Origin: Gloeobacterales cyanobacterium
Lineage (GTDB): Bacteria; Cyanobacteriota; Cyanobacteriia; Gloeobacterales; PMM-0068
Direction of reading: 5' to 3'
Assembly: GCA_038245785.1 (NCBI GenBank)
Contig: JBBRSB010000004.1
Location: 32,001-96,000 of the forward strand
DNA length: 64,000 nt
Part shown: piece by piece, positions 1-64,000 of the stretch
How positions within the stretch are numbered: the first letter of the stretch is position 1
How the letters are laid out: the number at the start of each line of letters is the position of its first letter
The notes under the pieces: generated by a model
Told to the model about the DNA's origin: nothing
Databases searched by the model: none
What the model saw: only the letters and a program-made list of their open reading frames with translations
Translations under genes and position numbers: made by a program

Positions 1-238
1 CCCCTTCCAGGGTGAATTAGATTTTCTGACCGTATATCCAGAAGCCTTGTTGAAAGCAGAAATTTTGGGCGCGGTCAATACGTCAGATCCTGGATTAGTG
101 ACGAAGGATGAAATTATTCAAGAACGCCTGCGTTTGCTCTATGTAGGGATTACACGGGCTCGTCATTATCTAAGTTTGAGTACTTTTGGTAATCAATCAA
201 GCGTCTTTACCTGGTTCTCTGAAGGCGTATGGTTTTAA
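1..238 (+). CDS. 3' end of UvrD/REP-family ATP-dependent helicase (partial, runs off the left edge)
   Basis: ERLRLLYVGITRARHYLSLS matches UvrD/SF1 motif VI. Confidence 0.85.
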   Translation, partial: PFQGELDFLTVYPEALLKAEILGAVNTSDPGLVTKDEIIQERLRLLYVGITRARHYLSLSTFGNQSSVFTWFSEGVWF

Positions 239-295
239 AGTGACTTGTATATATAGAGGATTGCACGGGTCTCCTCTAGTTTTCCTACTCCTGAT

Positions 296-895
296 TTAAA
301 TTAATTCTTGTTTGAGGATATTTGAGCATTCTTCCAAAGCATCCATCACTACATGAGGGTCTGCTGATTGCTGCATTATTTCTGCTTCGAGGTCAAGTCG
401 ATTTTTAACATTGGGCAAGTCTTTTCTAAGTTCTTCAACTAAGGCAATGAGTTTGGCAACTTTCTGCTCAGATAATAAATTGATTTGCAAAGCCAATTGT
501 GCCCGTTGCTCTGCTAACTGTTCCTGCCGACTCTGACGTACCAGCACCGCAGCCGTCATTACCAAAGAAACTAGACTAACTGACTCTTGTAGAAAGTAAA
601 AAGGGGGTGGATCGAAAACTGGAATGTTCCACTGACGAGGCAAAGCATTAACCGTAATCCATAACCCATTAACAGCTAAAAGACTGTAGAAAAAAGCTGA
701 ACGCCCAAAAACTTCAGTAATGTGCTCAATCAAACGTTGATGGTGCGTTACATCTTGTTCTGCTCGCACTCTTAAAGCATTAATAGTTTCAACATTTTGC
801 CCAATATAGTCTGGGTACTGTGGCTTAGACGGAGCAGAAAATTGCTGCGCAACCCGTCTCTTTATAGAACTAATCGTACGCTTTGGGTTTTCCAT
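296..895 (-). CDS. DUF1003-family membrane protein
   Basis: FDPPPFYFL followed by VLVRQSRQ and LQINLLSEQK, typical of DUF1003, with two hydrophobic segments. Confidence 0.8.
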   Translation of the reverse strand: MENPKRTISSIKRRVAQQFSAPSKPQYPDYIGQNVETINALRVRAEQDVTHHQRLIEHITEVFGRSAFFYSLLAVNGLWITVNALPRQWNIPVFDPPPFYFLQESVSLVSLVMTAAVLVRQSRQEQLAEQRAQLALQINLLSEQKVAKLIALVEELRKDLPNVKNRLDLEAEIMQQSADPHVVMDALEECSNILKQELI

Positions 896-944
896 GCTTG
901 CAGAGCGTTTCCAGTCTTAGTTGGTCTTGTAGCAATAGATGTCG

Positions 945-980
945 TGATTTGTGATCCATTTCGAAATGGATCACAAATCA
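945..980. terminator. 36-bp perfect palindrome/hairpin just after the stop of the small membrane-protein gene
   Basis: TGATTTGTGATCCATTTCGAAATGGATCACAAATCA is its own reverse complement and lies 4 nt past the TAA at 985. Confidence 0.55.
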
Positions 981-984
981 TCGT

Positions 985-1140
985 TTACACCGCGCTTCGA
1001 CCTGTAATCAGGTTATAAGCCACACCAATTAAAGCTAAAACTAAAAGGATGTGGATTAAGCCACCACCCACATGAACGGCAAACCCAAACAGCCATAGGA
1101 AGAACAAAACAACAACGCCTGTCCAAACTAAACTAACCAT
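985..1140 (-). CDS. Small lmo0937-family membrane protein (51 aa, below the ORF-track cutoff)
   Basis: Hand translation: MVSLVWTGVVVLFFLWLFGFAVHVGGGLIHILLVLALIGVAYNLITGRSAV, with the GGLIHILLVLA signature. Confidence 0.85.
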   Translation of the reverse strand: MVSLVWTGVVVLFFLWLFGFAVHVGGGLIHILLVLALIGVAYNLITGRSAV

Positions 1141-1259
1141 GACTATTACCTATATTTCTAATGCTGCGATACTAATATCGTAAGTAAATCTCTGTTAATT
1201 GGAACCCGCCTAAAGGAGTAGATTTTTTTGTGGTCTGGAAGGCTGCCGCTCTGACAGAG

Positions 1260-1275
1260 TGTAGTAATCAATACA
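1260..1275 (+). promoter_or_regulatory. NtcA-binding site upstream of cynS
   Basis: TGTA-gtaatcaa-TACA is a perfect GTA-N8-TAC. A -10-like GATAGT lies 22 nt downstream (1297-1302). Confidence 0.7.
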
Positions 1276-1460
1276 TTTTGAGCTTTTCGCGCCTGAGATA
1301 GTACCAACAACCTTATCCCTAACGATAAATCCTTAACGTTCAATGGAGAGACTGAATATGGGCTATGCCATCTAGCCTTTCAAACCCGAGAGATTAGAGG
1401 AGACCGAGAGCATTCTTCCCAATAACAGCTACACAACTCTTTACCCGATGAGGAATTTCC

Positions 1461-1904
1461 ATGGCCATTCTTGAAATCACCGATGTTCTGCTAGAAGCAA
1501 AAAAAGAACAGAAGCTTACCTTTGCTCAATTGGGAAAGCTCCTTGGACGCGATAAAGTCTGGGTGGCAGCCCTTTTCTATGGTCAGGCACGAGCTTCGGA
1601 GGATGAAGCGTCTAAGCTGTTAGATGCTCTAGATTTAGAAGAAGACTTAGCTGAAATCTTGACTGATTTTCCCCTCAAAGGGGCTCTGGATGAGACGGTC
1701 CCCAGTGACCCTCTGATCTATCGTTTTTATGAAATCATGCAGGTCTATGGCATGCCGATGAAGGACGTGATTCAGGAAGAATTTGGCGATGGGATCATGA
1801 GCGCTATCGATTTCACGCTCACGATTGACAAAGAAGAAGACCCGAAAGGGGACCGCGTAGTCGTTACCTACAATGGCAAATTCTTACCCTACAAAAAATG
1901 GTGA
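1461..1904 (+). CDS. cynS: Cyanate hydratase (cyanase)
   Basis: [24 protein letters not shown] and GKFLPY motifs; 147 aa; AGGA ribosome-binding site. Confidence 0.97.
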
Positions 1905-1972
1905 CAGCGGATGAGCAGGGTCTTCTTCGAGACAGAGAAGACTCTGCTTTTTCGCTATACTGAAGCCCAACT

Positions 1973-2563
1973 ATGGCTAATCTCAAACGCACGCGAGACG
2001 ATATTCTGGTATCCATTCTTGACACTGTCCACCGTAAAGGCTTCAACGCGACGGGACTAAGTGAGCTATTTTCTGTTAGCGGTGCATCGTCTGGAAGCTT
2101 CTATAACTACTTTCACTCTAAGCATGAACTGGGCCATGCCTTGATTGACTTTGAGTGGAAAAGTCTTAGGGAACAGATCATCGAGCCGTCCTTTAGCGAA
2201 CATGAAGACCCGATTCTCCAACTGAGGGCGATGCTTGACCGCTTGGAGGCGAAACAGTTATCAGCCCCTGATTGTGCCGGTTGTTTGCTGGGAAATTTGA
2301 TTGTAGATTTAGTCGAGCAGGATGAATCTTTCCGCACCCATCTCATCGCTGTATTTGATGAATGGGAAGCAAGAATTGCGGAGGCCCTCAGCCGAGATAG
2401 CGATCAAGTCGCTCCTGAGGTGATAGCAGAACAAATGACCACCCTGCTTGAGGGCGTGATGTTGATGGGCAGGCTACGCCGCGACCACGATCGAGTTCGT
2501 CGTGGGTTTGCTGCTGCCCGCAATTTGCTCCAGCAGTCCACAAAGTCTAAGGTCTCTGCCTAA
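1973..2563 (+). CDS. TetR/AcrR-family regulator (NemR/LmrA-like)
   Basis: N-terminal HTH (GFNATGLSEL...GSFYNYFHSK) and a C-terminal GCLLGNL motif. Confidence 0.9.
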   Translation: MANLKRTRDDILVSILDTVHRKGFNATGLSELFSVSGASSGSFYNYFHSKHELGHALIDFEWKSLREQIIEPSFSEHEDPILQLRAMLDRLEAKQLSAPDCAGCLLGNLIVDLVEQDESFRTHLIAVFDEWEARIAEALSRDSDQVAPEVIAEQMTTLLEGVMLMGRLRRDHDRVRRGFAAARNLLQQSTKSKVSA

Positions 2564-2618
2564 ATTGGGTGAGCCGTAGCGTAAGACACTTTAATTTTAT
2601 CCAAACTCGATTAATTAT

Positions 2619-2632
2619 ATAGAACGTTCTAT
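2619..2632. promoter_or_regulatory. Candidate TetR operator upstream of the rhodanese gene
   Basis: 14-bp perfect palindrome ATAGAACGTTCTAT in the AT-rich intergenic region. Confidence 0.5.
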
Positions 2633-2720
2633 TTAGAATTTATCTCTGAGGCTAACGGTTGAGCCTGAGCGGATTATGGCTATGCAAAGAACCAACCTAT
2701 GAAAAAGGAGTAGGACCGAC

Positions 2721-3596
2721 ATGGAAGTTTCACCCTTGATTTCTCCAGCCCAGTTAGCGTTAGAGAAGGAACAGGAGTCTGTCGTTATCATCGATACCCG
2801 TGCCCCGGAAGAGTACGCCATTTCCCATATCCCTGGTGCGGTGAACATCCGCGAAATATTTACCTATTTGACCAACTCCACCCCAGAAGCTTTGCTCGGC
2901 CTGCAGTCCTTATTTTCAGAAATTCTTGGCGCGGCTGGTCTGTCGGGCGAAGAACGGGCGGTTATTTACGAAGATGCGATGGACAGTGGCTATGGACAAT
3001 CTTGCCGGGGATATTTTTTACTGAAGTATCTAGGGTATCCCAAGGTATCTGTTTTGCATGGAGGCTATAAAGCATGGCAGGCTGCAGGGCTTTCGACCAC
3101 AGCAGAAGTGCCCACGCCTCAGAAGAAAGTGCTTCCCCTAGAGATTAATACTTCGATCATGGTCACAACCGAGGAAATGCTGAGCGCACTCAGTGACCCA
3201 AAGGTGATCAAGTTGGATGTCCGAGATTATGACGAGTGGATAGGCACTAGTTCTTCGCCCTATGGGGTGGATTTCTGCCCGCGCAAAGGCCGGATTCCAG
3301 GTGCCGTCTGGATTGAGTGGTATGAGATGATGATGCCCGATTCCGAAATTCCAATGTTCAAGTCTAAAGAAGAAATTATCGCACTCTGCGAGGAAGTGGG
3401 CATCACACCGGATTCTGCGGTATACGTCTATTGCTTCAAGGGGTCTCGCGCTTCTAACACGCTGCTGGCCCTGAAAGAAGCAGGAATTAAAGATGTCCGC
3501 AACTACTTTAGCTCCTGGAATGAATGGTCTCGTGACCCATCTCTTCCGATTGAAACGGGGCAACCCAGTCCAGTCAGTATGGTTTCCCGTGTTTAA
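2721..3596 (+). CDS. Tandem-domain rhodanese/sulfurtransferase
   Basis: HIPGAV and GRIPGAV repeats, catalytic loop YCFKGSRA, and C-terminal NYFSSWNEW. Confidence 0.93.
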   Translation: MEVSPLISPAQLALEKEQESVVIIDTRAPEEYAISHIPGAVNIREIFTYLTNSTPEALLGLQSLFSEILGAAGLSGEERAVIYEDAMDSGYGQSCRGYFLLKYLGYPKVSVLHGGYKAWQAAGLSTTAEVPTPQKKVLPLEINTSIMVTTEEMLSALSDPKVIKLDVRDYDEWIGTSSSPYGVDFCPRKGRIPGAVWIEWYEMMMPDSEIPMFKSKEEIIALCEEVGITPDSAVYVYCFKGSRASNTLLALKEAGIKDVRNYFSSWNEWSRDPSLPIETGQPSPVSMVSRV

Positions 3597-3652
3597 CTGG
3601 CTACTCAGAATTCCCTATGCGCCGATGCTGAGTAGCAGCTAAAGATAGATAC

Positions 3653-3678
3653 AAAAACCCCCGGTCGAGGCCGGGGGA
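3653..3678. terminator. GC-rich hairpin between the convergent rhodanese and vapC genes
   Basis: AAAAA-CCCCCGG-tcgagg-CCGGGGG; the U-tract is on the minus strand. Confidence 0.6.
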
Positions 3679-3744
3679 TAGGGAAGATTCTTGTCAATAT
3701 AGAGATGTCATTTTATTCATTTGGTAACACATCTTTCTTCTGCA

Positions 3745-4173
3745 CTACAGCACTTGGACTTTCTGGGCAATGGCCTCACCCAAACGAGTAAAGTGTTTAG
3801 GGTTAAGCGTTAAGAGCGCATCAGCTTGGGCTTTAATTACCGCTTGAGCAATCAGAGCATCGAAGATGCCACCACCGGGTAATTGATGCTGAACCATGAG
3901 GCTAATCGCCGCAATGTAATCTTCTGTAGAAAGGGGGATGAGTTCAAAGGTTTGTAGATTATCGCGAATCAGCTCTTGCGCTAGGGCAGGGGGAATTCGA
4001 GTTTGAGGAATCCGTGTCAGTACAGAATAGAGTTCTGCCAAGGTATGGGTGGTGGCGAGGCCATTGATTTGCCTTGCTTGAGCTTGTTGGAGCATAGATA
4101 AGCATGTCGTATGGCGAGTGTGCCCGGTCAGCATGGCGGCAACGAGCACTGAGGTATCAAAGAGATATTTCAT
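3745..4173 (-). CDS. vapC: PIN-domain toxin (VapC family)
   Basis: YLFDTSVLVA, TLAELYSVLT, IFDALIA and LLTLNPKHF PIN motifs. Confidence 0.9.
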   Translation of the reverse strand: MKYLFDTSVLVAAMLTGHTRHTTCLSMLQQAQARQINGLATTHTLAELYSVLTRIPQTRIPPALAQELIRDNLQTFELIPLSTEDYIAAISLMVQHQLPGGGIFDALIAQAVIKAQADALLTLNPKHFTRLGEAIAQKVQVL

Positions 4174-4427
4174 GCGCCAATTTGGCTTTGAATGCGTTCT
4201 TCGCGCAGGTCATCGATTAGAGTATCGAGATTACCAAGCGGTGGGGTGTCCAGTACCAAGGCGGTGCCTTCACGATGGACTTTAGCTTCTTGGCTTACGG
4301 GTTGGAGAATAATGCAGCCGTTGCTGACTTCCAGATTGAGGGATTGGGAATCCATGAGGCCAAGCTGTTGGCGAATTTCTAGGGGTATTTCTAAACGTCC
4401 GGTTTCGTCGATGATGATGGCAGTCAT
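4170..4427 (-). CDS. vapB: AbrB/MazE/SpoVT-family antitoxin
   Basis: IDETGRLEIPLEIRQQLGL AbrB fold; ATGA overlap with the PIN gene. Confidence 0.88.
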   Translation of the reverse strand: MTAIIIDETGRLEIPLEIRQQLGLMDSQSLNLEVSNGCIILQPVSQEAKVHREGTALVLDTPPLGNLDTLIDDLREERIQSQIGA

Positions 4428-4676
4428 GGGTATGTTTCCTGCTAGACAGTCAAACGGTTTGCTAATTCAATAATTATAGTCAGTGACCCTGAGCAGCTTG
4501 TCATTTGGGAGTGGCAACAATTATTAATCGGTCGAGGGCATTGCAGCTATAAGCTGCACTTACCTCATTGGGCAAACTCATTCCCGCTTTACAGTCTAAA
4601 GCACCGTAATTGAATCCTAAAGTCTAAGACCCTTCCGTTATTGACCTCAGGCGGTCATTATCATCTTAGAAAGGTT

Positions 4677-5192
4677 ATTTATTCAACATTGATAAATCTC
4701 TTATTCTTAGTATTTGATCGGTCGGATCTTTGGCATCTGTATTAAAACGAAATTTTATATTTTTGCCTTGCACTGTTGTAATTATCATTTCTGAAAACAT
4801 ATGGTTTGTTTTTTCGATGTCAAGTCCACTTACCTCTGCCCAACTGATTTCACGTGCTAGAGAATATATTTTGTATAGGCTAATTCTTTGCCTGGTATAG
4901 CTATTCCTGCAAAAGAACTAAATGAGTACTGGTCATAAAATATCAATGCTACCCAAAAACCTATGTAAATGCAAAATCCTAGAAGACCTTGATATTCAAT
5001 TATTTCACTAAAGTATTTAAGACTTAGTATATTGGCACCAGCATAAATGGGGAAAACTATAAGTACTAATACCAGACAAAAAATACCCATAAGGGAAAAA
5101 ACAGATTCAATATTCCAGCAGGTTATTGTTTCATTATCTTCTGTTGGCGGAAACTCCATTTTATTGATTGCATCCACATTCGAAAACCTCAA
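4677..5192 (-). pseudogene. AT-rich two-TM hypothetical protein, apparently frameshifted near 4860
   Basis: The ORF 5192-4857 stops, but another frame continues LAREISWAEVSGLDIEKTNHMFSEMIITTVQGKNIKFRF...NK to a TAA near 4677. Confidence 0.45.
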
Positions 5193-5285
5193 TAGCTATA
5201 GTTCCCAAATTTCCAACGACAGGATAAGGGCTGATCAAACGTTCAGCAGAACGAAATATCTCTAAATCTATAGAGGCAAAGGGAA

Positions 5286-5843
5286 TCAGCTAAAAGCGGG
5301 ATCTTTGAGATAGTCCTGGAAGCTCATTGCCTGTTGGTCTTTTTTCGATAGGACCGGGTCTTTGAGCGGCCAATCGATGCCTATGTCAGGATCATTCCAA
5401 GCCAAGCTTTTCTCTGCCGTAGGACTGTAATAGCCCGTCTGTTTATACTGCACTTCGACAAAGTCTGTGAGCGAGGCGAAACCATGGGCAAAACCAGGAG
5501 GGATGTAAAACTGCTTCTTATTCGCGGCGGAGAGTTCAAGTCCGAACCATTTGCCAAAAGTGGGAGAGCTGGCCCGTAAGTCCACCACCACATCAAAAAC
5601 AGTGCCGAGCGTACAGCGGACCAATTTACCTAAGGGCGCGGTCATATCTTGATAGTGCAACCCTCGCAACACGCCATAGGTAGACCGAGAGTGGTTTTCC
5701 TGGAAGAATTCCAGGTCCAAGCCCATCGCTGCAAAATCTTTCTTTTGCCAGACCTCCATAAAGAAGCCCCGCTCATCTTCAAAACATTGAACATCAATGA
5801 TTACAGGACCCTCTAGCGGAGTCTTAGTCAGTTCGGCCTTCAT
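5286..5843 (-). CDS. rfbC: dTDP-4-dehydrorhamnose 3,5-epimerase
   Basis: DERGFFME, GVLRGLHYQ and IPPGFAHGF motifs. Confidence 0.96.
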   Translation of the reverse strand: MKAELTKTPLEGPVIIDVQCFEDERGFFMEVWQKKDFAAMGLDLEFFQENHSRSTYGVLRGLHYQDMTAPLGKLVRCTLGTVFDVVVDLRASSPTFGKWFGLELSAANKKQFYIPPGFAHGFASLTDFVEVQYKQTGYYSPTAEKSLAWNDPDIGIDWPLKDPVLSKKDQQAMSFQDYLKDPAFS

Positions 5844-5872
5844 AGTGCTTCGTCGTTCCTCAAAAGGACAAT

Positions 5873-6946
5873 CTAGGGAATCTCAATGTGAGAATCATCT
5901 CCTAACAAAAAGCGATAGGCTTTGGGCTGGGATGGGGCGCGGGAGAGTTTGGCCCGACGACCGATTAGGCTATCTACAATCCGACTATCGATGCCCTCTA
6001 CCACCGCTCCTTCGAGGATTACGGAGTGTTCTATATCCACGCCTCTTAGCAAGACTCCATCGGCAATGCTGGAATAGGGACCAATGAAGCAATCTTCCAA
6101 GATGCAGTTGCGACCAATCACCACCGGACCTCGTATCGAACAGCGAATCAGGTCGCTGCCTGGACCCACCTGGACGCGACCAACTAATTGGGTTTGTTCA
6201 TCTTTAGTGCCCTGGAAACCTGTTTGACACCGCTCGTCTAGGAGGATGCGATTGGCTTCGAGCATGTCATCTTTCTTTCCAGTATCCAGCCACCAACCCT
6301 GTAGTTCTTCGGCTTGGACCGCATACTGACCATCAATCAGATGTTGGATCGCATCCGTAATCTCCAATTCTCCCCGCGGTGAGGGCAGAATCTGGGCAAT
6401 GGACTGATGGACTTGAGGAGAGAAGAAATAGACCCCAACCAAGGCCAGATTCGAAGGCGGATCTTTGGGTTTTTCTATCAAGCGCAGCACTTTACCTTGC
6501 CCATCAATCTGGGCCACGCCGAACGCTCTCGGATTTTTTACCTGTCTCAGCAGAATCAAAGCATCTAGACTCTCCGCTTTAAACTGTTCGATAAAGCGAT
6601 CCAGATCATCACAAATCAGGTTATCCCCCAGATACATGACAAAGGGAGAATCTTTCAAAAAGTCCTGGCTCGTTTTTACCGCATGGGCCAAGCCAGAAGG
6701 ATGGTCCTGGCGAATGTAGGTCAGCTTCGCTCCAAACTGTTCGCCATTTCCTGTTACCTGCTGGATTTCATCCCCCGTCTCCGGGCTAATCACAATCCCA
6801 ATTTCAGTGACGCCCGCTTTGACCATCGCTTCCAGACCATACCAAAGCACGGGCTTGTTGGCTACAGGAACCAGTTGTTTTGCGCCTGTATAGGTCAAGG
6901 GCCTAAGCCGAGTGCCCTTGCCTCCCGAGAGAATTAGTCCACGCAT
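5873..6946 (-). CDS. rfbA: Glucose-1-phosphate thymidylyltransferase (long form)
   Basis: GGKGTRLRPLT, AKQLVPVANKP and RGELEITDA, with a C-terminal hexapeptide region. Confidence 0.95.
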   Translation of the reverse strand: MRGLILSGGKGTRLRPLTYTGAKQLVPVANKPVLWYGLEAMVKAGVTEIGIVISPETGDEIQQVTGNGEQFGAKLTYIRQDHPSGLAHAVKTSQDFLKDSPFVMYLGDNLICDDLDRFIEQFKAESLDALILLRQVKNPRAFGVAQIDGQGKVLRLIEKPKDPPSNLALVGVYFFSPQVHQSIAQILPSPRGELEITDAIQHLIDGQYAVQAEELQGWWLDTGKKDDMLEANRILLDERCQTGFQGTKDEQTQLVGRVQVGPGSDLIRCSIRGPVVIGRNCILEDCFIGPYSSIADGVLLRGVDIEHSVILEGAVVEGIDSRIVDSLIGRRAKLSRAPSQPKAYRFLLGDDSHIEIP

Positions 6947-7794
6947 GGTTTAGCCTCAGCTAAGTATTGACTCAAACTTTCACGCCAATCGGTTAAAGGA
7001 ATTCCCAAATTGTGCAGAGAGGATTTATCGAGCAAAGAATATTGGGGTCTGGGAGCAGGCCGCTTAAATTCTTCAGTCGTCACCGGACGGACAGGCGTTG
7101 TTAGCCCCTTCTGTCGCAGAATTTCCTGGGCGAAATCGAACCAGGTGCAGGTTCCTTCATCACTGCAATGGTGTATTCCGTATTGCTCTGTCTGAATTAA
7201 TTGCTCTAAGGCTTTGGCCAGGGTCATCGTCCAGGTGGGGGAACCCTTTTGGTCCGCCACCACCTTCAGTTCTGTCTGGGTTTGGGCCAGATGGATCATC
7301 GTATCGACAAAGTTTTTGCCATGCTTGCCGTAGAGCCAACTGGTGCGCACGATGAAGTAACGTTCGAGGATGCCTTGAACAGCCCATTCTCCCATCAGCT
7401 TAGAACGCCCGTAGACGCCTAGCGGAGCCGTAGGATCATTGGGAAGATAGGGATGCGGCTGGGTTCCGTTGAATACGTAGTCTGTGGAGATGTACACCAT
7501 CGCTGCGTCTATCGCTTTACAGGCCACGGCGACATTCTGCGTGCCATAGCCATTGACGAGGTAAGCAGTAGCAGCATCGGACTCTGCTTTGTCTACGGCC
7601 GTATAGGCAGCTCCATGGATCACCACCTGCGGGCGATGAGCAGTGAAGAAAGCCTGTACCGCTTCAGGCTTAGTAATGTCCAATTCTTTGAGATCCGCCG
7701 CCAAGACCTGATGGCCTTGTTGCTTTAAATAGGGCACGAGATCTTGTCCCAGCATCCCTCTTGCCCCAGTCACCAGCACATGCATAGAAGTCAT
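6934..7794 (-). CDS. rfbD: dTDP-4-dehydrorhamnose reductase
   Basis: TGARGMLG, AAYTAVDKAE, STDYVF and YGRSK motifs. Confidence 0.96.
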   Translation of the reverse strand: MTSMHVLVTGARGMLGQDLVPYLKQQGHQVLAADLKELDITKPEAVQAFFTAHRPQVVIHGAAYTAVDKAESDAATAYLVNGYGTQNVAVACKAIDAAMVYISTDYVFNGTQPHPYLPNDPTAPLGVYGRSKLMGEWAVQGILERYFIVRTSWLYGKHGKNFVDTMIHLAQTQTELKVVADQKGSPTWTMTLAKALEQLIQTEQYGIHHCSDEGTCTWFDFAQEILRQKGLTTPVRPVTTEEFKRPAPRPQYSLLDKSSLHNLGIPLTDWRESLSQYLAEAKPCVD

Positions 7795-7796
7795 AG

Positions 7797-8783
7797 TTAT
7801 ACCAGTGGGGTGAGATCTTTGCGGACACGGTGCACCCAGTCCTGATGGCTCAGATACCAGTCCACGGTTCGGGCCAATCCAGTCTCAAAATCCACCGTTG
7901 GTTGCCAGCCGAGCGTGTCACCGATTTTCTTAGGGTCAATGGCATAGCGCAGGTCGTGACCAAGCCGGTCTGTGACAAACTCAATCAGGTCTTCTGACTT
8001 GCCCATCAGTTCCAGAAGCTTGCGAATCACTTGCAGGTTGGTCCGTTCATTGTGCCCACCCACGTTATAGATCTGACCACTTTCACCCTGGTGCAGCACG
8101 ATATCCATCGCCCGACAATGGTCTTCTACATAAAGCCAATCACGGACATTTTGACCATTGCCATAAACCGGCAACGGCTTATTCTCTAAAGCCAGGGCAA
8201 TGAAGTATGGAATCAACTTCTCGGGCAGCTGATACGGCCCGTAGTTATTGGAACAGCGGGTGGTGACGACTTCCATGCCAAAGGTCTCATGATAGGCCCG
8301 CACATAAAAATCAGCCCCGGCTTTACTGGCTGCATAGGGACTATTCGGCGCTAGCGGAGTTTCTTCGGTGAAATACCCTTCTGCACCCAGAGTTCCATAT
8401 ACTTCATCCGTCGAACATTGCAAGAAGCGACGCACTCCATACTCGCGAGCCGCATCGAGGAGCACCTGAGTGCCCGTAATATTGGTCTCGATAAATATGC
8501 CTGGATTTTTGATACTGCGGTCCACGTGGGACTCAGCAGCCAAATTCATGATGTAATCCACACCTTGACGGACGACTTGCCGCACAAAATCTTTATCTTG
8601 CAGTTGTCCCTTGAAGAATCGATAGCTAGGGTTTGCTTCCAAATCCTCTACGTTTTCAGGTCTGCCAGCGTAGGTCAGTGCATCCAGATTCCATATTTGA
8701 TACTCAGGATAGGTGCGCAGTAAGTGACGTACAAGATTAGAACCGATAAACCCGCATCCACCTGTTACCAATAGGGTTGTCAT
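7797..8783 (-). CDS. rfbB: dTDP-glucose 4,6-dehydratase
   Basis: GGCGFIG, AAESHVDRSI, STDEVYG and YAASK motifs. Confidence 0.97.
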   Translation of the reverse strand: MTTLLVTGGCGFIGSNLVRHLLRTYPEYQIWNLDALTYAGRPENVEDLEANPSYRFFKGQLQDKDFVRQVVRQGVDYIMNLAAESHVDRSIKNPGIFIETNITGTQVLLDAAREYGVRRFLQCSTDEVYGTLGAEGYFTEETPLAPNSPYAASKAGADFYVRAYHETFGMEVVTTRCSNNYGPYQLPEKLIPYFIALALENKPLPVYGNGQNVRDWLYVEDHCRAMDIVLHQGESGQIYNVGGHNERTNLQVIRKLLELMGKSEDLIEFVTDRLGHDLRYAIDPKKIGDTLGWQPTVDFETGLARTVDWYLSHQDWVHRVRKDLTPLV

Positions 8784-8889
8784 TCAAGGTTTCCTCATCC
8801 CCAATGTTAAAGAACTTAACAGAAAATCACCTGATTCGTGAGGGACGATCTAAAAAAAGGTCTCAGTACTTATTTCGTACCAGCGGTAA

Positions 8890-9726
8890 CTAAGTTTTCT
8901 TTTTACTTTTAGTTTTTTTCTTGGGTGTTTCTTTCGAATCTGTACCGCCCCGATAAGTAAATGCACGAATCACCGTTCCTTCTTTGGGTATATTGCCCGC
9001 AATAAAGCTGGCCTGGTCCGAGCCATACACCTGTACATCTCCTGGCGGAAACAATTTCATAAAGTCTTCCATACCGACTAAAGTGCAGCTTTCATCGGCT
9101 GCTTGTGTCTTGAAATGAGTTGGGATTACTATCCGTGGATTGAGGTCACTTACCGCTTGCTTAGCGGCTTCTGGCCCATAGGCTTTTTCACCACCGCCCA
9201 CAGGAATCAACAGAATATCGGGAGTCCCCAGTAGAATTTTCTGCTCGGAGGTCAGCGGAGAAGCAATCCCTCCCAAGTGCACAACTTTGATGCCAGCCTG
9301 TTGCCAACTCCAGGCCACATTCACTCCGTAGCGGTTCCCCTCTTTTTGGTCATGGTAGGTGCGCACCCCTTGAAATTTCAAGCTGTCGACATTGTAAATA
9401 CCGGGTTCAAACAGGACCTTAGGATTGCCTGGAATCACTTCTAGGGAACCTTCATCGAGCAAACGAGAACTTAGCAATACCAAATTGGAAGCCACAGAAG
9501 GCCGCCTATAGCCTGCAGTACAGCCTGATGGTTTAAAGGGATTGACCAAGATGGTCGATTCTGCAGAACTAAACAAAAAGCAGGTATGTCCTAACCAACG
9601 GATGTTCAAGGATTTCCCGGCTTTTGGGCGTTCTTTAGCGGTTTGAGCTTGTGCAGTGGAGCCCAATAGATCTAAGGGGGCTATTGCTGCGGTTAGCCCT
9701 AGGGCTAGAAGAATACGTCGCTTCAT
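8890..9726 (-). CDS. Exported MBL-fold metallo-hydrolase-like protein (cyanobacterial type)
   Basis: WLGHTCF, LLIPVGGG and IVIPTHF motifs, an N-terminal signal peptide, and position downstream of trpG. Confidence 0.85.
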   Translation of the reverse strand: MKRRILLALGLTAAIAPLDLLGSTAQAQTAKERPKAGKSLNIRWLGHTCFLFSSAESTILVNPFKPSGCTAGYRRPSVASNLVLLSSRLLDEGSLEVIPGNPKVLFEPGIYNVDSLKFQGVRTYHDQKEGNRYGVNVAWSWQQAGIKVVHLGGIASPLTSEQKILLGTPDILLIPVGGGEKAYGPEAAKQAVSDLNPRIVIPTHFKTQAADESCTLVGMEDFMKLFPPGDVQVYGSDQASFIAGNIPKEGTVIRAFTYRGGTDSKETPKKKTKSKKKT

Positions 9727-9747
9727 GAAAATCCTTATCGAGAACTA

Positions 9748-10374
9748 TTAAGGCTGAGGTTGGTGAGGTCGCCTGGGCGGTAGCGCTTCCAGAAAATTGA
9801 TCAACAACGCCTTACCTTGGGTTGTCAAAATGCTTTCTGGATGGAATTGAACACCCTGGAGAGAAGGGTAATCCCGATGCTGGACGCCCATTATTACGCC
9901 ATCTTCTGTAGAGGCCGTGATCCGTAAGGTATCCGGACACGTTTCTCGCTGGATGACCAAGGAGTGGTATCGGGTCGCGGTAAAGGGATTGGGCAGTCCT
10001 TGAAATACTCCGACGCCCTCATGAAAAATCGGAGAGGTTTTGCCGTGCATCAGGGTAGGTGCTGCTACGACCTGAGCTCCATAGTTAAGACCAATGCACT
10101 GGTGTCCCAGGCAGACACCCAGAATCGGAACGGTCCCGGCCAGTTCCCGGATAATGTCATTGCAGACCCCCGCTTGCTCGGGTCGTCCTGGACCTGGCGA
10201 GAGCACAATCCCCTGAGGCTGGAGCTGACGGATCTCTTCTAGAGAGATTTGGTCATTGCGATATACCTGGATATAGTCGTCATGCTCAAAGCCCTCGGCT
10301 GCCGCACTGAGTTCTCCCAGGTACTGCACCAGATTGTGTGTAAAGCTATCGTAGTTATCAATAACTAGAATCAT
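9748..10374 (-). CDS. trpG: Anthranilate/aminodeoxychorismate synthase component II
   Basis: [20 protein letters not shown] and QFHPES motifs. Confidence 0.95.
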
Positions 10375-10490
10375 AAAACGGGTGAATTCCGTTTTTGATG
10401 ATACATTAAGCAGTCACCGAGCCGCCAGAACTAGCTTAGGGCAAGCTGGTTAGGGAGGTCATTTAATTCGGCTGAGGACCACAGCCCTCT

Positions 10491-11153
10491 ATGCTTCCCC
10501 TCCTCTTCTGGCAAATATTTTGGGTTGTCCTATGGCTGGCCATTCTCTGGCTAGGAGCTGAAGTATTACGCCGCCAAGAAATAGCACCCGAAACCATCCG
10601 TAAGGTTGTACATATTGGCGCGGGGCATGTCATCCTGCTGGCCTGGGGGCTAAAGATTCCGCTGGTCTACTGCCTCTTCGCTTCTGGGACAGCCAGCATC
10701 CTGACGCTGGTTTCCTACCGTATCCCCATCCTAGAGAGTATTAATGGAGTCGGTCGCAAGAGCCTCGGGACGTTCTACTATGCCGTGAGTATTGGTATCG
10801 TAACAGCGCTATTTTGGCCTTCTGAGCAGTATCACTTTGGCGCTTTAGGTATTTTAGTGATGGCCTATGGAGATGGCTTTGCCGCCTTGGTCGGTCAACG
10901 CTATGGCAAAACAATGTATACGGTGTTGGGGATGGCAAAGACCGTAGAAGGTTCTCTGACCATGGCTTTGGTCAGTACCTTAGTCAGTGGTCTGGTGCTT
11001 TCGATAGGCATTGGCTGGAGTTTTGGAATCTGGGGGATTGCCGTACTGATTGGCATTGGGTCTATGTTTTTAGAAATGTTCTCCGTCGGCGGCATCGATA
11101 ATCTCACCGTTCCTGTAGGCAGTGCTATTTTGGCCTGGGTACTATTACAATAG
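10491..11153 (+). CDS. Phytol/polyprenol kinase-like membrane protein (CTP-transferase family)
   Basis: RKVVHIGAG, YGDGFAALVG, KTVEGS and IDNLTVP motifs. Confidence 0.85.
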   Translation: MLPLLFWQIFWVVLWLAILWLGAEVLRRQEIAPETIRKVVHIGAGHVILLAWGLKIPLVYCLFASGTASILTLVSYRIPILESINGVGRKSLGTFYYAVSIGIVTALFWPSEQYHFGALGILVMAYGDGFAALVGQRYGKTMYTVLGMAKTVEGSLTMALVSTLVSGLVLSIGIGWSFGIWGIAVLIGIGSMFLEMFSVGGIDNLTVPVGSAILAWVLLQ

Positions 11154-11211
11154 TCCCGGAATCCTTGATCGGGTTTTAAACTAGAAGCAATGTTCCAATT
11201 AGCTAGTCCTC

Positions 11212-11733
11212 TTGAGAAATCTACTTACTCCTGATTTAATTCTGCCCTCTGGGGTTACAGGCATCGATTTACAAGCCCTGAAGCGCCTTGGCATTCAGGG
11301 CTTGATTCTGGATGTGGATGATACCCTCTTAGTCTTGGGGGCCTCCGACCTTGACCCGGCGGTTATCGAATGGGTCGAAGAAGCCAAACAAGATTTTCAA
11401 CTATGGATTGCTAGTAACAACCCAAGCACGCGTTTGATTAGCTCTGTCGCCGACGTCTTAGATATTCCGTTTATTAATAACGCCAAAAAACCTTTTCGTC
11501 GATCGCTGCGCCGAGTGATTGCGGAAATGGGTTTAACCCCGGTAGAAGTGGCCATCGTTGGCGACCGCTTGCTCACCGATGTTCTGGGAGGAAATCGCCT
11601 CGGACTCTACACCGTATTAGTTTTGCCTCCAGGCCCTGCCCGTTCTCTCGGTGCCAAAGTAATCCGGGCGTTAGAACGAAGGATTTATCATTTAACCCGA
11701 AATAAATTGACGGTGGATACCTCGAACTTTTAG
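11212..11733 (+). CDS. YqeG-family HAD IIIA phosphatase
   Basis: LDVDDTL, SNN, AKKP and VGDRLLTDVLGGNRLG motifs. Confidence 0.92.
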   Translation: MRNLLTPDLILPSGVTGIDLQALKRLGIQGLILDVDDTLLVLGASDLDPAVIEWVEEAKQDFQLWIASNNPSTRLISSVADVLDIPFINNAKKPFRRSLRRVIAEMGLTPVEVAIVGDRLLTDVLGGNRLGLYTVLVLPPGPARSLGAKVIRALERRIYHLTRNKLTVDTSNF

Positions 11734-11777
11734 ATAGCAATCGATACATGGGGAAGACTTTTCCCTAGAATACTTTC

Positions 11778-12671
11778 ATGATTACTGTTGCTGTTCCCTG
11801 TACTTCCGCCAACCTTGGGCCTGGGTTTGATGGCTTTGGCGTGGCGCTAGATTTAGAAAATCGGGTGGAGTTCTCTCCTGCCCCTCAGTTTGCTATCACC
11901 GTTTTGGGTCTCGGAGCTGAACGGGTAAGCCGTGAGGCCAACAATTTGGTGTACCGTAGCTTCGCCCACTTTTACCAGAGCCAAAATCTCCCGGTTCCTT
12001 CCGTCAAGATCCAGATCGAGATAGCGGTACCTTTGTCCCGTGGGTTAGGAAGTTCAGCGACTGCGATTGTGGCGGGTTTAGTCGGGGCCAATGAGATGGC
12101 GGGCAAGCCTCTGACTGACAGTAAGCTCCTGGAACTAGCCACGGAACTAGAAGGGCATCCTGATAATGTGGCCCCGGCCCTCTTGGGCGGCTGCCAACTG
12201 GCCCTCTGCACCCCTAAAGGCGTATTATCGATTCCCTTAGCCTGGCATCCCAGTATTTGCTGTGTGGTCATCGTTCCTGCTTTTGAGCTGTCTACCCGTA
12301 AGGCTCGTGCCGTACTGCCCAAGAAAATTCCAAGGGCGGATGGCATTTTCAACAGCTTGCATACAGCGCTTCTAGTCAAAGCTTTGGAAAGCGGCAATCC
12401 CCTTTGGTTACAGGAAGCGCTACAAGACCGACTGCATCAGCCCTATCGCATGGGCCTAATACCTGGCTTTGAAGCCTTGCAGCAAACAGCGCTTGAACAA
12501 GGAGCCTATGGCATGGTGTTAAGTGGTGCCGGACCTACGGTTCTTGCGCTGTGCCCAGAAGAAGCCGTCCAGGAGGTAGGCAGTTCCTTGGTCTATACCT
12601 GGGGCCAGTACAAAACTACAGCCGAAAGCCATCATCTAAACTATCGGACTAAAGGCTATCGAGTGTTTTAG
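11778..12671 (+). CDS. thrB: Homoserine kinase
   Basis: TSANLGPGFD, PLSRGLGSSA, EGHPDN and SGAGPT motifs. Confidence 0.97.
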   Translation: MITVAVPCTSANLGPGFDGFGVALDLENRVEFSPAPQFAITVLGLGAERVSREANNLVYRSFAHFYQSQNLPVPSVKIQIEIAVPLSRGLGSSATAIVAGLVGANEMAGKPLTDSKLLELATELEGHPDNVAPALLGGCQLALCTPKGVLSIPLAWHPSICCVVIVPAFELSTRKARAVLPKKIPRADGIFNSLHTALLVKALESGNPLWLQEALQDRLHQPYRMGLIPGFEALQQTALEQGAYGMVLSGAGPTVLALCPEEAVQEVGSSLVYTWGQYKTTAESHHLNYRTKGYRVF

Positions 12672-12680
12672 AATGCCTGC

Positions 12681-13979
12681 ATGCATAATTCTTTAACGCT
12701 TCAACCAGCTTCCGCACTACGGGGCACCCTCCGCGTTCCGGGGGATAAGTCTATTTCTCATCGAGCTTTGATGTTGGGAGCCCTGGCTGAGGGAGAGACG
12801 ATTATTCAGGGACTGCTTCCTGGCGAAGACCCGATTAGTACGGCTCGCTGCCTCAGCGCTTTAGGCGCAGAAATTACGGAGATTAACAGTACGGAAGTTC
12901 GGGTACGCGGCACTGGATTGGGCCAGCTTAAGGAGGCTACCGACTTCCTTGATGCAGGCAATTCTGGGACTACCCTGCGCTTGATGATGGGCATTCTCGC
13001 CAGTCAACCCGGTCTTTTTTCGACCCTGACCGGAGATGCCTCGCTCCGTTCGCGACCGATGGGCCGCGTTAGTACGCCGCTGAGCCAGATGGGCGCTCAG
13101 ATTTGGGGCAGGCAGGGTGGAAAGTACGCCCCCCTGGCTATCCAGGGACAAAGCCTTAAGCCTTTTCACTATCAGTCTCCTATTGCCTCAGCCCAAGTTA
13201 AATCAGCCGTGCTGCTCGCCGGACTGCTGACACCAGGCCAAACCCTGGTTACAGAACCTGTTCGTTCTCGCGACCATTCAGAACGGATGCTCCGAGCCTT
13301 TGGCGCCAAAGTTTATACCGATGAAAGTTTAACCGTGGCCGTAGAAGGTCCGACGCGTCTGGTCGGACAGACGGTCGTAGTTCCTGGAGATATTAGTTCA
13401 GCCGCTTTCTGGCTGGTGGCAGCATCGATTGTGCCCAATTCAGAACTTTTGTTGGAAAACGTGGGTATCAATCCCACCCGTACCGGAATTTTGGACGTAC
13501 TCCAAGCTATGGGCGCGGATATAGAACAGCTCAATCTTCGAGAGCAGGCGGGAGAACCCGTTGCCGACCTGCGCGTGCGCTCTGCTCAACTGCGGGGAAC
13601 GACCATTGGCGGTTCCTTGATTCCTCGGCTGGTCGATGAAATTCCGGTCCTGGCCATAGCCGCTTTGGCGGCAGAAGGAAAAACGATTATCCGTGATGCC
13701 GAAGAACTGAGGGTCAAAGAGAGTGACCGTCTGGCCGCTATGGCTCAAGAGCTTTGTAAGATGGGCGCCCAGATTCAAGAATATCCTGATGGACTAGAAA
13801 TCCACGGTCCACAGCAACTGATCGGGGCCACTGTCAGTCCACACACAGACCACCGCATTGCGATGAGCCTAGCCATAGCTTCTTTACTAGCCCGAGGAGA
13901 AACGACCTTAGAGAATCCAGCATGCGCTCGGGTTTCCTACCCTGAATTCTGGACGACCCTAGACCAAGTCAGAAAATAG
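12681..13979 (+). CDS. aroA: EPSP synthase
   Basis: [28 protein letters not shown] and DHRIAM motifs. Confidence 0.98.
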
Positions 13980-14053
13980 TTCTGTAAACAGTACCTGGGA
14001 GAGCTAACAGCATTCCAGGTATGATAGAAATTCCGCGTTAGGGGTTGCGGCCT

Positions 14054-14380
14054 ATGCCTGCTACTATTCAATTTTTGCCTGGAGTGAATGAAGAAGTTTC
14101 GGATGTACGCATCACCGGAACCAAATATGACAACCGTAAGGCAGCGACGTTCTACTTTTCCAATCCCAAAATCAATACGGGGGGCGGAGTGAAAGGGATG
14201 CGGATGCAAGACGACGAGGGCGTCCTAGAGACCACAGACGTACGGAGCAAATTCACGAACGGTGAATTCACGGGTCTTGAAGCCGTCTATGAAATGACCA
14301 CGGAACAGGAATTTGAACGTTTCATGCGTTTTATGAATCGCTATGCCGAGTCCAATGGCATGGAATTCCAGAAAAAGTAG
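14054..14380 (+). CDS. psb28: Photosystem II assembly factor Psb28
   Basis: IQFLPGVNEE and DDEG motifs with C-terminal ERFMRFMNRYAESNG; ATG 14054 preferred as start. Confidence 0.92.
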   Translation: MPATIQFLPGVNEEVSDVRITGTKYDNRKAATFYFSNPKINTGGGVKGMRMQDDEGVLETTDVRSKFTNGEFTGLEAVYEMTTEQEFERFMRFMNRYAESNGMEFQKK

Positions 14381-14592
14381 CGACTGTAGTTACTGAGCTC
14401 TTTCTTGAATCCTTGCTGACTGTAAGGCAGAGGTTTGCTACTAAGCACTCAGATTAGAGGTTTAGGGTGGAGCCTGTTCTACGTAAAATGCTGGCTCAGA
14501 GCAAGATTCAGCAAGCAGAACTACTGCCGATTCTGCTAACTGTTGACAGAGGGGGGGAACTCTAGAGAGAGTCACCCTACCCTTGATAGCCT

Positions 14593-15750
14593 GTGGAACC
14601 AATCGAAGACCTGGTAGAACAACTACAAAGTGGAACGACTGAACAGCGAATCCTCGCCGCAGAGCGCCTAGGACGTTCACATAGTCCGCTGAGTTTGCAT
14701 ACCTTGACGGCGCTGATAGACGTTTTAAAAGATCCAGACGAGCAGCTGTGTTATCAATCAGCGAAGAGTTTGGTTTGGATGGTTGGATATCAGCGGGGGC
14801 TAAAACTGCTTGAACATGACAATCCAGAAGTACGACATGCGACCATTTGGGCTCTGGATGAACTGAAACTGAGAAAGGAACAGCAAGAATGGTTGATTCC
14901 TGCCCTCCTAAACTGTTTACATGATGAGCATGGTGCAGTACGGGCTGCAACGGCCTACATGCTCGGACGCATGGGGGCTGATGAAGCTTTAGAAAGTTTG
15001 ATTGCGCTTATAGACGACGAGTATCCCTTGGCCCAGATGAACGCCCTGGATGCCTTGGGTCAGCTTAGAAACCCGAAGGCTTTTGAAGCTTTGGTCACTT
15101 GTCTAAGCTCTTCCTACGCCTTTTTAGCCGCTGATGCTTTGGGCAAATTGGGACAACCAGAAGCTATCCCCTATCTACTTCCCCTTTTAGAGAGCTCAGA
15201 CCCGACCATACAGGGCTCTGCAACCCTCGCCATTCTCAATCTAGACCATGGGCCATGTACGGCTGAACTTTTGGCTCATCCTCAAGAGATCGTTCGTTTG
15301 ATCTGTGCCCGTGGACTTTCTGAGCAAATAGAGCATCACAGCCATATCACCTTGCGCACCTTAGGCCCCCAGATGCCTCAATCGCCCCTCATGCCCCATT
15401 TGAAGAGGCTGGTTCCTACCCTGATGGTAAGACTTGACTGTGAAACCAATCTCCGCCTGAGAAGGTTACTGATCAAGCTCCTCGGTCAACTTCACGCGGC
15501 TCAGTCGCTCCCGCTGCTAGCTACCCTGCTGACGGCAGATCCGGAAGCAGAAATACGGGCTGATGCCGCACTTTCCCTAGGATGTATGGAAGATTCAGAA
15601 GTCCTCAGGTCCATACTCCAAAGAGTCCTGGCCGAAGATCTATCCCTTCAGGTAAAAATTGCGGCCAAGAAAGCTTTAGAACGTTTAGATTTCATCGCTA
15701 CGGCTGCTAAGTTGGTGAACACCGACATAGTTCACCAAGAGATCTCCTAG
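14593..15750 (+). CDS. HEAT-repeat (PBS lyase-like) protein
   Basis: Repeated VR..AA.ALG helical motifs. Confidence 0.8.
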   Translation: MEPIEDLVEQLQSGTTEQRILAAERLGRSHSPLSLHTLTALIDVLKDPDEQLCYQSAKSLVWMVGYQRGLKLLEHDNPEVRHATIWALDELKLRKEQQEWLIPALLNCLHDEHGAVRAATAYMLGRMGADEALESLIALIDDEYPLAQMNALDALGQLRNPKAFEALVTCLSSSYAFLAADALGKLGQPEAIPYLLPLLESSDPTIQGSATLAILNLDHGPCTAELLAHPQEIVRLICARGLSEQIEHHSHITLRTLGPQMPQSPLMPHLKRLVPTLMVRLDCETNLRLRRLLIKLLGQLHAAQSLPLLATLLTADPEAEIRADAALSLGCMEDSEVLRSILQRVLAEDLSLQVKIAAKKALERLDFIATAAKLVNTDIVHQEIS

Positions 15751-16607
15751 TGCCGTTTGTTCAACAGTCAACCGAAGATGGTTCAATCACCTATTTCTCC
15801 CCAGAATTTGAAGAAACCTTTCACTCAGAGTACGGAGCCGTTCAAGAAGTCCAAGAGCAATTTATTGAGCCCTGCGGACTCGTAGATCTGGCCCAAAAGG
15901 GTATACCTATTCGTTTGATTAATACCTGCTATGGTCTGGGCTACAACAGTGCAGCGGCCATTGAGACCGTGCTCAACACCAATCCCGCCTGCCCGATCGA
16001 AATTTACACCATGGAATTGGACCCTTTGGTGATTCGCCAGGCAAGCCAAGAAAATGTGCTCCATCCATGGCCCAAAGCCCATATTTTGCTCGGTTCCCTT
16101 CCTAAAACTACAGAAATACAGTCTGGTTCTTTGACCTTTCATTTATTGCTAGGCGATGCTCGACAGCGTGTTGCTGATATTCCTAAAGGCTGGGCCAATG
16201 CAGTTTTTCATGACCCTTTTTCGCCTACAGCCTGTCCCGAACTATGGACCGTAGAGTTCTTTCAAGCACTGGCACAGACTATGGCAAGAGAAGGCATCTT
16301 GAGCACCTACTCTAGTTCTGCCGCTGCCCGCAAAGCGATACTCGAAGCTGGATTCACCTTGGGGACAGGATTGCGCATTGGTCGCAGAGCACCAAGTACG
16401 ATTGCCGATTTTGGGATACGGTCTTTGCCTCCTCTGGGGGAGCAAGAACAGGAACACCTTTTGACCAGTGCCGCCGTTCCCTACTGTGACCCTGAGCTGA
16501 ACTGGAACCGTGCGCAGATTAAAGAGGACCGCAAACGACGCCAAGCTGAGTTTCAAGGGCCTTCTTCCAACCAGTGGCGCAAACGCTGGCTTAAGCGTGC
16601 TCCCTGA
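15750..16607 (+). CDS. MnmC/MnmD-like SAM-dependent methyltransferase
   Basis: TEDGS.T.FS.EF.E.FHS..GA, GLGYN and HDPFSP..CPELWT motifs. Confidence 0.85.
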   Translation: MPFVQQSTEDGSITYFSPEFEETFHSEYGAVQEVQEQFIEPCGLVDLAQKGIPIRLINTCYGLGYNSAAAIETVLNTNPACPIEIYTMELDPLVIRQASQENVLHPWPKAHILLGSLPKTTEIQSGSLTFHLLLGDARQRVADIPKGWANAVFHDPFSPTACPELWTVEFFQALAQTMAREGILSTYSSSAAARKAILEAGFTLGTGLRIGRRAPSTIADFGIRSLPPLGEQEQEHLLTSAAVPYCDPELNWNRAQIKEDRKRRQAEFQGPSSNQWRKRWLKRAP

Positions 16608-16737
16608 GCGGAGTCGTGTCCGGCACAAGGTACCTGCTGCCGTAGGCAGATTGAACAGGTAGGCGAAGCCGAGAAGGGAGTATAGGGGACCGGGAAGCAA
16701 ACATGGGAAAATGGAGCGTCCCGCTTAATCACTCACC

Positions 16738-17910
16738 ATGACCCAACAGACCATCCCAGCCCATGGCGGCACCTTAATCCAGCGCATTATGACTCCAGAT
16801 ATGCGGGCAGACTATCAGGCCAGAGCCACTCAACTCAAATGCATTTCAATCGATGAACGAACGGCCTCTGACCTGGAGATGATTGCCATTGGCGGGTTTT
16901 CGCCTCTAATTGGTTTTATGAACGAAGCCGATTATGGGTCTGTGGTCGAGCGGATGCATCTTCAAAATGGCTTGGCTTGGTCCATTCCAATTACTCTGTC
17001 GGTAACTCAGGAAATAGCCAATGGACTGAATATTGGTGAAACCATTGGGCTACAGGATGCTCAGGGCAAGCTGTTAGGGATTCTCAATCTAGAAGAAAAA
17101 TATACCTACGATGCCCGCAAGGAAGCGGAGCATGTTTATCGCACCACGGATAAAGCCCATCCTGGCGTACAGGTAGTCTACAGCCAAGGCCCTGTGAACC
17201 TAGCCGGTCCGGTATGGCTCGTAGAGCGTCATCCCCATCCTCTATTCGCAGCCTACCAGCTAGACCCCAAAGAATCCCGTGAGCGCTTCGTCGCTTTGGG
17301 CTGGAAAACGGTGGTTGGTTTCCAAACGAGAAACCCTGTTCACCGCGCCCATGAATACATTCAAAAATGTGCCCTAGAGACAGTTGACGGTCTTTTTCTG
17401 CATCCACTCGTCGGCGCTACCAAAAGTGATGACATTCCTGCTGATGTGCGGATGCGCTGCTATGAAGTCCTTTTAGATAATTACTTCCCAAAAGACCGCG
17501 TAGTTTTAGCGATTAATCCAGCGGCGATGCGCTATGCAGGACCTCGCGAAGCGATTTTCCATGCCCTTGTCCGCAAAAACTATGGTTGTACCCACTTCAT
17601 TGTTGGTCGGGACCATGCAGGGGTCGGCGATTATTATGGCACCTACGAAGCCCAGGAAATTTTCGATGAATTCGAACCAGGCGAATTGGGCATTATCCCG
17701 ATGAAGTTTGAGCATGCCTTCTACTGTCTGAAAACCCAAAGCATGGCTACCGAAAAGACGAGTCCTTCTTCTCCGCAAGAGCGGGTACATTTATCAGGAA
17801 CGAAAGTACGAGAACTTCTACGTCGTGGCGAAACCCCACCTCCAGAATTTTCTCGTCCAGAAGTTGCTCAAATCTTGATCAATGCCATGCGTGAACAAGC
17901 GAAGGTCTGA
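16738..17910 (+). CDS. sat: Sulfate adenylyltransferase
   Basis: [26 protein letters not shown] and SGTKVR motifs. Confidence 0.98.
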
Positions 17911-17978
17911 TTTTTAGTTGGTGAATTTGTGATGCATGGCTTTCTGGAAAGGAAGCCCTATTCTTGCCTGGGTTTAGA

Positions 17979-18686
17979 TTAGATTCTACGTTCTAGACCG
18001 AAGCGATAGCCTAGGCCATACACCGTATGGATCATAGAGCTATCAAATTCTTTATCAATTTTGCGTCTTAACAGTTTGATATGGGCCGCTACGAGGTTCA
18101 GACTGGCTGCGGCATCCTCTCTAGTCTCCTGCCACAGCGTTTCTAAGATTTCCTCATGAGTCAGAACTTCCCCGGCTCGGCGCATCAGGAGTTCTAGGAG
18201 TTGCAACTCCTTGGCAGATAGTTCAATTGGCTTCCCTTGGCGAAAAGCCAGTTTCCTCTTCAGGTCTAGGGTGACATCTCCCACTTGAAGCTGTTCCTCT
18301 TGCACCTCAGTAGACCGCAAAGGTCCCGTTGGACGACGAAGTAAAGCCCTGACCCTCGCCAGCAGCTCCTTCAGCTCAAAGGGTTTCACCAAATAGTCAT
18401 CGGCTCCAACATCCAGCCCTTGAACGCGTTCATCCACGGTATCTTTGGCCGTAAGCATCAAGACAGGCAAGGCATTTCCCTGAGTGCGCAAACGGCGGCA
18501 TAATTCCAAACCGGAACGTCCAGGTAACATCCAATCAAGAATCAATAGATCATAGGAGTGGGCAGACAGAAGCTCTTCTCCTCTTTCTCCATCATGGGCG
18601 ACTTCAACGAAATGACCTTCTCGGGTGAGAATTGCACACAGAGGTTTAGCCATTTCCACTTCATCTTCGACAATAAGTAAACGCAT
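17979..18686 (-). CDS. manR: OmpR-family response regulator, probably ManR
   Basis: The REC domain begins MRLLIVEDE at ATG 18686, with LDWMLP, GADDYLVKPF and TVYGLGYR. It sits next to mntCAB and a ManR-like box. Confidence 0.75.
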   Translation of the reverse strand: MRLLIVEDEVEMAKPLCAILTREGHFVEVAHDGERGEELLSAHSYDLLILDWMLPGRSGLELCRRLRTQGNALPVLMLTAKDTVDERVQGLDVGADDYLVKPFELKELLARVRALLRRPTGPLRSTEVQEEQLQVGDVTLDLKRKLAFRQGKPIELSAKELQLLELLMRRAGEVLTHEEILETLWQETREDAAASLNLVAAHIKLLRRKIDKEFDSSMIHTVYGLGYRFGLERRI

Positions 18687-18701
18687 GGTTCTTCGCCTGC
18701 T

Positions 18702-20021
18702 ATGTTCAACCGTAACCGTCAACGCCTCGCTCTAGGCTACATCGCAGTGATGACCACCATCCTAGTTTTATTCGGATGGGCTGTTTACGCGACGATGGAA
18801 AATGCTTTGATGCTCGGCATAGATACTTCCCTAAAAGATTTAGCACGGACCGTCCGCCAATCTATCCCCGTAGATCGTCCGCAAAGCGAGAAGCACTGGC
18901 TAGCACACATAGAAAGCTCTTCCTACATCACGGGGGATACGGCAACAGAGTTGGGCTATCAGGGCTATTACATCACGTGGTATGACCCTAAAAGAACCTT
19001 AGTTCGTTCTACTGCAACCTTTCAGGCTGGTTCATCACCCGAACGAGACCGCTATGAAACGGTGCTTAGCCCCCAAGGACAGCGCTTTCGCCAGTACACC
19101 GTACCGCTTGGTAGAGAAGGAGAACTCCTGGGCTATCTGAAATATGAAGGTGAAGTGCTTGGTTATTTGCGGATCAGCCGTTCGCTGCAAGATATTGAGG
19201 TTCCCTTGCAACGCTTGTTTTGGGTATTGGTCCTGGGAATTCCTGTAGCAGCGGGGGCCATCGGCTGGAGCGGATGGATTTTGGCTGGAGTTGCCATCCG
19301 TCCCATTCGCCAAGCCTATGATCGCTTGCAGCAGTTCACCGCCGATGCCAGTCATGAGCTACGGACTCCGATTGCAACTATTCAAACCAATGTCCAAGTG
19401 GCTTTGTCCGACTCAGAGGCCAATCCAGAAGATTATCGCCGCACCTTGGAAGTGGTAGAACGCATGGCCCAGCGCATGGGCCGGTTAGTAGCAGACCTAT
19501 TATTCCTGACCCGTGAGGACGGCAATGGAGAAAATCGGTCTCATACCAAAGTGGATGTGGGCCGCATCTTAGATGAAGTAGTAGAAGAGCAATGTTCAGT
19601 AGCTGCTGGTTTGGGGATTGCGCTGCATAGCAAGATCAACACCACGAGGTACGTACTTGGAGATGGAGATCAGTTGGCACGATTGTTCACGAATTTAGTG
19701 GGCAATGCCCTCCGCTATACCGCCCAGGGGGGAGAAGTTGTAGCAGCCTTGAAATCAGAAGGCCGAGATTGTGTCGTTACTATCAGTGATACGGGCATAG
19801 GCATTCCCTTAGAACACCAAGACAAAATCTTTGAACGTTTTTATCGAGTAGACCCGGCCCGGAGTCGCCGTTTAGGCGGCTTTGGTCTAGGACTGGCCAT
19901 TGCCAAAAAAATTGTGGAAGAACATCGAGGCACTTTGGCGGTCCAAAGCACGGAAGGCAAGGGAACTACTTTCATCGTCCATCTGCCCAACCTTAACCCC
20001 CAGGCGCCTCTGCGCAAGTAA
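18702..20021 (+). CDS. manS: Membrane sensor histidine kinase, probably ManS
   Basis: Two TM segments, FTADASHELRTP H-box, and N/G1/F/G2 boxes; directly upstream of mntC. Confidence 0.75.
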   Translation: MFNRNRQRLALGYIAVMTTILVLFGWAVYATMENALMLGIDTSLKDLARTVRQSIPVDRPQSEKHWLAHIESSSYITGDTATELGYQGYYITWYDPKRTLVRSTATFQAGSSPERDRYETVLSPQGQRFRQYTVPLGREGELLGYLKYEGEVLGYLRISRSLQDIEVPLQRLFWVLVLGIPVAAGAIGWSGWILAGVAIRPIRQAYDRLQQFTADASHELRTPIATIQTNVQVALSDSEANPEDYRRTLEVVERMAQRMGRLVADLLFLTREDGNGENRSHTKVDVGRILDEVVEEQCSVAAGLGIALHSKINTTRYVLGDGDQLARLFTNLVGNALRYTAQGGEVVAALKSEGRDCVVTISDTGIGIPLEHQDKIFERFYRVDPARSRRLGGFGLGLAIAKKIVEEHRGTLAVQSTEGKGTTFIVHLPNLNPQAPLRK

Positions 20022-20159
20022 AGGAAGAGAAAAGAACAGTAGAGATTCCTCAATCTGGTCTATGTCGGTGCCCAGAGAAAATGCTTCGGGACAAACTTTT
20101 ACGAATAAATATTAAGCAATTCTACATGTTGCTTCTTTATATTCGAGATGCTATACATA

Positions 20160-20178
20160 TTTTCATATTCTTTTCACA
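20160..20178 (-). promoter_or_regulatory. ManR-binding direct repeat upstream of mntC
   Basis: The minus strand reads TGTGAAAAGAATATGAAAA, 17/19 identical to the Anabaena ManR box as I recall it (TATGAAAAGAATATGAGAA). Confidence 0.7.
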
Positions 20179-20234
20179 ATTCCGCGAAATTGGTTAAGAC
20201 ATTGCAGCCGTCGTTTTGCTTCAAGGAGCCTGGC

Positions 20235-21284
20235 ATGTTTATCCCCAAAAGACTTCTACCCAACTTGGCTCCATGGCTGATCGTAGTTTTAGGCTTAGCC
20301 CTGACAGCCTGCGGCGGAGGTAGCAGTATGGAAAAGGGCAGTATAGAAGGGGGTAATAATAATGCGGTCGGTCTTCTAGATGCTCAGGCTGAAGAATTTC
20401 TCAATAGCCCTAAACCAAAGATTGCCGCGACTTCTACCATGATTGCCGATATGACCCGTGTTGTCGCTGGAGACGATTTCGCGGTCTTCAGCATTCTCAA
20501 ACCTGGGACAGACCCACACGTTTATGAGCCCAAGCCTGGAGATTCTCGCGTACTTTCCAAAGCGGATGTGATTTTCTATAACGGGTTCAACCTGGAACCA
20601 CAGCTGGTCAAAGTGATCAAAGCCACCCAGAGTTCGGCTCCTCAGATTCCCGTGGCGGAGGCAGGAGGAGTCAAGCCCTACAAAATGGAAAAAGCTGCAG
20701 GCTTGGTGGTAGCGGACCCTCATGCTTGGGGCTCTGCAGCGAATGGCCTGCTCTACGTGAATGCGATCACAAAAGCGCTGAATGAAAAGTATCCCGATAA
20801 AAAAGCCATTTTTGACAAAAATGCAGCAGCGTACCGCACAGAGCTGACAGCTTTAGATAGCTGGATCAAAGCTCAGATAGCCACTATTCCTGTCCAGACC
20901 CGCAAGTTGGTTAGTTCTCACGATGCTTTTCAGTACTACGGTCGAGCCTATGGTCTTCCTGTGGTGGGTTCGATTTTAGGGGTGTCTACCGAAGAAGAGC
21001 CAAGTGCCCAGAAGATTGCCAAGCTCGTTGAAAAAGTGAAAAAGGAGCAGGTTGGCTCTGTCTTCATTGAGACTTCCACTTCGCCCAAACTTTTAGAATC
21101 TTTAGCGCGGGATGCTGGGGTAAAAGTTGGTGGCACCCTTTACTCTGACTCCATCGGCATTGCAGGGAGTCCGGGAGACACCTACGTCAAAATGTTGGTG
21201 GCAAACACACGCACAATTGTAGAAGCGCTTGGCGGGAACTACACCGCTTTTATTCCTCCTCCTACGACTCAAGCCAGCAAGTAA
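20235..21284 (+). CDS. mntC: Mn ABC transporter substrate-binding lipoprotein
   Basis: Lipobox LTAC, with DPHVYEP, DPHAW, HDAFQYY, STEEEPS and LYSDS. AAGGAG precedes ATG 20235. Confidence 0.9.
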   Translation: MFIPKRLLPNLAPWLIVVLGLALTACGGGSSMEKGSIEGGNNNAVGLLDAQAEEFLNSPKPKIAATSTMIADMTRVVAGDDFAVFSILKPGTDPHVYEPKPGDSRVLSKADVIFYNGFNLEPQLVKVIKATQSSAPQIPVAEAGGVKPYKMEKAAGLVVADPHAWGSAANGLLYVNAITKALNEKYPDKKAIFDKNAAAYRTELTALDSWIKAQIATIPVQTRKLVSSHDAFQYYGRAYGLPVVGSILGVSTEEEPSAQKIAKLVEKVKKEQVGSVFIETSTSPKLLESLARDAGVKVGGTLYSDSIGIAGSPGDTYVKMLVANTRTIVEALGGNYTAFIPPPTTQASK

Positions 21285-21316
21285 CTCAATAGCTATCCAT
21301 CAAACAGGAGAATTCC

Positions 21317-22060
21317 ATGCTGTCTGTTGAGAATCTTAGTGTCCGCTATCGTCAAAATCTAGCCCTAGAGCAATCGAGCCTCAAGGTTCAGCCCCAAAGA
21401 ATTGTAGGCATCATCGGACCGAATGGGGCCGGAAAATCTACCTTCATCAAGGCCGTTCTGGACTTGATTTCCCATACAGGCACCGTGACCTACAACGACA
21501 GACCCCTCAAGGGGCAGATGAAACGGGTGGCCTATGTCCCGCAACGGACTGCGGTGGATTGGGATTATCCAGCCACCGTGGAAGATGTGGTGATGATGGG
21601 ACGCTGCATCCATATTGGTTGGTTGCGGTGGGCTTCGGCACAAGACCGAGCAATTGTTCGTGAATCTTTAGCGCGGGTAGGAATGGAGTCTTTTGCAGAG
21701 CGTCAAATCGGGGAACTCTCTGGAGGTCAGCAACAACGGGTTTTTATTGCCCGTGCCCTTGCTCAAAAGGCAGATTTACTATTTTTTGATGAACCTTTCG
21801 TGGGCGTAGACCAAACGAGCGAAGCGATTATTTTTCAGATTTTTGAAGAGTTACGCAATGAAAATAAAACGCTCATGGTGGTCAATCATGACCTTGGAGA
21901 AGCAGTCAGCCACTACGATGACATCTTGTTATTGAAAAACCGAATCATAGCCTTTGGTCCACGAGAAACAGTTTTTAATGATCAGAATTTAGCCCTAGCC
22001 TATGGTGGCAAGTTAAGTCGTTTTGTCGATAGCGATGGTTCCACCGTTGTCCTCTCCTAG
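21317..22060 (+). CDS. mntA: Mn ABC transporter ATPase
   Basis: GPNGAGKST, LSGGQQQR and DEPF motifs. Confidence 0.9.
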   Translation: MLSVENLSVRYRQNLALEQSSLKVQPQRIVGIIGPNGAGKSTFIKAVLDLISHTGTVTYNDRPLKGQMKRVAYVPQRTAVDWDYPATVEDVVMMGRCIHIGWLRWASAQDRAIVRESLARVGMESFAERQIGELSGGQQQRVFIARALAQKADLLFFDEPFVGVDQTSEAIIFQIFEELRNENKTLMVVNHDLGEAVSHYDDILLLKNRIIAFGPRETVFNDQNLALAYGGKLSRFVDSDGSTVVLS

Positions 22061-22079
22061 CTCAATAAGTAGGTATCTC

Positions 22080-22982
22080 ATGAATCTAGTCCAACTATTA
22101 GTTGATCCTTTACAGTATGGCTTCATGCAGCGAGCCTTGATTTCTGCTCTCTTAGTAGGGACGATCTGCGCGATTACAGGAAGCTATTTGATCGTTCGTC
22201 GCTTATCTATGTTAGGAGATGCAGTCAGTAGAGCCGTGATGCCTGGGTTGGCCATTGCTTTTCTATTGGGAGCCAACATATTCTTTGGGGCATTCATTGC
22301 TGGCGTGGTCGCCACGGGATTGATTGGTGCCATTCATACTAATTCTAAAATCAAAGAAGATACAGCTATGGGAATTGTGTTTTCCAGCTTTTTCTCTTTT
22401 GGTATTATCCTAATCACTAAGATTCAAAAAGACAACAAGATAGACCTAAATCACTTTTTATTCGGAAATATTTTAGGGGTATCGGAGTCGGACTTAATTA
22501 CAACTTTGGTGATTTCTGTAATCGTCATCGCTACTATCTGCTTAATCTACAAAGAACTTTTATTTCATAGTTTTGACCCTCTTGGCGCAAAATCAGTTGG
22601 CTTGCCAGTTCAGGCTCTCAATCTGATAGTCATGAGTTTGATTGCAGCGACGATTGTGGCTTCTATGCAGTCCGTGGGCGTGATTCTTGTTATCGCCTTG
22701 ATGCTTGGCCCTGGGTCCACTGCCTTTCTGCTAACCAAAAAATTGAAGACGATGATGTTATTATCCGTCGCTGTGGGAGCAGTATCCAGTACGGTGGGTT
22801 TATACCTAAGCTACTATCTCGATATTTCTTCTGGTCCGGCGGTGGTTATGGTCTCTACCGTATTTTTCATCCTCTCTTTCCTCTTCAGTCCCCGCCAGGG
22901 ATTACTCACCCATTTTCTACACAATGGTCAAGATGAGGCTTCAGTCTCGGGTAGTCTGGCTGAGGAAGTGTATAAACAGTAA
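22080..22982 (+). CDS. mntB: Mn ABC transporter permease
   Basis: FMQRAL, GDAVS, EDTAMG and HFLFGNILG motifs; ATG 22080 preferred as start. Confidence 0.9.
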   Translation: MNLVQLLVDPLQYGFMQRALISALLVGTICAITGSYLIVRRLSMLGDAVSRAVMPGLAIAFLLGANIFFGAFIAGVVATGLIGAIHTNSKIKEDTAMGIVFSSFFSFGIILITKIQKDNKIDLNHFLFGNILGVSESDLITTLVISVIVIATICLIYKELLFHSFDPLGAKSVGLPVQALNLIVMSLIAATIVASMQSVGVILVIALMLGPGSTAFLLTKKLKTMMLLSVAVGAVSSTVGLYLSYYLDISSGPAVVMVSTVFFILSFLFSPRQGLLTHFLHNGQDEASVSGSLAEEVYKQ

Positions 22983-23052
22983 AGTGGTTATACTCGGAAT
23001 TGCAGAGTCCCTGTTTTGGAGTTTATTAGACTTATTGCAAGAGGGGTAGAGT

Positions 23053-23631
23053 ATGCAAGCACCCACCACAGCAGCATCCAACCTATCGTTAGAGGAGTTT
23101 CTGAAGCTACCAGAAACCGAACCTGCCAGCGAGTACCTAGACGGTCGGATTTACCAAAAACCTATGCCCCAAGGAAAACATAGTCGTCTCCAAACCCGTT
23201 TATCCGCAGCTATTAATGAGGGTCTTGAGCCGACCCGGATTGGATGCGCTTTTACGGAATTGCGCTGTACCTTTGGCAAGCGTTCCATCATTCCAGATAT
23301 TGCCGTTTTTGCGTGGAATAGAATCCCCATCAACGCTCAAGGGGAAGTTGAAAATATTTTTCCCATTCATCCTGATTGGACCATTGAAATACTCTCTCCA
23401 GACCAGCGCCCCATACGAGTTATCAATAACATTTTGTTCTGTCTTAACCAAGGGACTCAGTTGGGGTGGTTAATTGCTCCAGAGGAGAAAACTGTCATTA
23501 TTTTTCAACCTAATCAGCAACCTATTGCCAAAGAAGTGGATTCTGAGCCACTGCCTGTACTGGAATTACTCGGTGATTGGCAGCTAACCCTAGGTGATCT
23601 ATTCGCCTGGCTCAGTTTTGGCAAAAGTTAA
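23053..23631 (+). CDS. Uma2-family (DUF820) endonuclease
   Basis: LEEFLKLPETEPASEY, PMPQGKHS and PDWTIEILSPDQ motifs. Confidence 0.93.
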   Translation: MQAPTTAASNLSLEEFLKLPETEPASEYLDGRIYQKPMPQGKHSRLQTRLSAAINEGLEPTRIGCAFTELRCTFGKRSIIPDIAVFAWNRIPINAQGEVENIFPIHPDWTIEILSPDQRPIRVINNILFCLNQGTQLGWLIAPEEKTVIIFQPNQQPIAKEVDSEPLPVLELLGDWQLTLGDLFAWLSFGKS

Positions 23632-23963
23632 TGCTCTTGGCTCACTAACGAGCTTCTGAGTTATTATTTTTTGCTCAATAGCATCAGCTTAGCTCGACCG
23701 CATTGAGATGAAAACATCTTCCTCAAAGTCACTTACTGTAGTTAGATAGATATCCCATTCGGGAAGAGGGATAAAAGGATAAGCGCACGCGTATAGAATA
23801 AAACTGCTTAAATGACTTATATCCTTTGGCTTTAGGGTAACCTATTCTTTGAATTCTCTTACTTAATGAGTTTAGCTCTATTGAACCGAGGGCTTAATGA
23901 AATGCCAAGGACGCTTTAATTTTCCTGGGAAGCAATCAGAATCATGGATTTGGACAGATTGGC

Positions 23964-26900
23964 ATGAATAAGGCAGATGAAAAGCGGGTTCAGGATTTTC
24001 TGAGTAAGTGGCTGGATTCGGAGGGTAATGAACGAGCAAATTACCAAACTTTTTTTGGCGATCTGTGCGTTGCTTTGGGGGTGGAGGGGCCATCGCCAAA
24101 GGGAAGCATGGTAGGGGACCCATACTGTTTTGACAAGGACATTAAGTTCTACACAGAGAAGTCTGAGACGACCCGCTTTGCTGACTTTTACAAGGAAGGT
24201 CACTTTTTAGTTGAGGCGAAGCAGGGCAGTAAAGATTCCAGTAAGGGGCACGGGAAGCGCGGCACTAAAACCTACCGAGACGCTATGCAGAGGGCGTTTA
24301 ACCAAGCAAAGTCCTATGCCTATAACCGGATGTTGCCGTCGCTGCCGCCGTTTTTGGTGACGTGCGATATTGGTTCCCATTTTGAAATCTGGGAGGGGTT
24401 TAGCGGAGAGTATGGCAGCTATGGGGCGCGGAGGCCAATCAATCTGAATGATCTGGCGCAGCCAGAGGTGTTTGATCGCTTTGTTGCAATCTTCACCGAT
24501 CCGCAGTCGCTGAACCCGGAGAAATATCGGGCGCGAGTGACGCGAGAGGTGGCGGCAGAGTTAGCAAAACTATCGCGGTGGCTGGAGGAGCAGGGGCGGG
24601 AACCCCATGAGACGGCCAATTTTTTGATGCGCTGCATTTTTACGATGTTTGCGGAGGATGTGGAACTACTGAAGGGGCAAGTATTTACGAAAGCATTGCG
24701 CGATCGCTGGATTCCCAATCCTCATACCTTCAAGGCTGAGATTGAAACACTCTGGCAAACGATGAACACGGGCGGCACGTTTGGGTTTGAGCGGATTTTG
24801 CGGTTCAATGGCAGCTTTTTTGAGGATGCGACGGCGTTTGAGTTGCCGAAGGCACAGCTTGAGGTGCTGTATGCGGCGGCGGCGAAGGATTGGAGTCAGG
24901 TGGAGCCTGCGATTTTTGGGACGTTGCTAGAGCGGGCTCTGGACAAAAAAGAGCGCAGTCGGTTAGGGGCGCACTATACACCACGCTCTTATGTGGAGCG
25001 CTTGGTGCGTCCGGTGGTGATGGAGCCGTTGCGTCAGCAGTGGGATGAGGTGGAACTGGAGCTGAAGCGGGTGCTGAAAACCTCAGAGGGGCAGGAGCCA
25101 ACGGCGGCACAGCGGAAGAAGGCGGAGCAGGAGATCCAGGACTTTTTGGTGCAGCTACGAAAGGTACGGATTTTAGACCCAGCCTGCGGGACAGGAAATT
25201 TCCTGTATGTGACGCTGGATCTGCTGAAGGGGCTGGAGCAGGAGGCAACAACCCGTTTGATCGATGTGGTAGGAACATACAGCTCAATGTGTTGGAACAG
25301 GTGAATCCATCGCAGTTTTTGGGAATTGAGATTAATCCACGGGCAGCAGCGATCGCAGAACTAGTTATCTGGATTGGGTATTTGCAGTGGTATTTCAAGC
25401 GCTATGGCAATTCGGCACCGCCGGAGCCTGTGTTGCAGGCGTTTGGCAATATTGAAAACCGAGATGCTGTGTTGGCCTATGACGGGATGGAGCCGGATGT
25501 GGACTCGAAGACGGGGGCAGTGCGGACGCGTTGGGGTGGGCGGATGATGCGTCATCCGGTGACAGGGGAGGAAGTGCCGGATCCGAGTGATCGGGTGGTG
25601 ATTTATAGATATTTGAATGCACGGGTAGCGGAGTGGCCTGAGGCAGATTACATAATTTCTAATCCGCCATTTGTAGGAAATCGCGATATGCGAATTCTAT
25701 TTGGTGATGGCTATGCTGAAATACTTCGGAAAATATATCAAGACGTTCCTGATACAGTTGATTATGTAATGTATTGGTGGCATAAAGCTGCAAGTTCTAT
25801 TAGAGATAAAAACATAAAGAGTTTTGGTCTTATTACCACAAAGACTATTGGACAGGTGCGTCAAAGAAAAGTCATTGATTTTCACATAAATCAGAAAAAT
25901 CCTATCAAACTATTCTTTGCAATACCAAACCATCCTTGGCCTAATGAGGGTGCAGATGTTCGAATTGCAATGACGGCAGTCTCATTAAGAGACGGTTTAG
26001 AATATCGATTTTCAAGAATAGGAAAAGTTGTTGTCGAGGATTTGGATGGCACTCCAGAAGAAATAGCAGAAAGCTTGCGAATAATTTTTGACAATGTGGG
26101 AATCATTACTAGCAATTTGAGAGGTGGTGTCTCTCTTGATGAGACATTGTCCTTAAAAGCCAATTCAGACTTATGTAGCGATGGAGTAAAACCTTATGGA
26201 TCAGGCTTCCTGATGTCTTCAGATGATTACGAAAAACTTAATGCCGAAAGTAGAAATTTAATCAGAAATTTCAAAAATGGAAGGGATATAAATCAAATTA
26301 GCAGAAATGTTCGGATTATTGACTGTTACGGAATAAATGAGAGTAAGCTTCGTGCTGATTATCCCGAAATTTATCAAATTCTTTTAGAAAGAGTTTTTCC
26401 TGAAAGAACCGTTCAAAGAGATAATAGAATCAAGAATAATTGGTGGCTATTTGAGAGAAGCAGGCCAGAATTGCGTGATGCTATTAAAGATTTAGATCGG
26501 TACATTATCACAGTCAAGACTTCTAAGCATAGGATTTTTATGTTCGAAAGTTGTACTGTACTTCCTGATCAGCAGATCGTTGCATTTGGAATAGATGACG
26601 CTTTTTACTTAGGACTACTTTCGGCAAATGTTCATGTGGTTTGGGCCATAGCTGCAGGAGGCAGATTAGGTATTGGAAATGATCCTCGTTATCTTCAATC
26701 TCGTTGCTTCGATCCTTTCCCATTCCCAGATCCCATGCCTGGGCAAAGGCAGAAAATTCGTGAATTGGGCGATCGCCTCGACTCCCATCGCAAACAAGTC
26801 CAGGCTACCTATCCCGACATCACTATCACCGGAATGTATAACCTGCTCGAAAAACTGCGTTCCGGTCAACCCTTTACCGATGCAGACCGCGACTACAACA

Positions 26901-27442
26901 ACAAAGCTCTCGTCAGCACCCTCAAACAAATCCACGACGACTTAGACCAAGCCGTTTTTGAAGCCTATGGCTGGCAAGACCTCTGGACAGACCAACAAGC
27001 AGGCAAACCCACCGAAGAAATCAACGAAACCATCCTCCAACGCCTCGTCGCCCTCAACGCAGAACGCGCCGCCGAAGAACGCAGCGGCCTCATCCGCTGG
27101 CTACGCCCCGAATACCAAGCCCCCGATCAGGCCAAACCCACCCAAACCACCCTAGAAGGCATCACCCCCGAAGAAGAAGTCATCATCGAACCCGTCGAAC
27201 AGCAAAAATGGCCCACCCAACCTAAAGCCCAACTCGCCGCCATCCGCGACCTACTCCTCACCACCAGCGGCGAATGGACAGTATTACAAATCGCCAGCCA
27301 ATTCACCGGACGGAATACCCAGAAAAAACTGGATGCAATTATTGAAAACTGCGATCGATTGGAATGGTTTGGCGTCCTTATCAGTCGGGAGGAAGAGGGC
27401 ATCACATATTGGCATTATGCTGAACTACAGCAAACAGCCTGA
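23964..27442 (+). CDS. MmeI-like Type IIG/IIL restriction-modification enzyme, split by a frameshift near 25275
   Basis: N-terminal nuclease (ADFYK..LVEAK), RFNG, PAIFGTLLE, GAHYTP, LDPACGTGNF, NPPF, and C-terminal PFPFP and RLVALNAERAAEE. The two ORFs join at VVG/IQLNVLEQ. Confidence 0.88.
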
Positions 27443-27562
27443 AGTGGCTTTAGACCGTTTTTATAAAGCCTGCTTTTACACATGGAGCATCAATTAGTGC
27501 CGCTCTTCCCTCTTCAGGCCACGTCAAGGTTTTCCCACCCATTTTCTTCATAATGTATCTAT

Positions 27563-28465
27563 CTATTCTGATTTTTTCCAAAGCACTTGGTCACGCCAGT
27601 CAGTAGGAAACCCCATATTTTTACTGGGCAAAGAAGGGTGTTTCTCGATTAGGGAAGCAAGTCGATCAGCCCAGTGAGAATTACCTACAATTTCCTTTAA
27701 CAGTATCTGAACAACTACTGCCTGTGCATAAAATCTGTCATTCTCCTTTAAGTAAGTTCGGTAACTATTAGCAATAAGTGGTTTGATTGTAAACCTGCGA
27801 TTCCACAGCCTTGAATGATGTGCACAAAGATTTCTCAGATACGAAATCGTACGCAGCCAAGATCTCATGACTTTGTCGTCCAAATTAAATGTGCTAGCTA
27901 TTTCTTTCTGCTCTGGAAGATGAAGGAATTTATATATTTGTGACACTGTACCAAAAGATAGCACTTCAAAAATCATCCAACTCGGCGGCAACTCAGGGTA
28001 ACCATATGTTTCATAGTAGTGCCGAATAAATGGCTGCTGCGCAGTAGCCACTTTTTCATACCCAACTTCGCGTTTAACTATTCCCAAAAATTCATCATGC
28101 CTAAATTCAGCTTGAAACAAGTTTTTATCCATAAACCAATGAGGATTATGTTTTATGCTCAAAGTATCACTTACAACAGCACGAACTGCTATTTCGATAC
28201 GCTCAAGTGCATCCATAACTAGTAGACGCAGTTTGCGATCGAAGACGTATAAATCCAAAACGTTGTCAAATTTCGTGTAAGGCTTGAACCTCCGAGATGT
28301 AGTTCCATTTTGAAACGGTAAAGCATAGCCTGAAAGGCGATAATAGCCTATAAATCTGAGATAATACTTTGCTTTTTCTCTATCCTCTATAATTAGCCCG
28401 CTTGATAGGAGTAAGTCAACTTGTTGTTCAAGGTTGAGTGCTGGCTTATCAAAATTACTGGACAT
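27563..28465 (-). CDS. Abi_2 / AbiF-AbiD-family HEPN ribonuclease
   Basis: IGYYRLSGY, LYVFDRKLR, PPSWM..EVLSFG and the HEPN motif RNLCAHHSRLWNR. Confidence 0.93.
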   Translation of the reverse strand: MSSNFDKPALNLEQQVDLLLSSGLIIEDREKAKYYLRFIGYYRLSGYALPFQNGTTSRRFKPYTKFDNVLDLYVFDRKLRLLVMDALERIEIAVRAVVSDTLSIKHNPHWFMDKNLFQAEFRHDEFLGIVKREVGYEKVATAQQPFIRHYYETYGYPELPPSWMIFEVLSFGTVSQIYKFLHLPEQKEIASTFNLDDKVMRSWLRTISYLRNLCAHHSRLWNRRFTIKPLIANSYRTYLKENDRFYAQAVVVQILLKEIVGNSHWADRLASLIEKHPSLPSKNMGFPTDWRDQVLWKKSE

Positions 28466-28467
28466 TC

Positions 28468-28512
28468 AAAAACCCACCTGGTGCGCTTGATACAGAGGCG
28501 TGGTGGGTGTTG
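28468..28512. ncRNA. abiF-like structured RNA immediately upstream of the AbiF gene
   Basis: Outer stem ACCCACC(28472-28478)/GGTGGGT(28502-28508) encloses GTGCGC-TTGATACA-GAGGCG and ends a few nt from the ATG. Confidence 0.6.
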
Positions 28513-28590
28513 TTAACTGTGATCTTAGGGTTAACGGCATAACTTTGTCAAGACCACAAGTGCACATAAACATTATGTAAATATAGAAAT

Positions 28591-28969
28591 TGGTGGAGCT
28601 GACGGGAGTCGAACCCGTGTCCATCCGTAGCTATTAGACTCCCATTCATTCACAGGCTTAGCCTCTTTAACCCCAGAGACCGGGCGCTTCGTACCCAAAA
28701 GCGAAGGGTTTCCCTAACTGTTCTTAAGTCGGTATCCGTCAGGACTATACCAACAGCATCCGATGGGGGTTTGCTTAAAGCCTTATCGGCGTTAACTTTA
28801 AGCCTCTCACACAAATTAAGGCAATTTGTGCTTACGCGGCCAAGGCCACCTTACGAGAGAAAGGAACGAAGTTGTTCGCATTTACTGTTTTGAACTGATT
28901 TTACGGGATCGGATCACTCCCGGCCTGCAGAGAAGCGGTTCGCTAGAATGTCGAAACCGTGACAGCCCC
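28591..28969 (-). ncRNA. ssrA: tmRNA
   Basis: 5' GGGGCTGTCACGGTTTCGAC and 3' TTCGACTCCCGTCAGCTCCACCA; tag frame ANNFVPFSRKVALAA-stop. Confidence 0.97.
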
Positions 28970-29134
28970 TTGCTCCTCTATTGTGCCATATTCTTCTGCT
29001 CTGCTGGGAATAGATTGAGTCCAGTCAGTTTGATAATGCCTAAATCTCACCTAGTAAAGTTACTGAGTAATGCGCTTGACATAGTAACGGGTCAGATTTT
29101 GGGATAATCAAGGACATAGTACCTTCAGCCCCTC

Positions 29135-30643
29135 ATGAATTTAGCTCATCTCCTAGACCAGTCTGCCACCGCTTATCCCGACCGCATCGCCTTTATTAAT
29201 GCAGAACAGCATTTGAGCTACCAGGAATTTCAGCAGCAATCCATGGTTTTGGCGGGGGGATTCAAACGGTTAGGAGTAAGAAAAGGTGACAGAGTGGCCA
29301 TCATGCTACCCAACACCTTGCTCTTTCCCTCTTTGGTTTATGCCATTTGGCGATTGGGAGCACAACTGGTCACCGTCAACCCCCTGATGAAATCTCAAGA
29401 GGTCGAGTACATCGTCAAAAACAGTGAAGCCAGCGTTCTGGTAACGTTAGGAGCCTTATCCGATGTCTTGGATCTCCCCGATTATCAAGGAGCTTGGGTC
29501 GCTGTTGGAGAAACCAGTCGGGATGCCGTGCCCTATGCCCAACTTTTCCAAGCGCCCCCAGTCATCCAACCAGAACCCCTGGAAGCGGAGGATGTGGTAG
29601 CGGTTATTTATACCTCTGGAACTACAGGTAGGCCCAAGGGAGCGATGCTGACGAGTAGAAATCTGGACTTCGACTCAGCAGTAGCGCGTGAAGCGATAAA
29701 AGTAACTAAAGAAGACCGTTTCTACTGCGTTTTGCCCTTATTTCATATTTATGCACTTAATGTCGCTTTATTAGTCAGTGTTCGGAGTGGAGCCAGTGTT
29801 TTCCTGGAGCCTCGGTTTGTCCCCCATGTGACGCTGAAGCATCTTAAAGAATTTGAATGCAACATTTTCCTAGGAGTGCCTGCCCTTTTCAGTGCTCTAC
29901 TGGCAGCCTCAGGAGAGGGTAATTTGCAAAAGTTGAGATGCTGTATATCTGGCAGCGCACCTCTAACGATTTCTGTCTTAAAACAATTCGAGGAAAAATT
30001 TCAGACCATCATCTTAGAAGGGGATGGCCCGACTGAATGTTCTCCTGTTACCACGTTTAATCCTATCGATGGATCTCGAAAAGTTGGCTCTATTGGCCTG
30101 CCGCTATCGGGAATCGAAATGGCTATCGTTGACCCCGATACCGATGAGTTGATGCCTGCGGGAGAGGTAGGAGAGCTCGTAGTCAAGGGAGAAAATGTAT
30201 TTAAGGGATATCTTAATCAGCCAGAGGAAACGGCTAAAGTGCTCAAAAATGGCTGGTATCACACAGGAGATTTGGGTTCTGTAGATGAAGATGGGTACTT
30301 TTATATAGTGGACCGTCTCAAAGACTTGATCATTGTCGGGGGGATGAATGTTTATGCCCGTGAAGTAGAAGAGATAATCCATCAGTATTCGGCCATCACA
30401 GCCTGTGCCGTAGTCGGTGAATACGATGGATTACGAGGAGAAGTAGTTCATGCTTTTGTAGAAGTAAAAGAGAAGAAAGATTCTCTTGAAAGAGACTTAA
30501 TCAAATTTACCCGTGAAAAACTAGCAGACTATAAATGCCCACGCAAAGTCACTGTTCTAGAACAACTTCCTCGCTCTCTAACAGGGAAAATCTTAAAGCG
30601 GACCTTAAAGGAAGGAATGAAAGGGTATTCACTTAAAGACTAA
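29135..30643 (+). CDS. Long-chain fatty acid-CoA ligase (AMP-binding)
   Basis: YTSGTTGRPKG, HTGDLG, DRLKDLII and GKILK motifs. Confidence 0.92.
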   Translation: MNLAHLLDQSATAYPDRIAFINAEQHLSYQEFQQQSMVLAGGFKRLGVRKGDRVAIMLPNTLLFPSLVYAIWRLGAQLVTVNPLMKSQEVEYIVKNSEASVLVTLGALSDVLDLPDYQGAWVAVGETSRDAVPYAQLFQAPPVIQPEPLEAEDVVAVIYTSGTTGRPKGAMLTSRNLDFDSAVAREAIKVTKEDRFYCVLPLFHIYALNVALLVSVRSGASVFLEPRFVPHVTLKHLKEFECNIFLGVPALFSALLAASGEGNLQKLRCCISGSAPLTISVLKQFEEKFQTIILEGDGPTECSPVTTFNPIDGSRKVGSIGLPLSGIEMAIVDPDTDELMPAGEVGELVVKGENVFKGYLNQPEETAKVLKNGWYHTGDLGSVDEDGYFYIVDRLKDLIIVGGMNVYAREVEEIIHQYSAITACAVVGEYDGLRGEVVHAFVEVKEKKDSLERDLIKFTREKLADYKCPRKVTVLEQLPRSLTGKILKRTLKEGMKGYSLKD

Positions 30644-30657
30644 GGCACTGAGTATCT

Positions 30658-31212
30658 ATGGAGCACGGCTTAGATTATGTAGAACTGCGACTTGCTCTGA
30701 TTAGAGAGATTGAGAAAGCCTTTGGGCATATCGATAAAGTTAGTAATCACGAAAAAATATATGCCTTTGGTTTATATACCAATGCCGAGGGGAGCTATCT
30801 ATACCCGACGGCTAATACAGAGGAAGGACTGCTTCGAAAGGCCAAGAGTTATTCAAAAGTGTACTCCTTGAAACAGAGTTCTAAAATCTTGCGATGGAGT
30901 CCTAGTCATTGGGATTACCATCTGGAAGGCCAAGAATATTTCGAGGAAGTCAATAGAATTCTAAATTCAGGATGGTCTAAGGATTATGGTGAATTTATTC
31001 CTGAGCCTAAGATTATTTTTCAGATTTGTATCAATGTACTTATGCTCCTCAATAGTGATTCTACTTTTGGTTTGAGGCAGTCTAGAAGTCCTATTCTGCT
31101 TAATCTGTTTAAAGGCAGCCAAGAGACAGAAGAACTGATATCGCAAGCAAGAATATTAAATAGCTTGGCTCAATGCAATCAGTTTGAGGAGGAGTTGCGT
31201 CCAGGGATTTAG
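30658..31212 (+). CDS. DUF4303-like protein
   Basis: EKIYAFGLY, PTANTEE and RWSPSHW pattern. Confidence 0.65.
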   Translation: MEHGLDYVELRLALIREIEKAFGHIDKVSNHEKIYAFGLYTNAEGSYLYPTANTEEGLLRKAKSYSKVYSLKQSSKILRWSPSHWDYHLEGQEYFEEVNRILNSGWSKDYGEFIPEPKIIFQICINVLMLLNSDSTFGLRQSRSPILLNLFKGSQETEELISQARILNSLAQCNQFEEELRPGI

Positions 31213-31733
31213 AGTAGCATCAGACTCACTTCAAACCGCTTAGACATCAGAGTAACATCTATAAATTTTGGGGGAGCCCAAATTGCTATATCTCCTCCAG
31301 GACAGCTGACTACCCGCCAACATTCATCCGGTCTTCCCATCGATACTCCAACTTGCCAGCATTCATACAGATCATGTTTTCCATTGAGGAAGAAAACATC
31401 ACCAGAGGCTAATGTTAAAATCAGGTGTGGGTGCAAGTCGCCTAATTGCACATCGACAATGACTTGTTCTCGTAGTCTACATAAGATTTTTAATTCTTCT
31501 TCTATAGAAAGAGCTGGAATATCCTCTTCCTGTGTAGAGTGATTTTCTGATACAGCTGAAAATAGAGCCCATAATGATTCTAAATTAAGATGAATTTGAC
31601 CACGAAGAAGTACTTTATCTGACTTTTGAATGAGTAACTGAAGTTTAGGCCCAAATTTAATGCCATCCATGCGCGCTCCTAAAAGTAGATGCCGCAACAC
31701 CGCTTCTGCTAAGTATTTATCTTTAGGATTCAT
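31209..31733 (-). CDS. Hypothetical protein (AT-rich)
   Basis: 174-aa ORF directly after the THUMP methyltransferase; no motif recognised. Confidence 0.65.
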   Translation of the reverse strand: MNPKDKYLAEAVLRHLLLGARMDGIKFGPKLQLLIQKSDKVLLRGQIHLNLESLWALFSAVSENHSTQEEDIPALSIEEELKILCRLREQVIVDVQLGDLHPHLILTLASGDVFFLNGKHDLYECWQVGVSMGRPDECWRVVSCPGGDIAIWAPPKFIDVTLMSKRFEVSLMLL

Positions 31734-31742
31734 AATATTCTT

Positions 31743-32870
31743 CTAATACATCTCATACTTGAGAAAAGTACAAGCTAGGGATCCGTTATAGACAGGAATA
31801 CGTCTAGAAGCTTTGAGACCGACTCGTTTGGCGAGCTCTTTATTACCCGTCAAAACAAAGGCGGTCCATCCTTTAAAGCGTTGCTTGAAGATGTCCCCTA
31901 AAGATTTATAGAGGCTTCCCAATTCTTCAGCATTTCCTAGTCGTTCCCCATACGGAGGATTACAAATTAGGATGCCCGTTTCAGTTGGAGCTTCTATATC
32001 CATTAGGCTAGTTTGTGTGAAGATTACCTGGTCGCGTAAGCCACAGAGCGTAGCATTGGTGCGAGCTTGGTCAAGAACTTCTGCATCACTATCACTGCCT
32101 AAGATTGGACTTCCGAACGTAGCACCTTCTCCCCGCGTAGCTTGCTCGGTTAGTTCTTGCCACAGGAGTTGGTCAAAATCAGGCCAGCCAAAAAAGCCAA
32201 AATGCTCACGGAATGATCCAGGCGCGATGTTCAAAGCTTTTAATCCCGCTTCTAAAGGAAGGGTGCCTGAACCACAGAGTGGATCGAGAAAGGGAATTCC
32301 TGGCTTCCATTCCGCTAAATCAAGTAGGGCCGCCGCCAGTGTTTCTTTGAGCGGAGCAGCTCCCATAGCAGGGCGATAGCCTCGGCGGTGAAGACTTTCT
32401 CCAGAGCTATCCAGGCTCACAATACAACGGTCCCGATGGATATGGACATTCACCCGTACATCCGGCAAATGGGTATCGATGCTGGACCGCTCACCCTGAG
32501 TATCTCGCTGCTGGTCTACAATCGCATTTTTAACCTGTAAAGCCGTGAAGTGGGTATGGTTTAACTGGCTGCTGCCGCTACCCGTACAATCCACAGCCAA
32601 GGTATGAATAGGCGTTAGATATTCTTCCCAGTCGATTTTTTGGACTTCTCGGTAGAGCGTTTCTGGATCGGAGCAGGCAAATGCCCGAATAGGAACCAAA
32701 ACCCGAAAGATCAACCTTGCCCAAAGATTCACCCGGTATAAGAGTGCTTTATCTCCTTTGAAATGTACGCCCGTGAAATCCTCCCGGATATCCTTAGCTC
32801 CTAAAGTTTCTAATTCCTTTGCCGCAAGCGGTTCAAGGCCTCGGGCAACGGTGGCAAAGTAAGAATTCAT
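31743..32870 (-). CDS. THUMP-domain RNA methyltransferase (RlmL/YpsC-like)
   Basis: YFATVARGLE, SLHRRGYR, APLKETLAA, DPLCGSGT and NPPYGERL; ATG 32870 preferred as start. Confidence 0.92.
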   Translation of the reverse strand: MNSYFATVARGLEPLAAKELETLGAKDIREDFTGVHFKGDKALLYRVNLWARLIFRVLVPIRAFACSDPETLYREVQKIDWEEYLTPIHTLAVDCTGSGSSQLNHTHFTALQVKNAIVDQQRDTQGERSSIDTHLPDVRVNVHIHRDRCIVSLDSSGESLHRRGYRPAMGAAPLKETLAAALLDLAEWKPGIPFLDPLCGSGTLPLEAGLKALNIAPGSFREHFGFFGWPDFDQLLWQELTEQATRGEGATFGSPILGSDSDAEVLDQARTNATLCGLRDQVIFTQTSLMDIEAPTETGILICNPPYGERLGNAEELGSLYKSLGDIFKQRFKGWTAFVLTGNKELAKRVGLKASRRIPVYNGSLACTFLKYEMY

Positions 32871-32959
32871 GAAATCTATAAACCAGCAGCGTGATCTTGC
32901 TCTCTCACCATAGGGCAAACCTGTTACGCTGGATCTACAACCCAATAACGGAGTAGGTC

Positions 32960-33184
32960 ATGGCACAAGAAGCTTCCTGGCGTGCCGGGGGAAGGTCCAA
33001 ACCAGGGAAAAATAAGTCCCACCACAATACGCCCCGTCGCCATCAGCAGCATATCCAAAAAATTAAGAATGCTGTGAAGCATTTCAAAGACCGCCCAGTT
33101 GAGGGCGGTTTTTTAATGGGTAACTTCCCAGAGTTTGTTGCTGGCCAAGAACGCCACCTGACTGCTATAGCAAGTAATATTTGA
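32960..33184 (+). CDS. Small basic protein with an internal terminator; candidate alternative ribosome rescue factor
   Basis: GGAGTAGG ribosome-binding site, a K/R/H-rich N-terminal 45 aa, and a terminator hairpin inside the ORF. Confidence 0.6.
   Translation: MAQEASWRAGGRSKPGKNKSHHNTPRRHQQHIQKIKNAVKHFKDRPVEGGFLMGNFPEFVAGQERHLTAIASNI
33090..33114 (+). terminator. Intrinsic terminator located inside the 32960-33184 ORF
   Basis: ACCGCCC-agttga-GGGCGGT followed by TTTTT. Confidence 0.8.
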
Positions 33185-33230
33185 AACTCCTATTTGATAA
33201 AATGTAAGATTATTCAGTCTGTTCTAACTT

Positions 33231-34120
33231 ATGCCAACGTATGACCTATACTCAAAGCGAAAAAAGCGAAACCGAGGTGATGTTCCAGAGGTCTTTCAAT
33301 ATGAAAACTTTCCTGATCCTTTTCGTCAGCAGGTAATGCATATATTAATGGATCTATTTCCAGTTCCGGAAAAAAAGAGAGAAGAATACTTCAAGAGGAT
33401 TCACGATATTTTATGCAGAGAGTATGGATTAAAAGAGCTTAACCAGGTAAAAGGCTATAAAGATAGAGTGCAATTTTTTTTATTAAGTTGTGAGGATATT
33501 GAGGTTCTTGACAAGTTCAGTGCTCATTTAAATACTATGAAGATATTAGACAAGATGAATTGTATGAACTGGTAGACAGCTTAAAAGGCAATGATAAACC
33601 TAAAGAAATGAAAGAAGAGCATAGAATAGGCTATCAGCTTGAGTCAGGAAAGATTATTCGTATTGACTCAAAATTTATGCATAGTGAGGTGGTTAAACCG
33701 GCTCTCACTGTCTTGGCTGATAATATGTATAAAGGTGCCAATGATGAATTTCTAAAAGCACATGAGCACTATCGGCATGGCAGGTACAAAGAATGTTTGA
33801 ATGAATGTCTTAAATCTTTTGAAAGCACTATGAAAGCTATCTATACAAAGCGTGGTTGGTCCTATAACGAAAAAGATACTGCACATAGGCTCATTGGTAT
33901 TTGCTTCCAGAACAAGCTGATACCTGATTATCTGCAATCGAAATTTAATTCACTTCAGTCAAGTCTTGAGTCTGGTATTCCAACGGTTAGAAATAGAACA
34001 TCTGCGCATGGTCAAGGCAGTGAAATATCTGAGGTCCCGAGTTATTTAGCTTCCTATTTGTTACATCTAACTGCGACAACCATTCTTCTTCTTGCAGATG
34101 CTGAGAAAGCTTTGCCTTGA
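33231..34120 (+). pseudogene. STM4504/CBY_0614-like (AbiJ-NTD plus HEPN) defence protein, frameshifted near 33512
   Basis: YSKRKK...PEVFQYE..P..FR.Q N-terminus, with C-terminal GANDEFLKAHEHYRHG and RNRTSAHG. The second frame is open upstream (VQCSFKYYEDIRQDELYEL). Confidence 0.75.
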
Positions 34121-34126
34121 TTGATT

Positions 34127-34158
34127 GCCCCCCCGACCCCCCAATTTTGGGGGGAGAA
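34127..34158 (+). repeat. Left 32-bp inverted repeat (internally palindromic, REP-like)
   Basis: GCCCCCCCGACCCCCCAATTTTGGGGGGAGAA. Confidence 0.85.
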
Positions 34159-34199
34159 ACATCCTTGATTCTCTTCAGATGACTGATTAGGTTTGGGCT

Positions 34200-34589
34200 T
34201 TACTTTAGGGCCAGAATTTCAGTCGCCACCTGTGAAATCTTTGCCAGCACTTTGGGGAGATTAGCGAATACCTCTTGATTGGTAAAACGCACTATCTGAT
34301 AGCCATAGGTTTCAAAGTGTTGGGTTCTAGCTGCGTCATATTCTGCTTGTTTATTATGCACTGGGCCATCGACCTCTACAACAAGCCGCACTTGAGCACA
34401 GTAGAAATCAGCGATAAAACGACCGAGGGGATGCTGAGACCGAAACCTCAAACTATTTAGTTGCCGATTTTTTAAAGCAGCCCAAAGTGTTCTCTCCGCC
34501 GCTGTCATATTTCTTCGGTGCCTCTGGGCTGCCGCTTCAATTTCAAGAGTTGTTCCCCGAATTCTGGCAGTTGTCTTAGTTCCATCCAC
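34200..34589 (-). CDS. DUF559 (Vsr-like) endonuclease
   Basis: RRNMTAAE..LW, FRSQHPLGRFIADFYC, VEVDGPVH and RFTNQEV motifs. Confidence 0.93.
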   Translation of the reverse strand: MDGTKTTARIRGTTLEIEAAAQRHRRNMTAAERTLWAALKNRQLNSLRFRSQHPLGRFIADFYCAQVRLVVEVDGPVHNKQAEYDAARTQHFETYGYQIVRFTNQEVFANLPKVLAKISQVATEILALK

Positions 34590-34632
34590 TAATACCTACC
34601 TCACAACACCTCAAAGTTATAACCCTGGTTGC

Positions 34633-34664
34633 TTCTCCCCCCAAAGTTGGGGGGCCGGGGGGGC
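34633..34664 (-). repeat. Right 32-bp inverted repeat
   Basis: Reverse complement GCCCCCCCGGCCCCCCAACTTTGGGGGGAGAA is 30/32 identical to the left copy. Confidence 0.85.
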
Positions 34665-35071
34665 TACTCACCTGCTAATTTCAAAATATGCTGCCAATGC
34701 TCTTCTGAGACAGGCACAACGGATAGACGAGAAATACGCAGCAAGTCAAATCCTTCAAAGGCACTATCTGCTTTAATCTGCTGTAAAGTGACAGGCTGGG
34801 GCAAAGGCCGCGCTGCTCTTACATCCACAACCGCTCTCTTTTCTTCATTCAAACTAGGGTCTGGATAAGGCTCACTGATGACTTCGGCAATGCCCATGGC
34901 TCTTCGTTCATCGCCTGTATGGTAAATGAAGGCAAGATCACCGGGTTTCATTGTACGGATATGTTTGAGGGCTAGATTGTTGTTTACACCATCCCAAATC
35001 GTCTTTTGGTCTTGCTCTAGATCGGCATAGGAATAGACGTGAGGTTCACTTTTTAGAAGCCAGTAGGCCAT
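34664..35071 (-). CDS. EVE-domain protein
   Basis: YWLLKSEP, WDGV.N and RLSVVPV motifs. Confidence 0.95.
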   Translation of the reverse strand: MAYWLLKSEPHVYSYADLEQDQKTIWDGVNNNLALKHIRTMKPGDLAFIYHTGDERRAMGIAEVISEPYPDPSLNEEKRAVVDVRAARPLPQPVTLQQIKADSAFEGFDLLRISRLSVVPVSEEHWQHILKLAGE

Positions 35072-35100
35072 ACACTACCTTCCAGGTCAAACGCTCCCCA

Positions 35101-36669
35101 TTATCGCTTTTTATGGTTTCCCAAGTCGCTGCCGGAGCCATATTCCCAACTATCAATCCAACGATGAGCGAGGTAACGCTGGGCAGGAGGCAGCATAGCG
35201 GTCCATGATTCCAGCGATTTACCCAGGGGATAAAGGGCACTATAGGCTCCCAAGTTTAAGTAATGACCAAGCCAGCCTATTAATGTAGGAAGCCCCACAT
35301 GTTCTACGATGCGGACAATCAAGAGCGGGTCAGCTAAACCTGTCCGAATCATCGTTTGAGAAAGACCAGAGAATTGGACTACATCCTGAAGGAAAGGTTT
35401 TAGAACGCCTTCGCCCAGATATTCCATTTCTCGGAAAACGGTGATCAATAGTTTATTAATCTGGCCTGGGTCCATTTTCTGATGAGTGCCAATGCTCATG
35501 GCCCTTTGGAAGAGCCACGTTACGGCCAGATTTGGTTGGTAGGGCTGTAGCCAGTTCAGAGCATCCCGATTCAGCGCATCACTGTGTAGCGCTTCATCAA
35601 GGCCATTGTTCAAACGTTTGAGATGACGGACCATGGCTCCAAAGCCACCGAAACTAAGCGGAGATTGGTTGCCGCTACTATCTCCAACCGCGAGCACTCG
35701 GTTCCATACACTCCCCAAAGGTCCTGATTTATAGGAGGGGAAAAATCCAAATAGAGCCCGTTGGAACTGTAATTTTTCTACTTCTATATTTTGATAGCGG
35801 GGTAAAAGATTGAGATATTCTTCGAATAAATCTTCCAAACGAGGACGGCTGGGAGCAGCATCGACATAGGTGAATAGATAGGTAGTCCGACCATCTCTCG
35901 CCGGAAAAGCTTCCCAAAAATATTGACACTGTTGTTGGCTGGGAGTAATGGAGACCATTAAGTCTGCCTGTTCATTTTTGGGAAATCCTTGAGCACAACT
36001 TCCTACCACCAGACAGACCCCATCCGGTTTTTGACCTTTGCGGGCCTGATGAACAATCGGAGATAGATGGCCCATAGCATCCAGCAAGAGTCGGGCTTTA
36101 TAGGGTTCACTATTGGCATAGACGGTGACGCCATTGGGATGCACCACAGCTTTCTCAAAAGCGGCGTTTTCCAAAAGTTTCCCGCCGCAAGCTAAGAATC
36201 GAGATTTGAGCAAACTTAGGAGCAGCACTGGGTCCACGCCTACATTCAATACATCTCGCACCCAAACTTCAGGCCCACGGTCAAATTGAATCCGCACCGG
36301 ATTACATTCGGTGACAATCACCTGATCCAATTCTTCCAAAGAGAGTACGTCCAACTCCAAGAACGTATTCATCTCCGCGCGGGAGATATTCCATTCTTGC
36401 TCTCGACCTCGGAGCAGACCGCGTTCCATGAGTGCGACCTTCCAACCCTGATGAGCGAGCGTTGCCGCTATAAATATGCCTAAGGTTCCGCCTGCAACGA
36501 GGACATCCCAATCTGTTGCATCTATAGGCTCTGAGCTTTCGGAGATGACCGGAGAGACGACGGAAGAATCAGAAGCACTGCGCAGGTCTTGCCATAGTTC
36601 ATCAACACGCCGTAGGTTGCCCAACGCATTCCCAGGAAGATTGGAGAGCACTAACTCAGTCTTAGACAT
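35101..36669 (-). CDS. cruP: CruP/CruA-family FAD-dependent (lycopene cyclase-like) protein
   Basis: GGTLG, GREQEWNISR, SPLSFGGFG, YQPNL and PFLQDVVQF; 522 aa fits CruP. Confidence 0.75.
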   Translation of the reverse strand: MSKTELVLSNLPGNALGNLRRVDELWQDLRSASDSSVVSPVISESSEPIDATDWDVLVAGGTLGIFIAATLAHQGWKVALMERGLLRGREQEWNISRAEMNTFLELDVLSLEELDQVIVTECNPVRIQFDRGPEVWVRDVLNVGVDPVLLLSLLKSRFLACGGKLLENAAFEKAVVHPNGVTVYANSEPYKARLLLDAMGHLSPIVHQARKGQKPDGVCLVVGSCAQGFPKNEQADLMVSITPSQQQCQYFWEAFPARDGRTTYLFTYVDAAPSRPRLEDLFEEYLNLLPRYQNIEVEKLQFQRALFGFFPSYKSGPLGSVWNRVLAVGDSSGNQSPLSFGGFGAMVRHLKRLNNGLDEALHSDALNRDALNWLQPYQPNLAVTWLFQRAMSIGTHQKMDPGQINKLLITVFREMEYLGEGVLKPFLQDVVQFSGLSQTMIRTGLADPLLIVRIVEHVGLPTLIGWLGHYLNLGAYSALYPLGKSLESWTAMLPPAQRYLAHRWIDSWEYGSGSDLGNHKKR

Positions 36670-36838
36670 GAAGTAAACATAGAGGACCTGATTCCATTAA
36701 ACATACGTAAGTGAACATAGGCACGATCCCGTAATTTCACTGAAGTTATGGTAATGTTTGTTCAGAAAAGTTGGCGTTTTCTTCAATTTCGGATAAGTCC
36801 CGTGAGATGAGCTTAATTTGGCTGGAGAATAGGCAGCT

Positions 36839-38168
36839 ATGATGTCCGCTCATGAAATTGAGCCAACAGTTTTTCAGAAGTATAGACTTAGACGTTCCAA
36901 TCGAGGGATTGCACTTGCAATAGTGCTGCTTATCTCGGTAGTGGTCTTAGGTGCAGTTGCCGCTACAGCGAGTCTTCTAATAGTGGGGACCGGACGCAAC
37001 CTTATCCAGGATAAAGATACGCTGCAAGCACTGACCTTGGCGGATAGTGGGATTAGTACTTTGCCTGCGCTCACAGAGAACAATCGAGGACTAAATACTC
37101 CCCAGAAATTAACTGATTTTATTAATGGTGGTTCTGATGGAAAATCAGAAACCCTAGAGGATAATCCCTATCCTGTTATAGTGGCAGAGGAGGAGTAGAA
37201 GACCGGGGAAAAGATAATGGCCTGACGAAGGAAGCTTCTATTATTGGTATTCCAGCATCAGTATCCAATCCAACAGCAGAGCCAGGTTTGCCTTCTATGG
37301 TGAGTGGTTCAAGAGTCAAAGTAAAGTTCAAACTCCGTACGGGCGTCAAATCCTCTGAAATTATCAAGGGAACGATTCAAGAGGGAAAAAATCAGAAGAA
37401 AGCGGGTAAACCTACAAAACCAGATGGTTTAAGGCGTGGCACTTCCGACATTCAATGAACAGCGCCATTAATCAAAATGAAACGGATCCACGCTCTCTAT
37501 TCAATCAATATCTTGATATAACTAAGGCCGAATTTGAAAGTGGATTTCAAGAGGAAAAGCTAGACAAAAAAGATATCACGCTCACTAATTTGATCGGTAA
37601 ACACTATTACAGAGGGCTACCTAAGACCTTAAATCTTTGTAGTGCCCGCGATGATTCAGGTAATCTTATCCCTTCCTTAGTCGTGATTGATGCTAGTACG
37701 GCTGATAAGAATGGCAAGGTAAAGCGTAAGCCCATTAAATTTGATGGCAAGAAAAAGCAGGTACCTGTAATAACTGAGGTCGCAGCTACAGGAAGCAATG
37801 ATGATGCCAAGAAAGTAAAGAAAATCGAGAATGATTCAGCAAGCTGCGCTTTTAGAGGCGTGCTCTACGTTATGGGGGACGCTTCCTTTACCAATGATGT
37901 CACCTTTTTTGGAGCCGTTATTGTTGAAGGGGCACCTAAGAAAAAGGATAGATATAGAAAGACGAAAATACAGGGGAAATTTACAGAGCAAATTGACAAA
38001 AATACAGGTGAAGTCCAAAAGACGATGGACCGTCTCCCTATCCTTGCCTATGATCCCGAGGCCGTGGGTTCCGTGCTCGGCGGTGGTAATACGAGTACAA
38101 ACACTTTTAGCAGTGCCACGGTGGGCTCAATATGGCATCCAGTTGTCGGGACATGGAGGCAAAAATGA
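36839..38168 (+). pseudogene. PilX-like minor pilin, broken across three frames
   Basis: RGIALAIVLL and ALTLADSG N-terminus, a start-less middle frame near 37171-37458, and C-terminal FRGVLYVMGD, GAVIVEG, AYDP and GTWRQ. Confidence 0.6.
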
Positions 38169-38977
38169 GCTTTATCTGTCTCCAGAGGCCCCAGAGCTTT
38201 GAAAAGAATAGCCATAGCAAAATAAACACCAGAGACAGTGAGGGATTGACCCTCATTGAAGTGTTGGTCAGTATCACCATGATTGGAATCATAGCGTCCG
38301 TACTAGCTGTGATGTTACCTAGGTTTTTGCAGATGAATAGACAGTCCTCTAGAGAAGAAACTGCTGTGGCAGCTATGCAAGAGATCTCTGAAGACATCAA
38401 GGCTCAGTGGAAAGACTCTGATAGGTATGACGAGAACTCCTATATGGCTGAAAGACCATTGGATCCCAGTAAACCTATTACGCCCATTACCGTTGAAGGA
38501 TTTGAGCCTTTCGATACTTTTGCCCCAAGTACCAAGCGAAAAGAATGTGCGAGTAAGACTACAAAATGTTCCAGCCTTGAGTGGGGAGAACTGGAAGACG
38601 GAGCGGATCCCGACCTTAAAGAGGAGCCTGTGGTTTATCGTCCCCTAACTGATATAGCGCTGGAGAATCCTCCAGAAGAGGTAGCCGATGATCCAGACCC
38701 TGCGGATCCTGATGCCAACAAAAATGCTAATCCCGTGATCACCGCGATAGATGATGGTGAGCCTGATGTTAGAGAACCTGCCGATGAAAAAGAAAAAGAC
38801 CCCAAAGAAGATGAAGACGGGGATGGGTACGAGGACAATGATTCATCTAATGCGACCGTAGCTATACCGAACCGAAAACGAATAAAAATCACGCTAGTGC
38901 CCACAGCAGGATGTACGACTACCCGTGAATGTGCCCCAAAAATCCTGGTTTTTGATATAGGAAGACCCGCGTCCTAG
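38165..38977 (+). CDS. Type IV prepilin-like (PilV-like) protein
   Basis: Prepilin motif G/LTLIEVLVSI; ATGA overlap with the upstream gene; acidic insert and Cys pairs. Confidence 0.8.
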   Translation: MSFICLQRPQSFEKNSHSKINTRDSEGLTLIEVLVSITMIGIIASVLAVMLPRFLQMNRQSSREETAVAAMQEISEDIKAQWKDSDRYDENSYMAERPLDPSKPITPITVEGFEPFDTFAPSTKRKECASKTTKCSSLEWGELEDGADPDLKEEPVVYRPLTDIALENPPEEVADDPDPADPDANKNANPVITAIDDGEPDVREPADEKEKDPKEDEDGDGYEDNDSSNATVAIPNRKRIKITLVPTAGCTTTRECAPKILVFDIGRPAS

Positions 38978-39027
38978 GTGGGTATAGTAATGACAGCTAC
39001 GATGACCTGCTGGGTAGCTTAGAGCCA

Positions 39028-39501
39028 ATGAACTTTTTTAAGAAGAGCCAATTCAGAATAGTGATTCCTCTGGTAGCCATGGCCAGTGTGCTCTTGGGTA
39101 TAGGCATATATTTTTATCAGCAGCGAGAGGTTTTCTCAGAAATTTCCAGCTTCACGGCACCGTCCACAGCACAACCGACACAACCCGAAGCAAAATTGAC
39201 GGCTTCCCAACCTCTACCTCAACGCCCTCAAACCTCTGAACCACGGCGAGAAGAGCCTTCTTCAGCAAAGACTCCTCTGACCACTCCTCCCACCTATGAG
39301 GAGCCCAAACCAGAAGAACTCCGTAAACTGTTGCCTGAAGAAATACGGGGTGCCATTGTCAAAGAAGGGGGTTATGTTTTGACTACCTCTTTCGGGGCTA
39401 AATGGTACGTGACCGAGGCTCAGGTCGAACAGATGCCTTATGAGCAGCAGATTCTCATTGACTACGGCAGGTACAAGCGCGAAGACCTTGAAAAGCCATA
39501 A
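39028..39501 (+). CDS. Hypothetical single-TM protein with a Pro-rich linker
   Basis: N-terminal hydrophobic helix and a P/T/E-rich region. Confidence 0.7.
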   Translation: MNFFKKSQFRIVIPLVAMASVLLGIGIYFYQQREVFSEISSFTAPSTAQPTQPEAKLTASQPLPQRPQTSEPRREEPSSAKTPLTTPPTYEEPKPEELRKLLPEEIRGAIVKEGGYVLTTSFGAKWYVTEAQVEQMPYEQQILIDYGRYKREDLEKP

Positions 39502-39569
39502 GTCAAAAACAGTAAGAGCAGTCACCATAAAATAAGTGCTATGTCTTTTCCTCCTTTCTTCATACCTTC

Positions 39570-40082
39570 ATGACCCTAAATATCTGCCTTCAGAGTGTGC
39601 TGCCCATCCCTATTCCTGAGGAACAATTGCAGGCATGGTTCAGTCTTTGGTGGCAGCAACTGGGAGAGGGAGACTTTATCCTAATTTCAAAGCCTGAAGA
39701 AGCAGAACTGACCGTCCGTTTTACCGATGATGCTGAGATACAACAGCTAAACCGGACATACCGGAATAAGGATGAACCAACAGACGTCTTGTCCTTCGCC
39801 GTCCTTGAAGATGAATTGTTTCCAAGCGATATGTATTCTTTATCACAAGAACCCCAGTATTTGGGCGATATTGTAATATCAGTTCCATACGCTAGCAGAC
39901 AATCTCAAAGCAAGGGGCATTCTTTACAAGAGGAGTTGATATGGTTAAGTATCCATGGGCTATTACACCTACTGGGGTGGGACCACCAAGAGGATGAATC
40001 CTTTACGGTCATGATCTATCGTCAACATCAACTGCTAAAAGCTACAGCCCTCAGTTACCCCCATTCCCATGCCCCCAACTAA
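39570..40082 (+). CDS. ybeY: rRNA maturation RNase YbeY
   Basis: PTDVLSF, LGDIVIS and HGLLHLLGWDH motifs. Confidence 0.96.
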   Translation: MTLNICLQSVLPIPIPEEQLQAWFSLWWQQLGEGDFILISKPEEAELTVRFTDDAEIQQLNRTYRNKDEPTDVLSFAVLEDELFPSDMYSLSQEPQYLGDIVISVPYASRQSQSKGHSLQEELIWLSIHGLLHLLGWDHQEDESFTVMIYRQHQLLKATALSYPHSHAPN

Positions 40083-40491
40083 GACCTCTACTAAAATCCC
40101 TGCACGCCGCTCGTGGCAGGTAGCCCACACTCTACAAATTAGCTTTCAATATGCCTGGGCAGGTGTCCTCTACGCCACCGCCACCCAGCGCAACTTTCGT
40201 GTACATCTTGGAGTAGGCGCCCTTGCCGTAGCTCTAGGAATTATCTTGAGGATTACTCCTCTAGAGTTCGCTGTGGTTGGGATCATGATTGCCTTCGTCC
40301 TGACCATGGAATTGCTGAATACAGCCGTTGAAGCCATGGTAGACCTTGCCATTGGGGAGCAGTATCATGAACTCGCGAAAATTGCGAAGGATTGTGCGGC
40401 TGGAGCTGTACTGATTTCTTCCATTGGAGCCATGTTCGTCGCTGGCTGGATCCTGCTGCCACCGCTCGTGCATTACATTGCGCATCCTTAG
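40069..40491 (+). CDS. dgkA: Diacylglycerol/undecaprenol kinase
   Basis: SFQYAWAG, ELLNTAVE and AKIAKDCAAGAV motifs. Confidence 0.93.
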   Translation: MPPTKTSTKIPARRSWQVAHTLQISFQYAWAGVLYATATQRNFRVHLGVGALAVALGIILRITPLEFAVVGIMIAFVLTMELLNTAVEAMVDLAIGEQYHELAKIAKDCAAGAVLISSIGAMFVAGWILLPPLVHYIAHP

Positions 40492-40550
40492 TGCTGCCAG
40501 TTATCTCAGAATCGGCTATGCTGGGATCACTAAATTATTAAGTTTTGCAA

Positions 40551-41423
40551 ATGGATTGTGCCATCAATCGTCGGGCGAAGTTTAGCGCCTCCCATCGCTA
40601 CTGGTTGCCCACCCTGACCGAAGCTGAAAATCAAGCGCGATTTGGGCTGCACTGTCGGCCCCACGGTCATGGCCACAACTATGTCCTATTCGTCACGATG
40701 CCTGGTGTGGTGGACGAAGCAGGCATGGTTCTGAACCTCTCTGAGGTGAAGCATGTGATTCGCGAATATGTTACGGACCCTCTGAATCTGTCTTTTCTCA
40801 ACGAAGCTTGGCCTGAATTCGGCCAGACGCTGCCAACTACAGAATTTATTGCCTATACGATCTGGCAAAAACTTGCCCCCCATCTGCCTTTACAATCTAT
40901 CGTCCTCCATGAAGACGAAGAACTCTGGGCTGAATACCGAGGAGAATCTATGCACGCATATCTAACCGTAGGTAGCCACTTTGCAGCGGCCCACCGCCTT
41001 GCCCGTGAAGACTGGAGCTATGAGCATAACTGCGAAATCTATGGTCTATGTGCTCGTCCCAATGGTCACGGCCACAACTATGGCGTGGAAGTGACAGTTC
41101 GAGGAGAAATAGACTCCGAAACAGGCATGATTGTGGACTTGGTCAAACTTCAGCAAGTCATTGATCAGCAGGTTCTCAAACCTTTTGACCATACATTTCT
41201 GAACAAAGATGTAGCCTATTTTGCCAGGACAGTCCCCACTGCAGAAAACATCGCGCTGCATATTGCTGAACTTTTGCAGGCTCCTGTAGCAGCCTTGGGA
41301 TGCCAACTCTATCGCATCAAACTGACAGAAAGCCCCAACAATTCCTGTGAAGTAGTGCTACCGATCGAGGCCCCGCAGGAGAGCCCGGCACGGAGCAAAA
41401 CTGAGGCGGTGTTGGTCGGTTAG
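40551..41423 (+). CDS. queD: 6-carboxytetrahydropterin synthase (tandem PTPS domains)
   Basis: Two copies each of F.A.HR and HGHNY, plus PTTE and PTAEN. Confidence 0.9.
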   Translation: MDCAINRRAKFSASHRYWLPTLTEAENQARFGLHCRPHGHGHNYVLFVTMPGVVDEAGMVLNLSEVKHVIREYVTDPLNLSFLNEAWPEFGQTLPTTEFIAYTIWQKLAPHLPLQSIVLHEDEELWAEYRGESMHAYLTVGSHFAAAHRLAREDWSYEHNCEIYGLCARPNGHGHNYGVEVTVRGEIDSETGMIVDLVKLQQVIDQQVLKPFDHTFLNKDVAYFARTVPTAENIALHIAELLQAPVAALGCQLYRIKLTESPNNSCEVVLPIEAPQESPARSKTEAVLVG

Positions 41424-41967
41424 ACCAAGGCGTTCCATCGCTTCCAGGTGGCTTTTCGTGCCATAGCCTTTGTGAGAAGCCAAATTATAGCCTGGATAAC
41501 GAACCTCCCATTCCGTCATCATCTGATCTCGGTGAACTTTAGCAAGCACGCTGGCAGCGGCAATCAAGGGCTCTTTCAAGTCACCTTGAATAATCATTCT
41601 TTGAGGAAGGGAAAAGTTTGGAATTGGACGATTTCCATCTATGAGTGCTCGTTGGGGAACGGGCCCAAGCTTTTGCACAGCTCGTATCATGGCCAGAAAA
41701 GTGGCCTGTAGAATATTAACGGTATCAATTTCCTGAACGCTGGCTTCTCCAACAGCCCAGACTATAGCCATGGCTTGGATTTGGGCTGCTAAAACCTGTC
41801 GTGTGGATGCAGAAAGACGTTTAGAATCTGTTAGCCCTTGGGCGACAAGATAGCGTAGCGACTCGGTTGGAATAACCACAGCCGCTGCTACCACGGGTCC
41901 AAAGAGACAGCCTCTTCCTACTTCATCTATTCCGCAGGGGATTGCTCCGGGGGGGAGTCTTGTCCAC
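41358..41967 (-). CDS. rnhB: Ribonuclease HII; 5' end unresolved
   Basis: CGIDEVGRGCLFGPVVAA lies upstream of the ORF-track start; also DSK, IDGN, IAAASVLAKV and HKGYGT. There is no in-frame ATG/GTG/TTG before DEVGRG; GTG 41967 works only if the C7 run is C6. Confidence 0.88.
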
Positions 41968-44233
41968 TCGGCTCTTGATTCTGTAGGTCCAAGGTGAGTT
42001 CCTTGATCGCTTCAGCGCCCTCATCGGCAGATTCAGATTTACGCCGCTTGCGGGGAGGGGCTGGTATCCGTTTCTTTCGGGCAGGGGCTGATTTTGCTTT
42101 GGGTGTTTCTTGCTCCAGCATGCCCTCTAGAGGCAGTACTTCAGAGGAGGCGGAATCCAAATCCATAGGAAGTTCTTCCGATACTTCCTTTTTCTCCTTC
42201 CTTTCTCTTAGCTTGGGCATGACCTCACTCGCACCTGTAGAACGACGACGACGGCGGGCACGATCATCTACAGTAACTTCTGCATCAGGTTCCTGTGTGA
42301 ACACTTCCTGTACTGCTGTTACTTCAGGGACAGTTGCTTCGGCAACCGCCTCCACCTCTATAGAAGGCGCAGAGGCAACGGCCACAGACACAGGAGCACT
42401 CTTGGTCTCTTCAAACCTCTGCCCAGCGCGACGACGACGACGACGACGTTCCTGTTCAATCTCTTCTTCTGGCTCTGGAACGCGCACAGAGAGAATAGAG
42501 CTCTTGCTCAATCGGTCTTCCAAGCCCACATCCGGTATGGACTTTACCTCCAAGCCGCCATTTTCCTGAGGTATGGAAGACACGGCAGTGGCTACATTTT
42601 CCAATCCATCCGGAGTAGCAAACTCTTCTCCCTGCATGGACAAAGTACTAGGAACAGCGTTTTCCTGCCGAAAAGCCTTGGTCGTGCGGGAGATTCGCCC
42701 TTCCTCCACCTCAGGTCCTCGTTCAGCCCCTCGCTGAGCGCGGGTAGAGATACCACCTGTACGAGGTTCGGGCCGACTACCACGGCGACGGTCATTCCAG
42801 CTAGGACGGTCTCCTGCAGCAGGAGTATTTCCCCGACGGCGGTCCTGACGAAACGTAGGATGCTCTGAAAGCTCCACATCTGCGGTGCTCGTAGCTTCTA
42901 CAAAGTCCGAATCCCCGGTTGCCATCGGGAATTCTTGATAAGCAAAGGCTGCGGTCTCTTCTTCTTGCGGTGTTTCTGTCGTTCCAGCCCGACCGGCACT
43001 AGCGGGCAAGGCAGGAATGATACCCTGCGCATCACAGACAGTACAGTTTTTGCCAAATACTTCATAGATGCTCTGCCCTTGACGTTTACGGGTCAGCTCC
43101 ACCAATCCTAATTCTGAAAGCTGAGCAATCTGTGGGCGGGACTTATCAGACTTAAGGGCTTTGGAAAAATGCTCCAGGACCTGCATTTTGTCCCGCATCG
43201 AATCCATGTCGATGAAATCCACCACAATCACGCCGGCAATATTACGTAACCTAAGCTGGCGAGCAATTTCAGTGGCGGCCTCGCAGTTGGTCCAGAGCAC
43301 TGTTTCACGGGAGGTGGCAGAGCGGGTAAAGCTACCAGAGTTGACATCAATTACAGTAAGCGCTTCGGTGGGCTCGATCACTACATAGCCACCAGAGGGC
43401 AGGTCTACTCTTGGTTTCAAGGCTTCTCGAATAGCGGCGGTGACCCGGTAGAAGTCCAACATGGAGGAGGCTTCTTTGTGGTGCTCGACATAGACGCCAT
43501 TAGGCATTCTGCCGGCATTCCATTGGAGCAAAGCCTGTTTCACTCGCTTTTGGCCAAAGGAACTATCGGTCACAATCCGATTGACTTCAGCCGTGTAGGT
43601 ATCGCGCAGGACCCTCTGAATAAAATCTTCATCCCGGTTCATCAAAGCCGGAGGGCGAGTAGATTGGGTTTTCTGTTGAATCTTTTCCCACTGCTTTTTA
43701 AGATATTCTAAATCCCGGATGATCGCCTGTTCATCCATGCCTTCGGCTTCGGTTCTGACCAGAAGCCCCATTCCTTCAGGCTTTACTAAGACCGCTAAAG
43801 CGCGGAGACGATGGCGTTCATCTTCATCTCGAATTCGCCTAGATAGATTTACACCCCGACCACTGGGCATCAAAACCAGAAATCGCCCTGGCAAGGTGAT
43901 ATTCCCGGTTAATCTAGGTCCCTTGTTGCCAGTAGGTTCCTTCATAACCTGGACCAGCACTTTTTGCTGGGGAGTTACCAACTCAGTAATTGGTGCGATG
44001 CTCCGTTTGAGTCGAATCGGTCCTAAATCAGAAACATGAATAAAGCCATTGCGTTCTGGATTGCCTATATTCACAAAAGCAGCATCGATCGAAGGAAGAA
44101 CGTTTTCCACGACTCCCAGATAAATATCTCCTACCTGATGGGAGCCCTGGGCAACGACCAGCTCTTGAATTTGGTCTTCAGAGAAGACCGCCGCAAGACG
44201 GTGCTGCTCGGCAATGATAATTTGCTTCGGCAT
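41927..44233 (-). CDS. rne: Ribonuclease E
   Basis: S1 domain, KEPTGNKGPRLT, IDVNSG and DFIDM, with a long disordered Arg-rich C-terminus. Confidence 0.97.
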   Translation of the reverse strand: MPKQIIIAEQHRLAAVFSEDQIQELVVAQGSHQVGDIYLGVVENVLPSIDAAFVNIGNPERNGFIHVSDLGPIRLKRSIAPITELVTPQQKVLVQVMKEPTGNKGPRLTGNITLPGRFLVLMPSGRGVNLSRRIRDEDERHRLRALAVLVKPEGMGLLVRTEAEGMDEQAIIRDLEYLKKQWEKIQQKTQSTRPPALMNRDEDFIQRVLRDTYTAEVNRIVTDSSFGQKRVKQALLQWNAGRMPNGVYVEHHKEASSMLDFYRVTAAIREALKPRVDLPSGGYVVIEPTEALTVIDVNSGSFTRSATSRETVLWTNCEAATEIARQLRLRNIAGVIVVDFIDMDSMRDKMQVLEHFSKALKSDKSRPQIAQLSELGLVELTRKRQGQSIYEVFGKNCTVCDAQGIIPALPASAGRAGTTETPQEEETAAFAYQEFPMATGDSDFVEATSTADVELSEHPTFRQDRRRGNTPAAGDRPSWNDRRRGSRPEPRTGGISTRAQRGAERGPEVEEGRISRTTKAFRQENAVPSTLSMQGEEFATPDGLENVATAVSSIPQENGGLEVKSIPDVGLEDRLSKSSILSVRVPEPEEEIEQERRRRRRRAGQRFEETKSAPVSVAVASAPSIEVEAVAEATVPEVTAVQEVFTQEPDAEVTVDDRARRRRRSTGASEVMPKLRERKEKKEVSEELPMDLDSASSEVLPLEGMLEQETPKAKSAPARKKRIPAPPRKRRKSESADEGAEAIKELTLDLQNQEPSGQDSPPEQSPAE

Positions 44234-44709
44234 GAAGCCTCCTGTTAAAAAGCCGCCATTCTTAGGGCGGGTTTACTAATACTGGTACTGGAGAGTGTCC
44301 TGCATTCTGTTTGTCAGGATGCACTCGACAAGAAAGTTCTCAGAGCAAGCTCAGCTACAAAAAAGACGATCATGACTATGAGGTGAGCCCTTCTCTTCCG
44401 TATCCTTACGCATCCAAACATGCAGCAAGCGCACGCATCAATGCTTCGCATTCAGAGGAACGACCCTACGCCTTTTAAGAGGCCTTACTCTGGCAGTTGA
44501 CATTCCGTTAGGTCTAAGGCCACAGAATGGCGGCACTTATAACCGCTGGATTCTTGGGCTATCCACTGCTTACCAACACAAACCTTGATAAAGCTGAAGT
44601 GAACATGTCTAGGCTATGCTACCTACTCCTCAAGCATGCCCCAGTTTTTTATATTAATTAAAACCGGAGTTTCCCCGGTGCCTACCAGGTACTCGCCCCA
44701 AGTATATCA
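44234..44709 (-). promoter_or_regulatory. Putative rne promoter and long structured 5' UTR
   Basis: Extended -10 TGATATACT at 44709-44701, followed by about 460 nt without a long ORF containing hairpins (e.g. GAGTGTCCTG...CAGGATGCACTC near 44292-44326). Confidence 0.5.
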
Positions 44710-44858
44710 TTAGATCTACGGAATCTACGCTCCCCTTGATTCCCACCGCCATTCGGGAACACTAGCACCTTAGAACCTTAAGAAAATGGATGGTTTGCTC
44801 TACTTTTCTAAGGCATCCGAAATACTAAAGGCATAGACCTCAACTGCTCTTAAAGCCT

Positions 44859-44996
44859 ATGTTTAACGCTGTTTTAGTGATCCTTACGCTCCTTTTCATC
44901 CCTACCCTACTTTTCTTTTGTACAAAAGGTGGATTTTACGATACTGAGCACTACACAGGCAATGGTTCAGCCCATGGCAAAGAGTCAGAAGACTAG
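44859..44996 (+). CDS. ndhP: NDH-1 small subunit NdhP (45 aa, missed by the ORF track)
   Basis: MFNAVLVILTLLFIPTLLFFCTKGGFYDTEHYTGNGSAHGKESED: a TM helix plus the GFYD...Y.GNGSAH signature. Confidence 0.9.
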   Translation: MFNAVLVILTLLFIPTLLFFCTKGGFYDTEHYTGNGSAHGKESED

Positions 44997-45092
44997 AGGG
45001 TCGGGACCGGAAGTAAGTAGATATTTATCAAAAGAAGTTCAGAGTATTCTGAATGCTCTCGTATCATTAGATAGACTCCCTTTATAGCCAAA

Positions 45093-46376
45093 ATGGCCCT
45101 AGACTCGTCCCCTCTTACTCCAGCAAAACCGCCTCGCCTTACATGGCTGGCTCCGACCCTCGCCTTGGCAGGTATAGCAGTCTTAGCCTCCGGAGCTTTT
45201 TGGATAAACCACGTCCGGGAGCAAGCCGTTTTGGTAGAAAGTGCTTACCAAGCAGCCCACCATAAGACTTCAGAGTATTTTAGTCTGGTGGAGTCAAGAG
45301 AGCAGGCCATTCAGCAAGCCAACCCTGATCGGGTAGAACACCTAGACAAAGTGTTGGCGAAGGAGCGTCAAGAGCTTATTCAGAGTCTTGAAAGCTACAT
45401 TGCCGCTATTTCCCATCTGCCGCAGAAGGAACTGACGCAGCATCTCAATGATTTAGAAGCAGGCAAGATCGAGGCTTCAGTCCGCTCCTTTGAGGGCGTA
45501 GGCCGTTTGGTCGAGCTACAGGTTTCTGAAACAGAAGACCAATCCCGTGAGCCCGAGCTAAACCAACGTCGTGTCAGTTTTTGGCTTTCGGGAGGAGACC
45601 GGACCCGTGTGGCCAGCTTGAACGACTTTTCTGAGGACCCAGATGCTCAGGTAGAGCAGTTGGGCCTAATCCAACCAGCACCCAATAGTGTGAGCCCGTT
45701 CCCAGTGCTCGTGGTTACAGGAAAACGCAAAGCCTTAGACTGGTCTACCCCCTGGATAGAAATTTTTCAGGTGCAGCCAGACCATATTGAAAAAGTGACG
45801 GCGAAAGTCTTTCCCGTGACCCTCTTAGAGTCTTCTCTGGGGGAAAGTCCGACCCTCAAACCGGATAACAGTTTTGTCATAGAACGCCATTTGCTCGACC
45901 CAGAGCGGGTCATGGCTCCCTGCGATAGCTGCGGACTCCTGGGCTATCACAGCCAATTCCAGTGGGAAAACGGGCATTATCAAATGACCGAAAATACGCT
46001 TTTGAATACGCCAGACAATGTGGCCTACGCTGGTTTGGTTTATCTCAAAAAACGGAACCAATCACCTGCCTGGACTAAACCCTTTTTGTCCAATAGTTTC
46101 CGTCAGCAAGCAGACCGCTTCGCCCCCTTCAATCCTAATGACTACGAGGTCTGGGAGCAGGGCTTTGTCGTAAGTGACCAGGTGCAAAGCAAAAATTCTG
46201 TAATTTTTTCTCTAGACGGTGTAGCTACGGGTAAGCTCACAGTCGTCCACACGCCTCAAGGTCCATGGAAAGCGCAATCGGTCCAGGGAAGTTTTTGGAC
46301 TCCTGCGCAACCTAGACAATTAAACTCTGAATCAGAGCAAAATGGGACAGATTCTGCCTTGCCAGAAGCCGCTTAA
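45093..46376 (+). CDS. Hypothetical membrane-anchored protein
   Basis: 427-aa ORF with an N-terminal TM segment and one CxxC (CDSC). Confidence 0.7.
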   Translation: MALDSSPLTPAKPPRLTWLAPTLALAGIAVLASGAFWINHVREQAVLVESAYQAAHHKTSEYFSLVESREQAIQQANPDRVEHLDKVLAKERQELIQSLESYIAAISHLPQKELTQHLNDLEAGKIEASVRSFEGVGRLVELQVSETEDQSREPELNQRRVSFWLSGGDRTRVASLNDFSEDPDAQVEQLGLIQPAPNSVSPFPVLVVTGKRKALDWSTPWIEIFQVQPDHIEKVTAKVFPVTLLESSLGESPTLKPDNSFVIERHLLDPERVMAPCDSCGLLGYHSQFQWENGHYQMTENTLLNTPDNVAYAGLVYLKKRNQSPAWTKPFLSNSFRQQADRFAPFNPNDYEVWEQGFVVSDQVQSKNSVIFSLDGVATGKLTVVHTPQGPWKAQSVQGSFWTPAQPRQLNSESEQNGTDSALPEAA

Positions 46377-47071
46377 ATGCCAATTCCGGAAAATTGAATC
46401 CCGGTACGCCCTTCTCTCCGGTAAGAATAAAAGAGCTGTTCCTCTTGATAGGTACAGTAGGGTGCTAGCGCAATGTGTATTTCTAGAACACCGACAGCAA
46501 GGGCTTGTTGACGATTTACTTCTCGCACATCTAGCCTCACTTTGCCTTCTTCAGCGTCTGGCATAAACGCTTTGGCTGGATAGGCAATAGTCTTGATTAC
46601 TTCGTCCGCTACGGCTTGATGAACAGGATAATAATCTCCTGAAATAGCAGGTCCCAAAGCAACGCGGATTCGCTCCGGTTTTGCTCCCCGCAAAATCATG
46701 TGCTGAATGGCGCGCGGGAGTATCTTAGCAGCAGTTCCTCGCCAGCCAGCATGAACAGCGGCAACCATAGAATGCTCAGGGTCTAGCAAGAGTGCTGGCA
46801 CACAGTCTGCGCTTTTGGCCCAAGTCGTAACGCCGGGCGTACTGCTGACTAAACCATCTCCTTCTAAGTCTGCCGTTGCTTTCTCTGCATCAAATATCAG
46901 GGCGCTATGGATCTGTTTGAGATGATAAGCCTGCTCTGGAGGATGACCTAGCGCAGAAGCCAAGGGACCAGGAGCACGGTGAGGATTGCGGGTAAAAAAT
47001 CCGTGGGGGAAGGGCTGTAGGAGTTCACATTCAAGCCAACTGACTACGCCAGAAGTTTTCAACTGCCACAT
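46373..47071 (-). CDS. pgeF: PgeF/YfiH-family protein
   Basis: HGFFTR, QIHS, ADCVP, HAGWRG, GPAI and FYSYRR motifs. Confidence 0.92.
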   Translation of the reverse strand: MWQLKTSGVVSWLECELLQPFPHGFFTRNPHRAPGPLASALGHPPEQAYHLKQIHSALIFDAEKATADLEGDGLVSSTPGVTTWAKSADCVPALLLDPEHSMVAAVHAGWRGTAAKILPRAIQHMILRGAKPERIRVALGPAISGDYYPVHQAVADEVIKTIAYPAKAFMPDAEEGKVRLDVREVNRQQALAVGVLEIHIALAPYCTYQEEQLFYSYRREGRTGIQFSGIGI

Positions 47072-48231
47072 AAACCACCTCCCAAGCGCAAAAGACGACC
47101 CGTTTGTTCCGCACTCCACTCTAGATGACGTGTAGCTCGGCTCAAAATCTCTGTGGCATCGAATAGGCAGGGCACACTATCGACTACGGCCATTGCCCCT
47201 TTCTGGGATAAATCAGAGGATAGCAAATCTGTAGCCGCTTCTAGATCTACGGCACCGCCTAGGAGAATGACAGGCGTTTGGACTTTTTGACAGCACTCCA
47301 ATACACCCATAATCGTCTTGCCATAGAGGGTTTGCCTGTCTATCATGCCCTCTCCTGTAATCACTAAATCCGCACGGGCCGCTTGTTGTTGAAAGTCTAA
47401 AATCTCCAGAACTACCTCTATGCCTGGGCGAAAAGAGGCCCCTAGGGCATAAAGGGCAAACCCTAAGCCTCCAGCTGCTCCTGCTCCCGGAAGGTCATGA
47501 TAAATCTCTCCCACGGAACATTCTAAGATTGCGGCATAATCTGTCATCCGCTGCTCCAACGTTTCTACCATTTCTGGAGAAGCTCCTTTTTGTGGACCGT
47601 AAACGCGAGCAGCTCCCTCAGGACCCAGTAGTGGATTGCGAACATCACAGGCAACCGTAATCTCCAGATGCTTTAAACGCGCTCGAAGGGCAGGCAGGGC
47701 GGCAATCAGATCTACTTGAGCCAGCCCTGGGCCTCCCCAGGCAACGGGGTCACCCTGTGGATCTAAAATCTTTACCCCCAAAGCCTGCAAGAGGCCAATA
47801 CCTCCATCCACAGTCGCAGAACCGCCCAACCCAATCAGTAGCCGTTGGACGGTCGGCTCTTGCAAAGCAGCCATCAACAGTTGCCCACTCCCAAAACTGG
47901 TGGTATTCCAAGGATTTCGCTCCGTCTGGGAGAGATGCTGAAGCCCTGAAGCTTCGGCTATATCCATCACTACCGTAGAACCGACCACGCCATAGCGCCC
48001 CTCAAAGCGTCGCCCTAAAGGATCCAACACCGTCACTGTCCGCCAGGTACCGTTTAGGGCGTTGACTAAAACTTCTGCGGTGCCCTCCCCTCCATCGGCC
48101 ACTGGCAAAGCGGTTATTTCCAGTTCAGGCCATCCTCTATGCAGTCCTCTGGTTATAGCTTCTACTGCAGCATGGGCACTGAGGCTACCTTTAAAAGAAT
48201 CTGGCGCAACAAGGACTTTTAGGGTTTTCAT
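47059..48231 (-). CDS. glxK: Glycerate kinase
   Basis: APDSFKGSL, ADGGEGT, GGSATVDGG and GAAGGLG motifs. Confidence 0.95.
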   Translation of the reverse strand: MKTLKVLVAPDSFKGSLSAHAAVEAITRGLHRGWPELEITALPVADGGEGTAEVLVNALNGTWRTVTVLDPLGRRFEGRYGVVGSTVVMDIAEASGLQHLSQTERNPWNTTSFGSGQLLMAALQEPTVQRLLIGLGGSATVDGGIGLLQALGVKILDPQGDPVAWGGPGLAQVDLIAALPALRARLKHLEITVACDVRNPLLGPEGAARVYGPQKGASPEMVETLEQRMTDYAAILECSVGEIYHDLPGAGAAGGLGFALYALGASFRPGIEVVLEILDFQQQAARADLVITGEGMIDRQTLYGKTIMGVLECCQKVQTPVILLGGAVDLEAATDLLSSDLSQKGAMAVVDSVPCLFDATEILSRATRHLEWSAEQTGRLLRLGGGLCGS

Positions 48232-48238
48232 GATTTCA

Positions 48239-49030
48239 CTACTTCATCGCAAACCGAATTACCAAAATCATAATTCCCAGACTTAGAGCCAATCCACCCC
48301 ACAGGTTGGGTAGGAGAAAGGTGGCAGTGATGCGATTTTTCTGTCCAAGAATGACATCCCATACTAAAACCCCATTTTCATTACGAGTAGCGTTAGACTG
48401 CCAGGGAGAGAATGGTAAACTAAGCGCAAATTCTAAGTTCACGAGTTGTGCCGGATTAATCATTAGTAAGTTACCCGAAGGCAAAGGAAGACTGGTTTGA
48501 GTTAGGTCAACGTCATAGGTCAAGGTGTAAGCATCCACCAGGAGCCAGGTTTGGGTTTGGACCTCAAATTTAGCGGTGGGCGCAGGCAAAGTATTCTGAA
48601 CGGGAAGGTATTGGATAGGTTGATAGGACTGGTTGGACTGATTAGATCGAAAAGCCAGGACTAAAGGTTCATTAAAAAAGCGATTGAACTTAGTTTCTAA
48701 CTCTTTGGGGTCCTTAAATGGGATCTGGAGCGCTAATTTCCCTTCTTGTATAGTGTCTACCTTCCCCCCCAAACCTTCTGTTCGTTTCTTTATAGAACGA
48801 ATAAATTGCTCATAGGGAAATCCAGACAAACGAACTAAGGCTGGTTCGATATCCAAATTCTGCGTAATCATGCCGCTTGCGTTCCAATTGAATTGCAGAC
48901 CCAATCGGTACTGGACGCAACCGCTCAAGGTAAGCAGCAAGATAAGCGGAACACAAAAGCGCACTAGGCGCTGTATCACATGGGAGGCGGGAGGCAGTAA
49001 ATTGGCCAAAGAGTTTTTCACAAACGGCAA
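48239..49030 (-). CDS. DUF3153-like lipoprotein
   Basis: LTLSGCVQY lipobox, IPF...EL..KFN.FF, and a C-terminal TM segment. Confidence 0.75.
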   Translation of the reverse strand: MPFVKNSLANLLPPASHVIQRLVRFCVPLILLLTLSGCVQYRLGLQFNWNASGMITQNLDIEPALVRLSGFPYEQFIRSIKKRTEGLGGKVDTIQEGKLALQIPFKDPKELETKFNRFFNEPLVLAFRSNQSNQSYQPIQYLPVQNTLPAPTAKFEVQTQTWLLVDAYTLTYDVDLTQTSLPLPSGNLLMINPAQLVNLEFALSLPFSPWQSNATRNENGVLVWDVILGQKNRITATFLLPNLWGGLALSLGIMILVIRFAMK

Positions 49031-49272
49031 TGGACTCCATCAGAGTTCACAACATCTTAGTCATCTAGCAGGGCTGCAACCATGACGTCTAATAGAACCT
49101 TTTAGCTCCCCTCGTCCTACTCTTCAGTTTATTAATATCAAAAGCTGTATGTGACTCTACTTCAATCTACGCTACCCATCAGGTAATCGTATGCTACGAG
49201 CGAGCTTTATAGAACCATGCTGCTATCGTTAGCCGTCTGTACCTGACAGCTGATGGAGGAGGGTTTAAAATC

Positions 49273-49349
49273 TGGTCGGGACGGCGGGATTTGAACCCAC
49301 GACCCCCACTACCCCAAAGTGGTGCGCTACCAAGCTGCGCTACGTCCCG
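49273..49349 (-). tRNA. tRNA-Pro(GGG)
   Basis: CGGGACGTAGCGCAGCTTGGTAGCGCACCACTTTGGGGTAGTGG...GGTTCAAATCCCGCCGTCCCGACCA; anticodon GGG; CCA encoded. Confidence 0.97.
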
Positions 49350-49523
49350 TGATCAATATATGCTTCCTAATCTAGCAAGCAGAGCTTAGAGATAGTACCA
49401 TAGCACGACCTCCTCCGTCCCAGGTCTGGTTTATTTTTTTGCATCTCTGCTTTCCTCTATAATTGTTCAGTGGAAAGCGCACAGGTGTACGCGCCTATCA
49501 AACAAGATTTAAAAGGAGTTGAG

Positions 49524-50570
49524 TTGGAAAGGGCTTATCGCATCGCGATTTTAGGTGCTACTGGAGTAGTAGGCACGGAACTCATCCAAATTCTGGAAGA
49601 GCGCAATTTTCCCGTGGATTCTCTTGTCCTTCTGGCTTCTGCCCGTTCTGCTGGGAAACAACTGCCCTACAAAGACACTTTCTTGCCTGTTCAAACTTTG
49701 AGCGAAAAATCTTTCGAAGGGATTGATTTGGTATTTGCTTCAGCGGGAGGCAGCCTATCCAAACAGTGGGCACCCGAGATTGTTCAGGCTAGAGCTACCC
49801 TGATTGACAATTCCTCCGCTTTTCGGATGACTCCTGGTGTGCCTTTGGTCGTGCCAGAGGTGAATCCAGAAGATTTAAGGCAGCATAAAGGCATTATTGC
49901 GAACCCTAACTGCTCCACGATTCTAATGGCCCTAGCTCTTTGGCCCCTCCATCAGGTAAAGCCGATTAAACGGGTGATCTGTAGTACCTATCAGGCGGCC
50001 AGTGGTGCTGGAGCTGCTGCCATGGAAGAGCTCAGTAATCAGACCAGGGATGTCCTCGCAGGAAAAGAGCCCAATCCTCAGGTCTTTCCACATCCGATTG
50101 CCTTCAATTTATTTCCGCACAATTCTCCAATGACCCAGAACCGCTACTGTGAGGAGGAGTTGAAGATGATTTATGAAACCCAAAAGATCTTCCACGAACC
50201 TAGCCTCCGAGTAAGCGCCACCTGTGTACGGGTCCCTGTACTACGAGCCCATGCTGAGTCGATCAATGTTGAATTTTATGAGCCCTTTGGCGTAGAAGAA
50301 GCCTCTGAACTCCTTAAACAAGCTCCAGGAGTGACTTTCACGGAAAACTGGCAGAGCAATACTTTTGCCATGCCTTTAGATGCCAGTGGAAAAGATCCTG
50401 TAATGGTAGGAAGGGTCCGCCAAGACCTCTCCTGCCCAGAAGCGCTGGAATTATGGCTCTGTGGAGACCAAATTCGCAAAGGTGCCGCCCTCAATGCGGT
50501 GCAAATTGGAGAGTGGCTCGTTCAACATGATTGCGTACGCCATAAATCAGATTTGGTTTTCCGTGCCTAA
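49524..50570 (+). CDS. asd: Aspartate-semialdehyde dehydrogenase
   Basis: GATGVVG, IANPNCST, TCVRVPV and DQIRKGAALN; TTG start after AAGGAG. Confidence 0.96.
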   Translation: MERAYRIAILGATGVVGTELIQILEERNFPVDSLVLLASARSAGKQLPYKDTFLPVQTLSEKSFEGIDLVFASAGGSLSKQWAPEIVQARATLIDNSSAFRMTPGVPLVVPEVNPEDLRQHKGIIANPNCSTILMALALWPLHQVKPIKRVICSTYQAASGAGAAAMEELSNQTRDVLAGKEPNPQVFPHPIAFNLFPHNSPMTQNRYCEEELKMIYETQKIFHEPSLRVSATCVRVPVLRAHAESINVEFYEPFGVEEASELLKQAPGVTFTENWQSNTFAMPLDASGKDPVMVGRVRQDLSCPEALELWLCGDQIRKGAALNAVQIGEWLVQHDCVRHKSDLVFRA

Positions 50571-50690
50571 AAATCCTGCTGCACGTCTTATTTATTCAAC
50601 CAATCTCATACCCTACAGAGAACCAATGCCTATAGAACACAAAGGGCCTGAAAAAACTGCAATCCATCGACCTTATCAGAGGAGCTTTGT

Positions 50691-51575
50691 ATGAAGCCAG
50701 CTTTTGGCAGGCTGCTCACAGCCATGGTGACCCCCTTTACCGCGGAAGGACAGGTTGATTATGAAATGGCTGCTCGCTTAGCCAATCACCTGGTAGAGCA
50801 AGGGAGTGAGGGTTTGGTTGTCTGTGGCACTACCGGCGAATCTCCTACGCTGACCTGGGATGAGGAATACCAGCTTTTTCAGGTGGTGCTTGAAAGTGTT
50901 GGGAGCCGAGCTGCCGTGCTTGCGGGGACAGGTTCCAACAGTACGCGCGAAGCAATAGTCGCCACTGCTAAAGCGGCTAAGCTAGGTTTACATGGTTCTT
51001 TGCAGGTCTGCCCCTACTACAACAAACCTCCGCAAGAGGGACTATATCAACACTTCAAAGCGATTGCCCAAAATGTAGACCTCCCCTTGCTTCTCTACAA
51101 CATTCCTGGGCGCACAGGGGTAAACCTCTTACCGGAGACGGTCGCTCGACTGTCAGAGATACCGAGTATCATAGGAGTAAAGGAAGCAGCTGGGTCCATA
51201 GAGCAGGTTTGTGCCATCCGAGAGCTCACCGGTTCTGATTTTCTAATCTACTCTGGAGACGATGCCTTAACCCTACCGTTCCTTTCCGTAGGAGCTCATG
51301 GCGTAATATCAGTTGCCGCTCATCTGGTTGGTCCTCAGATGCATCAGATGATAAAAGCCTTCACAACAGGTGACATCCACCAAGCACAAGCCTTCCATCA
51401 GAAGCTTTTGCCCTTGTTTAGAGCCTTGTTCCTCACCACCAATCCCATTCCTGTGAAGTGTGCTTTGGAATTGATGGGATGGCCCGTCGGACAACCGCGC
51501 TTACCTTTGGTCCAGGCCCCTGATAGCGTACGTGAACAGCTCAACAACGTTTTGAAAACCCTTTCTTTGAATTAA
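50691..51575 (+). CDS. dapA: 4-hydroxy-tetrahydrodipicolinate synthase
   Basis: [22 protein letters not shown] and YSGDD motifs. Confidence 0.97.
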
Positions 51576-51594
51576 CAACACAACGAGGTAAACG

Positions 51595-53502
51595 ATGGTC
51601 GTAAATACGACGAATGAACACCCTTTAAAAATTATGCCCTTGGGTGGCGTAGGTGAAATTGGCAAGAACACCTGGGCTTTTGAATATGAGGATGAAATTC
51701 TGCTGTTAGATGGCGGGCTTTCCTTTCCTACAGAAGATATGCATGGGGTAAACATTGTTTTGCCCGACATGACCTGGGTTCGAGAACATCAAGAACGCAT
51801 TGTCGGGATGGTAGTCACCCATGGACACGAAGACCACATTGGCGGCATCCCCTATCATCTACAGCGGATCAATATCCCTCGGATTATTATTCCTCGCTTG
51901 GCCAGAGCGCTTTTAGAAGGCAAGCTGCAAGAGACGGGGCTATTGGGTAGGACGGAGCTGGTTACCGCCCATCCCCGCGATGTCTTCCGGATAGGCAAAC
52001 ACTTTGAAGTCGAATATATCCAGAACACGCACTCCATAGCCGATAGCTATACCTTGGCCCTTCGTACCCCTGTCGGTGTACTGATCCACTCAGGCGATTT
52101 CAAATTTGACCATACGCCTGTCGATGGCCGTAAATTTGACTATCATCGCCTAGCTGAGTATGGAGAAGAGGGCGTACTCTGTCTGATTTCAGATTCCACT
52201 AATGCTGAACTGCCAGGGTTTACACCTTCAGAAATGTCCGTATTCCCAAATTTAGACAGGGAAGTAGCCAAGGCTAAAGGCCGAGTGATTATCACGACCT
52301 TTGCCTCTTCTGTCCATCGGGTCAACATGATCCTCCAGATTGCTCAGAAGCAGGGCCGTTTGGTAACCGCTTTGGGCCGTTCGATGCTAAATGTCTTGGC
52401 TCATGCCAAAAAACTGGGATTTATTGATTATCCAGAGAATCTCCTCGTTCCCATGAACGCGATCCGACAGTTGCCTGACGAAAAAGTTCTAATCCTGACC
52501 ACGGGATCTCAAGGAGAGCCTTTGGCGGCTCTGTCTCGAATAGCCCGCAACGAGCATCAACAGCTGCGCATTCGAGAAGGCGATACCGTTATCTTCTCCG
52601 CCAATCCGATTCCTGGAAATACCATCTCTGTAGTGCGCACCATCGACAGCCTGATCAAACTGGGCGCTAACGTAATTTATGGCAAAGACAAAGGCATCCA
52701 TGTGTCTGGTCACGGTGCAACCGAAGACCACAAGCTGATGATCGCTCTGACCAAACCCAAGTTCTTCTTCCCGGCCCATGGAGAACATCGGATGCTGCTA
52801 CGCCATGCCGATACGGCTGTCGCCATGGGCGTGCCTCGCGAGAATATGGTGATCACGGACAATGGAGACGTCGTAGAACTGACTCCAGACTCCATCCGCC
52901 TCCACGGTAAGATACCCAGTGGTATCGAACTTCTAGACAATTCCCGCAGTGGAATGGTATCTGACCATACGCTCAAAGAGCGCCAACGCATCGCCACCGA
53001 AGGAGTGATTTCTGTCGCCATAGCCTTGGATAGCCGGGGAGAAATCCTAGCTCGTCCAGAAATCGTGATCAAGGCTATGGCCCAAACCCAAGGAGATACG
53101 GCTACGTTGGAAGAACAAATCCGGGCAAAGGTGGTCAAAGTGATCAAAGAGCACTGGAATGAGTTCGTTTATACCGATGCTGCTATGAATACAGTCATCA
53201 GTCGCTCCAGTGGGGAAGATCGAGAAGACCAATATGTAGATTGGGATGGGATAAAAGCTCGCCTAGAAAAAGTGGTCCTCCAAGCCATCCGCGACCGAGT
53301 TTCCGGACGCCCCATGGTGTTGGTTCTGCTCCAGGTTTGCGAACCAACCTCACTCCCAGAAAAAGCTAAGCAGACTAATCCATCCATGTTTCTGCCTGTA
53401 GAAGCGGTTGAAGCTGCGAACGTTGAGATAGAATCTGGACGTCGTCGTAAACGTTCATCGACCACGGCGACAGCAGTACTGATGAAGGACTCTGTTTCAT
53501 AA
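51595..53502 (+). CDS. rnj: Ribonuclease J
   Basis: GGVGEIGKN, THGHEDHIG, TGSQGEP and HVSGH motifs. Confidence 0.96.
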   Translation: MVVNTTNEHPLKIMPLGGVGEIGKNTWAFEYEDEILLLDGGLSFPTEDMHGVNIVLPDMTWVREHQERIVGMVVTHGHEDHIGGIPYHLQRINIPRIIIPRLARALLEGKLQETGLLGRTELVTAHPRDVFRIGKHFEVEYIQNTHSIADSYTLALRTPVGVLIHSGDFKFDHTPVDGRKFDYHRLAEYGEEGVLCLISDSTNAELPGFTPSEMSVFPNLDREVAKAKGRVIITTFASSVHRVNMILQIAQKQGRLVTALGRSMLNVLAHAKKLGFIDYPENLLVPMNAIRQLPDEKVLILTTGSQGEPLAALSRIARNEHQQLRIREGDTVIFSANPIPGNTISVVRTIDSLIKLGANVIYGKDKGIHVSGHGATEDHKLMIALTKPKFFFPAHGEHRMLLRHADTAVAMGVPRENMVITDNGDVVELTPDSIRLHGKIPSGIELLDNSRSGMVSDHTLKERQRIATEGVISVAIALDSRGEILARPEIVIKAMAQTQGDTATLEEQIRAKVVKVIKEHWNEFVYTDAAMNTVISRSSGEDREDQYVDWDGIKARLEKVVLQAIRDRVSGRPMVLVLLQVCEPTSLPEKAKQTNPSMFLPVEAVEAANVEIESGRRRKRSSTTATAVLMKDSVS

Positions 53503-53534
53503 TCTTAGGCCTGACTTAGATACTTTACGGCCAT

Positions 53535-53572
53535 AAAAACTCCTCTGAGTTCTGAAACTTGGAGGAGTTTTT
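53535..53572. terminator. Intrinsic terminator after rnj
   Basis: AAAAACTCCTC...GAGGAGTTTTT inverted repeat. Confidence 0.8.
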
Positions 53573-53728
53573 AGATCTATCGAGACTAAACCACTTTTCA
53601 TCATCTATCCCAGAAGAAAGTTCGAGGAAGGAAATGGTTAGTGGTTAGTTTCCCTCGCACATGCCCCTTTAGCGAGAAAGTTGATACAATTTCGGAGAAC
53701 TAACCCGAACGTTCTGGGAGAGTTGCTT

Positions 53729-54361
53729 ATGCCTATGCCTGCCGAAAACCAGACCACAAATGAGCCTCAAGAAAATATGACAGAATCTTCTCAAACCCCC
53801 CAATTAAATAGTGGAGACCTCGCGGGTGGAGGTAACATCGACAAAATCAGAGAGATTCTCTTTGGTTCTCAGATGCGCGATTATGAAAAAAGGTTCTCTC
53901 GACTAGAAGACCGTTTGCTCAAAGAATGTGCAAACCTGAAGGATGAAACTCGAAAGCGACTCGATACGCTGGAACATTTCATGCAACAGGAAGTAGAATC
54001 TCTAACCGAGCGGATGCGCGTAGGACAAGAAGCAGGTATTGAAGCAGCGAGGGAGATAACCAGAGAGGCTAATCAAGAGCTCGCCCAAGAATTAAGAAAT
54101 ACGGTGAAATCTCTAGACCGACGAGTTAGTCATCTTGATGACCAAAGCACCAAGAACCAACGAGAAATCCGTCAGCAATTGTTAGAACAATCCAAAAATC
54201 TCGGTGATGATATTCAACAGAAATATTTAGAGATTTTATCTATGCTTGAGCAAGAGGCCCTGGAGTTGCGTACTGATAAAACAGACCGTGCGACGCTGGC
54301 TGCGCTTTTTACAGAGATGGCCATGCGGCTTAATCACGAATTCACTTTGCCTAGTGAATAG
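53729..54361 (+). CDS. Coiled-coil protein, first gene of the Rab-like GTPase operon
   Basis: NIDKIREILFGSQMRDYEKRF and KTDRATLAALFTEMAMRL; GGAGAG precedes the ATG. Confidence 0.8.
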   Translation: MPMPAENQTTNEPQENMTESSQTPQLNSGDLAGGGNIDKIREILFGSQMRDYEKRFSRLEDRLLKECANLKDETRKRLDTLEHFMQQEVESLTERMRVGQEAGIEAAREITREANQELAQELRNTVKSLDRRVSHLDDQSTKNQREIRQQLLEQSKNLGDDIQQKYLEILSMLEQEALELRTDKTDRATLAALFTEMAMRLNHEFTLPSE

Positions 54362-54390
54362 AGAAAATAGGGAAATAGCGAGGGATAGTA

Positions 54391-55764
54391 ATGGCTGATT
54401 TCACCCGTGAAGTCCCCGAGAATAACCTCAATCACAATGCAGACAGTGATGAACTATCAGCACTGCGTGACTTGCTTTTCTCCCCTGAGCAAAACCAATT
54501 GGGTGAACTCCGGCAGCGTCTTGATGACCCTAAACGTTATGCGGAGGATGTCAGTCGAGTCCTACCGGAATCCATTCTCTTGAGAGCAAGTCAGGATAAG
54601 CAGCTAACCAATGCTTTGATGCCTACAGTTGAAGAAGCGCTCCAGATTTCTGTTCAAAGAAACCCTAGAATTTTAACGGATGCCATTTTTCCGATCATTG
54701 GTCCGGCTATTCGCAGGGCAATTACCAGTGCAATTCAGAATTTGATCCAGTCTTTGAACGAAACCCTGGATTCCAGCTTCTCGCCCAGGGGCCTGCAATG
54801 GCGGTTGGAAGCGCTACGAACAGGCAAGTCTTTTGCAGAAATTGTTCTTCTCAGGACCCTGCGCTACCGAGTTGAGCAGGTTTTTCTCATTCATCGGAAA
54901 ACGGGTTTGCTCCTCCAAACTGTAGTAGCAGAAGCCATTACCAGCCAAGATGCCGATATGGTCTCAAGTATGCTCACCGCCATCCAGGATTTTGTCAGAG
55001 ATTCTTTTGGCATCCAGCAAGACGATACACTGGGGACCATGCAGGTTGGCGAACTTACGGTATGGATTGAGCAAGGTCCTGAAGCTTTAATGGCCGGTGT
55101 CATTCGCGGAACTGCACCAGAAGAACTAAGACTCGTTTTTCAAGAGGCCCTAGAAACTATTCACGTTGAAAGGAAAGAAGATTTAGCTTCATTCCAAGGG
55201 GATAGTGCTCCCTTTGATGCCTGCAGACCGATTCTGGAAATATGCCTTCAGCAAGTGCAGCAGCGAACGGAAGTGAAAAAGTCATCTCCGGCCCTATGGA
55301 TTCTGGCTAGTGTGCTAGTGGTTGGAGCGAGCATTTTGTTCTTTTTTGTCTTTCAGAAAAACCAAGAAAACCAAAAATGGGTGAGCTACCTTGAAAAACT
55401 AAGAATGCAACCAGGTTTGGTAGTGCTCGCTACCACTGAATATCATGGAAAATATAACCTTATCGGATTACGGGATCCTCTTGCTATCGATCCTGCAAGC
55501 CTTTTGCAAGATAGCGCCCTAAACCCAGCCTCTGTGTATAGCCGCTGGGAGCTCTATCAATCCTCAGAGCCAGCCTTTGTTCTCACGAGGGCAAAGGAAC
55601 TGCTGCAACCCCCGCCCACGGTCAGCCTGAGCCTTAAAGATGGTACCCTCTATGCCAAGGGCTCTGCCCCCCAGTCATGGGTCAAAGATGCGCGCAAACT
55701 GGTAAGACTCCTACCAGGAGTCGTGCACTTTCAGGAAGACTTAAAGGGTGCACCACCCACATAG
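54391..55764 (+). CDS. Single-pass membrane protein of the type usually annotated OmpA-family; no OmpA domain visible here
   Basis: FPIIGPAIRRAI, YRVEQVFLIHRKTGLLL, DADMVSSMLTAIQDFVRDSF, a TM helix, and GLRDPLA. Confidence 0.75.
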   Translation: MADFTREVPENNLNHNADSDELSALRDLLFSPEQNQLGELRQRLDDPKRYAEDVSRVLPESILLRASQDKQLTNALMPTVEEALQISVQRNPRILTDAIFPIIGPAIRRAITSAIQNLIQSLNETLDSSFSPRGLQWRLEALRTGKSFAEIVLLRTLRYRVEQVFLIHRKTGLLLQTVVAEAITSQDADMVSSMLTAIQDFVRDSFGIQQDDTLGTMQVGELTVWIEQGPEALMAGVIRGTAPEELRLVFQEALETIHVERKEDLASFQGDSAPFDACRPILEICLQQVQQRTEVKKSSPALWILASVLVVGASILFFFVFQKNQENQKWVSYLEKLRMQPGLVVLATTEYHGKYNLIGLRDPLAIDPASLLQDSALNPASVYSRWELYQSSEPAFVLTRAKELLQPPPTVSLSLKDGTLYAKGSAPQSWVKDARKLVRLLPGVVHFQEDLKGAPPT

Positions 55765-55839
55765 GGTTTGTCTAAGGGAACAGTATAATCATTTAACCGT
55801 ATCTACCTATATAGTCTTACACGCTGGATGCCCTAGCTC

Positions 55840-56331
55840 ATGATTCAGAAAAAAATATGTATGGTAGGAGCTTCCGCCGTCGGAAAAACCAGTTTAGTAA
55901 GCCGTTTTGTTAAAAGCATCTATTCGGATATTTACCATGCCTCCATAGGCGTCAAGATTGATAAAAAAACGTTAACGGTGGGGGAGCAGGAGCTTAGTCT
56001 AATGCTCTGGGATATCGCTGGAGAAGACGAATTTCAGAAGATTACAATCTCCTATCTGAAAGGATCTTCAGGATATATCCTTGTGGTCGATGGGACGCGT
56101 AAGGAAACTCTCTATCGGGCCATAGATCTGCAAGCAAGAGTAGAGGAGGCTATAGGTCCGTCTCCCTTCGTTGTATTGATCAACAAGTCTGACCTGGAAA
56201 AGCAGTGGCAAGTTACGCCCGAGATGATCAAGCAACTCGCTGAAAAGGGCTGGACCGTCTTGCTGGGGAGCGCAAAAACTGGACTGGGCGTTGAAGATGC
56301 CTTTCTCACCCTTGGTAAGGCGATGCTTTGA
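55840..56331 (+). CDS. Rab/Ras-like small GTPase
   Basis: G1 GASAVGKTS, G2 region SIGV, G3 WDIAG, G4 NKSD and G5 SAK; 163 aa. Confidence 0.93.
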   Translation: MIQKKICMVGASAVGKTSLVSRFVKSIYSDIYHASIGVKIDKKTLTVGEQELSLMLWDIAGEDEFQKITISYLKGSSGYILVVDGTRKETLYRAIDLQARVEEAIGPSPFVVLINKSDLEKQWQVTPEMIKQLAEKGWTVLLGSAKTGLGVEDAFLTLGKAML

Positions 56332-56345
56332 GAGCCCATCGCAAA

Positions 56346-57023
56346 TCACAGCCTACGACAAGCCCGTACGACTCTACCCAGAATGACGGACTTCTCAGCC
56401 AACTCAGACACACTCATCGTCCAAGGCTCATAGGAAGCGTTATCACTACTCACCCTAATCGTATCGGCTGCAATACGCTGTAGACGTTTGATCAACAATA
56501 CGTTCTCGATTTGCAAAACATAGATCCCGTCATGCACGGCCGTAGCGTGGAGATTAGCTAAAACAATATCTCCTGGGTAGAGAGTCGGCTTCATGCTTTC
56601 TCCCTCCACGTAGAACAGTTTTAGATCTTGAGGCTTAGCATGCAGCTGAGAGAGCCAACTCTTTTTGATCGCTAGAGGCTCCTCAACCGCAGTTTCCTTA
56701 TCATCAGGAGCCAGGTAAAGAGAAATGAGCGCATAATCATCTAGACTAGCCAGGTACTCCGTGGCATTAGGAGTAGACCGCTCCTCTGGAGTACCCATGA
56801 GAAGCCAGGCCGGATTGACCCCGTAGCGTTCACAAATGCGCATCAGCAGAGCAGAATCAGGCAATCGCTCTTCTTTCTCATACCTGATTAACGTGTTTTT
56901 GTGTACTCCCAGCGATTGGGCGAACTCAGCCTGGGTAAAGCGGCCTCGGACCTGTGCAATACGAAAACCAATCCCACGAGGCTTGGACGGATTGGAAGAA
57001 TTAGAGGAAGAAAGGCTGGTCAT
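56346..57023 (-). CDS. XRE-HTH plus S24 peptidase phage-type repressor
   Basis: TQAEFAQSLGVHKNTLIRYE HTH; GESM.P (Ser) and IKRL (Lys) catalytic dyad. Confidence 0.9.
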   Translation of the reverse strand: MTSLSSSNSSNPSKPRGIGFRIAQVRGRFTQAEFAQSLGVHKNTLIRYEKEERLPDSALLMRICERYGVNPAWLLMGTPEERSTPNATEYLASLDDYALISLYLAPDDKETAVEEPLAIKKSWLSQLHAKPQDLKLFYVEGESMKPTLYPGDIVLANLHATAVHDGIYVLQIENVLLIKRLQRIAADTIRVSSDNASYEPWTMSVSELAEKSVILGRVVRACRRL

Positions 57024-57137
57024 GATGTTACAAAGTTTTCTGCTGAGGTTTCTACGGAAGAATAAGAATCCAATCGAGTATTAAATAGACCCCAAATGGA
57101 GGTAACATGGCATCTGCAAGGATTATAGAATCTATCC

Positions 57138-57440
57138 ATGACGAATAAAGAAAATAATAAAGAAGAAGCTTGTGAAGATTGGCACCCTGCTGACGTAAAA
57201 GCTGCCCTAGAGAAACGGGGATGGTCTCTCTCCAAGCTATCCAAGGCACACGGTTATAAACGGGGCAGTGCCGCAAAAGCTCTGTACCACCCCTGGCCGA
57301 GAATGGAGCGCATCATCGCCAAAGTCTTAGATTTAGAACCATGGCAGGTTTGGCCATCACGCTATAACGAATCTGGCTCTTCCAATCGTGGTCCTGGGGG
57401 ACGTCCTCCGTATATTCATTCTGCCACGATTGATGGTTGA
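57138..57440 (+). CDS. Ner/Nlp (SfsB)-like DNA-binding protein
   Basis: DWHPADVKAALEKRG.SL, PWPRMERIIA and WPSRY motifs. Confidence 0.92.
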   Translation: MTNKENNKEEACEDWHPADVKAALEKRGWSLSKLSKAHGYKRGSAAKALYHPWPRMERIIAKVLDLEPWQVWPSRYNESGSSNRGPGGRPPYIHSATIDG

Positions 57441-57675
57441 AAAGGCTGACCGTTACAATAAAAAACGCGCTTCTGAAGCTGTAGTGTTGATAAACATCAA
57501 TTTTAGGTAATTTAGCTATTAGAAGCTACATGCGATACACTCGTCTTAGAATTTATATGTTTATAAAATTTTGACAGCTCTCGTTCAGATAAGCATATGG
57601 GGCCATACTTAGGATCATTACGACTTGACGGTGCTGGGTAAGAAGGCTAGAACGCTTTATATAGAGATAAGATGA

Positions 57676-60600
57676 ATGCCTATCACGCCCCTCCCAAAGA
57701 ATGAGCAGGAACGGCTAGCAGCACTCCATCGCTACAATATCCTGGACACAGCGCCAGAAGAAGCTTTTGATCGCATTACAGCGCTTGCCGCTCGCTTATT
57801 TTCCGTCTCTATCGTGGCGGTCAGCTTGTCGGATCGTGAACGCCAATGGTTTAAGTCTTGTCAGGGTCTTGAGGTCGATCAAATAGACCGTCCCATAGCT
57901 TTCTGTTCATACGCTCTCTTATCTCCCAAGACTCTGATTGTTCCTGATGCCCATCTTGACTGTCGCTTTGCAGACAATCCCTTAGTGATAGGAGGACCAA
58001 AAGTACGGTTCTATGCCGGAGCAACCCTACGCACTAAAGATGGATATCAGCTTGGGACTTTCTGTATTGCTGATCAAAAACCACGCAGCCTATCATCACA
58101 GGAACAAGCGAACCTAGAAGACCTTGCAGCTATTGTAATGAATCAGATAGAGCAAAGATTATTCATTGAGAAAGTAGCCCAGACAGAACGAGCATTAAAG
58201 CGATCTGATACCAATTTAAAGGCTATCTTTGATAACAGTTCACAATCATTTGTATTGATTGATAGAGAACATAAGATTCAAGCATTTAATAAAATAGCTA
58301 ATAAAAGAGCAAAACTTATTTTCAATAGGAGACTCAGGGAAGGAGATTCTATCTACAACTTTGTGATTGACTCTGATCTAGATGATTTCAATAGAGACTT
58401 TAATAGTGCTCTGTGTGGGAACCCAGTAAAAATTGAACGAGAAATCCCTTCTAGTACGGGAGAAGGCCACTGGTTTGAGTTTGACTATAGCCCTGTTTTC
58501 GAAGAAGGAAAAGCGATCGGAGTTTGCTTGAGCGTCCTCAGTATCAATGAAAGGAAAAAAGCGATTTGGGCACTTGCTGAGAGCGAAGAACGATTCCGTT
58601 CTCTAGTCCAGAACTCCTCAGACATCATCACGATTCTCAAAGAAGATGGAACCATAAATTATGGCAGTCCGTCTATTCAAAGAATTTTGGGGTACCAGCC
58701 GGAAGACTTGGTAGGAAAGAATCTATTTTCCTATGTACATCCAGAAGATGCTCCAGCCGTACAATCTATCTTTTCCACGGCGAGTCAACAAATGGGTATC
58801 CCGATAACAATGGAATTTCGGTTTATTCGCATTGATGGATCTTGGCGATATTTAGAAGCGATTGCAAATAGCTACATTGCAGACTCCTCCTTCCAAGGAG
58901 TGATTGTCAACTACCGAGATGTAACGGAGCGCAAAAAAGTAGAAGAAGCACTCCTCGAAAGTGAAGAGCGCTATCGTTTCTTAGCAGAGAACGTGACCGA
59001 TATTATTTGGACACGAGACATGGAGCTGAAGTATACGTACATCAGTTCTTCTGTTCAGCGGGCCCGTGGCTATACTGTCGTAGAAAGTATGTCTCAAGGG
59101 ATTACAGAGATACTAACGCCTTCTTCTCGCGAGTTAGCTATCAAAAGCTTACAGGAAGAACTGGAACTGGAAAGAATGGGAGCTCCACTTTGGAGATCGC
59201 GAACCCTAGATCTGGAATATATCTGTAAAGATGGCTCAAAGATCTGGGGTGAGACTTCCATGGTTTTCCTGCGTGATGATAAGGGGGAAACAATCGGAAT
59301 TTTAGGTGTGGTTCGTGACATTACTGAGCGTAGAAGAGCTGAAGAAGCTTTGCGGAAAATTGAAGCTAGAGATAGAGCATTTTTGAATGCCATTCCAGAT
59401 TTAATGTTAGGCATTAGTAAAGAGGGGAAGTACATAGATTTTTTGGGTTCAAATACAAAGGGAGGCCAAGAAAGTTCTTACGCTCGTATATTTCTTGGAG
59501 AGAGTGTCTATGAAGCTTTGCCTTCAGAAGTTGCGCAGCGCATGATGAATGCGGTGGACCAAGCCTTAAACTCTGGGGAAACCCAAATCTTTGAATATCG
59601 GCTTTCTGCGGAAAGTGAGATACATGATTATGAAGCCCGTATCGTGGTTAGTGGAGAAAATGAAGTCCTCTCGATTATCCGAGATATTACAGAACGAAAA
59701 CAACTGGAGCGAGAACTCATTGCCGCAAGAGAAGAAGCCCTAGAGGGAGCACGAATTAAAGCGCAATTTCTTGCCAATATGAGTCATGAAATTCGCACTC
59801 CAATGAATGCCGTTATTGGCATGTCAAGCTTATTGTTAGATACTGAACTAAGCGCAGAGCAACGAGACTATGCTGAAACAGTGCGCTATTCCGGTGAGGC
59901 TTTGCTCACCGTAATTAATGATATTCTCGATTTTTCCAAGATAGAAGCTGGCAAGCTTGAAATCGAAGTCATTGATTTTGATCTTAGTCGAGCCGTTGAA
60001 GATATAACAGCATTACTGGCAGAACAAGCTAGTCGTAAAGGATTAGAACTAGGTTGTTTAGTCTATGGCAATGTGCCTAAAATGCTTAGGGGAGATCCTG
60101 GTAGGCTCTGCCAAATTCTTATTAATATCCTCAACAATGCGATCAAGTTCACGAAACAGGGAAACGTTACGCTTTCCGTTAAACTAATCGAAGAAACAGA
60201 GCATCAGGTACTCTTACGCTTTGAGGTTAAAGATACAGGGATTGGAATTAGCCCTAAAGAGCAGAGTCGCTTGTTTAAACCATTTTCTCAGGCAGACAGT
60301 TCAACCACGCGCAGGTATGGTGGGACAGGGCTGGGGCTGGCTATTTCTAAACAACTTGTGGACCTCATGGAAGGAGAAATTGGGGTTGAAAGTGCTCTTG
60401 CTCAAGGAACTACCTTTTGGTTTGCATTACCTTTAGAAAAACAACCTGAAACGCCCCAATCAGTCATTCCTTCTCCTGATATAGTCCTTAAGGGATTGCG
60501 CGTACTTATTGTTGATGACAACGCAACGAACCGTAAAGTTTTGGCTCATCAGCTGACTTATTGGGAGGTGCTTTATGACGAAGTAGAAGGCGGTCTCCAG

Positions 60601-61329
60601 GCTTTAGAACGGCTTCGAACCTCTGGCCTCACCTACGACTTAGTCATTTTGGATTTGATGATGCCCGACATGGATGGTATCCAATTGACGCACCTGATCA
60701 AAGCAGACTTAGCGCTGTCTGATATTCCCCTGATCTTGCTCGCCTCTTTCCGAGAACGGGGAGACGTAGAAACTGTCAAGCAAGCCGGGATCGCTACTTA
60801 TCTGACCAAACCTGTGCGTCAATCCCAATTATTTAGTGCAATAGTGCAAGCACTGGGGCACACTAGCCCGCTCATATCCTATATGCCCGCGCCCATATCT
60901 CCTCCTCTTGTGGAAGGGGTTAAAAAAGCTAACAAAGCCATATCCCAGAGCCTGATCTTGGTGGCTGAAGACAACGTTATCAACCAACGAGTAGCGGTAC
61001 GCCAGTTAGACCGATTAGGATATCGGGCTGATGTAGTGGCCAATGGGCTGGAAGTCCTAGAAGCTCTAGCCCACACACCCTATGCTCTAGTGCTAATGGA
61101 TTGCCACATGCCAGAGATGGACGGGTTTGAGGCAACCGCAGCTATTCGTGAAAAAGAAGGTGCTCACCACACTATCATTGTGGCCATGACAGCCAGTGCC
61201 ATGCGGGGAGAGCGAGAAAACTGCCTGCAAGCAGGAATGGATGACTATATTGCCAAGCCTGTAAAGTTAGAAGAGCTTATCTCTGTGCTTGAACGCTGGA
61301 TCCCGCCAGGCCTCCCTGAGATGTTGTGA
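57676..61329 (+). CDS. Hybrid histidine kinase (GAF, about four PAS, HisKA, HATPase, two REC)
   Basis: ERLAAL..Y.ILDT GAF start, repeated RDITER PAC ends, [23 protein letters not shown], and two receiver domains. Confidence 0.95.
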
Positions 61330-61390
61330 AGTTATATTAAAATCCCTAAAGACTTGTGGCATGATCTAAGGTAGTGTTCCTAAAAATGTC

Positions 61391-61726
61391 ATGCCTACTA
61401 TCCGTATTTTTGGTAGAGAAGTTTACTGTGACCGGGGAGACAACCTCCGTATGGTCTTACTCAATAACAAAGTTGACCTCTATAATGGAGCCGCCAAAAC
61501 TATCAACTGCCAAGGTTTAGGGACGTGTGGCACCTGCGCTGTAGAGATTACGGGAACAGTAAGTGAGCCGTCTGCCATGGAACAGCTGCGTGCCCCCTTG
61601 CTCAAAAATCGTCGTTTGGCTTGTCAGACATCGGTCTTAGGCGATATTGATATCAAGAAATATCAAGGTTTTTGGGGCCTAGGAAAGGAAGAGAAGCAGA
61701 AAGAGAAGCCAGCAGTAAGTAGATAA
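61391..61726 (+). CDS. 2Fe-2S ferredoxin-like protein
   Basis: C.G.G.CGTC and RLAC motifs. Confidence 0.9.
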   Translation: MPTIRIFGREVYCDRGDNLRMVLLNNKVDLYNGAAKTINCQGLGTCGTCAVEITGTVSEPSAMEQLRAPLLKNRRLACQTSVLGDIDIKKYQGFWGLGKEEKQKEKPAVSR

Positions 61727-61841
61727 AGCCTGAGTTCTAGGTACGGGGATCAGTACAGAATCTTTAACTGAGGAAAATACGGGGTCCCCGATGTACCTCT
61801 CTTTCGTTAATATGTTTACAATAAGCCGTAGGGAAGACTCA

Positions 61842-62054
61842 ATGTTCGTATTCCTGTATTTGGTGGCCTTTGTTGGCCTAGGCGTAGCAGCTTTTTTTCT
61901 GATGGGAAAAGGTTTTTCAGCTGCTCGTCCTCAACAAAAAAATCAAGCGAAGCCTCAATTTACACCCCATCCTGAGATGGAAGGCGAAACTACGGCTTAC
62001 TACATCAAGTTCACTTCTCGCGAGGAACAGTCTCGAGACTTACGAGACCTATAG
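61842..62054 (+). CDS. DUF2973-like small membrane protein
   Basis: LYLVAF TM helix and HPEM motif. Confidence 0.65.
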   Translation: MFVFLYLVAFVGLGVAAFFLMGKGFSAARPQQKNQAKPQFTPHPEMEGETTAYYIKFTSREEQSRDLRDL

Positions 62055-62134
62055 GCAGGCGCTTATACTAGAGGAAGTGCTGGAGAATAACCGTAGACCC
62101 TGAAGTTTCTATTGCAACTAGAGTTCATCAGCAG

Positions 62135-63562
62135 TTGCGGGGTTTATTGAGGCATCAGCCAGACCAAAATCCTTGGCCTCACCAGCTAACGATGGCTCGC
62201 TTGGTTGCCCGAGCTTTAGCAACTGGACGCAGTGCTCTCATCCAAGTGAGTGGGGTGCGCGTTAAAGGCGCCTATCGCTTGAGTTATCTATTTCCTGCCC
62301 TGAGTTGGCCTCAGCCCGTTATCTTGTGTGCGCCCCAACTAGTTCAGCAACAGTTGCTGAGCATAGATTTACCCCGCTTGCAGGAGCTGGAGATATTCAG
62401 CAAACCTATTCTCCAAGGCAAGGCCTGGCCCAGTCATAGCTGGAACGGAGTCCTCTTGGCGGACCCCCTAGTCTTTCTGCAAGATTGCTTAAAGAATGGC
62501 TCTGAGCACTTTCCCTGTCATATTCCTGTAGTTTTTGATCAAGCCCATAACCTAGAGGCTTGGAGTCGTAAAGCTCTAGAGTTCAGGATTGAGCCCGGAG
62601 AATGGCAACAGCTGCGAGAGCAGGGCGAACCTCTGGCTGCGAAGGTTTTCGAATTTACCGTTGCGGCCACTCGCTATCTATTCGTGGGCAAAAGCCCAGA
62701 GCAGCGTTTAGACTTTACGCTAGAATCTCAGCTCAAGCAATTACTAGCATCGTTAGAGTATCCTCCCTGGGATGACTTTAGAAGATGCTTGGAAGACCCC
62801 AACTACTTACTATCGGCAGTAATCCATCGTCAGCACGGACAATTCACCCTGGTAGCAGCGCCAATAGATGTTCGTCCCTATCTACAAAAGCTATGGGATG
62901 AACGCCCCGTAGTGATCATTGGCGAAGCTCTAGATCCCCAAAAATCAGCACCGACCTATCGCCATCGATTAGGTCTGGGAGAACTCACCTGTCTGCAATT
63001 TCCATCGGACTGCCAGGATGAGCTTCAAGTGTGGATTCCACCCCGCAACACAGAACTCCCTTTCTATGAGTGGGGCACCCAGTTGATAGAATTACTCGCA
63101 CTGCAGGCTAGAGGCCCCCTCGTTGTGCTTCTACAGGACTACAGCTTACGCAAGCGTATAGGCTCAGCCCTGGCTGCCCAGTTTGGTTCCCGCGTCAGTT
63201 TAGACAAAGTCCAAGAGACTCAGCGCTCCATTACCCTTTGTGATTGGTCTTTTTGGGAACAGGGCTTAGCTCCTTCTTTCGCCCCTGAGATGCTAGTGAT
63301 GCTCAGTCTTCCCTTTCCAGATCTGCAGGTCCCCTTAGTAGCGACAAAAGTAGAGCTGATGAAAAAAGAGCGACAGGATTGGTTCCGCAGCTATCTACTG
63401 CCAGAGGCTCAAGGCCGCCTTCAGCGAGGTATCGGCAGAATTAGGGAACACAAAGGTCTAGTGGCGGTCTTAGACCCACGGATTCACAATTCCAACTACG
63501 GATACACGCTCCTAGAAAGTTTTGCTCCCTACCGCAAGCTAACCCGTTCACCAAAATCGTGA
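62135..63562 (+). CDS. Cyanobacterial DinG-like helicase C-terminal-domain protein (degenerate)
   Basis: WPHQLTMARLVARAL, YRLSYL, LPFP, DWFRSYLLP and VLDPR. The conserved frame extends about 10 codons upstream of the TTG. Confidence 0.8.
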   Translation: MRGLLRHQPDQNPWPHQLTMARLVARALATGRSALIQVSGVRVKGAYRLSYLFPALSWPQPVILCAPQLVQQQLLSIDLPRLQELEIFSKPILQGKAWPSHSWNGVLLADPLVFLQDCLKNGSEHFPCHIPVVFDQAHNLEAWSRKALEFRIEPGEWQQLREQGEPLAAKVFEFTVAATRYLFVGKSPEQRLDFTLESQLKQLLASLEYPPWDDFRRCLEDPNYLLSAVIHRQHGQFTLVAAPIDVRPYLQKLWDERPVVIIGEALDPQKSAPTYRHRLGLGELTCLQFPSDCQDELQVWIPPRNTELPFYEWGTQLIELLALQARGPLVVLLQDYSLRKRIGSALAAQFGSRVSLDKVQETQRSITLCDWSFWEQGLAPSFAPEMLVMLSLPFPDLQVPLVATKVELMKKERQDWFRSYLLPEAQGRLQRGIGRIREHKGLVAVLDPRIHNSNYGYTLLESFAPYRKLTRSPKS

Positions 63563-63573
63563 GCATCTAAGTG

Positions 63574-64000
63574 TTATTTTTTTGGAGCTTCAGGAGCAGC
63601 AGGTGGAGCCGCAGCAGGTTGAGGAGGTGCGGCCTTCGGAGCTTCCGGTTTAGCAGGCTCTGTTTTAGGAGCTTCTCCCGCTTTTGGAGCCTGTTTCCCT
63701 GGCTCTGGATAAGGCTTATAGATGTTTTGGCTCACCACTTTCAAGGAATCGGCAGAAGGAACCAGCTGAATAGACTGTGAAAGCGAGTCATCATTTTTTT
63801 CTAGAATGCCCACTAATTGGCCTAGCGTAGTCATTTCTACGTACGCATCCTTGATTTCAGGGCTTTTCTTCTTTGCATCTTCTAATTGCTGGGAAACTAG
63901 CTCATAGGAAAGATACATCGGAGTAACATTCTGGCTGGCACCTTTTTCCCCAGGAACTTGTAGAGAGAGAGGATCGATACTGCCTTTTTTCCCTTTCTGT
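63574..64000 (-). CDS. 3' part of a probable Tic22-family protein (partial, runs off the right edge)
   Basis: The frame is open to the window edge; PMYLS..., TTLGQLV and IQLVPS are followed by a Pro/Ala/Lys tail. Confidence 0.55.
   Translation of the reverse strand, partial: QKGKKGSIDPLSLQVPGEKGASQNVTPMYLSYELVSQQLEDAKKKSPEIKDAYVEMTTLGQLVGILEKNDDSLSQSIQLVPSADSLKVVSQNIYKPYPEPGKQAPKAGEAPKTEPAKPEAPKAAPPQPAAAPPAAPEAPKK

Follow-up and report, generated by a model that had tools for sequence, protein, structure and literature searches.

Introduction

Ribosome rescue factors that depend on release factors are listed, in the available text of PMC8012679 and PMC8874680, only for some proteobacteria (ArfA and ArfT) and for Bacillus (BrfA), and the same texts predict that more small rescue factors are hidden. 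As far as PMC6881298 and PMC8012679 describe them, BrfA and ArfA are small basic proteins that are expressed by way of an internal terminator or a non-stop mRNA and that carry an unconserved tail. A close counterpart of the gene analyzed here is the RF2-dependent factor BrfA (YqkK) of Bacillus subtilis, which it resembles in encoding a small basic protein over about 70 codons, in having a terminator inside the coding region, and in the tmRNA tagging expected of its product (from the sections seen of PMC6881298). The non-stop gating of ArfA and BrfA is known; what is new, as judged by comparative analysis, is a family with a conserved non-stop design in cyanobacteria.

A 74-codon ORF with a predicted in-frame terminator

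We analyzed a window of 64,000 nucleotides from a Gloeobacterales cyanobacterium (contig JBBRSB010000004.1, positions 32,001 to 96,000). On its forward strand an ORF of 74 codons runs from ATG 32960 to TGA 33182-33184 (32960..33184), with a Shine-Dalgarno-like GGAG at 32950-32953, 6 nt 5′ of the start codon; GGAG is also found upstream of both homologues in the same genus. Within the reading frame lies a predicted intrinsic terminator (33091..33114, forward strand), composed of a 6-bp GC stem (CCGCCC at 33091-33096 pairing with GGGCGG at 33103-33108), a 6-nt loop (33097-33102) and a U6 tract (six T at 33109-33114). The end of the stem is separated from the stop codon by 73 nt, and the main product is predicted to be a non-stop polypeptide of 50 to 52 residues. 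A sequence-only reading of this stretch had placed the ORF, the ribosome-binding site, a basic N terminus and a perfect GC hairpin with a U tract about 70 nt before the stop, and all of these are where it put them. RNAfold gave a free energy of −20.2 kcal/mol for positions 33075-33125 (z −3.84), and 1 of 200 shuffled sequences was as stable. A stock terminator scan of the window did not list the hairpin at 33091..33114, probably because the stem can extend into the U tract. Perfect-stem hairpins followed by U5 number 57 in the whole genome, and the window gene provides the only case of a short ORF with a Shine-Dalgarno sequence and an ATG that stays open through the hairpin.

The two parts of the encoded protein differ in character. 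Residues 1 to 51 have a pI of 11.5, with 12 Lys and Arg and 5 His residues, and residues 52 to 74 a pI of 5.4. The conserved basic core corresponds to codons 1 to 44 (32960..33091, forward strand), with W7 and G16 conserved in an extended N-terminal part and a basic helix at residues 19 to 44; AlphaFold2 predicted a low-confidence coil for residues 1 to 18 and the helix with confidence. The unconserved tail with the first in-frame stop (33115..33184, forward strand) resembles unselected sequence. Among 13 closely related proteins (query included; 55 to 97 residues in total), the first ~53 residues are shared and nearly identical, and the tails are unrelated beyond the part of the protein that the hairpin and the U tract encode. 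This pattern excludes a sequencing error or a chance ORF. Between the window gene and two genomes of the same genus the core shows a pS of 0.41 to 0.44 and a pN of 0.03 to 0.04.

A widespread family of small basic proteins

A profile built from six sequences matched 19 of 301 genomes sampled at class level, six of them weakly. Three weak matches (L020, L023 and L025) were due to chance and were dropped; the other three (L021, L022 and L024) are real members and opened up a large mainstream branch of the family. Larger profiles found the family in 183 and, in a second search, 185 of these 301 genomes, with one copy in each apart from three genomes of the second search. In a sample of the phylum, 119 of 401 genomes carried it, and all matches listed fell within the same class. 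The gene was found in none of 30 genomes of one family of small-genome cyanobacteria, all 30 of which have ArfB. A protein database contained 1747 clusters of the family; the best 120 lack a Pfam domain and, where NCBI names were given among them, bear those of cyanobacterial hypothetical proteins. The gene is easily overlooked or misannotated, because its random tail scatters the members over these 1747 "hypothetical protein" clusters.

The core evolves under purifying selection, with a dN/dS of about 0.17 over 92 low-divergence pairs and identities of 0.81, 0.88 and 0.51 at the three codon positions. Absence of translation, which would have told against the sequence-only reading, is thus not what the substitution pattern suggests, since the ORF evolves as a protein. 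All in all, the sequence comparisons establish a real, widespread and uncatalogued gene family, mostly present in single copy. In one member (L124, in genome G073) the core is interrupted by an in-frame TAG, and one TAG also occurs in the ArfB gene of that genome; judging from the sequences, these are assembly errors or pseudogenes.

Database searches gave the family no name. The conserved core comprises 44 to 47 residues with a net charge of +10 to +16. The window protein had no match in Pfam, PHROGs or the named clusters of the ESM Atlas, 11 members had none in NCBIfam, and a mainstream member matched only unnamed ESM Atlas clusters, at values under 0.9. The family profile matched no PDB sequence at E values up to 10, rescue factors included, and a Foldseek search with the predicted model returned no match. 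Matches of members to Syntaxin, DUF4202 and DUF6800 were discarded as composition effects. Prediction of a complex with domains 2 to 4 of the RF2 from the same organism scored 0.00, a value that carries no weight either way. No published description of the family was found in the literature searched, which was mostly open-access main text. Norf1, which is AtpTheta, was considered and rejected.

The window gene belongs to a divergent branch of 13 sequences, and a mainstream-only HMM did not include it in the 10 best segments of its genome, so its link to the family rests on other tests. Alignment of the branch and mainstream profiles gave a probability of 92% (E value of 6.6e-7) and a score of 31.7; the best of 60 column shuffles reached 18.6, and a DUF6800 decoy scored 11.2. 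In 95 of 96 loci the top-ranked ORF for the branch HMM was the mainstream one. Intermediates connect the two groups (L026 to L047, z 12.1; window protein to L026, z 8.4), and genomes with the branch form have a single family match each. Homology of the window gene to the mainstream family is therefore, on these comparisons, highly probable. The terminator layout is already visible within the branch alone.

Conservation of the predicted in-frame terminator

The layout was studied in 109 loci, namely the 30 best of the 183-genome search and 79 chosen for genus spread. A hairpin with a U tract precedes the stop codon in 103 of them. Of the remaining six, three stop right after the core, in one the core contains a TAG, and in two the hairpin fails the scan. 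Strict terminator criteria were satisfied by 96/109 family loci and by 6/400 control windows from CDS interiors (38/400 under lax criteria), with windows of 200 nt for the family and 140 nt for the controls. Among 31 further loci outside the profile, 23 have an in-frame terminator, 6 are short and stop-bearing, and 2 are long without a match. Homologues that stop upstream of the hairpin, which the sequence-only reading had held against itself, are the exception: the stop is downstream in 126 of 140 host loci, a figure to which related genomes contribute non-independent samples. By our own count, roughly 30 of the sampled families show the layout.

Sequence, frame (31, 34 and 38 loci) and distance to the conserved Trp (120 to 223 nt) differ among the hairpins, arguing that the structure rather than the peptide is conserved. 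The linker between core and hairpin is variable and rich in Asn, Gln, Ser and Pro. Its 1936 codons in the 103 terminator loci contain no in-frame stop, which is so by construction; counted together with the three early-stop loci, 103/106 are open. In dinucleotide shuffles of the linker, 33 stops were expected and 74.8 ± 4.0 of the 103 frames remained open. Past the U tract, stops are equally dense in the three frames (148, 180 and 169), and the tail has a mean length of 18.7 codons, compared with about 19.8 expected at random. The sequence-only reading had proposed checking whether conservation stops at the intragenic terminator; it ends at the hairpin, followed by random-like tails. From these comparisons we conclude that the in-frame terminator structure is conserved and under selection.

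Two loci (L112 and L131) have a longer in-frame hairpin, of 55 nt and about −52 kcal/mol, which would be long enough for RNase III, as in arfA. In 50/109 loci a tRNA-Leu(CAA) gene directly precedes the family gene on the same strand, at 20 to 32 nt in 20 of them. An Rfam search of 20 loci found no family other than tRNA, and no conserved partner gene besides tRNA-Leu was seen among host loci; of the 30 preceding ORFs that were scanned, 3 encode an M48 peptidase.

Phage, plasmid and stop-bearing host copies

A 47-residue member searched against 50,697 phage records gave 8 matches, all in cyanophages (6 distinct; E values of 0.004 to 0.1), and it also matched one Gloeobacter plasmid. Five phage loci that we read score 41 to 47 bits on the mainstream HMM and have normal stops at 41 to 52 residues; in S-SSM4, a tRNA-Val gene is immediately 3′ of the family gene. 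IMG/VR yielded 80 loci with a search pattern that was built from phage-type sequences and therefore biased the set toward that type; 79 are complete, and 73 of these encode 50 residues or fewer. A terminator-scan match was obtained in 7 loci (5 have a long tail, and in the other 2 the hairpin is right at the end), tRNA genes are near 9/80, and one weak match of 412 residues is probably not a family member. The viral forms, which mostly stop after the core, show that the core by itself is the protein and that the role of linker and terminator is regulatory.

In five viral loci (L224, L225 and L230-L232) an in-frame hairpin, with TTGACA in its loop region, is combined with a long tail; instead of a terminator, such a hairpin may be a promoter element. 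The record of ORF039 of phage A-HIS1 (L218) notes similarity to A-HIS2 ORF059 and to Acaryochloris marina AM1_2888, which may be a named host locus of the family. A literature search for AM1_2888 brought up two papers, both unrelated.

Nine host loci also stop right after the core (3/109 and 6/31). These copies (L052, L088, L104, L184, L187, L204, L209, L212 and L213) encode 41 to 50 residues; two are second copies, one is on a small replicon, and some resemble the phage type. Loss of trans-translation was considered as a reason for the normal stops and rejected, SmpB being present in all three such genomes tested. No common neighbor of the stop-bearing copies emerged among the 50 of 187 candidate ORFs scanned.

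Comparison with known rescue factors and other small basic proteins

The family differs from BrfA in architecture. As far as PMC6881298 describes it, BrfA is a product of about 62 residues with N-terminal helices, a KH motif and a β-strand that it adds to RF2, whereas the cyanobacterial proteins have a coil followed by one long C-terminal helix, a core of 44 to 47 residues and no conserved KH. That motif, which ArfA and BrfA have in common near the C terminus, occurs in 0/91 mainstream members and 4/13 branch members, the window protein among the latter. BrfA is confined to Bacillaceae in the available description; that description and the empty PDB profile search would separate the family from it indirectly.

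ArfA (PF03889), the RF2-dependent factor of E. coli, shares with the family the non-stop expression predicted for it and a poorly conserved, dispensable tail, and its residues 27 to 41 align with a KGKG-like basic Gly-rich segment of mainstream members. The C terminus of ArfA, however, is a loop, and that of the family a predicted helix. The alignment of the two profiles had a probability of 6.5% (hhalign), with a score reached by 4 of 100 shuffles, and PF03889 did not match the family gene in five genomes at E values up to 10, in agreement with the sequence-only reading, which had seen no clear similarity to ArfA. The segment KG[KR]GG[ST] occurs in 83/91 mainstream members, in 0/13 sequences of the window branch, and is absent from most phage copies; it resembles the KGKGS segment of ArfA and the KKGGS segment of ArfT (bioRxiv 10.1101/465609, partial text). 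ArfT of Francisella, which works with RF1 or RF2, is a basic protein of about 40 residues, near in size to the stop-bearing phage forms. According to the portion seen of bioRxiv 10.1101/465609, arfT lacks the internal terminator that the family has, and the ArfT motif is near the C terminus, unlike that of the family, which is in mid-protein before a 20-residue helix.

ArfB (NF006718) has its own GGQ hydrolase domain, and the family core has no RF-1 domain. Among the 301 genomes, 91 have both genes, 94 the family gene only, 67 ArfB only and 49 neither. Mutual exclusion was looked for and not found (Fisher p 0.16), and the family does not replace ArfB. The ribosome-associated protein Ssr3189/cS24 (COG5794) is likewise small, basic and found across cyanobacteria. 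In the text available (PMC13640635) it is described as abundant, present in picocyanobacteria and encoded beside an RRM gene, with its helix in the first 26 residues, and the word "terminator" is absent from that text; by these described features it was judged to be different. DUF6800 (PF20607) is a short basic helix with weak matches to 21/104 members (best E value of 0.002), and no member reached its curated cutoff. It is encoded by a separate gene in the window genome, its genes end in normal stops as read by eye, and the profile-profile probability is 0.7 to 2.8%. DUF6800 genes (L135, at G000:C1:320276-320401 on the reverse strand, and L136-L148) were found in 14/14 genomes of the order to which the window genome belongs and in 0/27 other members of the class that were searched. 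By the tests run on these sequences and profiles, the family is not ArfA, ArfB or DUF6800; BrfA and ArfT are excluded only indirectly.

A candidate back-up rescue factor gated by trans-translation

The in-frame terminators (103/109 and 23/31 loci), the conservation that ends at the hairpin, the random tails and the viral stops together make it very likely that the family is expressed from a non-stop mRNA under the control of tmRNA, and comparative sequence data strongly support a regulation that works like that of BrfA. RNA polymerase would terminate at the in-frame hairpin, giving a stop-less mRNA and a product of 50 to 52 residues. Ribosomes would stall at the 3′ end of this mRNA, and tmRNA-SmpB would tag the product for degradation, such that the protein would accumulate only when trans-translation is overloaded or lost. 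The accumulated protein might then fill the empty mRNA channel and activate RF2 or RF1. Phage copies and some plasmid or secondary copies, with a normal stop after the core, would be made without the gate.

The sequence-only reading had proposed a release-factor-recruiting rescue factor made from a non-stop mRNA. Its regulatory half is strongly supported by the comparative evidence from 126/140 loci, and its functional half is, by analogy, the likeliest reading. We consider it reasonably probable that the family is a cyanobacterial back-up rescue factor gated by trans-translation, and a strong candidate for that role, on well-founded grounds of analogy. Against this speak the insignificant homology to ArfA, the missing KG[KR]GG[ST] in the window protein and most phage copies, the unconserved KH, the predicted C-terminal helix in place of the ArfA loop, the empty PDB and fold searches, the nine host loci with a stop right after the core, and the coexistence with ArfB. 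A wider proposal, to which we give somewhat less than even chances, is that of an independently evolved release-factor-recruiting factor that spans basal and crown cyanobacteria, is gated by tmRNA in hosts, and has been captured by cyanophages, which dropped the gate, to free host ribosomes from truncated mRNAs in infection, even in picocyanobacterial hosts in which no chromosomal copy was found.

The gate could also serve a ribosome binder that works without a release factor, plugging the mRNA channel or the subunit interface and so damping initiation, putting ribosomes into hibernation or splitting them, or passing on those that have stalled to another pathway once trans-translation is saturated. 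The evidence for gating (103/109 and 23/31 loci) is identical for such a protein, its long basic helix is more reminiscent of the SmpB and ArfB tails that bind the channel than of ArfA, and the family coexists freely with ArfB. Nevertheless, we find it rather unlikely, as ArfA and BrfA, both characterized and both with such a layout, recruit RF2 in the accounts available (PMC6881298, PMC8012679), and the ungated phage copies would better suit a factor that sustains translation than one that silences it. A tmRNA-gated sensor with a non-ribosomal output, for instance an RNA- or DNA-binding regulator or a protease modulator that reports the capacity for trans-translation, strikes us as less plausible still. 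A small basic protein modeled as a coil and a helix could bind any nucleic acid, and there is no conserved partner gene but tRNA-Leu; yet no regulator domain was found in Pfam, NCBIfam or PDB, and the informative neighbors are tRNA genes (50/109 host loci and 9/80 phage loci).

It is also conceivable, with a low probability, that an ordinary small basic protein, perhaps ribosome-associated, lost its stop by drift ahead of a normal terminator, often that of a tRNA-Leu unit, with tagging being incidental or termination leaky. Short stop-bearing forms that look intact do exist, and tRNA-Leu(CAA) is 20 to 32 nt upstream in 20 loci. Drift, however, would bring stops back into the rapidly evolving linker, where about 33 are expected and none is found in 103 loci, with 3 early-stop loci in 109; the layout persists without the tRNA in some lineages, including that of the window; and in the order of the window genome the similarly basic DUF6800 gene has a normal stop, as read by eye. 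That there is no protein gene at all, the locus being a non-coding RNA, a chance ORF or a sequencing error, agrees with the lack of a name in any database searched. This explanation is largely refuted and scarcely credible given the codon-position identities (0.81, 0.88 and 0.51), the dN/dS of about 0.17 and the 1747 protein clusters, and given that Rfam recognized no family but tRNA in 20 loci.

As to the preferred reading of a gated rescue factor, ArfB was undetected in 143 of the 301 sampled cyanobacteria, about half, and 94 of these carry the family gene. The family thereby names a specific candidate gene for surviving overloaded trans-translation in cyanobacteria with no detected ArfB. 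That host copies are gated and phage copies bear a stop suggests an undescribed way for phages to act on host translation.

Genomic neighborhood and translation genes

The window genome, which is 98% complete, has tmRNA, SmpB, RF1 and RF2; ArfA and ArfB were looked for in it and none was found. Its RF2 (L179) is divergent, at 62 to 71% to 28 relatives, and has a Phe in the switch-loop region where most relatives have a Trp. The role of this Trp is described in the available text of PMC6881298. The tmRNA gene, the presumed regulator, lies at 28591..28969 on the reverse strand, 4 kb upstream of the ORF; their closeness may be due to chance.

The divergent neighbor of the ORF encodes an RlmL-like RNA methyltransferase with a THUMP domain (31743..32870, reverse strand; PF22020, PF02926 and PF01170) and is not conserved in this position outside the genus. 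Its start is probably ATG 32870 rather than TTG 32945 (ORF 31743-32945, reverse strand), since counting from that ATG puts the beginning of the RlmL_1st domain at residue 4; the two divergent starts are then 89 nt apart. The tmRNA gene is immediately followed downstream by an Abi_2 family gene (27563-28465, reverse strand), which may mark an element integrated at ssrA. An AbiJ_NTD4/DUF7014 (HEPN-like) gene appears to be split over two frames on the forward strand (33231-33575 and 33560-34120), with profile positions 1 to 92 in the first ORF and 121 to 150 in the second, and is possibly a broken defense gene. Downstream of the window gene, on the opposite strand, genes for a DUF559 endonuclease-like protein and an EVE-domain protein occupy positions 34200-35071.

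Follow-up and report, generated by a model that had tools for sequence, protein, structure and literature searches.

The window analysed here, a stretch of 64,000 nt from a Gloeobacterales cyanobacterium, carries a block of three open reading frames that encode a coiled-coil protein, a single-pass membrane protein, and a small GTPase (Table 1). The intergenic gaps are 29 nt and then 75 nt, in agreement with the initial annotation, which had described three co-oriented, closely spaced genes. For the first gene, ATG 53729 or 53735 is a possible start, and the ORF caller reaches back to TTG 53681. A hairpin sits between the block and the upstream gene; it is likely the terminator of that gene and the 5' boundary of the block. 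It is not among the sites listed by a consensus terminator scan of the window, and promoter and terminator scans around the block gave promoter-like sites at chance level only. The genes upstream of the block are presumably asd, dapA, and the gene for RNase J. On the other side, a cI-like gene on the opposite strand ends 14 nt past the GTPase gene, and a GAF-PAS-HisKA-REC-REC hybrid histidine kinase is encoded 1.3 kb downstream, past a cI/Ner-like pair. The same kinase lies downstream in L001, the closest named relative (75% identity).

Table 1. Features of the block and its upstream flank, in window positions.
Feature	Position	Strand	Basis
Hairpin with A-run and T-run ends, putative terminator of upstream gene	53534..53573	.	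-22.6 kcal/mol
DUFY-type coiled-coil protein, 210 aa	53729..54361	+	AlphaFold model, upstream homologues, dN/dS 0.087
DUFX-type single-pass membrane protein, 457 aa, without OmpA domain	54391..55764	+	homologues, model
N-terminal helices of membrane protein, residues 19-156	54445..54858	+	helical model
Predicted longin domain of membrane protein, residues 157-295	54859..55275	+	model, structural matches, dN/dS 0.064
Transmembrane helix, about residues 302-320	55294..55350	+	hydropathy peak
Two BON-like domains, about residues 330-455	55378..55755	+	Foldseek and structure matches
Rup1-type small GTPase, 163 aa	55840..56331	+	Pfam Ras E 3.3e-30, motifs

The gene order matches the Group 1 Rup neighbourhood, DUFY > DUFX(:OmpA) > Rup > output, which Wuichet and Søgaard-Andersen defined by computational analysis in 2014 (PMC4316618). 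In that description, DUFY is a coiled-coil protein, DUFX carries a conserved domain that in many cases precedes a TM helix and OmpA, the GTPase has no glutamine at G3, and the fourth gene encodes a signalling protein with an invariant N-terminal Gln; no member had been characterised, as stated there. The block shares the adjacent DUFY gene, the adjacent DUFX gene with a TM helix after its conserved domain, and a single-domain Ras-superfamily GTPase with G1-G5 motifs and no catalytic Gln after G3. It differs in lacking the OmpA domain, which is optional in the published description ("often"), and the fourth gene with a Gln-bearing N-terminal domain, found neither adjacent nor, by profile, elsewhere in the genome. 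We identify the block as a three-gene, cut-down form of the published Group 1 Rup module; no output gene was found, and it is therefore classed as a reduced variant, not as a complete system. The initial annotation had mentioned similar triplets annotated in other bacteria, for which no functional characterisation was known. The triplet does recur and was published as uncharacterised, but it belongs to an already named system that normally has four genes (PMC4316618).

Gene order was surveyed in 80 loci, the best of 544 confirmed in a scan that covered 18 of the collection's 64 parts; counts cover only loci with enough flank, which come mostly from Cyanobacteriota and Acidobacteriota and include relatives that are not independent. 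In this set of 80, the coiled-coil gene lies upstream of the membrane-protein gene in 73 of 74 loci with room and the GTPase gene downstream in 71 of 73, and both neighbours occur in order in 66 of 68. The three-gene arrangement is not due to chance, and the neighbourhood survey bears out the conserved co-occurrence that the annotation had made a check of its proposal. A representative library yielded 4721 matches at E 0.001 or better, and 5788 of 7998 scored entries were homologues of the membrane protein. A scan of genomes with one sequence as the query detected no relative; the scan with an alignment succeeded. In the host's order, the longin domain described below is present in 3 of 14 genomes. 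Compared with L001, dN/dS values (one pair, near saturation) are 0.087 for gene 1, 0.099 for gene 2 (0.064 for its longin part), and 0.124 for gene 3, with 0.035-0.148 for three neighbouring genes. The three genes are under purifying selection, and the block is real and conserved. In a quick-search tree, from which L082 was left out as redundant and L084-L086 were filtered out, the window copy and L001 fall outside a 99-supported clade of the other cyanobacterial copies. Their grouping with Acidobacteriota has a support of only 92, and a horizontal origin of the block is not established.

The reduction concerns the OmpA domain and the output gene. OmpA is fused to the membrane protein in 75 of 77 loci with room among the best 80 of 544, the exceptions being L001 and a second, 465-aa copy in L074. 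No OmpA domain was found in the window's membrane protein or in its 10 closest clusters (72-92% identity), which are all 450-465 aa long; a further 2 of 109 clusters listed also lack it. Because all 10 closest clusters are without OmpA, its loss is fixed in the lineage and not an assembly error. OmpA-less DUFX proteins also occur in 8 of the 24 rows examined of the published Table S2 (PMC4316618). Of the 72 loci with room in the same best 80 of 544, 69 have a Gln-domain gene close by; the misses are L001, L008, and L050, and the latter two also lack the GTPase gene. A profile of the Gln-bearing domain had no match at E 0.1 or better in the window's genome, G002, or G005, and gave weak matches only in G017 and G039; a second profile had no match in the window's genome at E 1. 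Since this genome is 98.2% complete and 5888 of its bases lay outside the sequence searched, the domain is reported as not found, short of proven absence. The downstream hybrid kinase lacks the Gln-bearing domain of the family and was rejected as the canonical fourth gene; it is the first candidate for an output. An envelope-to-output relay is not evident in the present copy, in which OmpA and the output domain are missing, and the data suggest that selection has kept the three-gene core without OmpA and without the published output.

The coiled-coil protein is modelled as one 148-residue helix (residues 35-182) followed by a helix at 187-204, with a pLDDT of 83.7. Foldseek with this model returned no match at E 0.001 or better and no specific fold, and Pfam and NCBIfam searches gave weak coiled-coil matches only. 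The protein may serve as a scaffold. The N-termini of DUFY and DUFX show a weak likeness by hhalign (E 0.004, probability 8%), on which we do not claim common ancestry.

The GTPase contains the motifs GASAVGKT (G1), WDIAG (G3), NKSD (G4), and SAK (G5), with Ser35 as the G2 residue. There is no cysteine near its C-terminus and no prenylation tail, and the last 5 residues are free of Cys in this protein and in 120 of 120 listed homologues; the boxes and the missing CAAX tail had been read correctly from the start. The accompanying label, eukaryote-like Rab, stands only in part. The best sequence match with a solved structure is Rab14 (E 5.7e-25), and the alignment to Rab14 shows partial likeness at the RabF1-F5 motifs; the prenylation tail is missing, however, and published trees group Rup1 broadly with Rab/Ras/Rho/Ran and not inside Rab (10.1101/2024.02.28.582541, PMC4915359). 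The protein is a Rup1-type GTPase and not a true Rab, an assignment based on its motifs, its neighbourhood, and its homology to cyanobacterial loci of the same layout. Glu62 replaces the catalytic Gln after G3, as Glu does in 58 of 78 aligned homologues, with Gln in 5 of 78. In a search of the genome, this GTPase was the only strong Ras-family match among 4.

The membrane protein matches no Pfam or NCBIfam family. Its one hydrophobic stretch, with the best window at residues 302-320 (Kyte-Doolittle 2.64), is the sole peak above 1.5 and confirms the single-pass assignment made earlier; both sequence motifs quoted with that assignment are present, in a segment that would be cytoplasmic according to the topology. 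The AlphaFold2 model (68 sequences, mean pLDDT 78.3, pTM 0.45) consists of N-terminal helices, an alpha/beta domain, the TM helix, and two small alpha/beta domains (Table 1). The helices, with pLDDT mostly 53-67 and up to 76-83 at residues 131-150, are likely cytoplasmic and may mediate oligomerisation. The alpha/beta domain at 157-295 has the strand and helix order b-b-a-b-b-b-a-a, the topology by which longin domains of about 120-140 aa are defined (PMC3747258). A structure search of 48,161 chains with this modelled domain returned 62 at Z 8 or more, with longins in the top rows: Sec22b (Z 14.6, rmsd 2.3 Å, 126 residues aligned), Vamp7 (Z 13.6), Synbindin (13.1), and a Lokiarchaeota longin (8YQG, 11.7). 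The TRAPP (3CUE) and Mon1-Ccz1 (5LDD) entries followed at Z 10.4 each, with 5-15% identity, and the roadblock protein MglB ranked below the longin matches (Z 8.7, rmsd 3.0, 103 aligned). Foldseek agrees with the assignment. The initial annotation had inferred a longin or roadblock pattern for this segment; on the predicted model this is supported, and the fold corresponds specifically to that of a longin. Sequence profiles barely detect it: the best Pfam profile, Fuz_longin_1, reached E 0.0098 and 3 of 79 members, and did not match the window's own domain. ESM Atlas matches scored 0.82 or less and serve as leads only. The structural evidence supports residues 157-295 as a full longin domain in the predicted model.

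Beyond the TM helix, the best Foldseek matches of the two small domains are BonA (E 1.1e-5), DolP (2.6e-5), and OsmY (6.3e-4). In the structural comparison, BonA was placed at residues 389-457 (Z 8.2, rmsd 3.3, 68 aligned), and CdsD aligned over 124 residues (Z 9.0, rmsd 7.2). A Pfam search of the protein gave no BON match. These predicted BON-like domains are likely periplasmic. In a PDB sequence search with the full membrane-protein alignment, each of the 60 matches listed, out of 79, falls at profile position 427 or beyond, where the homologues have their OmpA domain.

The pairing of the putative regulator with the GTPase, which the annotation had proposed for structure prediction, was then assessed with the GTPase and two copies of residues 95-296. 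Three runs scored 0.71, 0.70, and 0.72, with 0.00 as the highest score among 3 controls; the score mark is reached by 116 of 157 solved complexes and by 2 of 215 mismatches, counts that hold only roughly for the present job. The runs agree in at least 95% of contacts, with a pLDDT of 83 for the partner and 68-69 for the longin copies; the scores apply to a nucleotide-free complex, and the dimer itself carries no separate score. In the model, the GTPase is seated on the pair of alpha-1 helices, an arrangement shared with TRAPP and Mon1-Ccz1, and the predicted contact runs through the two motifs quoted in the annotation and one loop. On the longin side, contacts fall at residues 170-174, 186-205 of both copies, and 269-272; on the GTPase side, they fall at 1-5, 25-42, 53-57, and 67-76. 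Because the arrangement is that described for longin/roadblock dimers (PMC3747258), the high score may stem from a resemblance to solved longin-Rab complexes. The predicted interface is more conserved than the rest of the longin domain (0.79 versus 0.63, 23 residues, p 0.004) and of the GTPase (0.81 versus 0.67, 29 residues, p 0.0035), in a test that ignores burial, nucleotide-binding residues, and relatedness and that uses the alignments fed into the complex prediction. All 78 aligned rows keep the longin residues M194, A197, I198, and F201 unchanged.

Longin dimers are described as binding GTPases on their alpha-1 face, more often as GEFs (PMC3747258). In line with this, the membrane protein would dimerise through its predicted cytoplasmic longin domains and bind the GTPase with 2:1 stoichiometry. 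The alpha-1 helices of both copies, together with the beta1-beta2 and G270 loops, would touch the GTPase at its two switches and at the interswitch strands. Because the GTPase has no lipid tail, such a platform would recruit it to the membrane, where it may be loaded with GTP, and the BON-like domains may set the place or the envelope cue. Direct binding of the GTPase by the membrane protein is judged highly probable. The chance that the membrane protein acts as a membrane-anchored GEF-type or allosteric platform appears even; given binding, GEF-type or allosteric activation would account for about half of the expectation, docking only is rather unlikely, and GAP action more so. A bolder reading, which we consider less likely than not, is that of a bacterial longin-dimer GEF acting on a Rab-like GTPase with TRAPP/Mon1-Ccz1 geometry, built into a transmembrane envelope sensor, of which the Gloeobacterales-type three-gene core would be a self-sufficient minimal version. 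In the eukaryotic counterpart, Mon1-Ccz1 holds F33 and Y37 of Ypt7 in pockets, and K38 drives exchange (PMC5216073). Y28 and Y32 of the Rup1 GTPase lie in the predicted interface and, by motif spacing, match F33 and Y37; weighing against a GEF role, the K38 counterpart among 78 GTPases is H in 34, Q in 23, L in 18, and K in 1.

I40, W57, Y72, and the two switches belong to the predicted interface, which leaves out the P-loop. Effectors usually bind this same surface of the GTPase, so that docking in the absence of exchange would fit as well. On this view the longin, being neither a GEF nor a GAP, would serve as a membrane dock or effector whose binding depends on the nucleotide, as the SRX longin does for SR-beta; GTP-bound GTPase and the coiled-coil scaffold would mark a membrane site. 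The lack of a K38-like lysine and the selection on the three-gene core without an output gene favour this somewhat improbable alternative, and longin domains are often passive platforms (PMC3747258). However, the Y28 and Y32 contacts match the Mon1-Ccz1 GEF geometry, and the platform is predicted to be dimeric, whereas SRX is monomeric (PMC3747258). That the membrane protein is instead a GAP, either allosteric like MglB or supplying Gln or Arg in trans (conserved Q163, Q186, R239, R108, and R138 being candidates), we consider unlikely. The GTPase has no G3 glutamine, as also published (PMC4316618), and searches of the window's genome did not find the domain proposed as Gln donor, so that a different GAP may be required. 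Of the candidate residues, Q163 and R239 occur in 75 of 78 rows and Q186 (83%) lies within the predicted interface, but Q163 and R239 fall outside the predicted contacts, where the standing of residues not named is uncertain. No conserved Arg was found in the predicted interface, R203 being conserved at 28%. GAP-type longins (FLCN, SMCR8, and NPRL2) carry a GP motif before beta-2 with an arginine finger beside it (PMC12290439), whereas the corresponding position here is G172-L173 in 77 of 78 rows and the GP motif is absent.

The missing OmpA and output domains, together with the restriction to 3 of the order's 14 genomes, could also mean that the block is what remains of a decaying four-gene module whose output and cell-wall anchor are gone. 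Moreover, G005 and 3 of 23 close relatives have another residue in place of the G3 glycine, and the G2 residue is Ser. We regard this as very improbable: the reading frames are open, dN/dS of 0.06-0.12 is similar to that of the neighbouring genes, and the 10 closest clusters all end at about the same place. Ser at G2 also occurs in 8 of 97 GTPases from outside the clade, and the Thr-to-Ser change was rejected as a sign of decay.

The system itself is already in print; the present analysis adds a predicted longin in DUFX and the named residues of a predicted interface. DUFX appears to have no assigned fold in the 2014 description, whose main text does not contain the word "longin" (PMC4316618), whereas the window copy has a predicted longin followed by BON-like domains. 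With most subscription journals outside its scope, our literature search found no work naming DUFX a longin and no experimental study of Rup1; six Table S2 locus tags returned only the 2014 Rup paper. A 2013 paper stated that prokaryotes have no longins (PMC3747258), and other work treats longins as eukaryotic or Asgard, with roadblocks as the bacterial form (PMC3521125, PMC10933270, PMC13408092). Other sources list longin/roadblock jointly as present in bacteria (PMC4917890), place 48% of longin/roadblock proteins in structural clusters spanning all four lineages (PMC13734099), and associate profilin-longin-like domains with GTPases across life (10.64898/2026.10.19.760177). The longin/roadblock superfamily is thus known in bacteria, and the mechanism proposed here is entirely predicted. 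Among bacterial proteins, Rup1 GTPases come closest to eukaryotic Rab/Ras/Rho/Ran, and a widespread operon that pairs one with a predicted longin, fixed by gene order and with interface residues named, makes regulation of the longin-Rab type testable in bacteria.

Compared with the longin-dimer Rab GEFs (Mon1-Ccz1 with Ypt7; TRAPP Bet5/Trs23 with Ypt1), the module shares the predicted longin fold and GTPase site on paired alpha-1 helices, but here the dimer would be a homodimer within a transmembrane protein, the GTPase is unprenylated and without a K38-type lysine, and the GEF role is putative. MglA-MglB of Myxococcus and the actinobacterial conservon likewise combine a bacterial small GTPase with a dimeric platform of the roadblock/longin superfamily, and the conservon resembles the module also in its membrane-linked signalling. 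Rup, however, is not of the MglA family, the modelled domain is a longin and not the roadblock permutation (Z 14.6 versus 8.7), and MglB is a free protein, whereas the window's longin is fused to a membrane protein. Asgard longins and RasL GTPases share the prokaryotic longin fold (8YQG, Z 11.7) and a GTPase of the same Ras-like clade. In the Asgard archaeon MK-D1, GTPase genes as a rule do not share operons with longins (PMC10933270), whereas in the bacterial module the pairing of longin and GTPase is fixed by gene order.

The hybrid histidine kinase encoded downstream of the operon (1217 aa) is a candidate for its output. A hybrid histidine kinase of 1086 aa occupies the equivalent position in L001, the closest named relative locus. 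The window kinase lacks the Gln domain of Rup1 systems. In four loci (L016, L055, L070, and L079), this domain has a small gene of its own, located upstream of the cassette. Between the operon and the kinase lie a cI-like gene and a Ner/SfsB-like gene, forming a divergent regulator pair that resembles a Mu-type c/ner switch. In L001, the cI-like gene persists only as a 98-aa fragment on the minus strand, and the Ner-like gene is kept (dN/dS 0.07).

Variant cassettes were observed in other loci. G005, a genome of the same order, carries a divergent cassette (47%) at L088, in which the membrane protein ends at 422 aa without OmpA and which is followed by a PAS/GAF kinase split over two ORFs. This cassette and the window copy did not group together in a quick tree. 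L074 contains two adjacent cassettes, one of which encodes an OmpA-less membrane protein of 465 aa. L084-L087 represent a divergent subfamily in the same class, whose membrane proteins are 738-927 aa long (~25% identity) and in every case have a GTPase directly after them. The sole OmpA-like match in the host genome (profile search, E <= 0.001), on contig C1, is a 524-aa protein with a TM helix and a Cys-rich N-terminus.

In the window GTPase, Ser replaces Thr at G2, as in 2 of 23 close homologues and 8 of 97 other homologues. At G3, Glu takes the place of Gly in 3 of the 23 close relatives, and Ala does so in the G005 GTPase. At their N-termini, the coiled-coil protein and the membrane protein have a weak motif in common (E 0.004 and probability 8% by hhalign).

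Coordinates of features in the window and in related loci
Feature	Location	Strand	Basis or content
Stand-alone Gln-bearing domain genes	L016:4716-5192; L055:4831-5271; L070:4831-5277; L079:1195-1584		
Weak N-terminal motif	window 53830-53900 (coiled-coil protein); 54445-54525 (membrane protein)		hhalign
G2/G3 substitutions	window 55942-55944 (G2 Ser); L001:2502-2996; L088:8549-9079		
cI-like gene	window 56346-57023	-	HTH plus S24
Ner/SfsB-like regulator gene	window 57138-57440	+	likeness to Ner/SfsB
Hybrid histidine kinase	window 57676-61329	+	GAF, four PAS, HisKA, HATPase, two REC
tmRNA	window 28591-28969	-	
tRNA-Pro(GGG)	window 49273-49349	-	
G005 cassette	L088:6571-10857		
Adjacent cassettes	L074:645-3714; L074:5235-9621		
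OmpA-like protein	L095:2350-3924		profile search
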